In this document: positions 1 to 30,710 of the stretch, in pieces | Position numbering within the stretch: the stretch's first letter is position 1 | Layout of the letters: the number at the start of each line of letters is the position of its first letter | Virus record (IMG/VR): IMGVR_UViG_2529293040_000025 | Coordinates: 1-30,710 of that record | Origin: a virus | Taxonomy: Duplodnaviria; Heunggongvirae; Uroviricota; Caudoviricetes | Length of the DNA: 30,710 nt | Direction: 5' to 3' (one strand) | Translations under genes and position numbers: made by a program | The notes under the pieces: model-generated | Databases searched by the model: none | Seen by the model: the letters and a program-made list of their open reading frames with translations, nothing else | Told to the model about the DNA's origin: nothing

Positions 1-420
1 ATGACGGATTATCAGCCATACAGGAAAGGAACTGTGCTTGCCCCAACTGGACCATGCAATCATCTTCATGTGATTTGTAATGATCCTGTTTATTACCCCG
101 TTAACGATTGTTATTGTGTTTTAGTTGTTAATATTTCTAGTATCAAGGATGGTGTCCCCCACGATCCGTCTTGCGTCTTGAATTCTGGTGATCATCGCTT
201 TATCAAGCATCCAAGTTATGTTGTTTACGCTGAAGCTATAATTTGGCGAGTGGATAACATGGTTAGAAAGCAGCGATCGGGTGAGATTTCTGTTCATGAT
301 GATATGCCAGAAGCTACATTCAATAGAATTCTGGACGGTTTTGATATCTCTGATGAAGTTACGCCAAAGAACCTTAAATTTAAAAATAAATATTGCGTAT
401 CATCTATTGATGATGAGTAA
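1..420 (+). CDS. hypothetical protein, Cys/His-rich, AT-rich gene; may be 5'-truncated by the window edge
   Basis: ORF-track ORF of 139 aa. Markedly AT-rich compared with the rest of the window. Convergent to the early-left operon. No family recognised. Confidence 0.4.
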   Translation: MTDYQPYRKGTVLAPTGPCNHLHVICNDPVYYPVNDCYCVLVVNISSIKDGVPHDPSCVLNSGDHRFIKHPSYVVYAEAIIWRVDNMVRKQRSGEISVHDDMPEATFNRILDGFDISDEVTPKNLKFKNKYCVSSIDDE

Positions 421-459
421 ACAACAGGAATTGTTTCGGTATAACTTCTGGAGTTTTCT

Positions 460-633
460 ATGGAAGATCAAAAAGCAACCAAGCCACAGGTTAAGTTCGA
501 CACAATGAAAGCATTCGTAGGTATGGGTGCTGCTGTTGAAGTTCTGATGAAGGCTGCTCCTAATGCGTTCACTCACGCTACTGTCTCTGGTAAAGAGCAG
601 CAGGGTAAGCTTCGTCGTCTCAAAGCAGCATGA
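460..633 (+). CDS. small hypothetical protein (57 aa)
   Basis: ATG at 460 preceded by GGAG with about 6-nt spacing; ends TGA at 631-633 just before a hairpin terminator. Below the ORF-track size cutoff. Translation MEDQKATKPQVKFDTMKAFVGMGAAVEVLMKAAPNAFTHATVSGKEQQGKLRRLKAA. Confidence 0.3.
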   Translation: MEDQKATKPQVKFDTMKAFVGMGAAVEVLMKAAPNAFTHATVSGKEQQGKLRRLKAA

Positions 634-652
634 TCATAGCTGGTGCTTTTTG

Positions 653-678
653 AAAACCCGCCTTCAGGCGGGTTTTTT
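653..678. terminator. bidirectional rho-independent terminator between convergent genes
   Basis: GC stem CCCGCC / GGCGGG with loop TTCA, preceded by AAAA and followed by TTTTTT, so it can terminate both strands. Confidence 0.6.
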
Positions 679-680
679 CT

Positions 681-962
681 TTAGTGATTTTCTTTGCCCT
701 TCTGTTTGACTGTTCTGACCTGTTCCCACTCGATACGTCCTTCTTCTCGCCTTTTGTCTATGTATTCCGCAAGATCCTGAATATTGATGCAACGTTTTGC
801 TTTTTGTGATGTGCCGATGCGATATGTTGGAACGGGCAACTTACAAGCGTTTGCTTTTGCTTCTGCCGTGGCTGGACTCATACCAAAGTACTTTTGGCTA
901 ACTGCTGAGAGTTCAATGTTTGGGGTATTGAATTCAGCCATCAGTAAAAACAAGGTGTTCAT
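681..962 (-). CDS. PrtN-family (pyocin activator-like) small DNA-binding protein
   Basis: Translation MNTLFLLMAEFNTP...LPVPTYRIGTSQKA...DLAEYIDKRR resembles the PrtN family as recalled. Start chosen at the internal ATG with GGAG 6 nt upstream; the ORF-track ORF extends to 989. Confidence 0.55.
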   Translation of the reverse strand: MNTLFLLMAEFNTPNIELSAVSQKYFGMSPATAEAKANACKLPVPTYRIGTSQKAKRCINIQDLAEYIDKRREEGRIEWEQVRTVKQKGKENH

Positions 963-998
963 AATTTTCTCCATCAAAACCGGCTGCACCCGGGAAAA

Positions 999-1574
999 TC
1001 ATAATTCTGTGCTGGTGGCAGGAATTAATTTCTGCCAGATAGCGGAAACATATTTTGCCTGATGACGGGCATCAGCCAGGGCGTTGTGCCGTTCGCCATC
1101 GAAAGGCATGTCCATTTTGGGGTCGAATCCGATGGAACGCCCAAGCGTAACGATCGTGCGTACATCGTGGTCATTCCAGTACGCCCACGGGCAGATTTGT
1201 CCTGCTCGCTCGTAAGCTCCACGTAAAATTACGTTGTCGAAGGTGGCCCCGTTACCCCAGACTTTTAAATATTTCGTATTGTCTGCGTGCCGGTTAATGA
1301 AATGGTTTAGTTCTGAGAGAGCATCGCTGATCGACAAAGTATCATCAATACAGATTGCAGCTCGCGCTTCAGGGCTTTGTTTCAACCACCACAGGATGGT
1401 ATCGCCGTCAGGTGTAGCTCCTTGCTTCATAGCACTGTCTAGGCTGACAACCGCATAGAATTCTTGTCCGATGTCTCCGGTTTCTGGAGTGAAGAACACC
1501 GCGCCAATGGAAACGATCGGTGCATCCTTATTTTTCCCCATCGTCTCAAGGTCGATCATTAAGTTGTTCATCAC
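999..1574 (-). CDS. DnaQ-like 3'-5' exonuclease (Rv2179c-like / DEDD family)
   Basis: N-terminal MIDLETMGKNKDAPIVSIGAVFF motif typical of phage DEDD exonucleases; 4-nt overlap with the next gene suggests translational coupling. Confidence 0.6.
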   Translation of the reverse strand: MMNNLMIDLETMGKNKDAPIVSIGAVFFTPETGDIGQEFYAVVSLDSAMKQGATPDGDTILWWLKQSPEARAAICIDDTLSISDALSELNHFINRHADNTKYLKVWGNGATFDNVILRGAYERAGQICPWAYWNDHDVRTIVTLGRSIGFDPKMDMPFDGERHNALADARHQAKYVSAIWQKLIPATSTEL

Positions 1575-2215
1575 TTCACCTCCTGCGGCGGTTCCGGTAG
1601 CGGCATCCAGTGAGTTGCTTGCTCAATACCATTACCCGGCTTAATCGTTGCATCTCCGCGCCGAAAGGTGCTTCCGGTATAGCGTGCGGAGCATATTAGC
1701 GGTTCAACCAGAGAGCTATCGAAATTCACCGAAATAAGCACGTTCTGGCCCTTTTCAGGCATTCGATCACTACAGCTTATCCAACCATCCGGAGTTACCG
1801 GAGAGTTGCCGGGTTCTTTAATGTGCAAGCGAGGCTCACCATCTTTTGGTTCAGGCCACTGGCGCTTCATGTTGATCTTCAATTTATCTTCCATAGCAGC
1901 GGTAATTTCAGCATCGCTGATGCCAGCACGGCGCTGTGCATCCCACAACAGAAACTGCATATCAGCCCACTCGCCAAGATCGTCTGGTTCGGCTGCGGCT
2001 TCCAGTGCCTCTTTTGAGAGATGTTTCAGCGGACCAATGGGGCCAACGCAGCCAAATGTGGAGTCAGACCATTTGGCATGCTCGTGGCGAATCTGTTCGC
2101 GTTCCAGTGATGCCAGTGCAATTCGTGCCAGTTCCATTTGTTCGCCACGAGTAAGTCCGTTATCAAGCGGATTTTTAATGAATAATTTGATACGTTCTTT
2201 GGTTATAGCGCTCAT
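1571..2215 (-). CDS. DUF551 domain protein with an N-terminal nucleotide-pyrophosphohydrolase-like region
   Basis: C-terminal GWISCSDRMPEKGQNVLISV...ATHWMPLPEPP pattern matches DUF551 as recalled. Sits in the operon with coupled neighbours. Confidence 0.5.
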   Translation of the reverse strand: MSAITKERIKLFIKNPLDNGLTRGEQMELARIALASLEREQIRHEHAKWSDSTFGCVGPIGPLKHLSKEALEAAAEPDDLGEWADMQFLLWDAQRRAGISDAEITAAMEDKLKINMKRQWPEPKDGEPRLHIKEPGNSPVTPDGWISCSDRMPEKGQNVLISVNFDSSLVEPLICSARYTGSTFRRGDATIKPGNGIEQATHWMPLPEPPQEVK

Positions 2216-2216
2216 A

Positions 2217-2897
2217 TCACTCTCCTTTGATGCGAATGCCAGCGGCGCGGATTGCAGCGATGACTTCAGAAACTTTGTATGCCATTACCGTTTGGTAATC
2301 ATCGTGATAATCTGTTCGATGAAGCATGCTGCTACGTTCCGGGAGCGATATTTCCCGAGCATCCAGTTCCTTAACGCGTTCCTCCAGTTCGTAGACCCTG
2401 CATTGTTCTCTATCATCAATCAGATATAACCCAAGACATTCGCTTTCTACCCAACCGCCAAAATCATGATCGTAACGCTCACATGAAAACTCACCGTCAC
2501 CGTCCTTTGTTGGAATGGTGTAACTATCTAATGGGCCACCATATGTCGGCACATTCCCCAATGTTGGATGCTCAATCCACATGAAAAATGCACGTCCGGT
2601 TATTGGGCAAATATCTGGCCGCCATTGGTTACGAACAGCCTTGGTTTCGGATAATTCTTCAGCGTGTTGTTTTACTTCCTCAAGCTCAACTCTCAGCTTC
2701 CCAACCGTAAGAGCAATATCCTCGTTCTCCTGGTCGCGGCGTTTGATGTATTGCTGGTTTCTTTCCCGTTCATCCAGCAGTTCCAGCACAATCGATGGTG
2801 TTACCAGCTCATGGAAAAGGTCCGCGTCAAATCCCCAGTCGTCATGCATTTCCTGCTCTGCCGCCTCACGCAGTGCCTGGTAATTAATTTCGCTCAC
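2217..2897 (-). CDS. Ead/Ea22-like protein
   Basis: Acidic coiled-coil-rich phage early protein; position and composition fit the lambdoid Ea22 family. Recalled similarity only. Confidence 0.45.
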   Translation of the reverse strand: MSEINYQALREAAEQEMHDDWGFDADLFHELVTPSIVLELLDERERNQQYIKRRDQENEDIALTVGKLRVELEEVKQHAEELSETKAVRNQWRPDICPITGRAFFMWIEHPTLGNVPTYGGPLDSYTIPTKDGDGEFSCERYDHDFGGWVESECLGLYLIDDREQCRVYELEERVKELDAREISLPERSSMLHRTDYHDDYQTVMAYKVSEVIAAIRAAGIRIKGE

Positions 2898-3532
2898 TGG
2901 TTGCCTCCTTTGCGAAGCTCAGCGGCGAAGGCTACTGCGTGATCATGATGTTCAAGCGTGTATGCACACTCCGCAAACATCTCCACGCCCTGCGCCCGGA
3001 CTTCAGCCAGGAAAGCATCGGTGGCTGGCGTTTCCCGTGAACGGTAAGACCAAACAATGTCGTCTGTTTCACTGGGTTCTTCATGAGAGCAATTTGGGCA
3101 GACAGCAGTACAACCAGCATGATCTTCTATGAGCATCTTCAGCCACGAGTTCTCCTCCGCCAGCGTCACGCGACTGGCCTCCAGTTCTGCTACGCGCTGT
3201 TTTGCAGCATCCAGTTCAATCGACAATTTTTCCAACTGCTCTTTATGCTTTTTATATTCCTGATATGCGTGCCAAGACTGACCTTTGCGCACACTATCAG
3301 TGATATCAGCAACCTGCTCTGGTGTTAGCGTGGTCAGTGGCTGTGCTGGGAAAATAAGCACTTTCCCGGAATCCCAATCAAAACCAGCATGAATTGACTG
3401 AACCTCAACTGAAGGTGTTGAACCAATGCTGCCAGGCGAATGAACAACGATCGTTACATCCATATCGCGACGATGGCTGTGGTTGTTGGACAAAATACGA
3501 TTCACCAACTCAGAAAATTTGGAGAATTTCAT
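2894..3532 (-). CDS. Ead/Ea22-like protein (second paralogue)
   Basis: Coiled-coil central region (KEQLEKLSIELDAAKQRVAELEASR) and Cys-containing C-terminus; 4-nt overlap with the upstream gene. Confidence 0.45.
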   Translation of the reverse strand: MKFSKFSELVNRILSNNHSHRRDMDVTIVVHSPGSIGSTPSVEVQSIHAGFDWDSGKVLIFPAQPLTTLTPEQVADITDSVRKGQSWHAYQEYKKHKEQLEKLSIELDAAKQRVAELEASRVTLAEENSWLKMLIEDHAGCTAVCPNCSHEEPSETDDIVWSYRSRETPATDAFLAEVRAQGVEMFAECAYTLEHHDHAVAFAAELRKGGNQ

Positions 3533-3540
3533 GCGGAGCC

Positions 3541-3951
3541 TCAGTATGTAAAATAGACAGTTGCCACGCCGTTATAGTGATCAAACGATACGGCATTTAC
3601 TTCGTAGCTGGCAGGGAGCTTCGATCCGAGAACGTATCCGGGCCACGTTTTCCATGGAATTTCTCTGCGCTCACTATCGCCATATACCGTACATCCCAGA
3701 GAGCCTACAGCTTCATTAGAACGCGTGCCGCACGTTATGAATCCCAGATTTTGCTTACTGCTCTTAATGGTGATTGGGTGAACGCTGGCTGATGCATTAG
3801 CAGCACGCTGTGCCTGTTGGTTTGCGATATTCGCAGAGTTCGCAGCAGCTACAGCAGCCGTAGTCGCGGCGGTAGAGGCTACAATAGCTGCTGAAGCATG
3901 CACTTGTTGGATATTCACCAACAATGCCGCGACAAAAATCATCTTCTTCAC
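3541..3951 (-). CDS. hypothetical secreted protein (N-terminal signal peptide)
   Basis: MKKMIFVAALLVNIQQVHASAA looks like a Sec signal peptide; Ala/Thr-rich linker follows. 4-nt overlap with the upstream gene. Confidence 0.5.
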   Translation of the reverse strand: MKKMIFVAALLVNIQQVHASAAIVASTAATTAAVAAANSANIANQQAQRAANASASVHPITIKSSKQNLGFITCGTRSNEAVGSLGCTVYGDSERREIPWKTWPGYVLGSKLPASYEVNAVSFDHYNGVATVYFTY

Positions 3952-4298
3952 TTGTCAGCTCCTTTGCGAATCTGTTCCGCCCATTCTTCAAGGGATTTCT
4001 CCGCATATTCACCGGACAGGCCATCAATCGGGTACGGTTCATTAGCCAACTCTTCTTTCGCTGACAGAATCATGCGTGTAACGTCGAAAACTTCACGCAA
4101 AGACTTATTGATAAATCCGTGATTGAAAGCAGCAGCAAGACGGCTTGCGGTATAGTTAATACCCTCGTTGCGAGCCTCAGCACGTACTTCATCGAATTTA
4201 CGCACCAGATACTCAGCATTTGTTTCATTCACTTTCAGATCTCGCGGTACACATTTCCCGCGAAGAAACCCTTCCATTTCGAAAACATTCATGCGCAT
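3948..4298 (-). CDS. hypothetical protein (YfdS-like position)
   Basis: 116-aa ORF coupled to its neighbours; it occupies the place of yfdS in the yfdP-yfdQ-yfdR-yfdS order of the K-12 CPS-53 prophage as recalled. Confidence 0.45.
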   Translation of the reverse strand: MRMNVFEMEGFLRGKCVPRDLKVNETNAEYLVRKFDEVRAEARNEGINYTASRLAAAFNHGFINKSLREVFDVTRMILSAKEELANEPYPIDGLSGEYAEKSLEEWAEQIRKGADK

Positions 4299-4825
4299 TT
4301 GCGTAACTCCGATAACTCGTTAAAACGTTCCATAAACATCCCATAGGCATGGCCTGGCGACAGTGGAATAACTTTGAACATCTCTGTTGCCGGGATACCT
4401 TCCAGTACAGGCCAGAAAGAGCCATCATCAAGCCCGAGATCGCGGCGTTCGGTTGCCAGCATAATGAGATCGGCATATTTCACTGGCGTGCTCATAACAG
4501 GAGGTAACCCGTATTTCTCACGGATTACGGCGTCTATTTTTTCTTCCATCTGTTTATAGTCAGGAAGAAGGCGTTTCAGTGGCGCGGGGATGTCCTGACA
4601 ATACGCTTCTGTTGCATCATGCATTAACGCTTCAAAAGCAAACTCCTCCGGAACCAGTTTGCTGCAAAGCACCGCATGTTGGGCGACGCTGTAGAAGTGT
4701 GAAAGATGCCCTGCAAAGCGACAGATATTTGAGAGGGAAACTGCGATATCGTTAATCACGATGTCGTCTTTATTTATCCTGTCATAATAAAAATGCTTCC
4801 CGGAAAAAGTTTTAATAAATGACAT
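4289..4825 (-). CDS. yfdR: HD-domain phosphohydrolase / 5'-deoxynucleotidase (YfdR-like)
   Basis: HD-type motifs (HLSHFYSVAQHA, HDATEAY) visible in the translation. Start set at MSFIKT with GGAG upstream; the ORF-track ORF extends to 4852. Confidence 0.65.
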   Translation of the reverse strand: MSFIKTFSGKHFYYDRINKDDIVINDIAVSLSNICRFAGHLSHFYSVAQHAVLCSKLVPEEFAFEALMHDATEAYCQDIPAPLKRLLPDYKQMEEKIDAVIREKYGLPPVMSTPVKYADLIMLATERRDLGLDDGSFWPVLEGIPATEMFKVIPLSPGHAYGMFMERFNELSELRKCA

Positions 4826-4952
4826 TTTGTTCTCCACGTATATGCGCTGCACCGCGCTGAATTCTGGTAAAAGGAAGCCCTCACCATCCGGTGATTATTG
4901 AGTTAATTACGTTTCCATAAATGCCCCCGCAGGGGCATTTGCAGTAATGAAA

Positions 4953-5777
4953 TCAGGCGGTGAAAGTACCAATAAAGGTTTCGACTTTGCTGTCTTTGAA
5001 TTTCTCAACAAGCAGATCACGAAATTCGTTAGCCATTTCTTCCTGCACTGCTTCCAGCTGAATAATGCGCAGAACCAGTACAGGGCGATCACCAGTGATA
5101 ATGCTGAGTCGTAATTTAAATGGACGTTCTTTCAGGCCTTCAAACGGAACGCATTTAAATTCAAATGCCACTGGCATAATGTCTTTGGTCTTCGCTTCGA
5201 CAGACTCCATCAGGGAGCGTTTGCCGCTGAAGTCATTGTCTTCAAAATCAGCAGTCTGGTTCGCTTCAATTGTGATTTTACGGACTGCCGCAGCCGCTTT
5301 TGTTGCCTGAATGGCGTCACCATTAGCATCAAAGCCCACAAGGTAGTCGGCCCAGTCTTCAATCCATTCTGCCAGTGACTTCTGGGAGTTACGCTCGCCG
5401 TTAACAGACAACAGAGCAGAGAACGGTGCTGTCTTTTTCAGTTTGAGGGTGGCGGTGTTATCTGCGTGACCTGGTTCATCAATAGTACCCAGGTTAAGCA
5501 CACTGACGGCTCGCATATTATCGGCATCGATAAAGCAGCGGGTGCCTTCATCTGCAAGATCTTTAGAATAACGGGTAAAGTCATCGATGCTGGCAGTGGA
5601 AAGCGCACCACGGAAACGGAAGCGATTTAAATTAAATTTTTCCAGATCATGAATGCGGAAATTCTCAGGCAATGCCACAGCATCGGCACCAATCTTACTG
5701 ATAATTTCATTAACACCCTGAGCAGAAATAAGGGCATGGATTTGATTAATTGCGGTTGCGTCTAAGTTCTGAGACAT
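4953..5777 (-). CDS. yfdQ: DUF2303 family protein (YfdQ-like)
   Basis: 274 aa, the length recalled for E. coli YfdQ; it sits directly upstream of the YfdR-like gene as in CPS-53. Confidence 0.6.
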
Positions 5778-5842
5778 AATAAGTCCTCACTATATAAAGA
5801 TATTCAGTGATGAGATAAATAATCAGTTAATTAAGAACGATA

Positions 5843-6205
5843 TTAATGACCTGCTGCGCGTAGTTTTCCGTCAGGTTCACCGGCAAGAGTCAGTAATTGT
5901 CCCTGGTCTTCCTGCAGAATAGTCAGGCGACCACCGCGATTGACATACATCGGTGTTTCGGTGGTGTCTTCTTCGGAAATTTTCCCGCGGTTAGTCGGGC
6001 GAACATATGAGAGTTTGTGTTTGATTTTCACACGGTTCTCATCAAATGGTTCGATTTCCAGGTTGAGCGAGACCTTACCTTTGGTTTTCGTGTTCATCAC
6101 ACCGGAAGCGACTTCACTGAGAGCTGCGCCGATTTTGGTTTCAAATACGCCGCCGTCCAGCTCCCCGATAAATGCCTGCACATCAGTACTGCGTTCGCTA
6201 GCCAT
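5843..6205 (-). CDS. hypothetical protein (YfdP-like), first gene of the leftward operon
   Basis: Start set at MASERSTD (ATG at 6203-6205) with AGGAG upstream. The long N-terminal extension of the ORF-track ORF (to 6391) looks non-coding. Confidence 0.5.
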   Translation of the reverse strand: MASERSTDVQAFIGELDGGVFETKIGAALSEVASGVMNTKTKGKVSLNLEIEPFDENRVKIKHKLSYVRPTNRGKISEEDTTETPMYVNRGGRLTILQEDQGQLLTLAGEPDGKLRAAGH

Positions 6206-6546
6206 TTTGCTGCTCCTCATCATATCGACCCTGCAAGGTCGGTTAGTTTCTCCACAAAACAGAGAAGAACACCTGCGGTGGCAGCCGCCCGGATGGATTG
6301 GGTTATGAGCCCGTCGTCCGGTGATGTTCTTCTCTGTTTTGTAAAAAGAGCGGTACCAGCCGGAAGCAAGTGTACAAACTGGTACCGCCAAAGCAGTGGC
6401 TGTTGTGGTGACCGGTGCTGATCTCCGGCTTGCGGTTATTTCAGACTCTCACGGGCGTTTAATTGCCCCGCCGAACAGCTCTTTTCCGCAATAGCTGCAA
6501 TGTCTTTCGCGCATCAGCCTGCGCATTCACCACAACTCTAAAAACA

Positions 6547-6599
6547 AATGTAGGATATCCAACATGCGAGTGTCAAGAGTTTATGTTGGTTATCCTACA
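6547..6599 (-). promoter_or_regulatory. leftward early promoter (PL-like) with two 16-bp palindromic operators
   Basis: On the minus strand, TTGACA (plus 6571-6576), 18-nt spacer, TACATT (plus 6547-6552). Operators TGTAGGATATCCAACA (6549-6564) and TGTTGGTTATCCTACA (6584-6599) share half-sites with the right operators. Confidence 0.55.
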
Positions 6600-6616
6600 T
6601 AAAAAGATAGGCTCAT

Positions 6617-6642
6617 AAAAAAACCGGGGATACCCCGGTTTT
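6617..6642 (-). terminator. rho-independent terminator downstream of the repressor gene
   Basis: CCGGGG-ATA-CCCCGG hairpin followed on the minus strand by a 7-T run, just 3' of the repressor stop at 6663. Confidence 0.65.
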
Positions 6643-6662
6643 GCGATAGTGAGGAAGATGTG

Positions 6663-7316
6663 TCAAAAATCCATTATTACTTGTTTGACAAGACCAACTA
6701 TTCTGCAGTTCTCACCGCATTCAATAGTTTTATAGTTAGGATTTAGTGGGACGAGATACCTGTTCGGCCAGTCCTCAACAAATTTTTTGAGTGTCGCTTC
6801 TTGCCCACCATTGATATGGGCAACAACGATTTTTCCGTTAATACACTCTGTATCAATAATATCTGGCTCTACGATAACGATAGAACCTTCTGGTATCGAT
6901 GGTGAGCCGAGGGGATTGGTCATTGAATCACCACGGACCCGTAGTGCAAATGCCATTTCTGATACAAGGGCGGTAGTATAAACCCACTCTTCAGCATCTT
7001 CTTTCCTGACACCAGGCTCCGTCATTGTCCATGAACCCGCCTGAACCCACGAGATTAGGGGGACTTTTTTAACTGCGAATATTTCAGGTTTTAGATTTAT
7101 CTTTGGTTCAGGCGAGCCTTTTCCGCTAACAAGCCACAGAGGATCGCATTTAAGTGCGTTGGCTAGGGCTTGAAGGTTGGCTCCATTTGGTTGGTAGTCG
7201 TCCTTTTCCCATCCAGTAACCGTGACACGGTTCACACCAGTCAAATCAGCCAGTGCTTGTTGTGTCAGGTTCAGTTCTTTTCGCCTTTGGCGAATACGAT
7301 CACTCATGTTCATCAT
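6663..7316 (-). CDS. CI-like prophage repressor (HTH_XRE N-terminus, S24 LexA-like peptidase C-terminus)
   Basis: N-terminal HTH (LTQQALADLTGVNRVTVTGWE) and C-terminal autocleavage domain with the GDSM serine motif and a downstream lysine. Divergent from the Cro-like gene across an operator region. Start could be 7316, 7313 or 7307. Confidence 0.85.
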   Translation of the reverse strand: MMNMSDRIRQRRKELNLTQQALADLTGVNRVTVTGWEKDDYQPNGANLQALANALKCDPLWLVSGKGSPEPKINLKPEIFAVKKVPLISWVQAGSWTMTEPGVRKEDAEEWVYTTALVSEMAFALRVRGDSMTNPLGSPSIPEGSIVIVEPDIIDTECINGKIVVAHINGGQEATLKKFVEDWPNRYLVPLNPNYKTIECGENCRIVGLVKQVIMDF

Positions 7317-7381
7317 GTAGGCAATCCTACCACATGCCCATGTAGGATTCTTGACATTGGCATGTTGGATATCCTACATTT
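7316..7381 (+). promoter_or_regulatory. rightward early promoter (PR-like) with three operator sites
   Basis: TTGACA (7351-7356), 18-nt spacer, TACATT (7375-7380), then GGGAG and the cro ATG at 7412. Operator-like palindromes TGTAGGCAATCCTACC (7316-7331), TGTAGGATTCTTGACA (7341-7356) and TGTTGGATATCCTACA (7363-7378). Confidence 0.55.
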
Positions 7382-7411
7382 CTGCTTAACGTAATTTAAC
7401 GGGAGACAGAA

Positions 7412-7609
7412 ATGCGGAAATCCGACGTGATTAATTATTTCGGCGGAGTTTGTAAAACCGCCGAAGCCCTAGGTATTAAGCATCCGTCTGTTTCAGAGTG
7501 GCCTGAGATTATTCCTGAAGGCCGAGCGTACCAGTTAGAAAAAATTACTAACGGGAAACTGAAAGTTGACGTGTCTTTATATCAAAAGACTAACAGTGCT
7601 GCGGCATAA
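7412..7609 (+). CDS. Cro-like small HTH regulator
   Basis: 65-aa protein immediately downstream of PR/OR and divergent from the repressor; GGGAG RBS. Confidence 0.7.
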   Translation: MRKSDVINYFGGVCKTAEALGIKHPSVSEWPEIIPEGRAYQLEKITNGKLKVDVSLYQKTNSAAA

Positions 7610-7636
7610 AAACACCACAGAAATGAGGAATTAACC

Positions 7637-8221
7637 GTGGGTAAAGAACCTGAATGGAAAGTTGATAAACAACCAGCATGGCTGGTGGCAGCAATACGAA
7701 GAACGATTGCTGATTTACCTCATGGCTATGAGGAAGCAGCAGAAATTCTTGGTTTGTATAAATCTGATGATATCACCCCAGCAAAAGATCAATTGCATAA
7801 CAGACTGCGTAGCGGTGGGGATCAAATTTTTCCACTTGAGTGGGCCATGGTTTTACAGGATGCCAGTGGTACCAGGCATGTAACGGATGCGATAGCGCGT
7901 CGTAGTAATGGGGTGTTTGTGCCGCTGGTGGACATTGATGACATTGACAATGGTGACATTAATCAGCGGCTGATGGAGTCAATAGAATGGATTGGCAAGC
8001 ATTCCCAGTACTTACGCAAGGCAACTGCTGATGGAGTTATTGACCAGGCTGAGCGTGAGCAAATCGAAGAGAACAGCTACCAAGTAATGGCGAAGTGGCA
8101 GGAGCATTTAACACTGTTATTTCGTGTTTTTTGTGCACCGGAAAAGAGTAACGCCCGCGAGTGTGCAGCTCCGGGCGTCGTGGCGTCGATTGCTTCTGGT
8201 TGTGGAGAAACTAACGCATGA
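7637..8221 (+). CDS. CII-like regulatory protein (YmfL / phage 186 CII family)
   Basis: GTG start with GAGGA RBS. Position after cro and length (194 aa) fit the e14 YmfL-type regulators as recalled. ATGA overlap couples it to the next gene. Confidence 0.5.
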   Translation: MGKEPEWKVDKQPAWLVAAIRRTIADLPHGYEEAAEILGLYKSDDITPAKDQLHNRLRSGGDQIFPLEWAMVLQDASGTRHVTDAIARRSNGVFVPLVDIDDIDNGDINQRLMESIEWIGKHSQYLRKATADGVIDQAEREQIEENSYQVMAKWQEHLTLLFRVFCAPEKSNARECAAPGVVASIASGCGETNA

Positions 8222-8546
8222 ACAGTTTAACGGCAAATAACCGTTTGTCGCAACAGCTGGTGGTCAGCGTCGCTGAACACCTGTTGTTACGGCATGAATG
8301 CAGATTACCAAATCACCTGGCTGTAAGTAACCACAGAGAACTTTACCTGACTGTGGGGGGCGAGTTGTGCAGGAACTTAACCGCTGGTTTCGTGACGGAA
8401 GAGGGCTTTATGTCCATGTTATTCGTTGGGAGCCAGAAACACAGCGCGTTATCTATCTTCGCAAAGACTACCCGCATGAGTGCTTTAGTCCTTTGTGGAA
8501 ATTCAGGCGTGATTTTGTTGAGTGTGAAGGACCACCAGCACATTGA
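8218..8546 (+). pseudogene. YmfM-like gene, apparently frameshifted in a G6 run (8355-8360)
   Basis: Frame A from ATG 8218 reads MNSLTANNRL...; a more protein-like frame (VVQELNRWFRDGRGLYVHVIRWEPETQRVIYLRKDYPHECF...) continues from the G-run to a TGA at 8544-8546. One extra G would join them into a ~109-aa protein. The alternative is the single 387-aa ORF reported by the ORF track. Confidence 0.3.
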
Positions 8547-8823
8547 TTCTGCCATTCCGGGACGTTACACTGTTCAGGCACCTTATAAAGCGGGTGCCGG
8601 GATTGGCGTCCTGAAATTGATTACTGAGCATAACCGCGCTCATGCGGTTTTTTCGTGTCATGAGCATTGCTACGCCCAAATTATGGTGGGGCGTACAGGG
8701 CCGACTTCGGTCGGGCCGGGTTCGGTAGTCTCCGGTAACGCCAACCCTGTACGTCTCACCACCTCTGTGATTGGCGTCCCATGTGGTGAGTTTTCTGAAA
8801 AACTGACTACCGGGGCTGTCACC

Positions 8824-17179: not shown

Positions 17180-17256
17180 CCGCCATTAGCTCATCGGGAT
17201 AGAGCGTCAGCCTTCGAAGCTGGCTGTGCGGGGTTCAAGTCCCCGATGGCGGTCCA
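17180..17256 (+). tRNA. argN: tRNA-Arg (anticodon TCG)
   Basis: 77 nt; acceptor stem CCGCCAT/ATGGCGG; T-loop TTCAAGT; anticodon loop CTTCGAA; ends CCA. Confidence 0.8.
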
Positions 17257-17269
17257 TTATCAGCATCAT

Positions 17270-17346
17270 GCGTTGTTAGCTCAGTCGGACAGAGCAATTG
17301 CCTTCTAAGCAATCGGTCACTGGTTCGAATCCAGTACAACGCGCCA
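17270..17346 (+). tRNA. argO: tRNA-Arg (anticodon TCT)
   Basis: 77 nt; acceptor stem GCGTTGT/ACAACGC; anticodon loop CTTCTAA; T-loop TTCGAAT; ends CCA. Confidence 0.8.
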
Positions 17347-17436
17347 TATTTATTTACTTGGCTCGCTTTTGCGGGCCTTTTTTTGTATCTGCGTTACACC
17401 ATTAACTAATAAATCGAGTGCTTATCAGGAGGCTAT

Positions 17437-17661
17437 GTGAAAAAACTGATGGTGACGATTGGTCCGTTCGAAACAGAAGTTAGTTTTCGTGTTGTTCAGG
17501 GGGAGAGTGTACTTGTTGAAGATGTATTTCATGGAAAATCAACAGGTCCTTATGTAAAAGAATATCTTATCGACGCCACGGATGAAAATATTGAGGTGGT
17601 GTACGATTCCGTCAATCACCCTGATTTGATCATTAAGGCAAAATTGAAGCCACTTTATTGA
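17437..17661 (+). CDS. small acidic hypothetical protein (74 aa)
   Basis: GTG start 4-5 nt after AGGAGG. Lower GC than the flanks. First gene of a cassette bounded by duplicated terminator-like motifs. Confidence 0.45.
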   Translation: MKKLMVTIGPFETEVSFRVVQGESVLVEDVFHGKSTGPYVKEYLIDATDENIEVVYDSVNHPDLIIKAKLKPLY

Positions 17662-17713
17662 TCTGACCGGGAGCAATCATAAAATATCTCTGGGTACCCA
17701 CAAGGAGATAAAT

Positions 17714-17923
17714 ATGTTTGTTTCTGAAGTGTTAATGGAAGATAAGGACAACAAAGGATGGGTTAAAGGTTGGGCTGTGGTAAGAAGCTCGCCCTGGCAT
17801 CTTGTTGGGGTTTTTGCGACAGAGGAAGACGCAGAAACGGAAGCAAGAAAGATGGGAGATAAGTACGAGGTTCACTATGGCTCGCATCGAACAGGAAGTG
17901 ATGATTTTGTCTGGGGGGAGTAA
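17714..17923 (+). CDS. small acidic hypothetical protein (69 aa)
   Basis: Strong AAGGAG RBS 7 nt upstream; followed by a hairpin and T-run terminator-like motif. Confidence 0.5.
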   Translation: MFVSEVLMEDKDNKGWVKGWAVVRSSPWHLVGVFATEEDAETEARKMGDKYEVHYGSHRTGSDDFVWGE

Positions 17924-18112
17924 CAGTCGTTTAACCCCAGAATAATCCCGTAACTGAGGTCGCTATTGGCGGCCTTTTTTGTATCCGCGCCACGCCCGGC
18001 GCATATCAACCACAGAGCCTTTCGGGGGTGAGCTTACGGAGTGGTCAGTGTGACTTTCTCTGTGGGCAGATCGCTCCCGGGCGTTGGCTCACCCACCCAA
18101 AGGAACGTCACG

Positions 18113-18544
18113 ATGTTTGGTATTTTTGGTAAAAAAGCCCGCCGAGCGGCAGTGGAAATTAAAAAGTTTGAGAAACGTGATCTGGCACAGGCGGTTATTA
18201 ATGCTGCCTATCTGGTGGCCTATGCAGATGGTGAATGTGAGGCTTCAGAGAAAGCGAAGATCGAGCAGATCTTGCGTAACCAGCCTGCGTTGTCCGCGTT
18301 TACGTCAGAAATTAATGCGATTAGCGCAACCATTATCGGTCAGCTGGATACGAACTTTAAAATTGGTCGTCGAGCGGCATTGCGTGAAATTGAAGATGTG
18401 AAACACGATACGCGTGAAGCGGAAGATGTGCTGGATGTGGCGGTGGCCATTGCGGAGGCAGACGGCGAAATTGAGCCGGAAGAGCGCAAGGTGCTGGAAG
18501 AGATTGCCGGTGTTCTGGGTCTTCGTCTGGAGAATCACCAGTGA
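18113..18544 (+). CDS. TerB-like (tellurite-resistance TerB domain) protein
   Basis: Paired AAYLVAYADGECEASEKAKI and AVAIAEADGEIEPEERKVLEEIAGVLGL motifs typical of the TerB fold. Start at ATG 18113 with AGGA RBS; ORF-track start 18041 is an extension. Confidence 0.6.
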   Translation: MFGIFGKKARRAAVEIKKFEKRDLAQAVINAAYLVAYADGECEASEKAKIEQILRNQPALSAFTSEINAISATIIGQLDTNFKIGRRAALREIEDVKHDTREAEDVLDVAVAIAEADGEIEPEERKVLEEIAGVLGLRLENHQ

Positions 18545-18708
18545 CGGTAAAACTGCGCCTGGCTGTGGCTGCACTCCTGCTGTTTCTGGTGGTGATGGTG
18601 GATTTCACCAGCAGAATCATGTCGGTGCTGGCGGATGGGGTGCTGGTCTGCGGCATTGTGGTATTGCTGTGGCCGGTGATAAAAAGAAACAGCCTGCATA
18701 ATGCTTGA
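18541..18708 (+). CDS. small two-helix membrane peptide (55 aa) translationally coupled to the TerB-like gene
   Basis: GTG overlapping the TerB stop (GTGA). Translation VTVKLRLAVAALLLFLVVMVDFTSRIMSVLADGVLVCGIVVLLWPVIKRNSLHNA shows two hydrophobic segments. Followed by a T-run. Below the ORF-track cutoff. Confidence 0.4.
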   Translation: MTVKLRLAVAALLLFLVVMVDFTSRIMSVLADGVLVCGIVVLLWPVIKRNSLHNA

Positions 18709-19022
18709 TTTTTTTATTTGCTGTTTATTAAAAATACTACTGCATGGTGAATCCCCCTGTGCGGAGGGGCGATCAGCAACCAGGTATATGGGATAATCGC
18801 GGATTCAGGTGCTGATACTGAATTCACCGGGAGGCACCCGGCACCATGCTTTGCCGCAAAAGTGTTGTTTCTGTTTTTCTCAAACTATCATCGTTATCCC
18901 TTTATTTCCGGCTGCGCATGGCGTGGCCTTTTTTTTACGACCAGCCACTGGCAGATGGCCATCCTGTAATTTGATTCCGGTTCCGGCTTTTTAACTCTGT
19001 TCCTGTACACGGGAGAAATTCG

Positions 19023-20876
19023 ATGTCGATTAAACATTATGATGTTGTCAGGGCGGCGTCGCCGTCAGACCTTGCGGAAAAGCTGACACACAAACTGAAA
19101 GAGGGCTGGCAGCCGTTTGGTAGTCCGGTGGCCATAACCCCTTATACCCTGATGCAGGCGATTACAGCAGAAGGTGATGTGGTGGTCAGTGGTGCAACTG
19201 AGCCGGATTGGTACTACGTCATCGTACTGGCCGGGCAGTCCAATGCCATGGCTTACGGTGAAGGGCTTCCGCTGCCGGATTCATACGATGCTCCGGATCC
19301 GCGCATTAAACAGCTGGCGCGCCGCAGTACAGTTACGCCGGGTGGGGCTGCATGCAGATATAACGATATTATTCCGGCCGACCACTGCCTGCATGATGTG
19401 CAGGATATGAGTACGCTGAATCATCCGAAGGCAGACCTGAGCAAAGGGCAGTACGGCTGTGTCGGCCAGGGCTTACATATTGCCAAAAAACTGCTCCCGT
19501 ATATCCCGAATAACGCGGGGATCCTGCTGGTACCATGCTGTCGTGGTGGTTCGGCATTCACCCAGGGCGCGGAGGGGACATTCAGTGCGGACACGGGGGC
19601 CAGCCAGGATTCGGCACGCTGGGGTGTGGGTAAACCGTTATATCAGGACCTGATTGCGCGCACTAAAGCTGCATTACAGAAGAACCCGAAAAATGTGTTG
19701 CTGGCGGTGTGCTGGATGCAGGGAGAGTTTGACATGAGCGCCGCCACCCACGCACAGCAACCTGCGCTGTTTACAGCCATGCTGACACAGTTTCGTGCTG
19801 ACCTCTCCGTGTTTAACGCGCAGTGCCATGGTGGCAGTGCTGCAGATGTGCCGTGGATTTGTGGTGACACGACGTATTACTGGAAAAATACATACGCTAC
19901 CCAGTACGACACCGTGTACGGCGGGTATAAAAACAGGGAGAGTGAGGGCGTTTATTTTGTGCCCTTCATGACAGACGGTAACGGCGTCAATACCGCCACT
20001 AACGCACCGGCAGAAGATCCGGATATTCCGGCATCAGGATATTACGGTGCGGCATCGAGAACGAATGGAAACCAGGTATCATCAAACCGCCCGACACATT
20101 TCAGTTCATGGGCGCGCAGGAGCATTATTCCGGATCGTATGGCAACCGCTATTCTGAACGCAGCCGGGCGCACCTCAGCTTTCATCAGTGGTAAGGCACC
20201 GGAAATCAAACCCTCGCCCGGCGGCAACACGCCATCGGGGCCGTCTGAAGATGCATCCGTACGCACAATCTCCCTGTTGCCGACAGCCGGAGAGGCTGCT
20301 GCGCAGGGCTGGACCATTAAGGACGGCGGAATTCAGTTGTCGGGTGGTGTATTTAAGATCGCCAAGCAGAGCAATAAAACCTGGTCCCTGATGCATCCGG
20401 TGGATGACGCAGTCTCCCTGCTGACACGGGGTGGCAGACTGAGCTGTAAGTTTCGACTGTCAGGCGCACTGACCAACAACCAGTTCGGCCTGGGAATTTA
20501 TCTGTATACCGATGTAGCGTTACCTGACGTCGTGGCGATGACCGGGACTGGTAACCCGTTCCTGATGTCGTTCTTCACCCAGACCACAGACGGCAAACTG
20601 AATCTGATGCATCACAAGAAAGCAGGAAACACAAAGTTGGGCGAGTTCGGGAATTACAGTAATGACTGGCAGACGCTGGAACTGGTGTTCACCGCCGGCA
20701 GTGCCACGGTTACTCCGAAACTGAATGGAGTGGCTGGCCCGGCATTCCAGGTCATAAAAGACAGTCTGACACTGGGGCTGAATGCGCTGACGCTGACGGA
20801 TATTACCAAAAATGCAGCGTATGGCGTTGAGATAGAAAGTCTGGTGCTGGAGATAAATGCACCGGCATCATCATAA
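19023..20876 (+). CDS. nanS: prophage sialate O-acetylesterase NanS-p-like (DUF1737 N-terminus plus SASA esterase domain)
   Basis: GQSNAMAYGEG catalytic-serine motif; 617 aa; sits between the tRNA/moron region and the lysis genes, where NanS-p paralogues lie in Stx phages. Confidence 0.75.
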   Translation: MSIKHYDVVRAASPSDLAEKLTHKLKEGWQPFGSPVAITPYTLMQAITAEGDVVVSGATEPDWYYVIVLAGQSNAMAYGEGLPLPDSYDAPDPRIKQLARRSTVTPGGAACRYNDIIPADHCLHDVQDMSTLNHPKADLSKGQYGCVGQGLHIAKKLLPYIPNNAGILLVPCCRGGSAFTQGAEGTFSADTGASQDSARWGVGKPLYQDLIARTKAALQKNPKNVLLAVCWMQGEFDMSAATHAQQPALFTAMLTQFRADLSVFNAQCHGGSAADVPWICGDTTYYWKNTYATQYDTVYGGYKNRESEGVYFVPFMTDGNGVNTATNAPAEDPDIPASGYYGAASRTNGNQVSSNRPTHFSSWARRSIIPDRMATAILNAAGRTSAFISGKAPEIKPSPGGNTPSGPSEDASVRTISLLPTAGEAAAQGWTIKDGGIQLSGGVFKIAKQSNKTWSLMHPVDDAVSLLTRGGRLSCKFRLSGALTNNQFGLGIYLYTDVALPDVVAMTGTGNPFLMSFFTQTTDGKLNLMHHKKAGNTKLGEFGNYSNDWQTLELVFTAGSATVTPKLNGVAGPAFQVIKDSLTLGLNALTLTDITKNAAYGVEIESLVLEINAPASS

Positions 20877-20961
20877 AAAGTGAGCCAGCCAAATGGAAGG
20901 TATCGTTAAACTCACCGGTAGTGTCAGTGGGTCGTCTGAGATGCCTGCATGAGTTATCAGA

Positions 20962-20991
20962 GCCATCAGTACTTAACTGGTGGCTTTTTTT
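20962..20991 (+). terminator. rho-independent terminator between nanS-p and the lysis cassette
   Basis: 8-bp stem GCCATCAG/CTGGTGGC with a 7-nt loop, followed by TTTTTTT. Confidence 0.45.
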
Positions 20992-21026
20992 ATTGCTGTC
21001 AGCTTCCGGATAACGGGAGACGGGGT

Positions 21027-21242
21027 ATGTACCAGATGGAAAAAATCACAACAGGTGTGTCATACACCACGTCAGCGGTGGGAACGGGCTACTGGTTCCT
21101 GCAGTTGCTGGACAGGGTTTCCCCGTCTCAGTGGGCGGCAATAGGCGTGCTGGGGAGTCTGCTGTTTGGGCTGCTGACATATCTGACTAACCTGTATTTC
21201 AAAATCAGAGAGGACCGTCGTAAGGCGGCGCGGGGGGAGTAA
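21027..21242 (+). CDS. S: phage-21-type pinholin/antiholin S (dual start, 71/68 aa)
   Basis: Near-identical to S21 as recalled ([23 protein letters not shown]...[20 protein letters not shown]); Met1 and Met4 dual-start motif; GGGAG RBS. ORF-track start 20949 is an extension running through the terminator. Confidence 0.8.
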
Positions 21243-21246
21243 AGCG

Positions 21247-21591
21247 ATGAAGAAAAAATACGAACTGGGTGTTAAAGGGATAAATAATTACCCGGATAAG
21301 ATTACTGTTACTGTGGCACTGGAAATTGGTGGGTATCCGTCACTGTTGTTGCCAGATGTGGCGATTAGTCTTGACCGTACTGAAGGTGCCACGCTGGAGT
21401 TTTACGAAGCTGAGGCGAAAAAGCAGGCGAAGCAGTTTTTCATGGATGTTGCTGCCGGGTTATGTGAAGGGGATGGTCCGTTGCCGGAAAAGCGGCCCAT
21501 CATTTTAGAGGCGCAGGATGTGTTGATAACCTACAGAGGAAAACTACCGGGAATAATTACTGGTTCTCTGAAGACTCCACCGCTGGCCTGA
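21247..21591 (+). CDS. hypothetical protein (114 aa) inserted between holin and endolysin
   Basis: Strong GGGGGAG RBS; no family recognised; acidic and soluble-looking. Confidence 0.5.
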   Translation: MKKKYELGVKGINNYPDKITVTVALEIGGYPSLLLPDVAISLDRTEGATLEFYEAEAKKQAKQFFMDVAAGLCEGDGPLPEKRPIILEAQDVLITYRGKLPGIITGSLKTPPLA

Positions 21592-21641
21592 AGACTTAAT
21601 ATATCCAGGGATTTGAAATCGATAAACCCTGATAAATATCC

Positions 21642-22175
21642 ATGAACGCAAAAATCAGATACGGCCTGTCGGCTGCCGTTCTGGCGCTGATTGGTGCAGG
21701 GGCGTCTGCGCCTGAAATCCTCGACCAGTTTCTTGACGAAAAAGAAGGTAACCACACCACGGCATACCGTGATGGTGCGGGTATCTGGACCATCTGCCGC
21801 GGTGCCATCCTGGTGGATGGTAAACCTGTCGTCCCGGGCATGAAGTTGTCGAAGGAAAAATGCGACCAGGTTAACGCCATTGAACGTGATAAGGCGCTGG
21901 CATGGGTGGAGAAAAACATCAGAGTGCCACTGACCGAACCCCAGAAAGCGGGGATTGCGTCATTCTGTCCGTACAACATTGGTCCTGGTAAGTGTTTCCC
22001 GTCGACGTTTTACAGACGAATTAATGCAGGTGATCGCAGGGGAGCGTGTGAGGCGATTCGCTGGTGGATTAAGGACGGTGGCAGAGACTGCCGTATTCGT
22101 TCAAACAACTGTTACGGTCAGGTATCCCGTCGTGACCAGGAGAGCGCGCTGGCGTGCTGGGGTATCGACAGATAA
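21642..22175 (+). CDS. R: SAR endolysin (glycoside hydrolase family 24 lysozyme with signal-anchor-release domain)
   Basis: N-terminal weakly hydrophobic Gly/Ala-rich segment (GLSAAVLALIGAGASA) followed by a T4-lysozyme-like catalytic region (E...D...T triad region); pairs with the pinholin. Confidence 0.85.
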   Translation: MNAKIRYGLSAAVLALIGAGASAPEILDQFLDEKEGNHTTAYRDGAGIWTICRGAILVDGKPVVPGMKLSKEKCDQVNAIERDKALAWVEKNIRVPLTEPQKAGIASFCPYNIGPGKCFPSTFYRRINAGDRRGACEAIRWWIKDGGRDCRIRSNNCYGQVSRRDQESALACWGIDR

Positions 22176-22267
22176 GCAGAATATTTTGCTGAAAAATAAG
22201 GCATGGCCACGCGGGCGGATAACACGAAATCCTGCGAACTGGCGAAACGTAAGTGAATAAAAGTAAA

Positions 22268-22306
22268 AACCCCGTTTGTTGGCACCAAGCGGGGTTTTGT
22301 GTTTCT
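22268..22306 (+). terminator. hairpin terminator-like element after the endolysin gene
   Basis: AAAACCCCG-loop-CGGGGTTTT stem followed by a GT-rich tail. Confidence 0.4.
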
Positions 22307-22331
22307 GACCTTGAGTAAGGCAAGGGAGAAC

Positions 22332-22514
22332 ATGGCGAAGTATAAACGAATTCTGTTGAGGTTGACTATGAAAAATGGCCTTGAACTGAAAGCGCCTGTA
22401 ACTGATGACATCAGCAGAGCACTGGCTTTTGCCATTAAGTGGGTGGCGGTCGGTGTTGCTGTGTCCCCGATGCTGTATGGGCTGGCAAAACTGGTCATTG
22501 CGTTGAAATCGTGA
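22332..22514 (+). CDS. small hypothetical membrane protein (60 aa)
   Basis: AAGGGAG RBS; C-terminal hydrophobic helix ([22 protein letters not shown]). ORF-track ORF 22299-22514 starts earlier. Confidence 0.4.
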
Positions 22515-22528
22515 AGGGAGGATTAAGC

Positions 22529-22660
22529 ATGTCAGACAAACTCATAACGCTGGCGAAGATCCTCTGTGTAATTGTCGGCATTTCATTTTCACTAATGCTG
22601 GTTGCTCTTTTTCTTTCCATGGCCTGGATGATGTTGTCTTCGTCGGGGTTGCTGGGGTGA
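22529..22660 (+). CDS. small hydrophobic peptide (43 aa)
   Basis: Strong GAAGGGAGG RBS; single long hydrophobic segment; its stop overlaps the GTG start of Rz (GTGA). Confidence 0.35.
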
Positions 22661-23130
22661 ACATAAACCGAATGCTTTCCGCGTTTATCGTTATTCTGCT
22701 GGTGGCCTGTGGTGCGCTGTGGATGGCAACAGACCATTACCGTGATAACGCGATTACCTACAAAGCGCAGCGCGATAACAAAGCCAGTGAACTGAAGCTG
22801 GCGAACGCAACCATTACTGATATGCAGGTGCGCCAGCGCGATGTTGCTGCGCTCGATGCAAAATACTCGAGGGAATTATCCGATGCGAGAGCTGAAAATG
22901 AAACTCTGCGCGCTGATGTTGCCGCTGGTCGTAAGCGCCTGCGGATCAACGCCACCTGTCCAGGCTCCGTGCGTGAAGCCCCCACCACCTCCGGCGTGGA
23001 TAATGCAACCGGCCCCCAACTGGCAGACACCGTTACACGGGATTATTTCACCCTCAGAGAGCGGCTGATGACGATGCACAAGCAACTGGAAGGGGCACAG
23101 GACTATATCCGCACTCAGTGCCTGAAATAA
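22657..23130 (+). CDS. Rz: Rz i-spanin
   Basis: Strong similarity to lambda Rz ([14 protein letters not shown]...ADAENETLR...[10 protein letters not shown]) as recalled; N-terminal transmembrane anchor. Confidence 0.8.
22883..23068 (+). CDS. Rz1: Rz1 o-spanin (lipoprotein, embedded in the +1 frame of Rz)
   Basis: Lipobox (LVVSAC) and proline-rich [14 protein letters not shown] motif as in lambda Rz1. Start could be 22883 or 22898. Confidence 0.7.
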
Positions 23131-23479
23131 GTTTTGTTGATGCGCCGTATCGTCGCTGTATTCCCTCATTAACAGAGACCGCAGCCCGACAGGGAGACTC
23201 CTCTGCGCGAGTGTGCGGGGATAATCAAAAACGATACACACCGGGGTTTACCGCGTTAACGGAGCGCGGCGTTGTCCCCTCATAGTCGCCTGTCCGGTGC
23301 GATGGTGGAAGAAGCCGGATGTTTATCACTATTAATTGATGACACAGAAATGGATTCATTGAATTTCAGCACGTTTTTGTATTCGTGTTATTGAACATCT
23401 GTTTATTTTACTTTTAACATATTGATAATAAAAAGAGCTGTAAATCTTTAGATGAGTCGATTTTGTCCGGGGAAGTTCA

Positions 23480-23620
23480 AATGGATTTTATGCTGACGGT
23501 TTCTGGTGTGGTTATCCTGTCCATTGCTTATACTGCAGATAAATATGGCTGCCATTTGTTATCACGTATTGGCGCTTATTGTTCGTTGATGCTGATTTTC
23601 TCGTCGCTTTTTTTTGAGTA
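23480..23620 (+). CDS. possible small membrane peptide (46 aa)
   Basis: GGGGAAG RBS 6 nt before the ATG; hydrophobic translation MDFMLTVSGVVILSIAYTADKYGCHLLSRIGAYCSLMLIFSSLFFE; lies in an AT-rich intergenic island. Speculative. Confidence 0.2.
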
Positions 23621-23753
23621 AGTTATATTAATTATAACAAATAATTTTCTGTGTTATTTTTTCAGGCTATCCCGTCAGAGGGGAAGCCTGTACTGCCGGG
23701 GAGCGAATGGAAAACTGATGTGTCCGGTAACTGCGTGTTCTGTGAACACCATG

Positions 23754-23939
23754 TTACTTAATTATGTAATTCATACCCGAACTCTCTGTTGACAGCCTTC
23801 TTCTGCAGGCTTCAATAACCCACGCTGAAAAGTTTCCTGAACCTTTCAGATCAAGAGCGATGTTAATTTGTTCAATCATCTGGTTTGGAAATCGGATGTT
23901 GCGGGTTGTTGTTCTGCGGGTTCTGTTCTTTGATGACAT
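23754..23939 (-). CDS. DUF3950 / YlcI-YnfO-like ribbon-helix-helix protein
   Basis: RNIRFPNQMIEQINIALDLKGSGNFSAWVIEACRRRL resembles the small YlcI-type proteins found just upstream of cos and terminase genes in E. coli lambdoid prophages; GGGGA RBS. Confidence 0.55.
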   Translation of the reverse strand: MSSKNRTRRTTTRNIRFPNQMIEQINIALDLKGSGNFSAWVIEACRRRLSTESSGMNYIIK

Positions 23940-24145
23940 AATGTTTCCCCATATTCAGTGTTGCTGATTTGTATTATCTGAAGTTGCTTTTACGTTAATT
24001 TGACGCAGATCAATTAATACGATACCTGCGTCATAATTGATTATTTCTCGTGGTTTGATGGCGTACACACATGTTGTGATAAACCTTATATAGATGATAA
24101 TCATTATCATTTCGTGGGTCCTTTCCGGCGATCCGACCGGTTACG

Positions 24146-24157
24146 GGGCGGCGACCT
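24146..24157 (+). other. cos site: lambda-type 12-nt cohesive end GGGCGGCGACCT
   Basis: Sequence GGTTACG-GGGCGGCGACCT-CGCGGGTTTTCGCTATTTATGAAAATTTT matches the lambda genome termini as recalled; it lies about 70 nt upstream of the Nu1-like gene. Confidence 0.75.
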
Positions 24158-24226
24158 CGCGGGTTTTCGCTATTTATGAAAATTTTTAGGGAAAAATCAG
24201 ATCCTTTCTGGTTCCCGGGGGAGTGT

Positions 24227-24775
24227 ATGAACGTCAATAAGAAAAAACTGGCCGATATTTTTGGCGTTGATGTCAGGACCATCACCGCCTGGCAGAGTCA
24301 GGGGTTACCACTAGTTTCTGGTGGAGGGAAAGGGACTGAATCAGTTTTTGATACAACTGCTGCCATTCAGTGGTATGCGCAGAGGGAAGCTGATATTGAA
24401 AACGAAAAACTCCGTAAAGAGAGCGAGGATTTGAGGGCTGCCAGCGAATCAGACCTTCAGCCCGGCACCATTGATTACGAACGTTACCGACTGACGAAGG
24501 CACAGGCCGATGCACAGGAGCTGAAAAATGCTCGTGAGGAAGGCCTTGTCCTCGAGACGGAGTTATTTACCTACATCTTTCAGCGAGTGGCACAGAATAT
24601 ATCAGGGATCCTTGTCCGTGTCCCTCAGACACTGCAGCGTAAATACCCTGATATATCACCCGCACATCTTGATGCTGTGAAAACTGAAATCGCGAAAGCA
24701 TCCGATGTGGCTTCTGAAGCCGGTGAGAATGTGCGCAGGTGGATTGATGATTTCAGACGAACTGAGGGCGGCTAA
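24227..24775 (+). CDS. nu1: terminase small subunit (lambda Nu1-like)
   Basis: [36 protein letters not shown]... is closely similar to lambda Nu1; GGGGGAG RBS. ORF-track start 24176 is an extension. Confidence 0.85.

Positions 24776-30710: not shown

Follow-up and report, generated by a model that had tools for sequence, protein, structure and literature searches.

A putative PanT toxin gene of a PanA-PanT cassette carried as cargo by a dusA-integrating lambdoid prophage

Panacea antitoxins (PanA) have been found paired with many families of toxins (PanT) (Kurata et al. 2022, PNAS; PMC8832971). One of these toxin families is cluster T6, whose entries in Dataset S1 present the order antitoxin then toxin, overlaps of -4 or -1, and PanAs labelled 'noNTD' (PMC8832971). 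The T6 listing includes Yersiniaceae bacterium 2016Iso4 (toxin WP_101821906.1), Pantoea septica LMG 5345, Proteus vulgaris and Pluralibacter gergoviae, along with members from Methyloprofundus, Beggiatoa, a Bathymodiolus symbiont, and alpha- and betaproteobacteria (PMC8832971). The T6 pair tested in that study is from Pseudomonas moraviensis (PanT WP_083201923.1, PanA WP_083354365.1). Its PanT is toxic in E. coli, is neutralised by its own PanA, with which it co-purifies, and specifically inhibits 35S-Met incorporation, i.e., protein synthesis; HHpred likens this toxin to EndoA, PemK and MazF (PMC8832971).

The window analysed here (i.e., the whole stretch of DNA, with 30,710 nucleotides) begins with two plus-strand genes: ORF1 at 1-420 (139 aa, ATG start), which matches phrog_19071 (E = 3e-31), and ORF2 at 460-633 (57 aa, ATG start), which matches phrog_2741 over 57 of 57 residues (E = 1e-34) and is preceded by a plus-strand Shine-Dalgarno sequence, GGAG, at 450-453. 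The gap between the two, which lie on the same strand, is 39 nt. As a preliminary description of this DNA had stated, they face the early-left operon: the next genes are on the minus strand, starting with a gene of the PrtN/pyocin-activator family at 681-989 (PF11112, E = 4e-23), which is the last gene of that operon and whose RefSeq coordinates equal window 681-962, followed by a Rv2179c-like 3'-5' exonuclease gene at 999-1574 and by further early-left genes, also on the minus strand. The accompanying claim that both genes are much more AT-rich than the prophage backbone holds for ORF1, with a GC content of 38.3% against 51.2% for window 681-30710, whereas ORF2 departs from it only mildly, with 47.1%. 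Taken as a block, 1-633 has 40.6% GC, and only 9 of 602 sliding 633-nt windows are as AT-rich.

Window 1-1000 is 100% identical in E. coli O103 RM8385 and in five other complete genomes, and 193 of 5426 E. coli genomes carry at least 80% of it. Extending the sequence leftwards through the matching E. coli genomes, as had been advised, located panA, the first gene of the operon, but not a convincing promoter. In RM8385 (locus L001, 5432-6004), the last base of a gene for a 190-aa Panacea domain-containing protein corresponds to window 4; in window numbering, panA thus spans -568 to 4, and only its stop codon (2-4) is inside the window. Because panA ends at this base, its TGA (2-4) and the ATG of ORF1 (1-3) share the plus-strand sequence ATGA (1-4). 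Among the matches listed, a Panacea-domain gene ends at window 4 in every match that starts at position 1. The encoded PanA matches PF13274 SocA_Panacea with an E-value of 2.2e-19 and 70.9 bits, against a cut-off of 25.7, and has Panacea as its sole domain, with a short extension at each terminus. Given the window differs from the RM8385 prophage elsewhere, we infer the presence of panA upstream in the window's own genome from the homologous genomes that share its left end. The window edge cuts the panA-panT operon, and ORF1 is its second gene. Upstream of panA, the promoter search returned only a weak TTGACC-17-TAAACT match, at chance frequency, and the operator search returned one 9-nt palindrome and no conserved block in comparison with Kosakonia or Pluralibacter.

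The possibility, raised in the preliminary description, that ORF1 is the 3' part of a longer gene is ruled out by an in-frame stop located 8 codons upstream of its ATG, so ORF1 is a complete gene. Neither ORF matches structural or integration functions in profile libraries or PHROGs, which was the other outcome raised there. RefSeq (PGAP) places the toxin start at the GTG at 34 (WP_014640052.1, 128 aa), by which 11 conserved N-terminal residues are lost, including the beginning of strand 1; the GenBank phage records MT225100 and OR670062 have the ATG at 1 as the start. Given the N-terminus MxxYxPYRKGT is kept in homologues, G10 is invariant, and strand 1 of the predicted model begins at residue 10, the true start of ORF1 is the ATG at 1, and not the GTG at 34. 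A separate observation concerns protein clustering: PanA (190 aa) and PanT (139 and 128 aa) fall in one 90%-identity cluster, which also holds a 232-aa 'DUF4065 domain-containing protein'. This joint cluster is probably a clustering artefact, arising from read-through or from a fused gene call across the ATGA.

Scanning a single genome for each species yielded 32 loci with ORF1 homologues (approximately 130-150 aa, without a Pfam domain) in gamma-, alpha- and betaproteobacteria, covering Enterobacterales, Methylococcales, Beggiatoa-like organisms, Sphingomonadales, Rhizobiales, Burkholderiales and Sutterella. In 30 of the 32, the adjacent upstream gene, in the same orientation, encodes a PanA homologue (phmmer E-values from 1e-114 to 1e-13), and the two loci without a visible PanA are cut by contig ends. 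Relative to the aligned start of the ORF1 homologue, the PanA ORF stops anywhere from 10 nt past this point to 77 nt short of it, with a spacing of -4 in many loci, and the genes downstream are not conserved across the related loci. The pair is also present in temperate phages of Yersinia, Klebsiella and Pseudomonas. In the terms used for pairing by Kurata et al., the two genes are on the same strand, at most 100 nt apart (-4 here), in at least two species, and without a longer conserved operon. The family is large: a profile search against 1.84 billion representative proteins yielded 2692 clusters at E <= 1e-3.

The preliminary description recognised no family for ORF1, a view that no longer stands. 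The ORF1 homologue of Chimaeribacter coloradensis 2016-Iso4 (L006), which is the strain listed in T6 as 2016Iso4, is WP_101821906.1, with an identity of 55% by tblastn and 57% by BLASTP, and a second locus (L007) is the T6-listed Pantoea septica LMG 5345. Through WP_101821906.1, ORF1 is placed by sequence among the predicted toxins of cluster T6, and the link from it to the tested P. moraviensis toxin runs through the clustering of Kurata et al., not through direct alignment. P. moraviensis did not appear as a named match among the best 120 of a profile search against a 5.8-billion-protein set, and the exact E. coli accessions of the PanA/PanT pair were not found in those parts of the supplements of the published Panacea papers that were accessible. 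The ORF1 family has already been described, and the E. coli prophage pair is an ordinary, expected instance of the published PanA-PanT system and not a new mechanism.

Phage Lys8385Vzw, which is the excised RM8385 prophage, presents the order dinI (-), int (-), attP region, panA (+), panT (+), ORF2 (+) and PrtN gene (-). In the lysogen, about 250 bp separate the cassette from a dusA 5' fragment, and the integrase gene adjoins dusA at the opposite end. When the RM8385 locus (L001) was compared by blastn with E. coli O157:H7 and mEp460, the shared right flank began at window 447, and the shared left flank ended at L001 5238, i.e., window -762. Many E. coli genomes match the window only from 447 or 450 onward. 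The PanAT cassette, whose 3' end occupies 421-446, with homology to prophages carrying other cargo resuming at 447-450, is therefore, by these alignments, a discrete unit between flanks common to such prophages. At the same site, E. coli O157:H7, mEp460 and Salmonella carry a 177-aa phrog_4350 gene and then ORF2, and the breakpoint at 447-450 falls just upstream of the GGAG of ORF2. E. coli STEC316 (L039, 2401-3445) presents there a different, 157-aa Panacea protein and a 182-aa phrog_13343 protein, without ORF2, and its homology with the window resumes at 712. The phrog_13343 protein had no PADLOC match. This is probably another PanA-toxin pairing, and with two such pairings at one prophage locus, Panacea partner swapping would be visible there. 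The att-proximal site is a hotspot of cargo swapping. This agrees with the earlier view of a compositionally foreign cassette next to the early region: it is swappable cargo beside the attachment site, transcribed against the early-left operon.

Two E. coli genomes, 90-3040 and 7_33_46A, have an interrupted cassette: one of them matches window 1-141 only, and the other matches in two pieces, with 87% coverage. These copies suggest occasional decay of the toxin gene.

The window as a whole was also considered as the RM8385 Stx1a prophage, which proved wrong beyond the left end, as even the best-matching complete E. coli genome reaches only 64% coverage of 1-25000. The stretch that separates the Q gene (15800-16594) from a SASA/nanS-p-like esterase gene (19023-20876) contains no stxA-sized ORF. 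This interval, 16594-19023, is the usual stx position in Stx phages, and it holds only a 167-aa ORF at 18041-18544. Given no stxA-sized ORF exists where Stx phages carry stx, the window prophage is not Lys8385Vzw, but a mosaic relative of this Stx1a phage.

The AlphaFold2 model of ORF1 (pLDDT of 90.1, pTM of 0.83) presents an SH3-like barrel of the CcdB/MazF superfamily with a C-terminal helix. The best 50 Foldseek matches to this model are all MazF/Kid chains, with a best E-value of 7e-3, probabilities of 0.89-1.00, and target-normalised TM scores of 0.50-0.62. Structure prediction, which had been proposed for both ORFs, thus yielded a confident MazF/Kid fold for ORF1, whereas the model of ORF2 is poor (pLDDT of 64, short helices over residues 15-37). 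Scans of ORF1 against Pfam, NCBIfam and PADLOC returned nothing, or chance-level matches only (ICMT, DapC). PemK_toxin (PF02452) was not matched by ORF1 at E <= 1, nor by 111 members of its family at E <= 0.01. Aligning the 111-member family with hhalign against a thin MazF/Kid/EndoA profile, built from three template sequences, all of which match PF02452, gave a probability of 0.45%, and a PDB sequence search with the ORF1 family profile returned nothing meaningful and no MazF. Since sequence comparisons gave no signal, the MazF relationship rests on the predicted structure and on the published HHpred result.

The catalytic pair of E. coli MazF is R29, at the start of strand 2, and T52, at the end of strand 3, and metal-independent RNases typically use a His with a Ser/Thr and an Asp. 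Across 111 divergent members of the ORF1 family, no Arg is conserved, H21 is invariant (100%), position 47 is Ser or Thr in 97%, and L22, D55, C58, G63, H65, F67, S72, Y76, G113 and S117 are at least 94% conserved. By secondary-structure register alone, His21 and Ser/Thr47 would be at positions analogous to the MazF Arg and Thr. As candidate catalytic residues, we infer His21, which opens strand 2, Ser/Thr47, which closes strand 3, and three residues of a long conserved loop, Asp55, Cys58 and His65. The Cys/His-rich character noticed earlier in ORF1 is genuine: the protein has 6 Cys and 6 His (8.6%), and H21, C58 and H65 are 97-100% conserved in the 111 members. The panT product is putatively an endoribonuclease with a MazF/Kid fold.

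Considering this evidence, we find it probable that 1-420 encodes the PanT toxin of a type II PanA-PanT cassette, carried as cargo by a dusA-integrating lambdoid prophage, and that this toxin acts as a translation-blocking RNase. The fold superfamily has another branch, and a PanA-neutralised toxin acting like CcdB, on gyrase or another non-RNA target, would also present such a barrel; all better structural matches, however, are MazF/Kid RNases, and the combination of an invariant His with conserved Ser/Thr and Asp is one typically seen in metal-independent RNases. Moreover, the tested T6 member blocks translation, not replication, in metabolic labelling (PMC8832971), and a CcdB-like activity is quite improbable. 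ORF1 could instead be a non-toxic MazF-fold protein with a nucleic-acid-binding or regulatory role, or a decayed remnant, co-inherited with the Panacea protein. This would be in line with the truncated or interrupted copies in some E. coli genomes, and Kurata et al. validated only a subset of the predicted PanAT pairs, with a single T6 member (PMC8832971). Yet we regard it as unlikely, given three proteobacterial classes keep strictly to this gene order and overlap, and most of the 193 genomes have an undamaged ORF1. In addition, H21, D55, C58, H65 and S72 are invariant or nearly so in over 100 divergent members, which speaks for selection on a conserved active site.

A further reading, which follows the preliminary description in taking the two ORFs as one module, is that ORF1 and ORF2 form a functional defence or exclusion cassette, with ORF2 as partner or immunity protein. 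They are adjacent on the same strand, share a terminator and are probably co-transcribed, and both are phage-associated with function unassigned in PHROGs. However, ORF1 pairs with panA, left of the window, and ORF2 is set apart by the recombination breakpoint at 447-450, between the two ORFs, and by GC contents of 38% and 47%. ORF2 is missing next to the ORF1 homologues of all 32 related loci from other taxa, as well as next to the PanA-PanT pairs of the Yersinia, Klebsiella and Pseudomonas phages. Furthermore, O157:H7, Salmonella, mEp460, Enterobacter and Hafnia have ORF2 but not ORF1, and in each case a phrog_4350 gene (177-179 aa) precedes ORF2. A joint function of this kind is thus extremely improbable.

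ORF2 encodes a small basic protein (pI 10), whose homologues, found in Enterobacterales only, keep the 57-aa length down to 63% identity. The phrog_4350 and phrog_2741 genes occur together in L035 (3271-4174), L037 (2784-3687), L044 (3274-4174), L041 (3319-4174) and L048 (3283-4174). The pair had no PADLOC match, and the single phrog_4350 copy scanned had no Pfam match. It is found at two prophage cargo sites: one is att-proximal, and the other is in the late region, ahead of the holin genes. The prophages of Enterobacter and Hafnia carry it at the latter, 3' of the Q antiterminator gene where one is recognisable. Judging from this distribution, ORF2 is a real small gene, the leftover 3' half of another mobile pair. 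Since the PanAT cassette replaced its usual partner, phrog_4350, ORF2 is probably co-transcribed with panAT here. In two Hafnia loci (L041, 2150-3109; L042, 2051-3109), a RelA_SpoT protein corresponding to the PADLOC candidate PDC-S33 (E = 1e-112) is encoded directly upstream of phrog_4350 and phrog_2741, between the antiterminator and the holin genes.

An intrinsic terminator hairpin (stem GAAAACCCGCC/GGCGGGTTTTT, loop TTCA) is located at 652-677, which is 19 nt past the ORF2 stop and 4 nt past the stop of the PrtN-family gene. Its stem has 11 bp, with 6 G-C pairs, and TTTTTTCTTT is directly 3' on the plus strand. The folding energy is -19.6 kcal/mol on the plus strand (z = -2.8) and -18.1 kcal/mol on the minus strand (z = -2.6). 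Of the shared bidirectional terminator claimed earlier, the plus-strand part is canonical, with hairpin and T-run, whereas the minus-strand part is weaker, as its tail after the hairpin is UUUUC only and the terminator scan made a call on the plus strand only. It is plausible that the hairpin is common to the convergent transcripts, i.e., panA-panT-ORF2 on the plus strand, and the PrtN-family gene with the genes upstream of it on the minus strand.

In the proposed mechanism, which draws on the P. moraviensis T6 member and on the fold, free PanT would cleave RNA and shut down translation, and PanA would bind PanT directly and neutralise it. The two genes would be translationally coupled via the ATGA, and a promoter within the cassette would drive them in the lysogen, opposite in direction to the repressed early-left operon and without dependence on it. 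Transcription would run through the 57-aa ORF2, left behind when the PanAT cassette displaced phrog_4350, and would stop at the 652-677 hairpin. The biological role may be exclusion of superinfecting phages by abortive infection, or prophage stabilisation. Toxin-antitoxin pairs are a class often linked to phage exclusion, and a phage-defence role of the PanAT cassette is plausible. A broader and more doubtful proposal, which we put forward tentatively, is that the att-proximal site of dusA-integrating lambdoid prophages is a dedicated hotspot of anti-phage cargo, where a phage-sensing Panacea protein would release a His-dependent MazF-fold RNase with an active site unlike that of classical MazF, causing abortive infection, and where phrog_4350/phrog_2741, with ORF2 as its remnant here, would be a second, so far undescribed defence or exclusion module, moving between the att-proximal and Q-holin moron sites.

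With these results, three genes labelled 'hypothetical' in a widespread E. coli prophage family are assigned, and the RefSeq toxin start is corrected. This family includes the Stx1a-converting phage Lys8385Vzw of O103:H11, the published description of which makes no mention of an antitoxin. In STEC lineages, a toxin-antitoxin cassette located beside the attachment site could make the prophage more stable or keep out competing phages; either effect would matter for how Stx phages persist and spread. In addition, one site with two PanA-toxin pairings offers a natural system for studies of Panacea partner swapping.

In comparison with the SocA-SocB system of Caulobacter (type VI), PanA shares the PF13274 SocA_Panacea domain with the antitoxin, yet scores 14.4 bits against NCBIfam's SocA equivalog NF047745, for which the cut-off is 190. 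SocA acts as an adaptor for proteolysis, while direct toxin binding is the mode of the PanAs tested to date (PMC8832971). The toxins also differ, as SocB inhibits the replication clamp and PanT has a predicted MazF fold, unrelated to SocB. The agreement with the MazF, PemK, Kid and EndoA toxins is in the predicted SH3-like barrel with a C-terminal helix, for which they are the best structural matches, in a strand 1 opening at the conserved Gly10, and in a hydrophobic strand ending in Ser/Thr. These toxins are translation-inhibiting members of type II pairs, as is proposed for PanT. Unlike them, PanT has a very short hairpin between strands 1 and 2, where MazF has a long S1-S2 loop, as well as a conserved long loop at residues 48-71 and an additional C-terminal helix. 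It presents conserved His, Asp and Cys instead of the catalytic Arg of MazF, and it is paired with a Panacea antitoxin in place of MazE or PemI. PADLOC-DB v2 has no model matching PanA, ORF1 or ORF2 at E <= 1.

The closest described system is the tested P. moraviensis T6 pair. Both have a Panacea-only antitoxin upstream, followed by a toxin of approximately 130-140 aa with an overlap of -4 or -1, and in both the toxin has no CDD or Pfam match and a MazF-like fold; the antitoxin N-termini are also similar (MIFSEQKVAQ in P. moraviensis, MFCEEKVAQM in E. coli). However, the P. moraviensis pair is scored as 'NotPhage', whereas the E. coli copy is on a dusA-integrating lambdoid prophage, where an unrelated 57-aa gene lies between panT and the terminator. 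With respect to location, variable cargo and defence hotspots have reportedly been described in P2 and P4 temperate phages by Rousset et al. in 2022. The site studied here is alike in being a fixed position between conserved flanks, with the att side on the left and the PrtN gene on the right, occupied by alternative cargo in related prophages. A PanA-PanT pair is also carried by the P2-like Pseudomonas phage Sirocco, near the genome end and beside the portal gene.

What the first reader, a model, noticed from the sequence alone, without database searches (positions are those of the whole stretch)
6240..6400. Two large stem-loops in the leader of the leftward operon and no recognisable N gene
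Between the PL-like promoter and the first leftward gene lie a perfect 16-bp inverted repeat (AAAACAGAGAAGAACA at about 6256-6271 and its complement at about 6325-6340) and a 10-bp inverted repeat (GCGGTACCAG / CTGGTACCGC at about 6349-6388). No N-like antiterminator is seen in the window. These could be a protein-independent antitermination RNA (like HK022 put sites), a processing site, or a regulatory terminator.
Basis: inference. Interest (0 to 1): 0.45.

Follow-up and report, generated by a model that had tools for sequence, protein, structure and literature searches.

The report
Structured leader of N-less lambdoid phages
Both stem-loops are real and conserved: the small one looks like the terminator of a DicF-like small RNA made from the early leftward promoter, and the large one is an undescribed three-way-junction leader RNA that is not an HK022-type put antiterminator.

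Summary
Both inverted repeats exist as described. They are conserved with compensatory base changes in prophages of about 20 enterobacterial genera, and only on the leftward (PL) transcript.

- **Small hairpin (6349-6390 plus UCUUUUU).** It has the form of an intrinsic terminator. It ends a roughly 195-nt unit made of a tRNA-like domain (6401-6536), a short single-stranded seed and this hairpin. This is the layout of long DicF and STnc100. It is best read as a leaky attenuator that also produces a small RNA.
- **Large hairpin "B" (6254-6342).** It is a three-way junction with a constant 20-bp basal helix. Its apex contains a 14-mer identical to the E. coli initiator-tRNA anticodon arm. It has no Rfam match and occurs once per phage.
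- **What follows B.** A conserved 15-mer (6242-6256), a GC hairpin, and then whichever gene comes first. The same 15-mer recurs at 8201-8215 in the rightward operon, next to a terminator that pairs properly only on the antisense strand. This suggests an oop-like RNA that could pair with the PL leader.
- **Antitermination.** A put covariance model finds nothing in the window, and no N-like protein was found.

The most likely role of B is RNase III processing or antisense-targeted control. This is inferred, not shown.

The parts
6547..6600 (-). PL promoter (-35 TTGACA 6576-6571, -10 TACATT 6552-6547) and two OL operator 18-mers (6548-6565, 6583-6600). The transcript is inferred to start near 6540.
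   Evidence: the same operator and promoter architecture occurs at PR 7317-7380
6401..6536 (-). Module A: a structured 136-nt domain closed by the helix GUUGUGGUGA / UCACCACAAC (6527-6536 with 6402-6411). It is tRNA-like or tRNA-derived and forms the 5' body of the leader small RNA.
   Evidence: (repeat I8), (the same closing helix in relatives; ARAGORN calls a tRNA at this position in L018; a 98.5% identical copy lies next to tRNA-Thr/Asn in P1-like phage RCS47; Rfam STnc100 aligns to the SfV-type version)
6390..6401 (-). Single-stranded 'seed' AGCCACUGCUUU between module A and the terminator hairpin. It is replaced by other seed classes (RprA-3'-like, DicF-like) in relatives.
6343..6390 (-). 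It has the form of an intrinsic terminator and small-RNA 3' end.
   Evidence: present in 112 of 116 unique variants; 59 different hairpin sequences, all followed by U5-7; the STnc100 model's terminator aligns to it in L004; DicF model hit in L013; DicF comparison
6254..6342 (-). It is a three-way junction: P1, 20 bp (6323-6342 with 6254-6273); P2a (6317-6321 with 6289-6293); P2b, GGG/CCC with loop CUCAUAA (6300-6312); P3 (6275-6288). P1 can extend by 5 wobble-rich pairs between the U tract (6343-6347) and GGAGA (6249-6253).
   Evidence: 95.6% of cells paired, 12 pairs with compensatory change, 0 of 500 shuffles as good; 140.6 bits on the minus strand, 41.4 on the plus strand, single copy
6300..6313 (-). 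Invariant apex CGGGCUCAUAACCC, identical over 14 nt to the anticodon stem-loop of the E. coli initiator tRNA (metZ).
   Evidence: ARAGORN finds no tRNA here
6242..6256 (-). Conserved 15-mer UGUGGAGAAACUAAC immediately 3' of B (the L copy).
6226..6241 (-). Hairpin C (CGACCU-UGCA-GGGUCG). The stem sequence varies between relatives; the loop is usually (U/G)UGCAG or GGCA. It lies just upstream of the ribosome-binding site.
5843..6205 (-). First leftward gene, yfdP family (phrog_204), function unknown. Relatives carry other genes (for example RdgC-like) at this position behind the same leader.
8138..8219 (-). Predicted oop-like antisense RNA at the 3' end of the cII-like gene. Its terminator hairpin is the complement of 8151-8178 (loop CUGCACA) with tail UUACUCUUUUCC. 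Its 5' end GUUAGUUUCUCCACA is complementary to the R copy (8201-8215, plus strand) and therefore also to the L copy at 6242-6256. A possible promoter is TTGCGA (8253-8248), 18 nt, TAAACT (8229-8224).
   Evidence: 352 of 352 cells pair on the minus strand, against 327 of 352 on the plus strand; synteny with lambda cII/oop. The transcript and its start site are inferred.

Best explanation
The PL leader is a modular RNA, and the two flagged stem-loops do different jobs.

(1) Small hairpin. The small hairpin plus its U tract is a leaky intrinsic terminator. PL transcripts that stop there form a roughly 195-nt RNA made of a tRNA-like 5' domain, a short single-stranded seed and the terminator. This is the architecture of the long form of DicF and of STnc100/PasD. 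The hairpin therefore acts both as an attenuator in front of the early leftward genes and as the 3' end (the Hfq-type module) of a phage small RNA.

(2) Large stem-loop B. Read-through transcripts fold B, a three-way junction with a constant 20-bp basal helix. B most likely acts after transcription. It is a candidate RNase III processing site that would separate the small RNA from the downstream mRNA. Cleavage would leave the conserved 15-mer and hairpin C at the 5' end of that mRNA.

(3) The 15-mer. It is a probable target of an oop-like antisense RNA encoded at the end of the cII-like gene. This would link the leftward and rightward early operons.

Status of each step:
- Shown here: the structures, their strand, their conservation and covariation, their modular context, the duplicated 15-mer, the antisense-strand terminator at the R copy, and non-membership of the put family.
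- Inferred: termination at T, small-RNA function, RNase III cleavage, existence of the oop-like transcript, and its pairing with the leader.
For: - **T is terminator-like and conserved.** It is a 13-bp GC-rich stem followed by UCUUUUU on the transcribed strand. It is present in 112 of 116 unique relatives with 59 different stem sequences, always followed by U5-7.
- **T resembles known small-RNA terminators.** Rfam STnc100 aligns end to end (45.1 bits, E = 1.3e-6) to the SfV-type leader L004, with its terminator placed on T. The DicF model hits the same hairpin in L013 (28.4 bits). An RprA-like seed plus hairpin is found in phage LLS. DicF itself reads UUUGGCGGUAUCAGUUU...GCCGCCCUUUUU, against UUUGGCGGUACCAGUUU...ACCGCUCUUUUU in the window. 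DicF has a 190-nt form and a 53-nt form, made by termination plus RNase III and RNase E (bioRxiv 10.1101/2023.04.14.536235).
- **Module A is tRNA-like**.
- **B is a real structure on the leftward transcript.** 95.6% of cells are paired, 12 pairs show compensatory changes, 0 of 500 shuffles do as well, and slid controls give 44-61%. G-U pairs are valid only on the leftward strand. The covariance model scores 140.6 bits on the minus strand and 41.4 bits on the plus strand, finds one copy per phage, and finds an unseeded divergent copy in L029 at 84 bits.
- **P1 has a fixed length.** There are no indels in the 20-bp helix across 26 diverse sequences.
- **The leader is not tied to one gene.** B, the 15-mer and hairpin C precede different first genes in different phages.
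- **The 15-mer is duplicated.** The only two exact copies in 30.7 kb are at 6242-6256 (minus strand) and 8201-8215 (plus strand). The R copy is present in nearly all relatives with enough flanking sequence, and L and R variants partly co-vary.
- **The R hairpin is an antisense-strand structure.** It pairs in 352 of 352 cells on the antisense strand, including 25 G-U pairs. On the sense strand those 25 cells would be A-C mismatches. It is followed by a U-rich tail.
- **No N gene, and this is known for the group.** N is absent here, and its absence is noted for SfIV/SfV (PMC3851460) and for LLS (PMC12315714).
Against: - No transcript data are available: termination at T, cleavage of B and the oop-like RNA are all untested.
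- T has a large loop (13-40 nt) and only 5-7 U, so its efficiency is unknown.
- The window's own leader gets no Rfam DicF or STnc100 hit at E <= 10.
- RNase III does not need the invariant apex of B, so a processing site alone does not explain the strongest conservation.
- Most relatives have a C-C or C-U mismatch in the middle of P1.
- L/R co-variation could come from gene conversion or shared ancestry rather than RNA pairing. The largest class of relatives has one L/R mismatch.
- The antisense promoter lies in a conserved coding N-terminus, so its conservation is ambiguous.
Confidence: 0.5

Rival explanations
1. B, alone or with the 15-mer and hairpin C, is a new protein-independent processive antiterminator RNA. 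It would be functionally like HK022 put or Bacillus EAR and would replace N in these phages.
For: No N-like protein is found. B is a conserved structured RNA near the start of the early leftward operon and is independent of which gene follows it. The authors of PMC12315714 speculate that phage LLS, which carries this leader, may use a put-like mechanism.
Against: The put covariance model finds nothing. B is single-copy, with no counterpart in the PR operon. B lies downstream of T, and no strong intrinsic terminator was found further along the leftward operon. A leaky terminator removes the need for an antiterminator.
Confidence: 0.1
2. The 15-mer plus a hairpin with a UGCAG-type loop, present once in the leftward and once in the rightward early transcript, is a nut-like recognition site for an unidentified phage or host RNA-binding antiterminator.
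For: There are symmetric L and R copies, each in the sense of transcription. UGCAG-type loops recur in hairpin C, in P3 of B, and in the R hairpin. L and R variants partly co-vary.
Against: The R hairpin pairs fully only on the antisense strand, so it is not a sense-strand boxB analogue. The order of the linear element and the hairpin differs between L and R. The boxA-like CGCUCUUUUUACA in the window is not conserved in relatives. No candidate protein was found.
Confidence: 0.1
3. The functional core of B is its mimic of the initiator-tRNA anticodon arm. It would bind or decoy something that recognises tRNA-fMet: the 30S P site with IF3, MetRS, or a VapC-type anticodon nuclease of Shigella or Salmonella hosts. 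The long helix would only present this mimic.
For: The 14-nt identity with metZ, including the three G-C pairs and the CUCAUAA loop. This is the most invariant part of B. The same motif sits in a different hairpin scaffold in an unrelated phage contig, L077. tRNA-like modules lie next to it in the same leader.
Against: Loop positions 37 and 38 vary (AA, UC, UA). The divergent L029 copy lacks CAU. The identity was noticed after the fact, and the pattern used to collect most relatives required this motif. The loop also fits a generic YUNR U-turn. There is no functional evidence.
Confidence: 0.08
4. The region is protein-coding: the 49-aa ORF 6220-6369, or the plus-strand ORFs that are annotated over it in some phage records.
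For: ORFs exist on both strands and some phage records annotate them.
Against: Indels of 25-30 nt occur in the apical part. The frame is not kept between relatives, and the candidate leader ORFs stop early in some of them. The substitution pattern is compensatory pairing, not codon-like. There is no family hit.
Confidence: 0.02

Closest known systems
DicF small RNA in the dicBF (PL-like) operon of prophage Qin
   Same: It lies in the early leftward operon of a lambdoid prophage. It has a structured upstream domain closed by GUUGUGG.../...CAAC, a single-stranded seed, and a near-identical terminator start (UUUGGCGGUA[U/C]CAGUUU) followed by a U tract. It exists as 190-nt and 53-nt forms made by termination, RNase III and RNase E.
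   Different: The window's seed is different (AGCCACUGCUUU). Rfam's DicF model does not hit the window. In Qin the small RNA follows ydfABC and is followed by another A-type module rather than by B.
STnc100 / PasD small RNAs (Rfam RF02076), leaders of lambdoid late regions
   Same: The same overall plan: a closing helix with GGUGAAU, a 3' hairpin next to the closing strand, and a terminator. The SfV-type PL leader scores 45.1 bits against a gathering score of 47. A true STnc100 copy lies in this window at 18716-18885.
   Different: It lies in the PL leader, not the late region. The window's own copy is too diverged for the Rfam model.
RNase III site in the lambda N leader, and the T7 early RNase III sites
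   Same: A large hairpin between the early promoter and the first gene, with a helix of 20 bp or more (established knowledge; helix shown).
   Different: B has an invariant three-way-junction apex that RNase III does not need. Cleavage has not been tested. No nutL or N is associated with it.
HK022 put RNAs
   Same: Structured RNA in the early leader of a lambdoid phage that lacks N.
   Different: There is no sequence or structure match. B is single-copy and lies downstream of the leader terminator. It is a three-way junction of 90-120 nt, whereas put is two stem-loops of about 70 nt.
Lambda OOP antisense RNA
   Same: The R element lies at the 3' end of the cII-type gene, with a terminator on the antisense strand and an A-run/U-run arrangement as in lambda.
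   Different: The transcript is only predicted here. A second, trans target in the PL leader is not known for lambda OOP.

Membership tests
HK022 put antiterminator RNA | Sequence and structure match to put (two stem-loops with conserved bulges) | tested here: not met
   Covariance model R1, built from 6 put sequences, scores putL 94.5 bits and putR 47.3 bits. The window's best hit is 10 bits at an unrelated site, with nothing in 6200-6545. Local alignments are at noise level.
HK022 put antiterminator RNA | One copy downstream of PL and one downstream of PR | tested here: not met
   The covariance model of B finds one copy in the window. The apex motif occurs once.
HK022 put antiterminator RNA | Acts in cis on RNA polymerase without phage protein, through the beta-prime zinc-binding domain | not testable with these tools
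   Needs in vitro transcription or rpoC mutants.
Lambda-type nut site with N | N-family protein encoded next to PL | tested here: not met
   PHROGs and Pfam scans of all early ORFs, the arginine-rich-motif scan, and the annotated relative Stx2a_WGPS2.
Lambda-type nut site with N | Conserved boxA followed by a boxB hairpin, in both early operons | tested here: not met
   CGCUCUUUUUACA (6341-6353) is not conserved in relatives. The R hairpin is an antisense-strand structure.
Intrinsic terminator / 3' end of an Hfq-type small RNA (DicF, STnc100) | GC-rich hairpin followed by a U tract on the transcribed strand, conserved with covariation | tested here: met
   (112 of 116 variants, 59 stem sequences).
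Intrinsic terminator / 3' end of an Hfq-type small RNA (DicF, STnc100) | Rfam model reaches its gathering score | tested here: not met
   The window has no hit at E <= 10. Relatives score below threshold: L004 STnc100 45.1 against 47; L013 DicF 28.4 against 48.
Intrinsic terminator / 3' end of an Hfq-type small RNA (DicF, STnc100) | Transcripts end there; Hfq binding; trans targets | not testable with these tools
   Needs Term-seq, Northern blots or RIL-seq.
RNase III processing site | About two turns of regular double helix | tested here: met
   P1 is 20 bp with no indels in 26 sequences. It is perfect in the window and has a central mismatch in most relatives.
RNase III processing site | Cleavage dependent on rnc | not testable with these tools
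   Needs a comparison of wild-type and rnc mutant RNA ends.
tRNA | Cloverleaf recognised by a tRNA finder | tested here: not met
   ARAGORN finds none in 6000-6700. Only the anticodon-arm 14-mer matches. Module A's counterpart in L018 is called a tRNA.
Lambda OOP-type antisense RNA (R element) | Antisense-strand terminator inside the 3' end of the cII-type gene | tested here: met
   (352 of 352 cells paired on the antisense strand only, with a U-rich tail); position shown.
Lambda OOP-type antisense RNA (R element) | Antisense promoter and transcript | tested here: inconclusive
   TTGCGA-18-TAAACT is present, and its -35 is kept in 15 of 17 representatives, but it lies in a conserved coding N-terminus.

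The most novel reading that the evidence does not exclude
The large stem-loop founds an undescribed family of phage leader RNAs. Its invariant apex copies the initiator-tRNA anticodon arm. Its 3' flank is the trans target of an oop-like antisense RNA made from the rightward operon. In lambdoid phages that lack N, the two early operons would then be coupled by RNA-RNA pairing and RNA processing rather than by protein-mediated antitermination.
Probability: 0.22. Interest if true: 0.78.

Novelty: new variant of a known kind. Interest (0 to 1): 0.6.

Why it matters
SfV, SfII, SfIV, ST64B, mEp460, LLS, phiNP and many Stx2a/Stx2c-converting phages have a lambda-like early region but no N gene. How their early leftward genes are switched on has not been studied; a 2025 paper (PMC12315714) only guesses at a put-like mechanism.

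This analysis rules out put-family membership and replaces the guess with a concrete, conserved leader architecture: a tRNA-like domain, a DicF-type small RNA with its terminator, a new three-way-junction RNA, and a 15-mer that is duplicated beside an antisense terminator. Each part can be tested with standard RNA mapping and reporter experiments.

It also implies that prophage induction in Shiga-toxin phages would release a previously unlisted small RNA from PL, in several seed variants. That could affect host gene expression.

Tried and rejected
- **Sequence similarity to HK022 putL/putR.** Local alignment scores were at noise level, and the put covariance model was negative.
- **Rfam.** There is no family for B. 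Only microRNA-type noise was found.
- **A leader peptide or small ORF across T and B.** The frame is not conserved, there are early stops, and the indels are not multiples of three.
- **The C4-like RNA (8679-8766) as the partner of the 15-mer.** Its loops differ among phages that share the same 15-mer, and the R element also precedes O-like genes that have no C4 module.
- **The 15-mer as a shared ribosome-binding site.** This holds at R (GGAG lies 10 nt before the AUG at 8218). At L no start codon lies at a consistent distance.
- **T's 5' arm GGCGGUACCAG as an RfaH ops site.** It matches only the first 7 bases, and relatives differ (ops consensus from memory).
- **boxA.** The boxA-like sequence is not conserved.
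- **Pairing between the small-RNA seed and the arms of B.** No correlation was seen across the seed classes.
- **A second copy of B** in the PR or late leader, or in HK022, Qin, HK639, phiEt88 or CobraSix: none was found.
- **Literature searches** for the motif sequences, yfdP/yfdQ, and ST64B small RNAs found nothing on this leader.

Full report
**Observation.** The window is a lambdoid prophage of the mEp460 / SfV / ST64B / Stx2c-phage group.
- The S24-HTH repressor gene is 6663-7316 on the minus strand. It is followed by a strong terminator at 6620-6642 and two 18-mer operators (6548-6565, 6583-6600) that recur at PR.
- The promoter scan finds the same TTGACA-18-TACATT promoter facing left at 6576-6547 and facing right at 7351-7380. 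PL transcripts should therefore start near 6540.
- The first leftward ORF is a yfdP-family gene (5843-6205), followed by yfdQ/DUF2303 and an HD phosphatase.
- The 346-nt leader folds far better than shuffles (z = -5.3).

**Conservation.**
- Upstream regions of yfdP homologues from one genome per species were collected. ST64B, LLS, phiNP and Kp4866-6 were added, along with 120 IMG/VR contigs carrying the apex motif. Together these gave 116 unique leader variants.
- The alignments show a conserved order on the leftward transcript: hairpin T with a U tract, large element B, a conserved 12-15-mer, a small GC hairpin C, the Shine-Dalgarno sequence, and the start codon.
- For B I wrote down a three-way junction: P1 of 20 bp with a 5-bp extension between the U tract and GGAGA, P2a, P2b and P3. 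On 26 diverse sequences, 95.6% of cells pair and 12 pairs show compensatory changes. No shuffle out of 500 does as well, and slid controls reach only 44-61% paired with 1-3 covarying pairs.
- The frequent U-G pairs would be A-C on the other strand. A covariance model of B scores 140.6 bits on the minus strand against 41.4 bits on the plus strand. The structure therefore belongs to the PL transcript.
- That model also finds a divergent copy that was not in its seed alignment (L029, 84 bits). It finds no second copy in the window, and none in HK022, Qin, HK639, phiEt88 or CobraSix.
- Rfam 15 has nothing for this region. The motif sequences do not occur in the searchable literature.

**The small hairpin.**
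- On the transcribed strand it reads GGCGGUACCAG(loop)CUGGUACCGC-UCUUUUU-ACA.
- A hairpin immediately followed by U5-7 is present in 112 of 116 variants, with 59 different sequences and several unrelated stems. This is what is expected of a terminator, not of a sequence-specific site.
- Upstream of it lies a short unpaired segment that falls into classes. Most relatives have UGCUGUGUGUAGUCUU, which Rfam aligns to the 3' half of RprA in phage LLS. Others have GCGUGGUAGUUGUUU, which resembles DicF. The window type is AGCCACUGCUUU.
- Further upstream is a 120-270-nt domain closed by GUUGUGG.../...CCACAAC (window 6401-6536).
- In the SfV-type leader, the Rfam STnc100 model aligns from end to end at 45.1 bits (gathering score 47, E = 1.3e-6) and puts its terminator on hairpin T. 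ST64B scores 35 bits.
- In K-12 Qin, dicF has the same plan, and its terminator begins with the same 17 nt apart from one base. DicF is known as a 190-nt form and a 53-nt form, generated by termination, RNase III and RNase E.
- The closing helix of the upstream domain behaves like a tRNA acceptor stem. ARAGORN calls a tRNA at exactly this position in a Phytobacter prophage. The window's copy is 98.5% identical to a segment that sits beside tRNA-Thr and tRNA-Asn in P1-like phage RCS47.
- I therefore read 6343-6540 as a roughly 195-nt primary small RNA of the DicF/STnc100 kind, with T as its terminator and as a leaky attenuator for yfdP and the genes beyond.
- The window's own sequence does not reach any Rfam threshold, so formal family membership is not claimed.

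**The large hairpin.**
- P1 keeps exactly 20 bp with no indel in 26 sequences. It is perfect in the window lineage, while most relatives carry a central C-C or C-U mismatch.
- The apical part tolerates 25-30-nt insertions in P3 but keeps P2 almost invariant.
- The 14-mer CGGGCUCAUAACCC (6300-6313) is identical to the anticodon stem-loop of E. coli initiator tRNA metZ, including the three G-C pairs. No tRNA is predicted there.
- The same motif occurs in a different hairpin in an unrelated phage contig (L077).
- B, the 15-mer and hairpin C precede yfdP in some phages, and RdgC-like or other genes in others. The module therefore belongs to the operon leader, not to one particular gene.

**The duplicated 15-mer.**
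- UGUGGAGAAACUAAC occurs exactly twice in the window: at 6242-6256 on the minus strand and at 8201-8215 on the plus strand. In each case it lies in the sense of the local early transcript.
- The R copy covers the last codons of the cII-like gene and the ribosome-binding site of the next gene. It is present in nearly every relative with enough flanking sequence, whatever gene follows.
- The bases next to GGAGA, and position 7 of the element, co-vary between L and R: 54 of 57 unique L/R pairs are concordant for UGU against UAU.
- About 25-32 nt upstream of the R copy is a hairpin that pairs in 352 of 352 cells on the antisense strand across 44 unique variants. On the sense strand 25 of those cells would be A-C mismatches. 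On the antisense strand the hairpin is followed by ACUCUUUUCUGG.
- By position this matches the oop terminator at the end of lambda cII.
- An antisense RNA starting near 8217 would carry the complement of the 15-mer at its 5' end, and could therefore also pair with the PL leader. A possible promoter is TTGCGA-18-TAAACT. The transcript and its start site are inferred, not observed.

**Antitermination.**
- No N-like protein is detectable. An annotated relative has none between cI and int. The absence is noted in the literature for SfIV/SfV and for LLS.
- A put covariance model recovers HK022 putL (94.5 bits) and putR (47.3 bits) but nothing in this phage group.
- B is single-copy and lies after T. 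The scan finds no strong intrinsic terminator further down the leftward operon.
- A Q-like protein (15800-16594) serves the late genes.
- Put-family membership is therefore rejected. A put-like function is left at low probability.

**Verdict.** The small one is an ordinary kind of element (a terminator and small-RNA 3' end) in an interesting place. The large one is a widespread, undescribed leader motif. Its most likely roles are RNase III processing and presentation of a target for an oop-like antisense RNA. These roles are inferred from its anatomy only.

Noticed in passing
window 8578-8766 (+), inside ORF 8218-9381: Rfam isrK (59.3 bits, with a terminator at 8632-8649) and C4 antisense RNA (82.3 bits) lie inside the long Ash/Rha 'transcriptional regulator' ORF. 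The Pfam Phage_ASH match (amino acids 117-212) covers the same nucleotides. GAUUGGCGUCC occurs on both sides (8601-8611, 8769-8779) and is complementary to ACGCCAA (8738-8744) in the C4-like RNA. This is the arrangement of target repeats seen in P1/P4 immunity.
   Followed up: partly
window 18716-18885 (+): A full STnc100 small RNA (102.4 bits) lies behind a promoter-like TTGATT-N17-TTAAAA. It is downstream of a TerB gene and upstream of a 617-aa ORF, with a terminator-like GGCUGCGCAUGGCGUGGCC-U8 about 40 nt further on. It shares GGUGAAU and a CCGG(G)AG...CACC(C)GG hairpin with module A of the PL leader.
   Followed up: partly
window 6401-6536: This 136-nt module is 98.5% identical to DNA in the P1-like phages RCS47 and JL22 (annotated there as part of 'plp', next to tRNA-Thr/Asn) and in Klebsiella phage IME207. 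It appears to move as a unit between unrelated phages. It also contains a 25-codon ORF (6449-6526, MRRLMRERHCSYCGKELFGGAIKRP), which is probably not coding.
   Followed up: partly
window 6300-6313; L077 10448-10470: A 14-nt identity with the initiator-tRNA anticodon arm. The same motif (GACGGGCUCAUAACCCAAUCC) sits in a different hairpin about 250 nt upstream of a tRNA gene in an unrelated, higher-GC phage contig.
   Followed up: partly
L137 and L144, module A position: In these contigs the domain upstream of the seed looks like a tRNA with a large insertion and a CAU-type anticodon loop (GGAUCAUAACC, GGUUCAUAACC). ARAGORN does not call it.
   Followed up: no
L039 (K-12 Qin) 2255-2380 and 2445-2590: dicF is flanked on both sides by A-type domains (GUUGUGGC...GCUGCAAC upstream; UGUGAUGUGGUGAAUGCGG...CACCUGGAGGCACCAGGCACUGCAUCACA downstream, just before dicB). 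These modules therefore recur within a single operon.
   Followed up: no
window 6278-6421 (+) and equivalents in phage records: ORFs annotated over the leader in some records (for example mEp460_036 and mEp460_037) overlap the conserved RNA elements on the opposite strand and are probably spurious.
   Followed up: no
window 6303-6311 and 6610-6618: A 9-nt match: UUAUGAGCC in the tail of the cI terminator is complementary to the apex of B (GGCUCAUAA). It may be chance.
   Followed up: no
window 17097-17343 (+): Three tRNA genes lie in a row between the Q-like gene (15800-16594) and the TerB gene.
   Followed up: no
L005, L014 (E. coli chromosomes): yfdP copies that are 98% identical but lack the whole T-B leader (only the last 34 nt are shared). 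By their chromosomal position these appear to be the rearranged CPS-53/KpLE1 remnant.
   Followed up: no

What the first reader, a model, noticed from the sequence alone, without database searches (positions are those of the whole stretch)
17347..18000. Two-gene acidic small-protein cassette, bracketed by a duplicated terminator-like motif, at the site where Stx phages carry stx
Directly after the ileZ-argN-argO-like tRNAs, where Stx phages encode stxAB, this prophage has two small acidic ORFs (74 and 69 aa, net charge about -4 and -6) of no recognisable family. The cassette is flanked by two copies of a ~35-bp hairpin plus T-run motif (near 17357-17392 and 17958-17992, roughly GG-TCGCT-TTG-CGGCC-T6-GTATC-GCG-ACNCC). 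GC content is lower than the flanks. Small acidic phage proteins are often anti-defence DNA mimics or regulators, and this position is a known cargo slot.
Basis: partly seen in the sequence, partly recalled or inferred. Interest (0 to 1): 0.7.

Follow-up and report, generated by a model that had tools for sequence, protein, structure and literature searches.

The report
Mobile two-gene cargo cassette in prophage
Two small genes of unknown function, carried with their own stop signal for transcription, have been recombined into the exact spot of an E. coli prophage where related phages carry the Shiga toxin genes; this is an ordinary kind of phage cargo, although nobody has studied these proteins.

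Summary
Window 17394-17989 (596 bp, 42.8% GC against 51% for the window) is a discrete insert behind the ileZ-argN-argO tRNAs. It holds two real protein genes and sits between two related hairpin-plus-T-run terminators. Near-identical prophages and phages Evi and JLK-2012 have the empty site with one terminator. Stx2 phages diverge into stxAB at the same nucleotide. About 12-15% of E. coli genomes with this tRNA-tciA layout carry the insert. Terminator copy B occurs only with the cassette, whereas copy A belongs to the resident tRNA module.

ORF1 and ORF2 are a conserved pair in enterobacterial phages: 76 of 80 viral loci have both. They always lie in the late region, next to Q/tRNAs or after Rz. 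ORF2 is the core gene. Its family of solitary ~70-aa proteins reaches Pseudomonas and beyond. Its AlphaFold model is confident (pLDDT 95) but has no structural neighbour. A conserved sigma-70-like promoter lies upstream of it. ORF1 evolves fast, is confined to Enterobacterales and has no detectable promoter.

The DNA-mimic anti-defence reading is not supported, because acidity is mild and not conserved across either family. Biochemical function remains unknown. This is a moron-type cargo cassette exchanged at terminators.

The parts
17097..17346 (+). ileZ-argN-argO-type tRNA genes. They form the resident module on the left of the cargo slot and are context, not part of the insert.
   Evidence: ARAGORN, Rfam tRNA hits and RefSeq annotation of the identical O26:H11 locus.
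17356..17393 (+). Terminator copy A. The hairpin is 17360-17377, the T-run is 17378-17384, and the tail is GTATCTGCG. It is the resident terminator of the tRNA module, and the left junction of the insert lies at its 3' end.
   Evidence: Terminator scan and predicted fold of -13.8 kcal/mol. Stx phage records match the window region beginning at 16900, and the listed matches end at 17393. The stem follows the local lineage in C325, Evi and JLK-type loci.
17394..17436 (+). Cassette leader with the ORF1 ribosome-binding site (AGGAGG, 17427-17432). No promoter-like site was found here.
   Evidence: The leader is identical in all close homologues whatever lies upstream of it. The promoter scan finds nothing here.
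17437..17661 (+). ORF1, 74 aa, GTG start. It is a small soluble protein whose sequence pattern suggests it is probably all-beta. The family evolves fast and is restricted to Enterobacterales phages (phrog_2571).
   Evidence: Homologues at 29-49% identity lie directly upstream of ORF2 homologues in 76 of 80 viral loci. An exhaustive search of 1.8 billion representatives gave only 11 hits.
17658..17685 (+). Sigma-70-like promoter upstream of ORF2: -35 TTGATC at 17658-17663 (overlapping the ORF1 stop codon), a 16-nt spacer, and -10 TAAAAT at 17680-17685. The inferred transcription start is near 17692, in GGGTACCC.
   Evidence: Promoter scan, 9 of 12 matches. A promoter-like site lies at the equivalent place in L074. 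T, A and T of TAnnnT are the only invariant upstream bases besides the ribosome-binding site. In all 22 distinct loci a TAnnnT lies 27-29 nt before the ATG, with a -35-like hexamer starting TT 16-18 nt further upstream. No experiment has been done.
17714..17923 (+). ORF2, 69 aa, ribosome-binding site AAGGAG at 17702-17707. It belongs to a conserved small alpha/beta protein family (phrog_4280) with distant, sub-threshold resemblance to DUF7336.
   Evidence: 221 clusters. AlphaFold2 model pLDDT is 94.9. No structural neighbour was found.
17953..17989 (+). Terminator copy B. The hairpin is 17956-17976, followed by a T-run and the tail GTATCCGCG. It is the cassette's own terminator, and the right junction lies at its 3' end.
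   Evidence: Terminator scan and predicted fold of -12.7 kcal/mol. The same stem follows ORF2 in all close homologues, including L029 where the downstream genes differ. The 45-mer occurs in 106 genomes only.
17990..18708 (+). Resident downstream module: the tciA leader, tciA (TerB family, 18113-18544) and tciB (DUF3927, 18541-18708). It forms the right flank of the slot and is context only.
   Evidence: Pfam TerB E=1.7e-16, phrog_632 and the JLK-2012 annotation tciA/tciB.

Best explanation
Window 17394-17989 is a self-contained accessory cassette of the moron kind. It has been recombined into the cargo slot just behind the ileZ-argN-argO tRNAs of a lambdoid prophage, the same junction where Stx phages carry stxAB.

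**How it arrived (shown by comparison).** The insert brings a short leader, two genuine protein genes and its own intrinsic terminator (copy B). The resident terminator of the tRNA module (copy A) stays on its left, which is why the motif appears twice. Both crossovers fall in the 11-15 nt shared by the terminators (T-run plus GTATC). Gain or loss is therefore short-homology recombination between terminators.

**Expression (inferred).** ORF2 is the core gene. It has a conserved sigma-70-like promoter 27-29 nt before its start codon and a terminator behind it. It can therefore probably be made from the repressed prophage as well as by late read-through. ORF1 has no detectable promoter and sits behind terminator A, or overlaps the stop codon of Rz in another lineage. 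It is most likely made only after induction, when Q-modified RNA polymerase reads through terminators from pR'.

**Function (inferred, low confidence).** Both products are small soluble cytoplasmic proteins. They most likely act by binding a host or phage protein. ORF2 would address a conserved target, and the fast-evolving ORF1 would be a lineage-specific partner. They are not DNA mimics.

**Confidence by layer.** Cassette anatomy and mobility about 0.85. Two-tier expression about 0.5. Protein-binding modulator role about 0.2. The single confidence value given (0.55) is for the statement as a whole.
For: **Empty versus filled sites.**
- Phage Evi has argO, one terminator, then tciA.
- E. coli C325 has the same layout with 99.2% identical flanks.
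- JLK-2012 has the same tciA junction behind unrelated tRNAs.
- Loci L030-L032 carry the cassette in that JLK-type context, keeping the JLK-type left stem.
- The eight junction sequences are aligned.

**Frequency.** 782 E. coli genomes have the tRNA-tciA layout, either contiguous or filled. The cassette is in 114 genomes, complete in 93.

**Terminator linkage.** The copy B 45-mer is found in 106 genomes only. The Stx2 phage diverges at the same base.

**Pairing and position.**
- An ORF1 homologue lies directly upstream of ORF2 in 76 of 80 viral loci.
- The pair sits either between Q/tRNAs and tciA or between Rz and terminase. All flanking late genes are on the same strand.
- A terminator follows ORF2 in nearly all lineages, with varied stems.
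- The ORF1 homologue overlaps the Rz stop codon in Stx2_EH1846.

**Promoter.** No promoter-like site lies before ORF1 in the window, mEp237 or L074.

**ORF2 as the core gene.**
- Its family has 221 clusters.
- It is solitary in 54 of 54 non-Enterobacterales genomes sampled.
- It occurs as an antisense single-gene insert in a Pseudomonas tail operon, and in a non-phage chromosomal neighbourhood seen at three places for one Pseudomonas protein.
- Its model has pLDDT 94.9.

**Composition.** The cassette is 42.8% GC against 51% for the window.
Against: - No expression data exist. Promoter and terminators are consensus predictions, and the -35 elements are weak (3-4 of 6 matches).
- The 22 loci used for the promoter argument are related and fall into about six sequence classes, so the statistics are soft.
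- The shared homology at the junctions is short for RecA-type recombination. The mechanism (a phage recombinase, a circular intermediate, or illegitimate joining) is not shown.
- Each gene also occurs without the other. ORF1 is alone in 28 phage records, mostly Stx2c phages. ORF2 is alone in L057 and L087. A physical or functional partnership is therefore not proven.
Confidence: 0.55

Rival explanations
1. Anti-defence cassette. One or both small acidic proteins would inhibit a host restriction or other anti-phage system, possibly as DNA mimics.
For: - The proteins are small, soluble and phage-borne, lie in a variable slot and are uncharacterised.
- ORF1 evolves fast (29-49% identity) while ORF2 stays at 57-70%. 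This fits an arms race.
Against: - Charge is mild and not conserved. The ORF1 family spans -7 to +2 with pI up to 9.1, and the ORF2 family has median charge -3.
- The position is in the late operon, co-oriented with the lysis genes. The known lambdoid inhibitors of host nucleases that I recall (Gam, Ral) are early genes; that point rests on my own knowledge and was not tested here.
- ORF2 relatives sit in a non-phage chromosomal neighbourhood in Pseudomonas.
- ORF2 appears to have a promoter usable in the lysogen.
- No significant structural match exists to any solved anti-defence protein.
Confidence: 0.12
2. Purely late accessory genes tied to lysis or virion release. Both genes would be transcribed only from pR' with the lysis cassette, as stx is. 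They would act at the end of the lytic cycle, for example on lysis timing or protection of progeny, or after release.
For: - The pair is always next to the lysis cassette or between Q and the lysis genes, on the same strand.
- The ORF1 start overlaps the Rz stop in one lineage.
- Terminator A lies ahead of the cassette and no promoter precedes ORF1.
- Neighbouring cargo at this slot (stx, nanS-p) is reported to be co-transcribed with late genes (abstract of PMC8065619, as listed).
Against: - The conserved -10 and -35 pattern before ORF2 persists where ORF1 is missing.
- ORF2 homologues lie antisense in a tail operon or outside prophages, which argues for a role not tied to lysis.
- Neither protein has a signal peptide or membrane segment, judged from the sequences themselves.
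- The weak SPOR and ClpS resemblances are not significant.
Confidence: 0.15
3. Toxin-antitoxin or two-component abortive-infection or defence module encoded by the prophage.
For: - Two adjacent small genes are conserved as a pair.
- They lie in a prophage variable region.
- The two partners evolve at different rates.
- DUF2188 proteins, to which a few ORF2 relatives show faint similarity, have been predicted to be linked to defence (bioRxiv 10.1101/2022.04.27.489752, read).
Against: - No toxin, antitoxin or defence model matches in Pfam, NCBIfam or PADLOC.
- Each gene exists on its own in many genomes. A toxin that needs its antitoxin should not do so.
- The DUF2188 similarity is E=0.12 in 2 of 77 members.
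Confidence: 0.05

Closest known systems
Morons of lambdoid phages, defined on HK97 and HK022 (for example the HK97 gene 15 element); reviewed in PMC3594210
   Same: It is extra DNA present in some but not other closely related genomes, inserted between conserved modules. Its GC content differs from the flanks and it has its own terminator. For ORF2 there is also a promoter-like element, so that part looks like an independent transcription unit.
   Different: It holds two genes. Only the second has a promoter-like element, and the first seems to depend on late read-through. Expression from the repressed prophage has not been shown. The function is unknown, whereas HK97 gp15 has been studied experimentally (PMC3594210).
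stxAB operon of Stx-converting phages such as Stx2a_WGPS8
   Same: It has an identical left junction. Sequence is collinear through argO and terminator A and then diverges after ...TATCTGCG. Both are two-gene cargo in the late operon between Q/tRNAs and nanS-p.
   Different: The proteins are unrelated. In Stx2 phages stxAB replaces the cassette together with tciAB and the STnc100-like region. There is no similarity to AB5 toxins and no signal peptide.
PeSL mobile regulatory cassettes of T4-type phages (PMC2839356)
   Same: Short repeated regulatory stem-loops flank non-essential genes, and recombination between them creates insertions, deletions and replacements between close relatives. The analogy suggests a testable circular intermediate.
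   Different: PeSLs combine a strong early promoter with the stem-loop. Here the repeats are plain terminators without a promoter. The phage family is different, and mini-circles have not been looked for.
Pfam DUF7336 and DUF2188 small proteins
   Same: They are of similar size. There is weak sequence similarity over the strand-helix core: 14 of 77 ORF2 relatives hit DUF7336, with best E=6.8e-5. One UniRef entry calls a relative DUF2188.
   Different: The window protein scores 17.1 bits against a cut-off of 25. Both families are themselves of unknown function, so membership would add little.

Membership tests
Moron (lambdoid phage accessory transcription unit) | Present in some and absent from other closely related phage genomes, at a precise junction between conserved modules | tested here: met
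   Empty sites in Evi, JLK-2012 and E. coli C325 compared with filled sites.
Moron (lambdoid phage accessory transcription unit) | Base composition different from the surrounding genes | tested here: met
   42.8% GC against 48.3% and 53.1% in the flanks and 51% in the window.
Moron (lambdoid phage accessory transcription unit) | Own transcription terminator | tested here: met
   Copy B hairpin plus T-run travels with the cassette. This is a prediction only; termination was not measured.
Moron (lambdoid phage accessory transcription unit) | Own promoter | tested here: inconclusive
   A conserved sigma-70-like element precedes ORF2. None was found before ORF1. These are consensus matches only.
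Moron (lambdoid phage accessory transcription unit) | Expressed from the repressed prophage | not testable with these tools
   Needs RNA-seq or reporter fusions in a lysogen.
DNA-mimic anti-restriction proteins (Ocr or ArdA type) | Strong, conserved negative surface charge that imitates DNA | tested here: not met
   Net charge is -4 and -6 here. Across homologues it runs from -7 to +2 (ORF1) and from -8 to 0 (ORF2).
DNA-mimic anti-restriction proteins (Ocr or ArdA type) | Sequence or fold similarity to a known mimic | tested here: not met
Type II toxin-antitoxin pair | Recognisable toxin and antitoxin domains | tested here: not met
   Pfam, NCBIfam and PADLOC give nothing.
Type II toxin-antitoxin pair | Toxin gene not found without its antitoxin | tested here: not met
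   ORF1 is alone in Stx2c-type phages. ORF2 is alone in L057, L087 and in 54 of 54 non-Enterobacterales genomes.
Pfam DUF7336 | Score at or above the Pfam gathering threshold (25 bits) | tested here: not met
   The window protein scores 17.1 bits, E=0.0051. 14 of 77 relatives give sub-threshold or weak hits.
PeSL-type mobile regulatory cassettes | Repeated unit combines a promoter with a terminator stem-loop | tested here: not met
   No promoter-like site lies in or next to copies A or B.
PeSL-type mobile regulatory cassettes | Insertions and deletions between relatives bounded by the repeats | tested here: met
   Junction alignment. In the 60-row sample, 14 partial matches end at query positions 232-246, inside the terminator.
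PeSL-type mobile regulatory cassettes | Circular excision products formed by recombination between flanking repeats | not testable with these tools
   Needs outward-facing PCR on induced lysogens or phage DNA.

The most novel reading that the evidence does not exclude
ORF2 founds an unrecognised, widely distributed family of ~70-residue proteins with a fold that has no solved relative. Prophages repeatedly capture it as a promoter-gene-terminator unit and express it in the lysogen, where it acts on a conserved cellular target. In enterobacterial phages it has acquired a late-expressed, fast-evolving partner (ORF1) that switches or redirects its activity once the prophage is induced. That would be a two-state, lysogen-versus-lytic small-protein module, for example an exclusion factor with an induction-specific antagonist.
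Probability: 0.1. Interest if true: 0.65.

Novelty: new member of a known kind. Interest (0 to 1): 0.35.

Why it matters
The cassette occupies the best-known virulence cargo slot of EHEC prophages and is common in O26, O145 and related pathogenic lineages. Its products are therefore likely made at high level on induction, as Stx is. Knowing what they do would fill in part of the unannotated cargo of these phages.

The junction analysis gives a clean, nucleotide-level example of terminators acting as the joints where lambdoid phages swap cargo, stx included.

ORF2 is a confidently folded small protein with hundreds of relatives and no known structure or function, which makes it a tractable target. 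None of this is surprising to a phage genomicist, and no mechanism of biological action is yet in hand.

Tried and rejected
1. **Hairpin hiding the ORF2 ribosome-binding site** (TCTCC-GGGTACCC-AAA-GGAGA). It looked conserved by eye. RNAalifold predicted no consensus structure. Pair counts did not exceed shuffles (85.5% against 85.0% paired). Accessibility of the ribosome-binding site was not lower than in shuffled upstream sequence for most loci. Rejected as unsupported. The conserved GGGTACCC is better explained as the start of the ORF2 transcript.
4. **Profile searches against PDB sequences for both families.** Nothing below E=0.29.
5. **Two large proteins hit by ORF1** (P0026 and P0027). 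These are repeat-driven false positives carrying MBG or LRR domains.
6. **Literature searches** for locus tags, PHROG numbers, DUF7336 and mEp237 gave nothing relevant. The DUF2188 papers mention only neighbourhood associations.
7. **Structured RNA in the tciA leader.** The fold z-score was -1.85, which is not significant.

Full report
**What is in the window**

The region is the late-regulatory part of a lambdoid prophage. In order it contains:
- antiterminator Q at 15800-16594 (Pfam Antiterm, E=8.9e-53);
- a DNA methyltransferase remnant;
- three tRNAs of the ileZ-argN-argO type at 17097-17346;
- the two small ORFs;
- tciA (TerB family) and tciB (DUF3927);
- a match to the small RNA STnc100;
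- the sialate esterase gene nanS-p at 19023-20876.

The 654-base finding is 100% identical in E. coli O26:H11 11368, O145:H28 and other strains. It occurs in 114 of 5426 complete E. coli genomes, always on the chromosome, and is annotated only as two hypothetical proteins.

ORF1 (17437-17661, 74 aa) and ORF2 (17714-17923, 69 aa) have net charges of -4 and -6. Hairpin-plus-T-run sites lie at 17360-17377 and 17956-17976. The two motif copies are 79-82% identical without gaps and match over most of a ~45-nt core in a gapped alignment. The cassette is 42.8% GC against 48-53% in the flanks.

**Where the duplicated terminator comes from**

Comparison with related elements gives a precise answer.
- Phage Evi and E. 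coli C325 (flanks 99.2% identical to the window) have argO, one terminator and then the tciA leader.
- JLK-2012 has the same tciA junction behind a different tRNA set, and PPyecE_EH1910 behind unrelated genes.
- Stx2 phage Stx2a_WGPS8 is collinear with the window through ...TTTTTTATATCTGCG and then runs into the stxA leader.
- In the window the left copy keeps the resident stem. It is followed, after GTATCTGCG, by cassette sequence (TTACACC...).
- The right copy has a different stem (GAGGTCGCTATTGGCGGCC). It is followed, after GTATCCGCG, by the resident tciA leader (CCACGCC...).
- The same right-hand stem follows ORF2 in every close homologue. This includes L029, where the downstream genes are lysis genes. 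It also includes L030-L032, where the left stem is the JLK type.
- The copy B 45-mer is found in 106 genomes. That count does not exceed the 114 genomes that carry the cassette.

The insert is therefore 17394-17989 (596 bp): leader, ORF1, ORF2 and its own terminator. Both crossovers lie in the T-run/GTATC tail that terminators of this type share. Among E. coli genomes with the tRNA-tciA layout (782), roughly 12-15% are filled. In the 60-row sample, 14 partial matches end at query positions 232-246, that is, inside the terminator. This fits the terminator being a general joint of this slot. The closest described analogy is recombination between repeated promoter/stem-loop cassettes in T4-type phages (PMC2839356).

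**The genes are real and usually travel together**

A search of viral contigs with an ORF2 alignment returned 80 loci. In 76 of them an ORF1 homologue lies directly upstream on the same strand. Two of the remaining four had no upstream sequence. In phage mEp237 the pair (35% and 65% identity) lies after the lysis genes and is again followed by a terminator.

Across loci the pair occupies one of two places, both in the late region and co-oriented with it: between Q/tRNAs and tciA, or between Rz and the terminase genes.

ORF1 evolves much faster than ORF2 (29-49% against 57-70% identity to the window proteins). Each gene also occurs alone.
- ORF1 homologues sit directly after Rz, overlapping its stop codon in the locus examined (Stx2_EH1846). 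They occur in 28 phage records, mostly Stx2c-converting phages, none of which was among the 7 records that matched ORF2.
- ORF2 is alone in L057, L087 and in Pseudomonas phages.
- In one genome per species, 67 loci encode an ORF2 relative. ORF1 precedes it in 10 of them, all Enterobacterales. It precedes none of the 54 from Pseudomonas, Azotobacter, Ralstonia, Achromobacter, Methylobacter, Chthoniobacterales and others.
- Three Pseudomonas and Burkholderia examples were examined. One shows ORF2 relatives as an antisense single-gene insert in a tail operon. A second lies in an island next to an integrase. The third is a non-phage chromosomal neighbourhood, found at all three places examined for one Pseudomonas protein.

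ORF2 is thus the core element, and ORF1 is an add-on specific to enterobacterial phages.

**Expression signals**

No promoter-like site precedes ORF1 in the window, in mEp237 or in L074. ORF1 sits behind terminator A or is coupled to Rz. I therefore infer that it is made only by Q-dependent read-through.

Before ORF2 the scan finds TTGATC-16-TAAAAT at 17658-17685, and a similar site lies at the equivalent place in L074. In the alignment of 22 distinct upstream regions, the only invariant bases apart from the ribosome-binding site and the ATG are the T, A and T of a TAnnnT hexamer. In all 22 this hexamer lies 27-29 nt before the ATG. A hexamer beginning TT lies 16-18 nt further upstream, and the spacers are not conserved. 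The pattern persists where ORF1 is absent.

This is the footprint of a sigma-70 promoter. It makes ORF2 plus terminator B a classical promoter-gene-terminator unit. It remains a prediction, because the loci fall into only about six sequence classes and the -35 elements are weak.

**What the proteins are**

Pfam, NCBIfam and PADLOC give no significant match. PHROGs places both in families of unknown function.

ORF1 has only 11 relatives among 1.8 billion representative proteins. From its sequence pattern it looks like a small all-beta domain, but it was not modelled.

**Assessment of the anti-defence reading**

Acidity is mild and is not a family trait. The location is late rather than early. 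ORF2 relatives exist outside phages. No structural or profile link to any anti-defence or defence protein was found. The idea is not excluded, and ORF1's rapid divergence would fit an arms race, but nothing specific supports it and DNA mimicry in particular is unlikely. A toxin-antitoxin reading is disfavoured because each gene is found alone.

**Verdict**

This is a genuine, mobile, two-gene cargo cassette of the moron kind. It sits in the stx slot and was exchanged by recombination at terminators. The likely expression pattern is two-tier: ORF2 in the lysogen and late, ORF1 late only. Biochemical function is unknown. My best guess, at about 0.2, is that the products are small protein-binding modulators. 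The kind of element is well known, but this member and its two protein families are uncharacterised.

Noticed in passing
window 18716-18885 (+): Strong Rfam match to the small RNA STnc100 (RF02076; 102 bits against a gathering score of 47) between tciB and nanS-p, ending at a terminator-like site at 18910-18928.
   Followed up: no
window 8578-8654 and 8679-8766 (+): Rfam matches to isrK (59 bits) and C4 antisense RNA (82 bits) side by side in the early region of the prophage.
   Followed up: no
window 17990-18112 (+); also L006 3270-3385: The ~120-nt leader between terminator B and tciA contains a long inverted repeat (GGGTGAGCTTACG ... CGTTGGCTCACCC). A similar arrangement (GTGAGCC ... GGCTCAC ... 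AAAGGAA-ATG) precedes an unrelated gene after the pair in mEp237. The fold z-score is only -1.85, so a structured RNA is not established.
   Followed up: partly
L042 2148-2168, L043, L054, L055, L057 2741-2761, L070, L072 (not in the window): A conserved hairpin element (GCATTACAG-CAGGCATTCACTGAGTGCCTG-TGATAATGC) lies just upstream or downstream of the ORF1-ORF2 pair in the loci where the pair follows Rz. It may be another module-boundary element.
   Followed up: partly
window 17692-17699: The palindrome GGGTACCC (GGTTAACC in one lineage), at the predicted start of the ORF2 transcript, is conserved even where ORF1 is only 35% identical. The reason is unknown.
   Followed up: partly
proteins P0022 (181 aa) and P0029 (169 aa): Two ORF1 relatives carry C-terminal extensions of about 90-120 residues that are unrelated to ORF2. 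ORF1-like domains may therefore combine with other partners, or these may be read-through artefacts.
   Followed up: no
L093-L095 (Pseudomonas chromosomal loci); L117, L125, L149, L158 (Chthoniobacterales and Acidobacteriaceae genomes assembled from metagenomes): ORF2 relatives occur in a non-phage chromosomal neighbourhood in Pseudomonas, between an M23 peptidase gene and a Bax1-I family gene. Others occur in distant phyla, hinting at a cellular origin for the phage gene.
   Followed up: partly
window 16904-17056 (+): A remnant of a site-specific DNA methyltransferase gene lies between the pR'/tR' region and the tRNAs. It is annotated as a pseudogene in the identical O26:H11 locus.
   Followed up: no

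Follow-up and report, generated by a model that had tools for sequence, protein, structure and literature searches.

The locus described here raises the question of whether a gene for a TerB-domain protein and the very small hydrophobic open reading frame that overlaps its stop codon form a functional unit and, if so, what this unit might do for the phage that carries it. The window analyzed (30,710 nt; positions 1 to 30,710 of IMG/VR record IMGVR_UViG_2529293040_000025) is a lambdoid, Stx-phage-like prophage, and all features described below are on its + strand. Across the 801 nt compared around the two genes, the window and the chromosome of E. coli O145 RM9872 share 100% identity, and RefSeq annotates both genes in this strain with exactly the same limits, as a "tellurite resistance TerB family protein" and a "DUF3927 family protein".

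It is close to certain that the two genes are tciA-tciB, a phage accessory module, in a copy carried by a lambdoid prophage. The arrangement is not new, as the pair is already listed in phage records, PHROGs, Pfam and RefSeq. The names tciA and tciB were reportedly coined by Lobocka et al. in the 2004 annotation of the phage P1 genome, and the record of phage JLK-2012 also calls the two genes tciA and tciB. Literature searches found no experiments on tciA, tciB or DUF3927 and returned annotation-level mentions only; the one functional datum found is that P1 tciA, tciB and tciC were non-essential in a CRISPRi screen (PMC10695390). Authors of genome papers call the role of the phage module or of phage terB genes unknown (PMC4319500; PMC8421299). 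The comparisons reported here allow this 20-year-old "by homology" label to be replaced by a testable two-gene hypothesis.

Identity and genomic setting of tciA and tciB

The first gene, tciA (18113..18544), starts with an ATG at 18113 and has 143 codons, followed by a TGA stop at 18542-18544; this ATG was preferred to an upstream GTG at 18041 because the homologues all begin with M-F/L-G. The length of 144 aa given in the initial annotation had counted the stop codon, but the assignment to TerB was borne out by family profiles. The encoded soluble protein matched Pfam TerB (PF05099) over residues 26-138 with an E value of 1.7e-16 (61 bits versus a cut-off of 24.4) and was assigned to phrog_632, and a profile of TciA homologues matched the solved TerB structure 2jxu_A with an E value of 1.3e-14, the homology being full-length. 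An AF2 model built with 23 homologues was all-helical, with eight helices and a pLDDT of 87.7, and Foldseek searches with this model placed the TerB-like structures 2h5n and 2ou3 on top, with weak statistics (E 0.012-0.5, TM 0.45-0.62). TciA also contains two D-x6-E motifs, D39/E46 and D117/E124, which are invariant or nearly so among homologues and which we take to be the motif pair that defines the proposed metal site of the TerB domain. The protein as a whole has a net charge of -7 and an acidic body, while the first 22 residues are basic and amphipathic, with a net charge of +6.

The second gene, tciB (18541..18708), encodes a 55-aa DUF3927 membrane peptide. Its GTG start codon (18541) overlaps the stop codon of tciA as GTGA (18541-18544), and a GGAG that reads as a Shine-Dalgarno-like site is located within the end of tciA (18529..18532), 8 nt before the GTG. 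TciB matched Pfam DUF3927 (PF13064) over residues 3-51 with an E value of 4.3e-17 (62.3 bits versus a cut-off of 25) and matched phrog_1470 with an E value of 4e-30. The hydrophobic 55-aa open reading frame and its GTGA overlap, as originally described, therefore agree with the sequence, with the DUF3927 match and with the RefSeq gene limits. The Kyte-Doolittle profile showed two peaks (approximately residues 7-20 and 26-47), and both ends carry basic residues; TciB is thus predicted from hydropathy to be a two-helix protein, as had been proposed.

Upstream of the pair, the window carries the Q antiterminator gene (Pfam Antiterm), which ends at 16594, three tRNA genes (17097-17346) and two small open reading frames (17437-17661 and 17714-17923). 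On the 3' side of the cassette, a SASA-type sialate esterase gene (19023-20876) is followed by the lysis genes, among which a separate class II holin is annotated. The accessory, or moron, position suggested for the pair was thus confirmed, as tciA-tciB occupies an accessory slot between Q and the tRNA genes on one side and the esterase and lysis genes on the other. This Q-to-lysis slot, which is the site where Stx phages hold their toxin genes, is also used by the pair in Pantoea, Enterobacter and Salmonella prophages. All loci examined were in phages or prophages, virulent phages among them. A possible association of tciAB with tRNA genes, as seen in P1, JLK-2012, ChrisDB and the window, failed in 11 of 13 genomic loci, and the proximity of the module to tRNA genes is therefore read as shared placement in accessory regions.

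Conservation of the coupling and exchange of the membrane partner

A TciA-type TerB was detected by tblastn in 131 phage records, which ranged from lambdoid phages and the phage-plasmids P1, P7, D6 and SJ46 to the virulent N4-like phages Pollock and FSL SP-058/076, Erwinia and Salmonella jumbo phages, and phages of Pseudomonas, Vibrio, Pantoea and Rhizobium. The DUF3927 family, by its side, is small: a search of 1.84 billion proteins yielded 62 cluster representatives at E<=0.001. Locus searches could not be based on alignments of distant TciA or TciB sequences, which had diverged too far.

The start of a small membrane open reading frame, mostly a DUF3927 gene, was located at -8 to +4 nt relative to the TerB stop codon in approximately 180 loci of lambdoid, P1-like, N4-like and jumbo phages. 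A scan of one genome per species found such an open reading frame overlapping or abutting the TerB stop in 13 of 13 loci, and in 86 of 87 further viral loci the partner started within the same -8 to +4 nt; 77 of these 87 loci had a DUF3927 partner, nine had an unrelated partner and one had none. The GTGA junction itself was identical in 79 of 83 related loci (80 from IMG/VR plus JLK-2012, P1 and Pollock). The arrangement is thus more than a chance occurrence, and the idea put forward in the initial annotation, that a cytoplasmic TerB protein works with a membrane partner, is strongly supported by this conserved coupling. Judged from these sequences, the coupling is old and nearly universal, and the identity of the partner is not fixed.

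Conservation of the small open reading frame was also evident in its coding sequence. Over the first 45 codons, the tciB alleles of the window and of JLK-2012 differed by 16.7 synonymous changes in 38.7 sites and by 12.3 non-synonymous changes in 96.3 sites (pS 0.43, pN 0.13, omega ~0.2), the amino acid changes being conservative; on this comparison, tciB is under purifying selection. Among 54 distinct DUF3927 partners, near-invariant residues were R/K6 (54), D21 (53), S24 (48), S28 (53) and D32 (53). R/K6, kept in all 54, precedes every alternative in-frame start codon. The other four residues form a polar stripe, D-x2-S-x3-S-x3-D, occupying a single face of the helix and falling inside a 100-degree arc of the helical wheel.

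Exchange of the partner was observed even between closely related TerB proteins. The TerB of a Pseudomonas juntendi prophage is 73-76% identical to those of Serratia and Pectobacterium prophages, yet it has an unrelated partner at the same GTGA junction. This unrelated partner of Pseudomonas phages, phrog_27356, is a protein of 67-73 aa that combines a single membrane helix at its N-terminus with a C-terminal domain containing Cys. Pantoea phage LIET2 and Salmonella phage Arash, where the TerB identity is only ~30%, still have the overlapping DUF3927 gene. In the Vibrio N4-like phages BUCT194 and MS02, the TerB gene is located 3' of a TerC gene (Pfam, E 3e-41), with TerD also upstream in MS02, and in Vibrio phage D505 TerB is followed by a gene for a 360-aa Na/Ca exchanger family protein (E 4e-28). 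No membrane neighbour was found at the TerB genes of PMBT3, TM16 and locus L111, and, conversely, phage 434 and many E. coli genomes carry orphan DUF3927 genes with no TerB. Both the swapping of partners between closely related TerB proteins and the loss of the partner in PMBT3, TM16 and L111 argue against a tight, specific TciA-TciB interface, and physical contact between the two proteins is considered putative. The comparative picture is that of an obligate coupling to an interchangeable small membrane protein, with occasional replacement by a cation transporter and with presence in virulent phages.

By comparison, the P1 tciA-tciB-tciC genes share with the window the same two protein families (PHROG 632 and 1470), the gene order and the tight coupling, and in both cases function has been assigned by homology only. 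P1 TciA is 41.5% identical to TciA of the window and P1 TciB is homologous to TciB of the window. The junctions differ in that tciA and tciB overlap by one base in P1 and are separated by a gap of 0 in Pollock, as opposed to the GTGA overlap in the window. P1 has a third gene, tciC, encoding 35 aa with one helix (phrog_23152), whereas no tciC-like open reading frame was found 3' of tciB in the window, where that stretch is occupied by an STnc100 RNA. The P1 genes are expressed from the C1-repressed ban operon, whereas those of the window are assigned to a Q-dependent late transcript.

Apparent fusions of TerB and DUF3927 were not informative. An AF2 model of one of these, P0127, showed the TciB part as one long helix with a pLDDT of 52-73, and P0127 is a frameshift artefact; a search for genuine fusions among 1.84 billion representative proteins returned longer matches (P0250, P0265 and P0292) that were chimeras or frameshifts.

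Transcription of the cassette and a conserved leader RNA

The cassette is flanked by two terminator-like hairpins with T runs, one immediately upstream (17956..17976; terminator scan and fold) and one that closes it on the 3' side, before the esterase gene that starts at 19023 (18910..18928; terminator scan), and no match to a sigma-70 promoter was found between the upstream terminator and tciA. Due to these flanking terminators and the lack of a sigma-70 match, expression of tciAB should depend on Q-antiterminated late transcription. Between tciB and the closing terminator is an STnc100-family sRNA (18716..18885; Rfam RF02076, 102.4 bits versus a gathering score of 47, E 1.3e-22). The STnc100 copies of EDL933 have been shown to be expressed without induction, and one was verified by Northern analysis (PMC5331693); according to a 2026 preprint, the related PasD/STnc100 family is located immediately 5' of the esterase gene, the same position as in the window.

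Directly upstream of tciA, a conserved structured 5' leader (18005..18112) was identified, supported by a covariance model match of 119.9 bits and by covariation. It is separated from the upstream terminator by a small GC hairpin, GCGCC...GGCGC (17987..18002), which folds with 5 pairs and is kept in most sequences. The leader contains a helix, termed P1, between 18010-17 and 18058-65 (four pairs with double-sided changes), a long-range helix of GGGUGAGC with GCUCACCC between 18026-33 and 18087-94 (all eight pairs double-changed), a helix of GGAGUG with CGCUCC between 18038-43 and 18072-77, and a small hairpin between 18044-47 and 18051-54. In addition, an anti-Shine-Dalgarno sequence, CCUUU (18018-22), pairs with the Shine-Dalgarno sequence of tciA, AAAGG (18099-103), with three double-changed pairs. 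Since helix P1 crosses the long-range helices, the leader would be either a pseudoknot or a pair of alternative folds. A nested model obtained with RNAalifold, with an outer helix of GAGCC with GGCUC, was rejected, as loci L317 and L319 break that helix and keep the GGGUGAGC/GCUCACCC helix through compensatory changes.

In a plain MAFFT alignment of 17 leaders, 89.3% of cells could pair, versus 38-52% with slid partners, and 14 pairs showed changes on both sides, versus 4.4 in shuffled alignments, a number reached by 0 of 500 shuffles. A model-guided alignment of 20 distinct leaders gave 90.1% versus 37-48% for the slid controls, with 21 of 31 pairs double-changed (0/500 shuffles), where related sequences inflate the counts and fitting favours the fitted helices; helix P1 was not in the model that guided this alignment. 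Covariation thus supports a leader that would hide the tciA ribosome-binding site.

The leader is conserved in prophages of E. coli, Pantoea, Enterobacter, Klebsiella and Salmonella and in virulent Erwinia-type jumbo phages, and the terminator-plus-leader arrangement was also found upstream of tciA in other prophages. A 17-nt core motif of the leader occurred 119 times in the viral collection, and in 107 of these a TerB gene starts 93-101 nt downstream; five of the remaining 12 occurrences were cut by contig ends, four were chance matches and three were rearranged. The covariance model found the leader only where TciA is at least ~66% identical to TciA of the window, and found none in P1 or Pollock or in the Pseudomonas, Vibrio, Serratia and Pectobacterium loci. 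Diverged copies, in which the helices are fully compensated, precede a P22_AR_N antirepressor-like gene, an ANT/KilAC antirepressor gene, a Bro-N gene and an uncharacterised gene of 246-268 aa, and each of these copies likewise has a terminator and a small GC hairpin on its 5' side.

A search of 17985-18112 against Rfam families gave no match at E<=1. The Pas sRNAs were considered as a known counterpart of the leader and rejected, since PasD/STnc100 is located upstream of the esterase gene and PasA/PasC between esterase and holin. The leader RNA, which is not in databases, is apparently the sole undescribed feature of this locus. The simplest reading is that it is a cis-acting translational repressor that silences risky accessory genes; should it prove to be a genuine switch, it would account for the silencing of membrane-active and antirepressor genes in lysogens.

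Possible functions of the TciA-TciB module

The facts fit a cytoplasmic TerB protein that would work at the inner membrane, with a co-produced integral partner, during lytic development. TciA resembles TerB of the terZABCDE(F) operon over its full length, and both systems combine a cytoplasmic protein with a membrane protein, but the membrane partner in the ter operon is the multi-pass TerC, whereas that in the window is a 55-aa peptide; some phage homologues adjoin TerC and TerD, unlike the window. The ter operon has been tied to phage and colicin resistance (PMC4319500, PMC7371120), and phage Ter genes have been proposed to serve in competition with superinfecting phages (PMC7824862). A recent preprint proposes that TerB moves back and forth between the cytoplasm and the membrane, and reports TerB in the Shango, Bunzi and Dionysus defence systems, the last of which consists of DinA, the TerB-like DinB and the pore-forming DinC (bioRxiv 10.1101/2025.09.30.679545). 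Compared by their published descriptions, Dionysus, Shango SngA and Bunzi BnzA resemble the window in the combination of a TerB-domain protein with membrane proteins, for which a membrane-surveillance role has been proposed; these systems are described as host-encoded, with three or more genes and large effectors, whereas the module of the window is phage-encoded and is also found in virulent phages.

Taking into consideration the family and coupling data, the charge of TciA and the TerB literature on membrane stress, phage and colicin resistance and defence systems, we tentatively favour, at less than even confidence, a membrane-tethered TerB complex that acts in the lytic phase and conditions the ion permeability of the inner membrane to exclude competitors, or to keep the infected cell energised. 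TciB would form a small helical hairpin in the inner membrane, probably oligomeric, with both ends in the cytoplasm, and translational coupling would supply TciA in fixed proportion to it. TciB and the basic N-terminal helix of TciA would together hold TciA at the cytoplasmic face of the membrane, where the TerB domain could represent a ligand- or cation-sensing regulatory part. The complex may then alter or stabilise the ion permeability and energisation of the inner membrane in the lytically infected cell. Expression in the window would be late and Q-dependent, and further gated by the leader RNA hiding the ribosome-binding site. The most likely pay-off would be the exclusion of superinfecting phage DNA and of pore-forming colicins, which cross or depolarise the membrane, echoing the Phi and PacB phenotypes of the ter operon, and tciAB would be an accessory function, dispensable for plaque formation.

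Weak matches of TciA to DjlA (NCBIfam, E 5e-7, below the cut-off) and to DUF533 are consistent with a tether of this kind. In the N-terminal region of DjlA and in DUF533/YebE, a TerB-like domain is tethered by a membrane helix of its own, in the same chain, and a role of TciB as a separate tether fits with this; the tether in the window would differ in being a separate, translationally coupled peptide, and TciA has no J domain, unlike DjlA. Small phage inner-membrane proteins, with or without a cytoplasmic partner, are known to block superinfection, such as RexA/RexB of lambda and Imm and Sp of T4, and these provide a working analogy only, as no sequence or family relationship to tciAB was found. 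The cation transporters (TerC and the Na/Ca exchanger) that neighbour TerB where the small partner is missing were counted in favour of the membrane-conditioning complex, while the common occurrence of orphan DUF3927 genes, partner swap and partner loss were counted against it.

A rather less probable explanation is that the module aids its own phage in counter-defence or host take-over, through Ca2+/Mn2+ homeostasis or by neutralising membrane-acting abortive-infection effectors, and excludes no competitor. In virulent N4-like phages the pair is among the early or middle genes, and in jumbo phages it is close to the start of the genome, which would be consistent with such a role, as would the TerC/TerD and Na/Ca exchanger genes that adjoin TerB in Vibrio phages and the lytic-phase expression in P1 and in the window. 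P1 grows normally without the module on a laboratory host, which speaks against a counter-defence function, although this host may lack the relevant defence. Sequence alone does not separate this explanation from competitor exclusion.

The sensor-plus-effector arrangement suggested in the initial annotation, whether for abortive infection or for superinfection exclusion by the lysogen, is a possible reading among several, and others are more likely. In its abortive infection form, TciA would sense an incoming phage and open a depolarising TciB pore, so that the lysogen dies in the manner of RexA/RexB or Dionysus. We regard this as distinctly unlikely, because strictly virulent N4-like and jumbo phages carry the module. 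Some prophages, namely those of Serratia, Dryocola, Pectobacterium and Pseudomonas, do have the pair near an integrase or CI-like repressor, which makes lysogenic expression plausible in these, but the module of the window belongs to a late transcript, its ribosome-binding site is sequestered and no promoter was matched. The small, hydrophobic TciB with its two invariant Asp residues could be suited to form a pore, and TerB domains are found in Shango, Bunzi and Dionysus, the last together with a pore-forming membrane protein; against this, the supposed effector has been swapped for an unrelated protein or lost in loci where TerB remains, and no model in PADLOC-DB v2 was matched (the best match of TciA was PDC-S48, with a non-significant E value of 0.0056 over 36 residues, and TciB had no match). 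Superinfection exclusion during lytic growth, by comparison, is compatible with virulent carriers, late gated expression, partner exchange and the negative PADLOC result.

A role as a lysis-timing accessory, with TciB acting as a holin- or antiholin-like protein modulated by TciA, appears very unlikely. While the pair is just upstream of the lysis cassette in lambdoid prophages and the topology predicted for TciB by hydropathy (two helices, both ends inside, charged C-terminus) resembles that of class II holins, there is no linkage to lysis genes in P1, N4-like, jumbo and Pseudomonas phages, the prophage has its own class II holin, and P1 tciB is non-essential. A role in lysogenic conversion, in which the module would confer resistance to tellurite or oxidative stress as the gene name implies, is highly improbable despite the homology to TerB of the ter operon, as terC, terD, terE and terZ are absent from the neighbourhood (the neighbours being Q, three tRNA genes, two small open reading frames, esterase and holin), expression is late-phase, and authors who described phage terB genes also doubt such activity (PMC8421299).

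Beyond the membrane-conditioning complex, two linked and more far-reaching readings can be considered, which we judge jointly to be unlikely. TciB oligomers could form a minimal phage cation pore gated on the cytoplasmic side by the TerB domain of TciA, in which the invariant D21/S24/S28/D32 ring at the hairpin turn would serve as the filter and TciB would be functionally interchangeable with the TerC or Na/Ca-exchanger partners of Vibrio phages; ion conduction by TciB is purely conjectural. If this were true, phage TerB modules would represent a widespread family of "viroporin plus regulator" devices. The leader, which is common to antirepressor genes and is conserved from temperate lambdoid to virulent jumbo phages, could represent a new class of phage translational switch, one that might silence dangerous accessory genes until a specific signal of lytic growth.

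The module is also common in E. coli. Among 5426 complete genomes, full-length tciA was found in 803 and full-length tciB in 761, with a median of two copies and a maximum of eight to ten copies per genome, and STEC lineages were prominent among the E. coli records listed. Since tciA-tciB is carried, often in multiple copies, by ~15% of complete E. coli genomes, and uses the slot of the toxin genes of Stx phages, the two genes would be expressed whenever such prophages are induced.

The tciA leader RNA and its copies ahead of other genes

A conserved, putatively pseudoknotted leader RNA with covariation support lies 5' of tciA (window 18005-18112), and further copies were found among the other phage and prophage loci compared (L085 1397-1503; L092-L097; L316-L333). 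In the covariation-supported model, the Shine-Dalgarno sequence AAAGG of tciA pairs with CCUUU in the leader. The tciA leader, which is not among the Rfam families, is common to virulent jumbo phages and temperate lambdoid prophages.

Diverged leader copies were found at L314 8816-8934, L215 8876-8993, L217 14231-14346, L332 2576-2688, L093 7469-7563 and L220 3719-3815 and, on the (-) strand, at L256 3830-3947 and L261 157-257. The genes 3' of these copies encode a P22_AR_N antirepressor, an ANT/KilAC antirepressor, a Bro-N protein or an unknown protein of 246-268 aa. Every diverged copy again has a terminator on its 5' side, together with a small GC hairpin. The presence of diverged copies before genes other than tciA argues that the leader is a general phage element and is not specific to tciA.

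Partners of the TerB gene

DUF3927 genes also exist without a TerB gene, as in phage 434 (L002 2967-3125) and in E. coli hits H174-H180. Homology of the phage 434 gene to the window begins only at window 18575, its N-terminus being replaced; it has an annotated TTG start and follows a gene for a 247-aa multi-pass membrane protein (phrog_1521). Of the E. coli genomes that match DUF3927 at all, approximately 40% carry only partial matches of this orphan type. Four proteins from public databases (P0127, P0184, P0250 and P0292) look like TerB-DUF3927 fusions but were rejected as real ones, since their genes were miscalled across the GTGA junction, either by a frameshift or as chimeras.

In virulent Vibrio phages, TciA-type TerB genes have other neighbours. 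A gene for a 360-aa Na/Ca exchanger family protein adjoins TerB in D505 (L088 1999-3081), and in BUCT194 and MS02 (L105 876-1895 and L104 1-426) TerB lies inside a small TerD-TerC-TerB cluster, with TerD seen in MS02; the small membrane peptide is absent from both arrangements. An alternative partner family, phrog_27356 (L087 1932-2153; L089 1943-2146; L103 4441-4644; L119-L121, L160, L161, L167 and L168), comprises proteins of 67-73 aa with one N-terminal membrane helix, no Pfam match and a conserved C-terminal motif (C-x-W/I-Y-G-Y/W-Q-T-E/D-R ... V-G-C-M-V). In Pseudomonas phages and prophages, phrog_27356 is coupled to TerB with the same junction offset, -4 or +4 nt.

Surroundings of the tciAB cassette

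The tciAB genes are often found beside phage tRNA genes, as in the window, P1, JLK-2012 and ChrisDB, with tRNA-gene stretches at window 17097-17346, L003 1616-1769 and 3201-3276, L001 3756-3989, and L085 887-1354 and 2948-3277. No tRNA genes were found near tciAB in 11 of 13 genomic loci, and this proximity probably represents common placement in accessory regions. Between Q and the tRNA genes lies a truncated DNA methylase pseudogene fragment (window 16943-17056), annotated by RefSeq in the identical RM9872 region. Two small ORFs (window 17437-17661 and 17714-17923) separate the tRNA genes from the tciA cassette. The 69-aa product matches phrog_4280 over its full length; the 74-aa product matches only positions 100-171 of the 291 in phrog_2571, and its ORF may therefore be a gene remnant.

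Downstream, tciB is followed by an STnc100-family small RNA on the + strand (window 18716-18885; Rfam RF02076, 102 bits) and then by the terminator at 18910-28. The small RNA covers a 31-codon ORF (18701-18796), and STnc100 copies have been reported to be expressed in uninduced EDL933 (PMC5331693).

Follow-up and report, generated by a model that had tools for sequence, protein, structure and literature searches.

A Short-Form YdfR (DUF1327) Gene in the Variable Holin-Endolysin Slot of a Lambdoid Prophage

The gene that lies between the pinholin and the SAR endolysin of a lambdoid prophage lysis cassette is a short-form member of the YdfR/DUF1327 family. It is an already known accessory gene, whose family and position are recorded in databases and which is annotated in Escherichia coli K-12. 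It is no new kind of element, and its recognition here is the re-identification of a known DUF-family gene.

The junction between pinholin gene (S) and endolysin gene (R) is a hypervariable slot filled by shuffled modules. Depending on the cassette, it holds nothing, a short YdfR, a long YdfR fusion, or another protein. The ydfR gene is both standard in position and optional in occurrence. What this analysis adds is a map of the variable slot, a linked dichotomy at the 5' end of the endolysin gene, and the non-lysis contexts of distant homologues. In what follows, the window is the whole stretch of viral DNA that was analysed, 30,710 nucleotides long.

The Lysis Cassette

The window contains a complete lambdoid-prophage lysis cassette, consisting of genes for a holin, the YdfR-family protein, an endolysin, and Rz/Rz1 (Table 1). 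The pinholin has the dual start MYQM (MYQMEK...), and its stop codon lies at 21240-21242. The endolysin has 177 residues and begins with MNAKIRYGLSAAVLALIGAGASAP, an N-terminus that is rich in glycine and alanine and SAR-like.

A first-pass annotation of this DNA described a well-initiated open reading frame (ORF) with a GGGGGAG ribosome-binding site, and the sequence bears this out. An uninterrupted ORF of 114 codons begins with an ATG 4 nt past the pinholin stop, and the Shine-Dalgarno sequence stands 7 nt before that ATG. The interval given for the gene, 21243-21641, does enclose the ORF together with its stop codon. It is wider than the gene itself, since it takes in the 4-nt spacer in front and the 50-nt spacer between the ydfR stop and the endolysin start.

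Table 1. Features of the lysis cassette, in window coordinates
Feature	Position	Strand	Evidence and remarks
Phage-21-type class II holin (pinholin) gene	21027..21242	+	ATG 21027 gives 71 aa, ATG 21036 gives 68 aa; Pfam Phage_holin_2_1 (PF04971), E=8.6e-33; 81% identity to K-12 EssQ
Shine-Dalgarno sequence GGGGGAG of the YdfR-family ORF	21233..21239	+	Inside the final holin codons
YdfR/DUF1327-family gene, short form, 114 aa	21247..21591	+	PF07041; PHROG 406; 100% identity to WP_000731190.1
ydfR N-terminal domain, codons 1-73	21247..21465	+	Predicted three beta-strands and one long helix; signature Y5, F52-Y53-E54; AlphaFold2 and family alignment
ydfR tail module, codons 74-114 (GDGPLPEKRPIILEAQDVLITYRGKLPGIITGSLKTPPLA)	21466..21588	+	Sequence conserved; low-confidence or disordered prediction, pLDDT <50
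Spacer before R, 50 nt, AU-rich	21592..21641	+	Alignment to 329-aa form; junction survey; RNA fold
SAR endolysin gene, R21 type, MNAKIRYGLS allele class	21642..22175	+	Pfam Phage_lysozyme (PF00959), E=3.3e-24; 90% identity to K-12 RrrQ
Rz i-spanin gene	22657..23130	+	PF03245, E=7e-47; end of the cassette
Rz1 ORF embedded in Rz	22841-23068	+	ORF list

The same annotation was correct to place the gene between a pinholin of the S21 type and a SAR endolysin. The word "inserted" is apt when the comparison is with 933W and VT1-Sakai, whose cassettes belong to this family but have no ydfR, so that S and R are directly adjacent, 4 nt apart. The 933W junction reads GGGGAGAG-TAA-GCTG-ATG, and there the Shine-Dalgarno sequence embedded in the holin gene serves R directly. 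In the window, ydfR uses this Shine-Dalgarno sequence, so the suggestion that it is co-expressed with the lysis genes appears sound as far as sequence can tell.

Rfam recognizes no RNA family in the region 20900-22300. Between 21240 and 21642 there is no forward promoter-like site and no convincing terminator, and counts of such sites do not exceed those in shuffled sequences. Two weak terminator-like stems lie inside the ydfR ORF, at 21327-21342 and 21480-21496. Nothing found in this interval would make ydfR a self-contained moron.

Two other readings of this region were considered and rejected. The holin and YdfR, or YdfR and the endolysin, might have been fused. The stop codons are clean in the window, and the "fusions" found in databases (such as P0010) are frameshifts at the 4-nt junction. 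For an antisense ORF at 21596-21979, situated within the endolysin gene, nothing speaks for a real gene.

Family and Distribution

The first-pass annotation assigned the gene to an unknown family, which proved mistaken. The protein scores 151.2 bits against the Pfam family DUF1327 (PF07041; cut-off 25, E=9.3e-45). Residues 1-112 align with positions 1-92 of the 93 in the model, a match over the whole model. The protein also matches PHROG 406 (E=1e-63), and an identical protein in RefSeq (WP_000731190.1) is named "YdfR family protein".

The gene is common. Of 5426 complete E. coli genomes, 2923 (54%) contain a megablast match to the 345 nt of ydfR, with up to 8 copies per genome. The same search matches 369 phage records, most of them Stx-converting phages. 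The copy in H-19B has 99% identity and is unannotated in the H-19B record. The family is also represented in the Qin prophage of K-12.

The first-pass annotation had named, as evidence against its own proposal, that the ORF be a standard, annotated component of this cassette family with a known role. It is a standard and annotated component; a known role was not found. NCBIfam has no model for the protein or its relatives. PADLOC has no defence-system model for it, for the long YdfR form, or for the convergent partner ORFs described below. In the literature, "DUF1327" turned up in a single paper, as a passing mention. Among publications on E. coli, "ydfR" is treated substantively only in PMC13232886, to which one overexpression screen can be added (PMC12924614). 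A literature search on H-19B, Qin, and lysis turned up nothing about the ORF.

The Slot between Holin and Endolysin

In Escherichia, the position of ydfR is invariable. All 87 related loci that have flanking sequence carry the gene intact between a holin gene, 4 nt upstream, and an endolysin gene. Together with the Pfam score and the polymorphism ratio given below, this conserved position establishes that the ORF is more than a chance ORF.

The occurrence of the gene is variable. The window's holin type is found in 433 phage records, and YdfR accompanies it in 101 (about 23%). This variation is illustrated by a sample of 80 viral contigs, all with a holin that shares 99% or more identity with the holin of the window. 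Among the 76 that could be classified, the slot holds a DUF1327 gene in 55 (with S-R gaps of 358-1316 nt) and only a different protein of 185-214 residues in 11. In the other 10 it is empty, with S and R adjacent (gap 1-4 nt). The comparison of S-R intervals across databases that had been suggested in the first-pass annotation thus finds the slot empty, occupied by YdfR, or occupied by another protein, depending on the cassette.

The occupants are assembled from a small set of modules. These are the DUF1327 N-domain, a conserved tail (EKRPIILEAQ..ITY.GKLPG.ITGSLKTPP), a coiled coil, and a C-terminal domain. YdfR forms in the slot range from 89 to 329 residues and have modules that are also found alone; length variants include 86, 89, 104, 110, 148, 162, and 176 residues. 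The version with the N-domain and the tail, 114 residues long, is the commonest architecture in the sample (28 of 74 distinct intervals), and the window carries this minimal version. In P0153, the tail module is fused to a different N-terminus.

Long YdfR proteins are found in the same slot in Stx prophages and other lambdoid prophages. They include gp05 of the Stx2-converting phage 86, with 268 residues, and proteins of 296-329 residues (PHROG 1085). Their first ~112 residues are 94-99% identical to the window protein. They differ from it in having additional coiled-coil and C-terminal modules. These modules are also found as a separate protein, in cassettes that have no DUF1327 gene: the 185-214-residue slot protein has the same sequence as the C-terminal part of the 268-329-residue YdfR proteins.

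When the window copy is aligned with the 329-residue form, nucleotides 1-335 match at 98.8%, and the next ~675 nt are missing. Homology resumes ~22 nt (GATAAACCCTGATAAATATCC) before the start of R. Only these last nucleotides of the 50-nt spacer are common to the long-form cassettes.

Reverse-strand ORFs sometimes follow ydfR in E. coli cassettes. One is gp06 of the Stx2 phage 86; none is present at the window copy.

Like a moron, ydfR is present or absent among otherwise collinear and nearly identical relatives. A flanking promoter and terminator of its own, the other mark of a moron, are lacking, and translation depends on the Shine-Dalgarno sequence embedded in the holin gene.

The 5' End of the Endolysin Gene

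In a survey of distinct junctions, the 5' end of R shows a perfect correlation with whether the slot is filled. Where S and R are adjacent (7 distinct junctions), the leader is GGGGAGAG-TAA-GCTG and the endolysin begins with MSRK(L/F)RYGLS in 6 of 7, the seventh resulting from a shifted tblastn start. Where YdfR is present (86 distinct junctions), the endolysin begins with MN(A/T)KI(K/R)YGLS in 80, and the remaining six start with MS or MNV. Here the leader of R is AU-rich and has no Shine-Dalgarno sequence, ending in CTGATAAATATCC in most junctions and in TTTAATATATCC in the rest. The 8 distinct junctions with only the other insert have the MN(A/T)KI(K/R)YGLS start and the same AU-rich leader.

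The window conforms to this pattern. Its 50-nt spacer between ydfR and R contains no Shine-Dalgarno sequence, and no significant RNA structure is predicted in it (RNA fold z = -0.47). In K-12, the ydfR stop overlaps the start of the endolysin gene rrrQ (ATGA). An occupied slot comes with a different 5' end of R and a leader without a Shine-Dalgarno sequence, which suggests that the presence of ydfR would alter translation of the endolysin.

Sequence Constraint

Selection on the cassette genes can be compared by a polymorphism ratio, defined as the number of nonsynonymous changes per available site divided by the same quantity for synonymous changes, over distinct alleles. For ydfR as a whole the ratio is 0.46, with 0.53 in the N-domain and 0.39 in the tail. 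The holin gene has 0.11 and the endolysin gene 0.16. At 0.46, ydfR lies significantly under the neutral expectation (p=0.001) and exceeds both neighbours (p=1.5e-5 and 5.8e-5). Pooled pairwise pN/pS values are 0.39 for ydfR versus 0.10 and 0.08 for the flanking lysis genes. Constraint on ydfR is 3-4 times weaker than on these genes.

The N-domain occurs as at least three or four alleles (45-65% identical), each of which can be recombined with various helices and tails. The protein sequence of the tail is nearly invariant among Escherichia forms. This pattern marks ydfR as an accessory gene that is mosaic and functional but under loose constraint.

Predicted Structure and Location of the Protein

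The window protein has no signal peptide or membrane segment recognizable by sequence. Its maximum 19-residue Kyte-Doolittle hydropathy is 1.18, compared with 1.7 for the holin (1.70) and the SAR domain, and no hydrophobic stretch is found. It is slightly acidic, with a pI of 5.5. On these grounds the protein should be cytoplasmic. Antiholins and pinholin regulators of the S21-71 and LydB types insert into the membrane or have a transmembrane domain, and the window protein has neither feature.

An AlphaFold2 model, made from a 23-sequence alignment, predicts strands at residues 5-14, 18-27, and 38-43 and a helix at 50-73, with pLDDT values of 71-89. Across the 23 sequences, which extend down to 25% identity, the only residues without variation apart from the starting methionine are Y53 and E54; conservation of Y5 is 90% or higher. 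The window protein thus has the features that define the family, a beta-beta-beta-helix fold with Tyr5 and (F/Y)-Tyr-Glu at the start of the helix.

Residues 74-114 are modelled with pLDDT below 50, and the tail is probably disordered. Since its sequence is nearly invariant despite the low pLDDT, the tail may be a segment that folds on a partner.

Searches of the PDB by sequence and family profile found no relative, the best match being a ribosomal protein at E=0.55. Foldseek searches of the PDB and the viral structure set BFVD returned nothing below E=0.04.

Relatives Outside the Slot

How far the family appears to extend depends on the search. A word-indexed search gave 251 hits, which were Escherichia and Shigella proteins only. 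A genome scan with short peptide patterns, a method that may miss other relatives, found them in Escherichia only and in two metagenome bins that resemble E. coli contamination. Only when 1.84 billion cluster representatives were searched exhaustively with a profile did distant homologues appear, among 92 matches in all.

Among the 92 are stand-alone proteins of 72-76 residues that match only the N-domain, with 25-39% identity. They come from Sodalis, Pantoea, Cronobacter, Serratia, and Yersinia. Like the window protein, they have the beta-beta-beta-helix arrangement with Y5 and (F/Y)-Y-E. Unlike it, they lack the tail, are followed by a convergent ORF, and are sited in tail modules or by other lysis genes.

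The genes for these proteins lie outside S-R junctions. Some belong to a lambda-like tail region, where they stand between L and K or ahead of L; others immediately follow Rz or lie upstream of other holin types. In all six distant contexts, a reverse-strand ORF of an unmatched family lies directly downstream of DUF1327. One such pair, in which the reverse ORF encodes 182-186 residues (42% identical), occurs at two loci, downstream of Rz at the first and between L and K at the second. These partner ORFs have no match in Pfam or PADLOC. Because distant stand-alone copies are found in tail modules of other Enterobacterales prophages, the DUF1327 domain is, by its genomic contexts, a mobile passenger of late operons and not specific to lysis.

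K-12 YdfR and RNase E

The functional data on the family concern YdfR of K-12 (b1555, P76160), a protein of 103 residues. The gene order in Qin is essQ (holin), ydfR, rrrQ (endolysin), rzpQ. The K-12 and window genes share the Pfam family, the position in the slot, and a start 4 nt past the holin stop. The two YdfR proteins have 46% identity, over residues 1-74 only. The K-12 tail (residues 75-103) is unrelated to that of the window protein, and the window has in addition the 50-nt spacer.

Gopel et al. (RNA Biology 2026) recovered the first 72 codons of K-12 ydfR three times in a two-hybrid experiment with RNase G as bait (PMC13232886). Residues 1-72 gave stronger two-hybrid signals with RNase E than with RNase G. 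Full-length YdfR interacts with Rne(1-597), which was the only construct to give a signal with a full-length fusion made with a short linker. When Strep-YdfR was purified, FLAG-tagged Rne(1-598) came off with it. The Strep-YdfR eluate contained much DNase-resistant nucleic acid, and a contaminant acting as the RNA carrier could not be excluded according to the authors. Overproduction of YdfR was non-toxic, left growth unaffected, and changed few transcripts (PMC13232886).

The same authors cite a screen that links ydfR to envelope integrity (PMC13232886). That phenotype could be due to a resistance cassette reading into rrrQ. In an overexpression screen, ydfR raised the streptomycin MIC 3-fold (PMC12924614).

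As a precedent, the same authors cite Srd of phage T4, a phage protein reported to bind RNase E through the enzyme's catalytic (N-terminal) half (PMC13232886). It offers a functional analogy, and no sequence relationship to YdfR is expected. Srd is early, activates RNase E, and speeds the decay of host mRNA, whereas overproduction of YdfR barely altered the transcriptome.

Possible Functions

The first-pass annotation left a choice between a modulator of lysis timing and a moron exploiting late expression. The evidence leans towards an accessory passenger, because ydfR is present or absent beside holins at least 99% identical, is more weakly constrained, has homologues in tail modules, and has a K-12 homologue that binds RNase E and not a lysis protein (PMC13232886). 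The best explanation available, held tentatively and at somewhat less than an even chance, is that this optional passenger protein uses its N-domain to contact the catalytic (N-terminal) half of RNase E, RNA, or both, and so modulates transcript decay late in phage development. YdfR would be made in the cytoplasm late in lytic growth, alongside the lysis proteins. Its N-domain corresponds to the RNase E-binding part of K-12 YdfR and would have the same activity. YdfR would then tune the decay or processing of phage late transcripts or host transcripts and would not disrupt the envelope. If lysis timing were affected at all, this would happen indirectly, via mRNA or via the altered translation start of R.

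This explanation is held no higher because the protein tested is only 46% identical, its effect on the transcriptome is small, and a diversifying N-domain is unexpected for an invariant target. Binding is on record for the K-12 protein only, with that identity confined to the N-domain and an unrelated tail. RNase E is nearly invariant in E. coli, and an N-domain with at least three or four alleles fits a variable partner better. Most RNA binders are basic, and the slight acidity of the window protein also counts against the RNase E explanation. So does the restriction of ydfR in Escherichia to the S-R slot, which fits a lysis-related role too.

Such a role could be direct. YdfR, in the cytoplasm, would bind the C-terminus of the pinholin, which is charged and cytoplasmic, or the N-terminus of the SAR endolysin, which is short, basic, and also cytoplasmic, and so advance or delay triggering or endolysin release. 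In addition or instead, it could work in cis, as the insertion removes the endolysin from the holin-embedded Shine-Dalgarno sequence and changes the holin:endolysin ratio. Regulation of lysis, whether direct or in cis, is considered unlikely. It would agree with the restriction of ydfR in Escherichia to the S-R junction, where it starts 4 nt past the holin stop, with the occurrence of the conserved tail module in the S-R slot only, and with the fact that occupied slots always have the MN(A/T)KI(K/R)YGLS class of R and a leader without a Shine-Dalgarno sequence. However, holins at least 99% identical occur with and without ydfR, so the holin neither needs nor co-varies with it. Phage 21 lyses without ydfR, as do 933W and VT1-Sakai. 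The window protein has no membrane anchor, in contrast to all known antiholins and to the releasin of phage Mu. Further arguments against direct regulation are the 3-4 times weaker constraint than on S and R, the presence of the N-domain in tail modules, and the absence of a growth phenotype when K-12 YdfR is overproduced (PMC13232886). A precedent in its favour is gp25 of phage Mu, the "releasin" (DUF2730), a largely acidic cytoplasmic protein that is needed to free a SAR endolysin and acts via lysines in the cytoplasmic N-terminus of the endolysin (PMC9239132). What gp25 shares with YdfR in a regulatory reading is its small size, its accessory place in a lysis system with a SAR endolysin, and an acidic domain in the cytoplasm. 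It differs in having an N-terminal transmembrane anchor, in its Pfam family, and in lying downstream of the endolysin, whereas the window protein has no membrane segment, matches DUF1327 alone in Pfam, and is encoded upstream.

Alternatively, YdfR may be a moron whose target lies outside both lysis and RNase E, for instance in anti-defence, superinfection, or host takeover. The S-R junction would then be no more than a permissive and strongly translated site for late expression, and in other phages DUF1327 would travel as a unit with a convergently transcribed partner gene. This is regarded as rather unlikely. It is consistent with the presence and absence of ydfR between otherwise near-identical cassettes, with the extreme modular mosaicism (89 to 329 residues), and with the allelic diversity of the N-domain. 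The reverse-strand ORFs point the same way, both those that follow DUF1327 in six of six distant contexts, with the same pair in two different contexts, and those after ydfR in some E. coli cassettes (phage 86 gp06). The classical definition of a moron includes its own promoter and terminator, which ydfR lacks. Moreover, neither YdfR nor the partner ORFs match a PADLOC model, the window copy has no partner ORF, and positive evidence for any alternative target is absent. Finally, the window gene could be a decaying, functionless remnant, the truncated N-terminal third of a 268-329-residue protein, kept only for the S-R translation signals. The alignment with the 329-residue form, which breaks off after nucleotide 335, would be accounted for in this way, as would the many length variants that resemble frameshifted or deleted derivatives and the high polymorphism ratio. 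That ratio is nevertheless significantly below 1, which indicates purifying selection, and the protein sequence of the tail is nearly invariant. The 114-residue form is the commonest, and its protein clusters have hundreds of members. Other genera normally have stand-alone N-domains of 72-76 residues, which shows a short form to be viable, and the 103-residue K-12 protein is stably expressed and binds a partner (PMC13232886). A remnant is thus very unlikely.

Significance

The RNase E explanation can be extended to the family as a whole. DUF1327 would be a widespread but Enterobacterales-restricted prophage effector that docks on the catalytic half of RNase E or on RNA late in infection. The slot would be a dedicated and highly recombinogenic site of expression, where the domain is shuffled with the tail, coiled-coil, and C-terminal modules and with convergent partner genes. 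Its occupation would also rewire translation of the endolysin, and the gene would link host RNA decay to the timing or yield of phage release, including that of Stx1 and Stx2c phages. As a complete proposal this is speculative and probably not correct in full.

A gene of the ydfR family is part of the lysis cassette of prophages in more than half of sequenced E. coli strains, including K-12. Its carriers also include H-19B and many Stx1- and Stx2c-converting phages. If the RNase E/RNA lead holds for the window allele, YdfR would be the second phage protein acting on the catalytic half of RNase E, after T4 Srd, and the first from temperate phages. If that lead is true, YdfR could influence late gene expression, lysis timing, and so toxin release.

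The 5' end of the endolysin gene

The 5' ends of SAR endolysin genes fall into two classes. These were distinguished by comparing window positions 21620-21660 with positions 3195-3225 of locus L101 and with 101 distinct junctions from related loci. Where the pinholin gene S and the endolysin gene R are adjacent, the R product begins with MSRK(L/F)RYGLS, and its gene is preceded by a Shine-Dalgarno sequence embedded in the holin gene. Where the S-R slot is filled, regardless of the insert, the N-terminus reads MN(A/T)KI(K/R)YGLS and the leader is AU-rich, without a Shine-Dalgarno sequence. Since the two classes track slot occupancy, sequence comparison places the recombination boundary of the insert within the first six or so codons of R.

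Other occupants and copies in metagenome-assembled genomes

In some cassettes the sole occupant of the slot is a protein of 185-214 residues (S-R intervals of L118, L120, L134, L139, and L160). It has the N-terminus MNHEEMNQRFSRLENEIAELNKKLS and ends in ...LTYLKGRI. Its PHROG matches are 36381 and the C-terminal portion of 1085; Pfam holds no family for it. The same protein is also found fused C-terminally to the DUF1327 core, in the long YdfR forms of L026 and L105.

Holin-ydfR-endolysin cassettes 81-90% identical to those of E. coli occur in two metagenome-assembled genomes assigned to Firmicutes, one of Veillonella parvula (L007) and one of a member of the Bacillota (L009). Binning contamination from E. 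coli prophage contigs is the most likely origin of both.

Surroundings of the cassette

Upstream of the holin, the window is arranged like the late region of a Stx phage, but it lacks the toxin genes (see table). In an O55:H7 comparison, a related prophage is described as carrying a tellurite-resistance gene replacing stx2d (PMC9413875). The terminator-like hairpin upstream of the holin falls within the late transcript, where Q antitermination would presumably allow read-through.

Downstream, the slot between R and Rz is filled by the antirepressor gene ant in 933W, a phage with adjacent S and R, whereas in the window it holds two small ORFs. The matches marked Rfam in the table all exceed the gathering score.

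Features of the window and of related loci
Feature	Locus	Position	Strand	Remark
isrK and C4 antisense RNA	window	8578-8654, 8679-8766		Rfam; early region
tRNA-Met, tRNA-Arg, tRNA-Arg genes	window	17097-17346
TerB-like protein gene	window	18041-18544		at place expected for stx
sRNA STnc100	window	18716-18885		Rfam, 102 bits; between TerB-like and esterase genes
NanS-p-type esterase, 617 aa	window	19023-20876		DUF1737 + SASA + DUF6645; just upstream of holin
Terminator-like hairpin, 12-bp stem then TTTTTATT	window	20959-20987		~40 nt upstream of holin start
Strong terminator-like hairpin, 13-bp stem and T run	window	22266-22298		directly 3' of endolysin gene
Small ORF between R and Rz	window	22299-22514		PHROG 1115
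Small ORF between R and Rz, 44 aa, hydrophobic	window	22526-22660		PHROG 4906
Convergent ORF after DUF1327	L090	4273-4821	-
Convergent ORF after DUF1327	L098	768-1328	-
Convergent ORF after DUF1327	L094	693-992	-
Convergent ORF after DUF1327	L099	768-1070	-
Convergent ORF after DUF1327	L097	335-616	-
Convergent ORF after DUF1327	L183	1664-1978	-

Convergent partners of DUF1327 genes

Directly downstream of DUF1327 genes, a functionally uncharacterized ORF in convergent, reverse-strand orientation recurs. The copy in the window has no such partner. The partner ORFs belong to at least four unrelated families (PHROGs 18578, 25324, 10490, 1853, and 2411), and the pair made up of DUF1327 and an ORF of 182/186 residues is found at two different genomic positions. 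The DUF1327 gene and its convergent ORF may form a two-gene mobile unit.

Follow-up and report, generated by a model that had tools for sequence, protein, structure and literature searches.

A hairpin-led pair of conserved genes for small predicted membrane proteins between the endolysin and Rz genes of a lambdoid Escherichia coli prophage

Two small genes in the endolysin-Rz gap

What the two small reading frames between the endolysin and Rz genes of this locus are, and what they may do there, is the question addressed in this study. The window, that is, the whole stretch of 30,710 nucleotides that was analyzed, is a lambdoid prophage of E. coli, and its best matches are clinical strains, including the O104:H4 outbreak lineage, with 99.6-99.8% identity. 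It carries a cI-type repressor gene (6663-7316), a Q antiterminator gene (15800-16594) upstream of the lysis cassette, and three tRNA genes between Q and a SASA esterase gene (19023-20876). The lysis genes include an S21-type holin (21027-21242), a DUF1327/YdfR gene (21247-21591), the endolysin R (21642-22175, plus strand), a phage lysozyme (PF00959, E = 3e-24) whose N terminus is hydrophobic and signal-anchor-like, and Rz (22657-23130, plus strand; PF03245, E = 7e-47), the inner-membrane spanin subunit, with a start at GTG 22657 or ATG 22672. Rz1 is embedded in Rz (22883-23068, frame read from the sequence), and the terminase gene Nu1 follows the lysis cassette at 24176.

The gap between R and Rz in the window amounts to 481 bases, whereas in the K-12 relatives DLP12 and Qin the two genes overlap by 4 nt with nothing between them; the R-Rz segment is an insertion relative to cassettes with abutting R and Rz. 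An extra gene between neighbours that are adjacent in relatives is one mark of a moron (Juhala/Hendrix), and the cassette bears it. The part of the gap that extends from the R stop to the hairpin described below (22176-22265, plus strand) is non-coding and is conserved but optional: it is about 86% identical in H-19B and many Stx phages, its core, GCGGGCGGATAACAC[G/A]AAATC, is recognizable in Salmonella loci L085 and L086 and in SPN3UB, and it occurs in Stx-phage and some Salmonella cassettes and is missing from type B E. coli cassettes.

ORF1 (22332-22514, plus strand) encodes 60 aa from an ATG start and corresponds in O104:H4 to the RefSeq hypothetical protein WP_001151822.1; its Shine-Dalgarno (SD) sequence, GGGAG, stands 3 nt before ATG 22332. 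ORF2 (22529-22660, plus strand) encodes 43 aa, again from an ATG and again a RefSeq hypothetical protein in O104:H4 (WP_001280932.1), and possesses a strong SD, AGGGAGGA (22515-22522), which ends 6 nt before the ATG, or 7 nt for the GGAGG core alone. The earlier note had described both frames as strongly initiated, which agrees with these sites, while both starts lie one base earlier than it implied: the ATG of ORF1 is at 22332 and not at 22333, and that of ORF2 is at 22529. The same note had reported the joining of ORF2 to Rz by a GTGA overlap, and this is seen in the sequence, given an Rz start at GTG 22657, where the ORF2 stop TGA (22658-22660) overlaps the GTG of the Rz frame. The NCBI pipeline places the Rz start at ATG 22672 instead; a start at GTG 22657 retains an Arg ahead of the membrane helix, as in other Rz proteins.

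In each product a single segment exceeds the Kyte-Doolittle membrane threshold (residues 38-56 of ORF1, average 1.88; residues 11-29 of ORF2, average 2.89), in accordance with the one hydrophobic helix per ORF that had been claimed. ORF1 has a basic amphipathic helix at its N terminus (residues 2-16), the conserved segment MKNGLE.xAPVT and, at its C terminus, a transmembrane helix, and its AlphaFold2 model (pLDDT 77) predicts a helix at 2-16, a break at NGLELKAP and a second helix at 22-59. The soluble N-terminal segment, MKNGLE.DAPVT, is better conserved than the helix. The C termini, ...ALKS in ORF1 and ...SSSGLLG in ORF2, have no charged tail. Single-pass cytoplasmic-membrane peptides are the best explanation for both predicted products.

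Substitution patterns distinguished the annotated frames clearly from the others. For ORF1, dN/dS was 0.09-0.12 in frame against 0.8-8.8 in the other two frames (codons 13-60, compared with the Salmonella copies), and among 48 unique ORF1 sequences the variation of codons 19-60 falls on third positions; for ORF2, the ratio was 0.25 in frame against 1.1-1.4 in the other frames (subtype a compared with subtype b). Judged by these patterns, ORF1 and ORF2 are real conserved genes for small membrane proteins, because purifying selection acts only in their own frames. The earlier note had made its proposal depend on the conservation of the reading frames in related prophages, and this conservation is unmistakable. 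Of 5426 complete E. coli genomes, 990 contain 80% or more of the segment, annotated there solely as "hypothetical protein". Relatives of ORF1 were found in E. coli, E. marmotae, Salmonella and environmental phage contigs, and the family is a small one, since an exhaustive profile search gave only 21 clusters at 50% identity. Relatives of ORF2 occur in E. coli only and always after ORF1; a minority of prophages carry a frameshift in ORF2, and fusions in which ORF2 and ORF1 are rearranged also occur. Both genes are also carried by plating phages, the viable isolates of the PhiR5/PhiR12 series.

ORF1 matches phrog_1115, phrog_4493 and phrog_3246, and ORF2 matches phrog_4906, all with function unassigned in that resource. 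Neither ORF had a significant match in Pfam and NCBIfam, including any holin or antiholin family, in the PADLOC models, or among PDB sequences (E at least 0.1), and nothing homologous to Hok, Ldr, Ibs, TisB, ShoB or the corresponding RNAs emerged from the searches of Pfam, NCBIfam and Rfam. The Rfam search of 20800-23600 gave nothing significant (best hit rimP, E = 0.29). In species-representative genomes, a scan with the protein pattern produced nothing confirmable, and a scan with the leader motif produced only three unrelated generic terminators; a literature search by accessions, PHROG ids and lysis-cassette small proteins found no description of ORF1 or ORF2. Several other candidates were considered and rejected. 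The known prophage RNAs AgvB/AsxR, Pas and StxS are located upstream of the holin gene or near stx, and STnc100 is found elsewhere in the window and not in the R-Rz gap. ORF1 and ORF2 are not paralogues by profile-profile comparison (3% probability), and a 126-aa minus-strand ORF (22118-22498) has no family match, the substitution pattern fitting the plus-strand frames.

Hairpin, leader and starts of ORF1

Ahead of ORF1 lies hairpin H (22266-22298), comprising a 13-bp G+C-rich stem and a 7-nt loop, with an A-run before it and a T-run after it whose T-rich tail reaches about 22308; in a terminator scan it resembles an intrinsic terminator on both strands. Its folding energy is -18.9 kcal/mol (z = -3.9), and an equally good fold was obtained in 0 of 200 shuffles; the terminator scan by itself is not significant, with 5 sites found against 2.6 expected in shuffles. 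A hairpin of -18 to -24 kcal/mol is kept in 21 of 22 lineages, the inner stems differing, and that of the 22nd lineage is degenerate (-11.6); every lineage has the A-run before the stem and the T-run behind it. The stems co-vary, with compensatory pairs among the 22 lineages, and because it is conserved with such changes the hairpin is beyond chance. Wobble pairs were considered as an indicator of the selected strand and rejected, as they speak for the plus strand in some of the lineages and for the minus strand in others.

All ORF1 relatives examined have the hairpin upstream of the first start codon, whatever gene precedes it, at a distance that is usually 25-45 nt and in some lineages up to about 90 nt. 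In Salmonella the preceding gene is a lysozyme, a GH19 endolysin or a P22-type antirepressor; in other copies it is a 93-aa gene that follows an M15 peptidase endolysin, or a tail-fibre assembly gene, in which case a second terminator stands behind the ORF; and in G+C-rich environmental phage contigs the hairpin comes after tail gene K, a capsid-region gene or tail-fibre genes. As read from these sequences, the hairpin belongs to the ORF1 gene and not to R, which bears out the earlier view of it as an element of the small ORFs' own.

A scan of 20800-23500 for plus-strand promoter-like sites, covering the 3' region of R and the hairpin-ORF1 gap, yielded none, inspection of these two parts by eye revealed none either, and there is no room for a promoter between hairpin and start, since that gap is too short. 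Stand-alone copies of the cassette contain a second terminator directly upstream of the hairpin, and a terminator downstream of the cassette occurs only in stand-alone copies (L087, L270). As the second mark, a moron is preceded by its own promoter and followed by a terminator; here the terminator is upstream and no promoter was found. With no promoter and one or more leading terminators, the genes would therefore be reachable only by transcription that ignores terminators. In lambda, it is established that polymerase modified by Q at the late promoter reads through terminators. Segment 22266-22660 would thus be a promoterless cassette inside the Q-dependent late operon, ordered as an intrinsic-terminator hairpin, an anti-SD leader, a dual-start ORF1 and an ORF2 abutting Rz. 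ORF1 and ORF2 would be reached only by terminator-resistant, Q-modified RNA polymerase; the lysogen would then probably not express them, and their products would appear alongside those of S, R and Rz when the lytic cycle ends.

The leader (22299-22331, plus strand; GUUUCUGACCUUG...CAAGGGAGAAC-AUG) contains GUUUCU and, at 22309-22313, the anti-SD CCUUG, which can pair with the SD region CAAGG.GAGAAC (22321-22331): in minimum-energy folds, CCUUG pairs with CAAGG and GUUUCU with AGAAC. This predicted pairing would occlude the ribosome-binding site that serves the first start of ORF1. The folds of 17 of the 22 lineages have the SD paired, with leader-fold z-scores that are individually weak or modest (-1 to -2.6), and GTTTCTGACCTTGAG is unchanged in environmental homologues whose proteins share just about 40% identity; as the SD is not free to vary, covariation can give no proof of the pairing. 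The leader hairpin may throttle the long form of ORF1 and set the ratio of long to short form, as sdi does for lambda S107/S105.

A candidate short form of ORF1, with 48 aa, starts at Met13 (22368-22514, plus strand) behind the SD GAGG (22358-22361). Met13 is invariant in 48 of 48 unique ORF1 sequences and in distant relatives, and it is the annotated start of many ORF1 relatives. GAGG precedes it by 5-9 nt in 24 of 27 distinct leaders; the Arg10 codon is always AGG or AGA and never CGN, and in 24 of the 27 the preceding codon has G as its last base. In L087 and L089, GAGG is kept in another codon register with differing amino acids, so that GAGG kept across registers indicates nucleotide-level selection for an internal ribosome-binding site. 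We infer from this conservation that a short form is initiated at Met13. The long form is probably translated too, because the 12-residue extension (xYKRIL[LM]RLT) contains synonymous changes between lineages. The extension carries four Lys/Arg and the long form has a net charge of +5 before the helix; the short form begins with an acidic segment. Additionally, codons 3-18 are near-invariant at all three positions in the 48 unique sequences, and the variable sites in this 5' part of ORF1, codon 2 and position 2 of codon 6 (Arg/Leu/Pro), change the amino acid. Fixed codons beside codons that change residue point to an added nucleotide-level function.

Settings of the cassette and its possible functions

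A survey of 164 non-identical loci revealed three main arrangements. About 90 loci have the order S21 holin, (DUF1327), lysozyme, ORF1, ORF2, Rz; about 45 have holin_8, (M15 peptidase), ORF1, ORF2 and a 60-aa lipoprotein (phrog_7528, function unassigned); and about 17 have ORF1, a 28-aa ORF1 relative and Rz. The cassette thus lies between the endolysin and either Rz or the 60-aa lipoprotein in at least 155 of the 164 loci, which are enteric, and in Salmonella ORF1 directly precedes Rz. In environmental contigs, it is found within tail or head gene clusters. ORF1 relatives neighbour four different, unrelated holin types, and a holin-specific antiholin is less likely because of these holin types and the tail- and head-gene settings. 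The same hairpin and leader also precede a different membrane ORF of 45 aa, the H-19B type (phrog_6632), which is carried by H-19B, many Stx phages, Salmonella phage SPN3UB and a Pseudomonas phage. Elsewhere the slot holds the 28-aa relative of ORF1, tandem ORF1 paralogues or rearranged fusions, and the presence of the cassette varies among close relatives. Different ORFs behind the same hairpin and leader therefore indicate a constant 5' end with exchangeable small membrane ORFs.

We tentatively favour, at somewhat less than even confidence and from sequence evidence, the reading that ORF1 and ORF2 encode late-expressed accessory membrane peptides, gated by terminator and leader, which modulate the membrane step of lysis. 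They would be dispensable peptides affecting the timing or sharpness of lysis and not core lysis proteins. This preference is due to the near-constant place in enteric lysis cassettes, the coupling to Rz, the dual start and the dispensability of the cassette, which follows from its absence in DLP12 and Qin. The positions of Q (15800-16594) and Nu1 (24176) give the segment a late-operon context, an observation on the side of lysis modulation. Others lie on the opposite side. First, the indifference to holin type and the occurrence outside lysis cassettes fit a general membrane activity or a role in conflict or as cargo equally well. Second, Pfam and NCBIfam gave no holin or antiholin homology, and the C terminus is without the charged tail of holins. 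Third, the leader energies are modest, and the constraint on codons 3-18 is not needed by the model.

Another reading, which we regard as unlikely, is that the genes are cargo (morons) whose peptides bind a membrane protein of the host or interfere with rival phages by blocking DNA entry or another membrane step, the lysis cassette being a merely tolerated insertion site. Insertion at many late-operon intergenic sites, presence that varies among close relatives, and the use of one hairpin and leader for ORF1, the H-19B type, the 28-aa relative, tandem paralogues and fusions are all in keeping with it, and such turnover of ORFs behind the hairpin is typical of conflict genes. In addition, the stronger conservation of the N-terminal MKNGLE.DAPVT relative to the helix suggests that it binds a specific partner. 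However, exclusion genes are normally expressed from the prophage, whereas here no promoter was found and one or two terminators precede the genes; PADLOC gave no matches; and the endolysin-spanin gap occupied in at least 155 of 164 enteric loci is more specific than a random tolerated site.

Also improbable, to a similar degree, and the main rival of the favoured reading, is an arrangement resembling a type I toxin-antitoxin system, in which the hairpin would be a bidirectional terminator and an antisense RNA would restrain translation of a toxic membrane peptide, or act in trans, until the late mRNA exceeds the RNA. Precedents for an antisense design are hok/sok and the sar RNA of P22. Inside codons 3-5 of ORF1, the minus strand carries a -10-like hexamer, TATACT (22339-22344), as part of a candidate promoter with TAGTCA at -35 and an 18-nt spacer, the -35 being poor. 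All 10 ORF1-family lineages tested have a hexamer matching TATAAT at 5 or 6 of 6 positions here (TATACT, TACAAT or TATAAT), against a background of 4.8% of random 34-nt windows, a count that is not a probability because the lineages are related by descent. The unrelated H-19B-type ORFs carry an extended -10, TGCTAAAAT, from E. coli to Pseudomonas. The hypothetical RNA of about 75 nt would cover the first start codon, SD and leader and end at hairpin H, and it folds into two hairpins (z = -2.9). The A-run and T-run flanking the stem in every lineage also argue for this reading, as do the conservation of codons 3-18 and the leader beyond the needs of the protein and the location of variable codon 2 and position 2 of codon 6 outside the hexamers. 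Nevertheless, in the ORF1 family the -35 is weak or missing and the -10 is without a TG extension, the N-terminal codons are AT-rich for translation with a conserved Tyr codon supplying the TA, and the lineages share descent. Furthermore, a promoter for the toxin mRNA was not found, the hairpin would stop sense transcription as well, Rfam gave no family match, and the wobble pairs of the stem differ between lineages in the strand they favour.

A wider reading can be assembled from several parts, and taken jointly we consider it quite unlikely. The hairpin and SD-occluding leader may be a shared 5' "socket" of temperate-phage late operons, ranging from E. coli and Salmonella to Pseudomonas and environmental phages, into which genes for membrane peptides may be swapped. 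The socket itself would encode a short antisense RNA, and ORF1 would give rise, from its two starts, to two forms that might be oppositely oriented in the membrane. The whole would be an undescribed system of peptides gated by RNA and antitermination, serving lysis timing or phage-phage conflict.

A role of the peptides as spanin accessories, translationally coupled to Rz and assisting or restraining the Rz-Rz1 complex, appears very unlikely. The ORF2 stop overlaps the Rz start or lies within 10 nt of it in all Rz-linked loci, and in Salmonella ORF1 stands immediately before Rz, as would be expected; but the ORF1-ORF2 pair precedes the unrelated 60-aa lipoprotein in about 45 loci, relatives are found far from any spanin, and Rz works without ORF1 and ORF2 in lambda, DLP12-type and Qin-type cassettes. 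Finally, that ORF1 and ORF2 are chance reading frames in an intergenic spacer is scarcely credible: the annotation as hypothetical proteins only and the ORF2 frameshifts in some prophages would suit it, but dN/dS is well below 1 only in the annotated frames, and the family is kept from E. coli to Salmonella and environmental contigs with conserved start codons and SDs.

ORF1 and ORF2 are already known in databases as hypothetical proteins and PHROG families. The novelty appears to lie in the anatomy, that of a cassette without a promoter that opens with a terminator hairpin and has a leader predicted to occlude the SD and a conserved internal start, and also in the exchangeable cargo in the endolysin-Rz gap that is shared with Stx phages. 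The cassette is present in about one-fifth of complete E. coli genomes, including the O104:H4 outbreak lineage, and a sister cassette is found in Stx phages, where it follows the same hairpin within the operon responsible for Shiga toxin release. Burst size and the release of toxin are determined by the timing of lysis, and ORF1 and ORF2 are missing from current lysis models and are often unannotated. As lysis modulators, they would contribute a further regulatory layer, made up of a gating terminator, a leader like sdi and two starts; as conflict genes, they would mark a cassette-exchange site inside lysis operons. Under either reading, the cassette is a defined, small and testable target.

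Comparison with known systems

Spanins are the most distant of the systems compared, as neither product has a Cys lipobox, and the residues beyond the helix number at most 4 in ORF1 and 14 in ORF2. For type I toxins, the size and hydrophobicity of the peptides fit. The cassette has in common with hok/sok and P22 sar a hydrophobic peptide shorter than 60 aa, an SD that is predicted to be occluded, a reading frame in the leader that is in frame or overlaps, and perhaps a short antisense RNA that would span the ribosome-binding site and stop at a hairpin. It differs from hok/sok in being without a toxin promoter, in an antisense promoter that is here only a candidate, and in a hairpin that lies upstream of the gene and would terminate sense transcription too.

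Among morons, HK97 gene 15, a superinfection-exclusion membrane protein, is an example, like bor and lom. The likeness to these consists in an extra small membrane-protein gene between conserved late genes and in a patchy distribution. A classical moron is preceded by a promoter of its own, is followed by a terminator and is active in the lysogen, whereas the cassette has its terminator in front and no promoter seen.

P2 LysA is encoded between the endolysin gene and the equivalent of Rz and influences timing. To our knowledge, none of P2 LysA, Mu gp25 ("releasin") and P1 LydC/LydD has been described with a terminator-hairpin leader. These are, like ORF1 and ORF2, non-core small membrane proteins encoded beside the endolysin and spanin genes (PMC9239132, PMC9025707), but they are larger or have several helices, and homology to them was not detected: they belong to distinct PHROGs, with no Pfam match.

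The last comparison is with holins and antiholins. Both products are small, each has a predicted transmembrane helix and both are encoded in a lysis cassette, and two in-frame starts with extra N-terminal positive charge are present in ORF1 at sequence level only; membership of a described family and a charged hydrophilic C-terminal tail were not found. ORF1 differs from lambda S and S21 in having one helix against two or three, no sequence homology and no charged C-terminal tail, in an extension of 12 residues (+4 to +5) against 2-3 residues (+1), and in relatives that occur outside lysis cassettes; moreover, a true S21-type holin is already present in the window (21027-21242). With lambda S105/S107 and S21 68/71 it shares a small membrane-protein gene in the lysis cassette with two in-frame starts, and with lambda S a longer product with extra N-terminal positive charge and a predicted stem-loop involving the SD of the first start (sdi). 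By analogy, the likeness of ORF1 to a dual-start holin/antiholin with sdi is a resemblance and not membership.

Small membrane ORFs filling the slot between R and Rz

In Stx phages, the slot between the endolysin gene R and the spanin gene Rz, behind the same hairpin and leader, is filled by a different single-helix ORF of 45 aa, phrog_6632, which was left unannotated in most Stx phage records. It was located in H-19B (L003 2659-2796), SPN3UB (L277 1801-1938) and Pseudomonas phage YMC11/02/R656 (L276 1998-2144), and its relatives extend to Salmonella, Pseudomonas and Actinobacillus phages. On the minus strand, codons 3-6 of this ORF contain an extended -10 element, TGCTAAAAT. Four consecutive small membrane ORFs were identified from R to Rz in one E. 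coli prophage (L093 2366-2850), including the H-19B type, a 28-aa relative of ORF1 (the first small ORF of the window's slot) and a frameshifted ORF2 (the second) fused to the C terminus of ORF1; this row of four ORFs showed recombination within the slot.

In addition, a 60-aa lipoprotein with the lipobox LVGC (phrog_7528, no function annotated) follows ORF1-ORF2 at L101 2840-3022 and approximately 45 related loci. These cassettes carry holin_8 and an M15 peptidase, and the lipoprotein, a candidate component of outer-membrane lysis, takes the place of Rz.

Other elements in the window

Near the lysis cassette, a second terminator-like hairpin (12 pairs and a T-run; 20959-20987) immediately precedes the holin gene S and falls within the longest frame that could be read for S (20949-21242). 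Downstream of Rz, another small hydrophobic ORF (23463-23621; 52 aa as listed) displayed no Pfam match, and the matching locus of the O104:H4 outbreak lineage has an annotated 46-aa hypothetical protein, WP_000347013.1.

Rfam matches at gathering-score level revealed the sRNA STnc100 (18716-18885), IsrK RNA (8578-8654), a C4 antisense RNA (8679-8766) with a Rha/Ash-type gene beside it, as well as three tRNA genes (17097-17343) downstream of the antiterminator gene Q. An IS4/Tn5-like transposase ORF (13534-14907; domains DDE_Tnp_1 and Tnp_DNA_bind), with a KilA-N gene on one side and the DUF968/Q genes on the other, probably represents an insertion sequence within the early-right region.

Conserved stretch between R and the hairpin

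Sequence comparison identified a conserved non-coding stretch of 90 nt (22176-22265) directly after the R stop, which is kept at ∼86% identity in Stx phages and is still recognisable in Salmonella, even when the preceding endolysin is of the GH19 type. In SPN3UB, the conserved stretch and hairpin are preceded by a further hydrophobic ORF of 36 aa (L277 1537-1645), which overlaps with the final part of the endolysin gene. The core of the stretch is GCGGGCGGATAACAC[G/A]AAATC, and the loop of a small hairpin within it displays AACACGAA. GATAACAC occurs both in the stretch and at the 5' end of AgvB, an anti-sRNA. The stretch could be a 3'UTR-derived RNA.

What the first reader, a model, noticed from the sequence alone, without database searches (positions are those of the whole stretch)
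23131..24160. AT-rich island between Rz1 and cos with a divergent RHH gene and a possible small membrane ORF
About 1 kb of AT-rich sequence separates the lysis cassette from cos. It contains a minus-strand YlcI-like ribbon-helix-helix gene and a well-initiated 46-aa hydrophobic ORF on the plus strand, plus long non-coding stretches. This is another known cargo position (bor and lom-type morons in other phages).
Basis: partly seen in the sequence, partly recalled or inferred. Interest (0 to 1): 0.4.

Follow-up and report, generated by a model that had tools for sequence, protein, structure and literature searches.

The report
Prophage cargo junction with hidden RNA
The stretch between the lysis genes and the packaging site of this lambda-like E. 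coli prophage is a patchwork of four separate pieces, three of them ordinary (an orphan small membrane-protein gene, the known ylcI gene, lambda's own cos left arm) and one an unannotated, apparently structured RNA element found in most E. coli genomes and in phage lambda itself.

Summary
The 46-aa hydrophobic ORF (23481-23621, +) and the YlcI/DUF3950 gene (23754-23939, -) are real, and 23326-24110 is AT-rich (33-42% GC). The first 195 nt after Rz are not AT-rich (55% GC).

The interval has four modules:
- **A (23139-23328, +):** a conserved ~185-nt element with a covariation-supported RNA structure. It lies on the late-transcript strand, is absent from Rfam and is unannotated. It occurs in 4145 of 5426 E. 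coli genomes, in Stx phages, ES18 and lambda.
- **B (23326-~23805):** an AT-rich insertion relative to "empty-site" phages. It carries orf46, an orphan two-helix hydrophobic protein. A 76%-identical allele keeps the frame (dN/dS 0.31).
- **C:** ylcI. An Arc/Mnt-like ribbon-helix-helix fold is plausible but not statistically confirmed.
- **D:** the ylcI upstream region plus cosQ and cosN, about 88% identical to lambda's right end.

The interval is not a cosB leader. cosB lies on the other side of cosN, and B plus ylcI also sit beside unrelated terminases. The cargo-position idea is supported. Functions of A, orf46 and YlcI remain inferred.

The parts
22657..23130 (+). Rz (i-spanin), with Rz1 embedded at about 22883-23068. 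This is the left border of the interval.
   Evidence: ORF list; Pfam Phage_lysis 7e-47.
23139..23328 (+). Element A: a conserved ~185-nt structured-RNA candidate on the late-transcript strand. Paired core 23147-23320. Helices: P1 23147-53/23231-37; P2 23159-73/23211-23; P3 23180-87/23192-23207; P4-P5 23243-54/23266-79; P6 23292-98/23314-20.
   Evidence: About 400 phage records at 76-100% identity. 11132 places in 4145 of 5426 E. coli genomes, unannotated. RNAalifold gives 42 pairs. 97.1% of cells are paired; 13 pairs have changes on both sides against 4.7+-1.6 in shuffles, with 0 of 500 shuffles reaching the observed value. On 72 distinct sequences, 17 pairs against 6.1+-1.6. 94 G-U cells against 7 A-C cells favour the + strand. 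The covariance model scores 214.7 bits here, 123 bits in lambda and 128 bits in DLP12. No Rfam match.
23326..23805 (.). Module B: an AT-rich (33-40% GC) insertion carrying orf46 and the 3' tail (last ~16 codons) of ylcI.
   Evidence: Composition. Absent from the 'empty-site' phages 705R7 and 2G7b. Present in 734 of 5426 E. coli genomes but only 2 of 50697 phage records. A 76%-identical allele exists in strain SHP24.
23401..23435 (.). A 35-nt block, invariant between the two diverged B alleles, 46 nt upstream of orf46. It holds weak promoter-like hexamers on both strands (minus strand TTTACA-17-TATGTT at 23444-23416; plus strand TTGAAC-18-TAACAT read by eye).
   Evidence: Alignment A1; promoter scan; sequence. 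No evidence of function.
23481..23621 (+). orf46: a 46-aa orphan hydrophobic protein, MDFMLTVSGVVILSIAYTADKYGCHLLSRIGAYCSLMLIFSSLFFE, with two predicted helices joined by a DKYGCHLLSR loop.
   Evidence: ORF. PGAP and Sakai annotation. dN/dS 0.31 against the SHP24 allele, compared with 0.55-0.65 in the other frames; no indels in the ORF against 23 gap columns in the 148 aligned columns downstream of the ORF. Against Sakai, 1 synonymous difference in 141 nt, compared with 2.6% and 5.3% divergence in the flanks. AF2 gives helices 2-22 and 24-44 at pLDDT 72. Hydropathy. No family in Pfam, PHROGs or NCBIfam. A single 50% cluster among 1.84 billion representatives.
23754..23939 (-). ylcI/ynfO-family gene (DUF3950), 61 aa, convergent with orf46. 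The N-terminal 50 residues are conserved; the C-terminal tail is hypervariable.
   Evidence: Pfam 9e-19; NCBIfam NF041551 at 35.2 bits against a cutoff of 30; phrog_949 at 9e-32; family alignment A4; AF2.
23940..24145 (.). Module D: AT-rich DNA shared with lambda's right end (about 88% identical). It is the region upstream of ylcI and the left arm of cos.
   Evidence: Megablast to lambda, HK629, HK630 and DE3: window 23805-24160 at 87.6-88.2%; four-way alignment A5.
24009..24041 (.). Imperfect palindrome ATCAATTAATACG-N7-CGTCATAATTGAT, interleaved with GACGCAG/CTGCGTC. It lies 70-102 nt upstream of the ylcI start and is invariant in lambda, DLP12, 2G7b and the window.
   Evidence: Inverted repeat I3; alignment A5. 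Its role as an operator or a cos accessory site is not tested.
24116..24122 (+). GGGTCCT, at the position of lambda cosQ (24-30 nt left of the nick).
   Evidence: Sequence and alignment to lambda. The cosQ identity and coordinates come from my own recollection of the lambda literature, not from a tool.
24146..24157 (+). cosN: the 12-nt cohesive-end sequence GGGCGGCGACCT, identical to lambda.
   Evidence: Sequence; alignment A5.
24227..24775 (+). Nu1 (small terminase subunit). This is the right border. Only 69 nt separate cosN from its start codon.
   Evidence: Pfam Phage_Nu1 3.7e-86; ORF list.

Best explanation
The interval is the junction between the lysis module and the packaging module of a lambda-type prophage. 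It is built from four independently inherited pieces.

(A) Element A, 23139-23328. This is a conserved RNA element read on the late (pR') transcript strand. It folds into a long irregular hairpin (P1-P3), a small two-helix domain (P4-P5) and a terminal hairpin whose loop keeps GGAAGAA (P6). In lambdoid phages it lies after the lysis and cargo region and ahead of ylcI or the terminase genes. My inference is that it acts in cis on the late polycistronic mRNA, as a processing or stability element between the lysis and morphogenesis segments. It might alternatively be released as a stable RNA.

(B) Module B. A ~480-nt AT-rich moron-like insertion sits exactly at A's 3' edge. It encodes an orphan 46-aa protein predicted to form a two-helix membrane hairpin. 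At the least it would be translated from the late transcript, and possibly from a weak promoter of its own.

(C) ylcI. It is convergent with orf46 and encodes a small, basic, probably Arc/Mnt-like DNA-binding protein. Its 3' end is a recombination hotspot.

(D) The DNA upstream of ylcI, plus cosQ and cosN, is lambda's own right end.

Shown: the anatomy, the distributions, the covariation in A, and purifying selection on orf46. Inferred: every function.
For: Anatomy and mosaicism. The segments differ in distribution and identity. Comparison with empty-site phages defines the insertion. In a tally of 137 copies, A is always co-oriented with Rz. It is followed by ylcI (36), ybcV+ylcI (26), orf46+ylcI (14), a 933W-type terminase gene (5) or something else (annotated examples).

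Element A as RNA. The consensus has 42 pairs. 97.1-97.7% of cells are paired, and 13 and 17 pairs carry compensatory changes against 4.7 and 6.1 in shuffles (0 of 500 shuffles reach the observed values). Controls with slid partners give 1-9. G-U cells outnumber A-C cells 94 to 7, so pairing holds in 97% of cells on the + strand but 87% on the - strand. The window's single-sequence MFE fold is only 84% paired across the family. Flanks on both sides of A are non-homologous between phages while A is kept.

orf46. dN/dS is 0.31 and the ORF has no indel in the 76%-identical allele. The GGGGAA and ATG are kept. The protein is identical in Sakai despite 2.6-5.3% divergence in the flanks. AF2 predicts two helices.

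ylcI. Family hits. The segment NIRFPNQM aligns in register with Arc NLRWPREV and Mnt NFRMPMEV. ylcI is transcribed in K-12 as a convergent overlap with ybcW (PMC12288877).
Against: Element A. No expression data were available. Single-sequence folding is not unusual (z = -0.5). The consensus fold lies about 10 kcal/mol above the MFE in the window and about 20 kcal/mol above it in ES18. P4-P5 are poorly kept in lambda. No Hfq-bound sRNA candidate of Tree et al. 2014 was seen at this position in the part of the Sakai peak list I read (Sp6 coordinates known; Sp5 position estimated), in uninduced cells. The copies are related by descent, so shuffle controls overstate significance.

orf46. It is an orphan confined to E. 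coli prophages. An ORF of this length is common in shuffled T-rich DNA. Only one diverged allele carries the dN/dS signal (24 differences). No consensus promoter or intrinsic terminator flanks it. Frameshifted variants exist.

YlcI. No significant match to any solved RHH protein by sequence profile or fold. hhalign probability is about 2%.
Confidence: 0.6

Rival explanations
1. orf46 is not a gene. It is a chance open frame in T-rich inserted DNA, kept only because the module is young, and module B acts (if at all) through its DNA or RNA, for example a promoter or an H-NS-bound AT-rich spacer.
For: 34% of shuffles of the module contain an ATG ORF of at least 46 aa. No homologue exists outside one 50%-identity cluster. 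There are no family hits. 733 of 734 genomes are at least 95% identical, so most copies carry no information. Frameshifted forms are on record. The most conserved part of B is the 35-nt non-coding block at 23401-23435.
Against: The 76%-identical allele keeps the frame, start, Shine-Dalgarno-like sequence and hydrophobic pattern. Its dN/dS is 0.31, against 0.55-0.65 (with stops) in the other frames, and it has 0 indels against 23 gap columns just downstream. The ORF is the least diverged part of B against Sakai.
Confidence: 0.3
2. Element A is conserved at the DNA level only, either as a homologous-recombination 'linker' between modules or as a transcription terminator for minus-strand morons (ylcI, ybcV, bor) that end against it. 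The inferred RNA fold would then be incidental.
For: A sits exactly where flanking sequences switch between alternatives on both sides. The stop codons of ylcI and ybcV abut its 3' edge. The single-sequence fold is not significant on either strand. Lambda shows a duplicated remnant of A's 3' end next to ylcI, as expected from recombination at this sequence.
Against: Compensatory changes occur in four helices, including complete replacement of hairpin sequences with pairing kept. The strong G-U against A-C asymmetry points to the plus strand, not the minus strand, and is not expected for duplex DNA. No U-tract directly follows a stem on the minus strand (sequence).
Confidence: 0.15
3. Module B is a type I toxin-antitoxin locus: orf46 is a small membrane toxin held in check by a divergent or antisense small RNA.
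For: The peptide is small and hydrophobic. A promoter-like site on the minus strand at 23444-23416 diverges from orf46. The locus is AT-rich and prophage-borne.
Against: No direct repeat gives an sRNA-mRNA pairing segment; the repeats found are short, unrelated two-copy matches. There is no match to any toxin family. Rfam finds no antitoxin RNA. Two hydrophobic segments in 46 aa is unlike the single-helix Hok, Ldr, Ibs, TisB or Zor toxins (my own knowledge).
Confidence: 0.07
4. The whole interval is a packaging-site leader: terminase- or IHF-binding DNA (cosB-like), with YlcI as a cos-binding accessory factor.
For: ylcI always lies immediately upstream of, and divergent from, the packaging genes. 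An invariant palindrome lies between ylcI and cosQ.
Against: Alignment to lambda places cosB right of cosN. Modules A and B occur beside lambda-type, HNH-type, 933W-type and ES18 packaging genes. In Sakai Sp6 the DNA upstream of ylcI is unrelated and only about 40 nt long, so the palindrome goes with lambda cos and not with ylcI.
Confidence: 0.08

Closest known systems
Lambda bor and the DLP12/lambda ybcV-ybcW cargo between Rz and cos (morons in the sense of Juhala et al. 2000)
   Same: Same slot (after Rz/Rz1, before ylcI and cos). Extra DNA that is absent from close relatives. AT-rich. Dispensable-looking small genes. orf46 takes the place of ybcW as the plus-strand gene convergent with ylcI.
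   Different: orf46 has no sequence relative among these genes and is an E. coli-restricted orphan. bor and ybcV are on the minus strand. No consensus promoter or terminator flanks orf46.
YlcI (DLP12) and YnfO (Qin), DUF3950 / NF041551
   Same: The first 50 residues are 77-93% identical. Same position and orientation next to the terminase small-subunit gene. Lambda carries an intact copy.
   Different: The C-terminal tail (STESSGMNYIIK) is specific to the module-B allele. Nucleotide homology to lambda stops at 23805, although the RRRL residues are kept with different codons.
P22 Arc and Mnt (ribbon-helix-helix repressors)
   Same: An N-x-R-x-P strand motif followed by helix, G-x-x-N/S turn and helix. 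Small size, and predicted topology.
   Different: No statistically significant sequence or fold match. YlcI has a long basic N-terminal arm. No operator is known.
Structured RNA elements within phage polycistronic transcripts (lambda sib and N-leader RNase III sites, HK022 put RNAs) and prophage late-leader sRNAs (STnc100/PasD, StxS)
   Same: Conserved, phage-borne, on the transcribed strand of a long operon. The long irregular hairpin (P1-P3, about 20 bp in total) resembles RNase III substrates (inference).
   Different: Different location (after the lysis genes, not at pL, pR or pR'). No sequence or covariance-model similarity to any Rfam family. STnc100 is found elsewhere in this same window at 18716-18885. 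No processing or antitermination has been shown.

Membership tests
YlcI/YnfO (Pfam DUF3950 PF13132; NCBIfam NF041551) | Score above the curated cut-offs of the family models | tested here: met
   PF13132 scores 67.5 bits against a cutoff of 25. NF041551 scores 35.2 against 30.
YlcI/YnfO (Pfam DUF3950 PF13132; NCBIfam NF041551) | Prophage gene lying just upstream of, and divergent from, the small terminase gene | tested here: met
   Same arrangement in the window, O104:H4, SHP24, DLP12, Qin, lambda, 705R7 and Sakai Sp6.
Ribbon-helix-helix (Arc/MetJ/CopG) superfamily | Significant sequence or structure similarity to a solved RHH protein | tested here: not met
Ribbon-helix-helix (Arc/MetJ/CopG) superfamily | Strand - helix A - short G/S/N turn - helix B topology, with base-contacting residues on the strand | tested here: inconclusive
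   The AF2 monomer has an extended 1-18 segment, helix 19-32, the turn GSGN and helix 37-59, with pLDDT 84-86 in the core. hhalign puts NIRFP on Arc NLRWP and Mnt NFRMP, but at E 0.023-0.16 and probability <=2%. phrog_497 (HicB-like) hits at E 0.012.
Ribbon-helix-helix (Arc/MetJ/CopG) superfamily | Dimer with an antiparallel beta-ribbon that binds DNA | not testable with these tools
   Only single chains could be modelled, and there is no binding assay.
Moron (autonomous extra gene in a phage operon) | DNA present between two conserved neighbours and absent in close relatives, with deviant composition | tested here: met
   An extra ~420-480 nt relative to 705R7 and 2G7b. GC 0.335-0.40 against 0.50-0.56 in the flanks.
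Moron (autonomous extra gene in a phage operon) | Own promoter and terminator | tested here: inconclusive
   There is no plus-strand sigma-70 site at the scan's threshold upstream of orf46, and the terminator-like sites are no more frequent than in shuffles. Only weak hexamers lie in the invariant 35-nt block.
Type I toxin-antitoxin | Antisense or divergent sRNA with a pairing segment to the toxin mRNA | tested here: not met
   No suitable direct repeat. No Rfam antitoxin.
Lambda-type cos | cosN cohesive-end sequence with cosQ on its left | tested here: met
   GGGCGGCGACCT at 24146-24157 and GGGTCCT at 24116-24122, aligned with lambda. The cosQ definition is from memory.
Lambda-type cos | Lambda-like cosB (R3-I1-R2-R1) between cosN and Nu1 | tested here: not met
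   About 100 nt of lambda's cosB are missing or replaced; the cosN-Nu1 spacer is 69 nt. This lies outside the finding.
Any Rfam 15 family (for element A) | Covariance-model match | tested here: not met
   Nothing relevant at E<=1 over 22900-24400, or at E<=10 over 23125-23345. The only hits were miRNA models, attributable to chance.

The most novel reading that the evidence does not exclude
Element A (23139-23328) is a previously undescribed functional RNA class of lambdoid phage late operons. It is present in lambda itself (between bor and the ybcV-like ORF), in Shiga-toxin phages, and at up to 11 copies per E. coli genome. It would act on late-gene expression, through mRNA processing or stability or as a released regulatory RNA.
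Probability: 0.5. Interest if true: 0.65.

Novelty: new member of a known kind. Interest (0 to 1): 0.45.

Why it matters
orf46 and ylcI are already annotated as hypothetical genes. Showing that they form a swappable cargo module at a known moron slot is ordinary phage genomics.

The part that could matter is element A. Lambdoid late operons are among the best-studied transcription units. A structured RNA kept in about three quarters of complete E. coli genomes, in lambda and in Stx phages, yet absent from Rfam and from genome annotation, would be a cheap and directly testable lead. Lambda genetics, rnc and rne mutants and northern blots would all apply. The question it opens is how lysis and packaging gene expression are separated on one 25-kb transcript. 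It could also bear on Stx-phage late expression.

The analysis also gives an exact 'empty site versus filled site' map that can be used to catalogue cargo at this junction.

Tried and rejected
- **Rfam:** the whole window at gathering thresholds and the interval at permissive E-values gave nothing in 22900-24400.
- **Known EHEC/EPEC prophage sRNAs:** AgvB, AsxR and the other EcOnc sRNAs lie at the pR' moron site, and none of the Hfq peaks I read lies at the Sp6 copy of A or at the estimated Sp5 position.
- **Literature:** full-text search for ECs1538 and ECs1537 found nothing relevant. Searches on YlcI, YnfO and DUF3950 found gene lists only.
- **Type I TA pairing repeats:** none found.
- **MITE-like inverted repeat around orf46** (23339-50 / 23646-57): not conserved in the SHP24 allele, so judged chance.
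- **Leader-peptide reading of the ATG...TAA mini-ORF at the 5' end of A:** the start codon or the frame is lost in ES18, L124 and Stx2 II.
- **Fold searches for YlcI:** no significant match.
- **An early inference of mine that lambda and DLP12 carry a split element A:** wrong. The covariance model finds full-length copies in both.
- **Single-sequence MFE fold of A as the conserved structure:** rejected, at 84% paired against 97% for the consensus.
- **Wider taxonomic range of A:** a strict core pattern found it only in Escherichia species, E. albertii and Intestinirhabdus, plus likely contaminant contigs. Salmonella phage ES18 also has it.
Full report
**What the window is.** The window is a lambda-type prophage of E. 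coli. The 1030-nt interval is 100% identical to chromosomes of many strains, including O104:H4 2011C-3493. Rz ends at 23130 and Nu1 runs 24227-24775 (Pfam). The lambda cohesive-end sequence GGGCGGCGACCT is at 24146-24157.

**Check of the observation.**
- The minus-strand 61-aa ORF at 23754-23939 is a YlcI/YnfO (DUF3950) protein.
- The plus-strand ORF at 23481-23621 encodes 46 hydrophobic residues behind GGGGAA. RefSeq annotates it as a hypothetical protein.
- The base-composition claim is only partly right. GC is 0.335-0.42 from about 23326 to 24110, but 0.53-0.56 in 23131-23325.
- An ORF of this length is not unusual in shuffled versions of the AT-rich module: 34% contain one.

**The interval is a mosaic.** Searching its parts separately gives very different distributions.
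- The last 355 nt (23805-24160) match lambda, HK629, HK630 and DE3 at about 88%.
- The middle (23300-23760) occurs in 734 of 5426 complete E. coli genomes. It occurs in only 2 of 50697 phage records, and it is always linked to ylcI.
- The first 200 nt occur in about 400 phage records at 76-100% identity, and at 11132 places in 4145 E. coli genomes, almost never annotated.
- Strain SHP24 carries an allele in which the middle is 64-80% identical to the window, while the first part is 95% and the last part 89% identical.
- Phages 705R7 and 2G7b show the empty site: the first element directly abuts the 3' end of ylcI. The window has roughly 420-480 extra nucleotides.

**Element A (23139-23328).** Hand inspection of seven copies showed hairpins whose sequences differ but still pair: CCGCG/CGCGG, CTGTG/CGCAG, CAGC/GCTG, TCTCAT/ATGGGA; and TCCGG/CCGGA, CTCGA/TCGAG, TCCTG/CAGGA.

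I collected 130 copies from IMG/VR and annotated phages, giving 83 distinct cores. I then aligned 21 diverse ones with MAFFT.
- RNAalifold predicts 42 pairs in a three-domain fold.
- On that alignment 97.1% of cells pair. Thirteen pairs show changes on both sides, against 4.7+-1.6 in shuffles (0 of 500 shuffles reach the observed value) and 1-8 when partners are slid.
- A covariance model built from it recovers one copy in the window (214.7 bits). It also recovers full-length copies in lambda (between bor and the ybcV-like ORF, 123 bits) and in K-12 DLP12 (128 bits).
- On the model-guided alignment of 72 distinct sequences, 17 of 42 pairs are compensatory, against 6.1+-1.6 in shuffles. That alignment leans towards the model.
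- There are 94 G-U cells against 7 A-C cells. The pairing therefore holds in 97% of cells on the plus strand but 87% on the minus strand. The plus strand is the strand of the Q-dependent late transcript.
- A is always co-oriented with Rz, even when it lies between two minus-strand genes, as in 2G7b. Sequences on both sides of A switch between unrelated alternatives.

Caveats on A:
- The single-sequence fold is not unusual (z = -0.5).
- The consensus fold is about 10 kcal/mol above the window's MFE, although that MFE fold is only 84% paired across the family.
- The copies are related by descent.
- I found no expression data. In the part of the Tree et al. (2014) peak list I read, no Hfq peak lies at the Sp6 copy or at the estimated Sp5 position.
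- Rfam has no match.

I conclude that A is probably a functional RNA element of the late transcript. A cis role in mRNA processing or stability is my best guess and is purely inferential.

**Module B and orf46.**
- Against the SHP24 allele, the ORF has 24 differences in 135 nt. dN/dS is 0.31, compared with 0.55-0.65 (with stop codons) in the other frames.
- The ORF has no indel, while the 148 aligned columns downstream of it have 23 gap columns.
- The Sakai allele differs by one synonymous change in the ORF, while its flanks differ by 2.6% and 5.3%.
- GGGGAA and the ATG are kept.
- AF2 predicts two helices, 2-22 and 24-44, at pLDDT 72. Hydropathy shows two hydrophobic segments around DKYGCHLLSR.
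- The protein has no family in Pfam, PHROGs or NCBIfam. It forms a single 50%-identity cluster among 1.84 billion representatives.
- No consensus promoter or terminator flanks it. A 35-nt block at 23401-23435 is invariant between the alleles and holds only weak hexamers.
- Repeats give no support for a type I toxin-antitoxin or a MITE.

I judge orf46 a probably real, taxonomically restricted small membrane protein of unknown role.

**ylcI.**
- Residues 1-50 are nearly invariant across the family and the tail is hypervariable. Nucleotide homology to lambda stops at 23805 while the RRRL residues are kept with different codons. The 3' end of ylcI is therefore a recombination junction, and module B brings its own tail.
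- Lambda has an intact 64-aa homologue.
- In K-12, ylcI and the convergent ybcW overlap transcriptionally (PMC12288877). orf46 occupies ybcW's place, so a similar overlap is possible here.

**Module D and cos.** The 206 nt between ylcI and cosN are lambda's right end. They include an invariant palindrome at 24009-24041 and GGGTCCT at the cosQ position. cosB lies to the right of cosN and differs from lambda here. B plus ylcI also sit beside HNH-type terminases. The 'cosB leader' alternative therefore does not apply.

**Verdict.** The RHH label is plausible but unproven. The cos-proximal third is ordinary lambda DNA. The first fifth is a widespread, unannotated, covariation-supported RNA element that deserves an experiment.

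Noticed in passing
window 24158-24226: Only 69 nt separate cosN from the Nu1 start, against about 180 in lambda. Lambda's cosB stretch is missing or replaced, and the Nu1 N-terminus is diverged. This suggests a different cosB/terminase specificity.
   Followed up: partly
window 24074-24101 (+): A promoter-like TTGTGA-16-GATAAT lies 45 nt left of cosN and points into Nu1. It is also present in lambda. If it were active in a lysogen it would express terminase.
   Followed up: no
window 18716-18885, 8578-8654, 8679-8766: Rfam gathering-level hits to STnc100 (102 bits), isrK (59 bits) and C4 antisense RNA (82 bits), all on the plus strand.
   Followed up: no
window 17097-17346: Three tandem tRNA genes: Met-CAT, Arg-TCG and Arg-TCT.
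   Followed up: partly
L139:2120-2145 (lambda) and L129:3730-3755 (K-12 DLP12): A remnant of element A's 3' end (GGAGGGAAGAACGCGGGATGTTCAT) lies next to ylcI, in addition to the full copy after bor. This looks like a duplicated junction flanking the ybcV-ybcW insert.
   Followed up: partly
L004:2950-3140 (Sakai Sp6, NC_002695.2): An intact ylcI reading frame is not annotated in this record. A 29-aa ORF, ECs_1539, is called on the opposite strand instead.
   Followed up: partly
L016:5055-5243 and 6005-6193: One IMG/VR contig carries two full copies of element A about 950 nt apart. L040 carries a full copy plus a weak partial one (50 bits).
   Followed up: no
E. coli genome collection: 691 of the 11132 places matching element A are on plasmids (presumably phage-plasmids). 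The copy number reaches 11 per genome.
   Followed up: no
window 23330-23340 and 24009-24019: An 11-nt perfect inverted match, TATTAATTGAT / ATCAATTAATA, joins the left edge of module B to the palindrome upstream of ylcI. It may be chance in AT-rich DNA.
   Followed up: no
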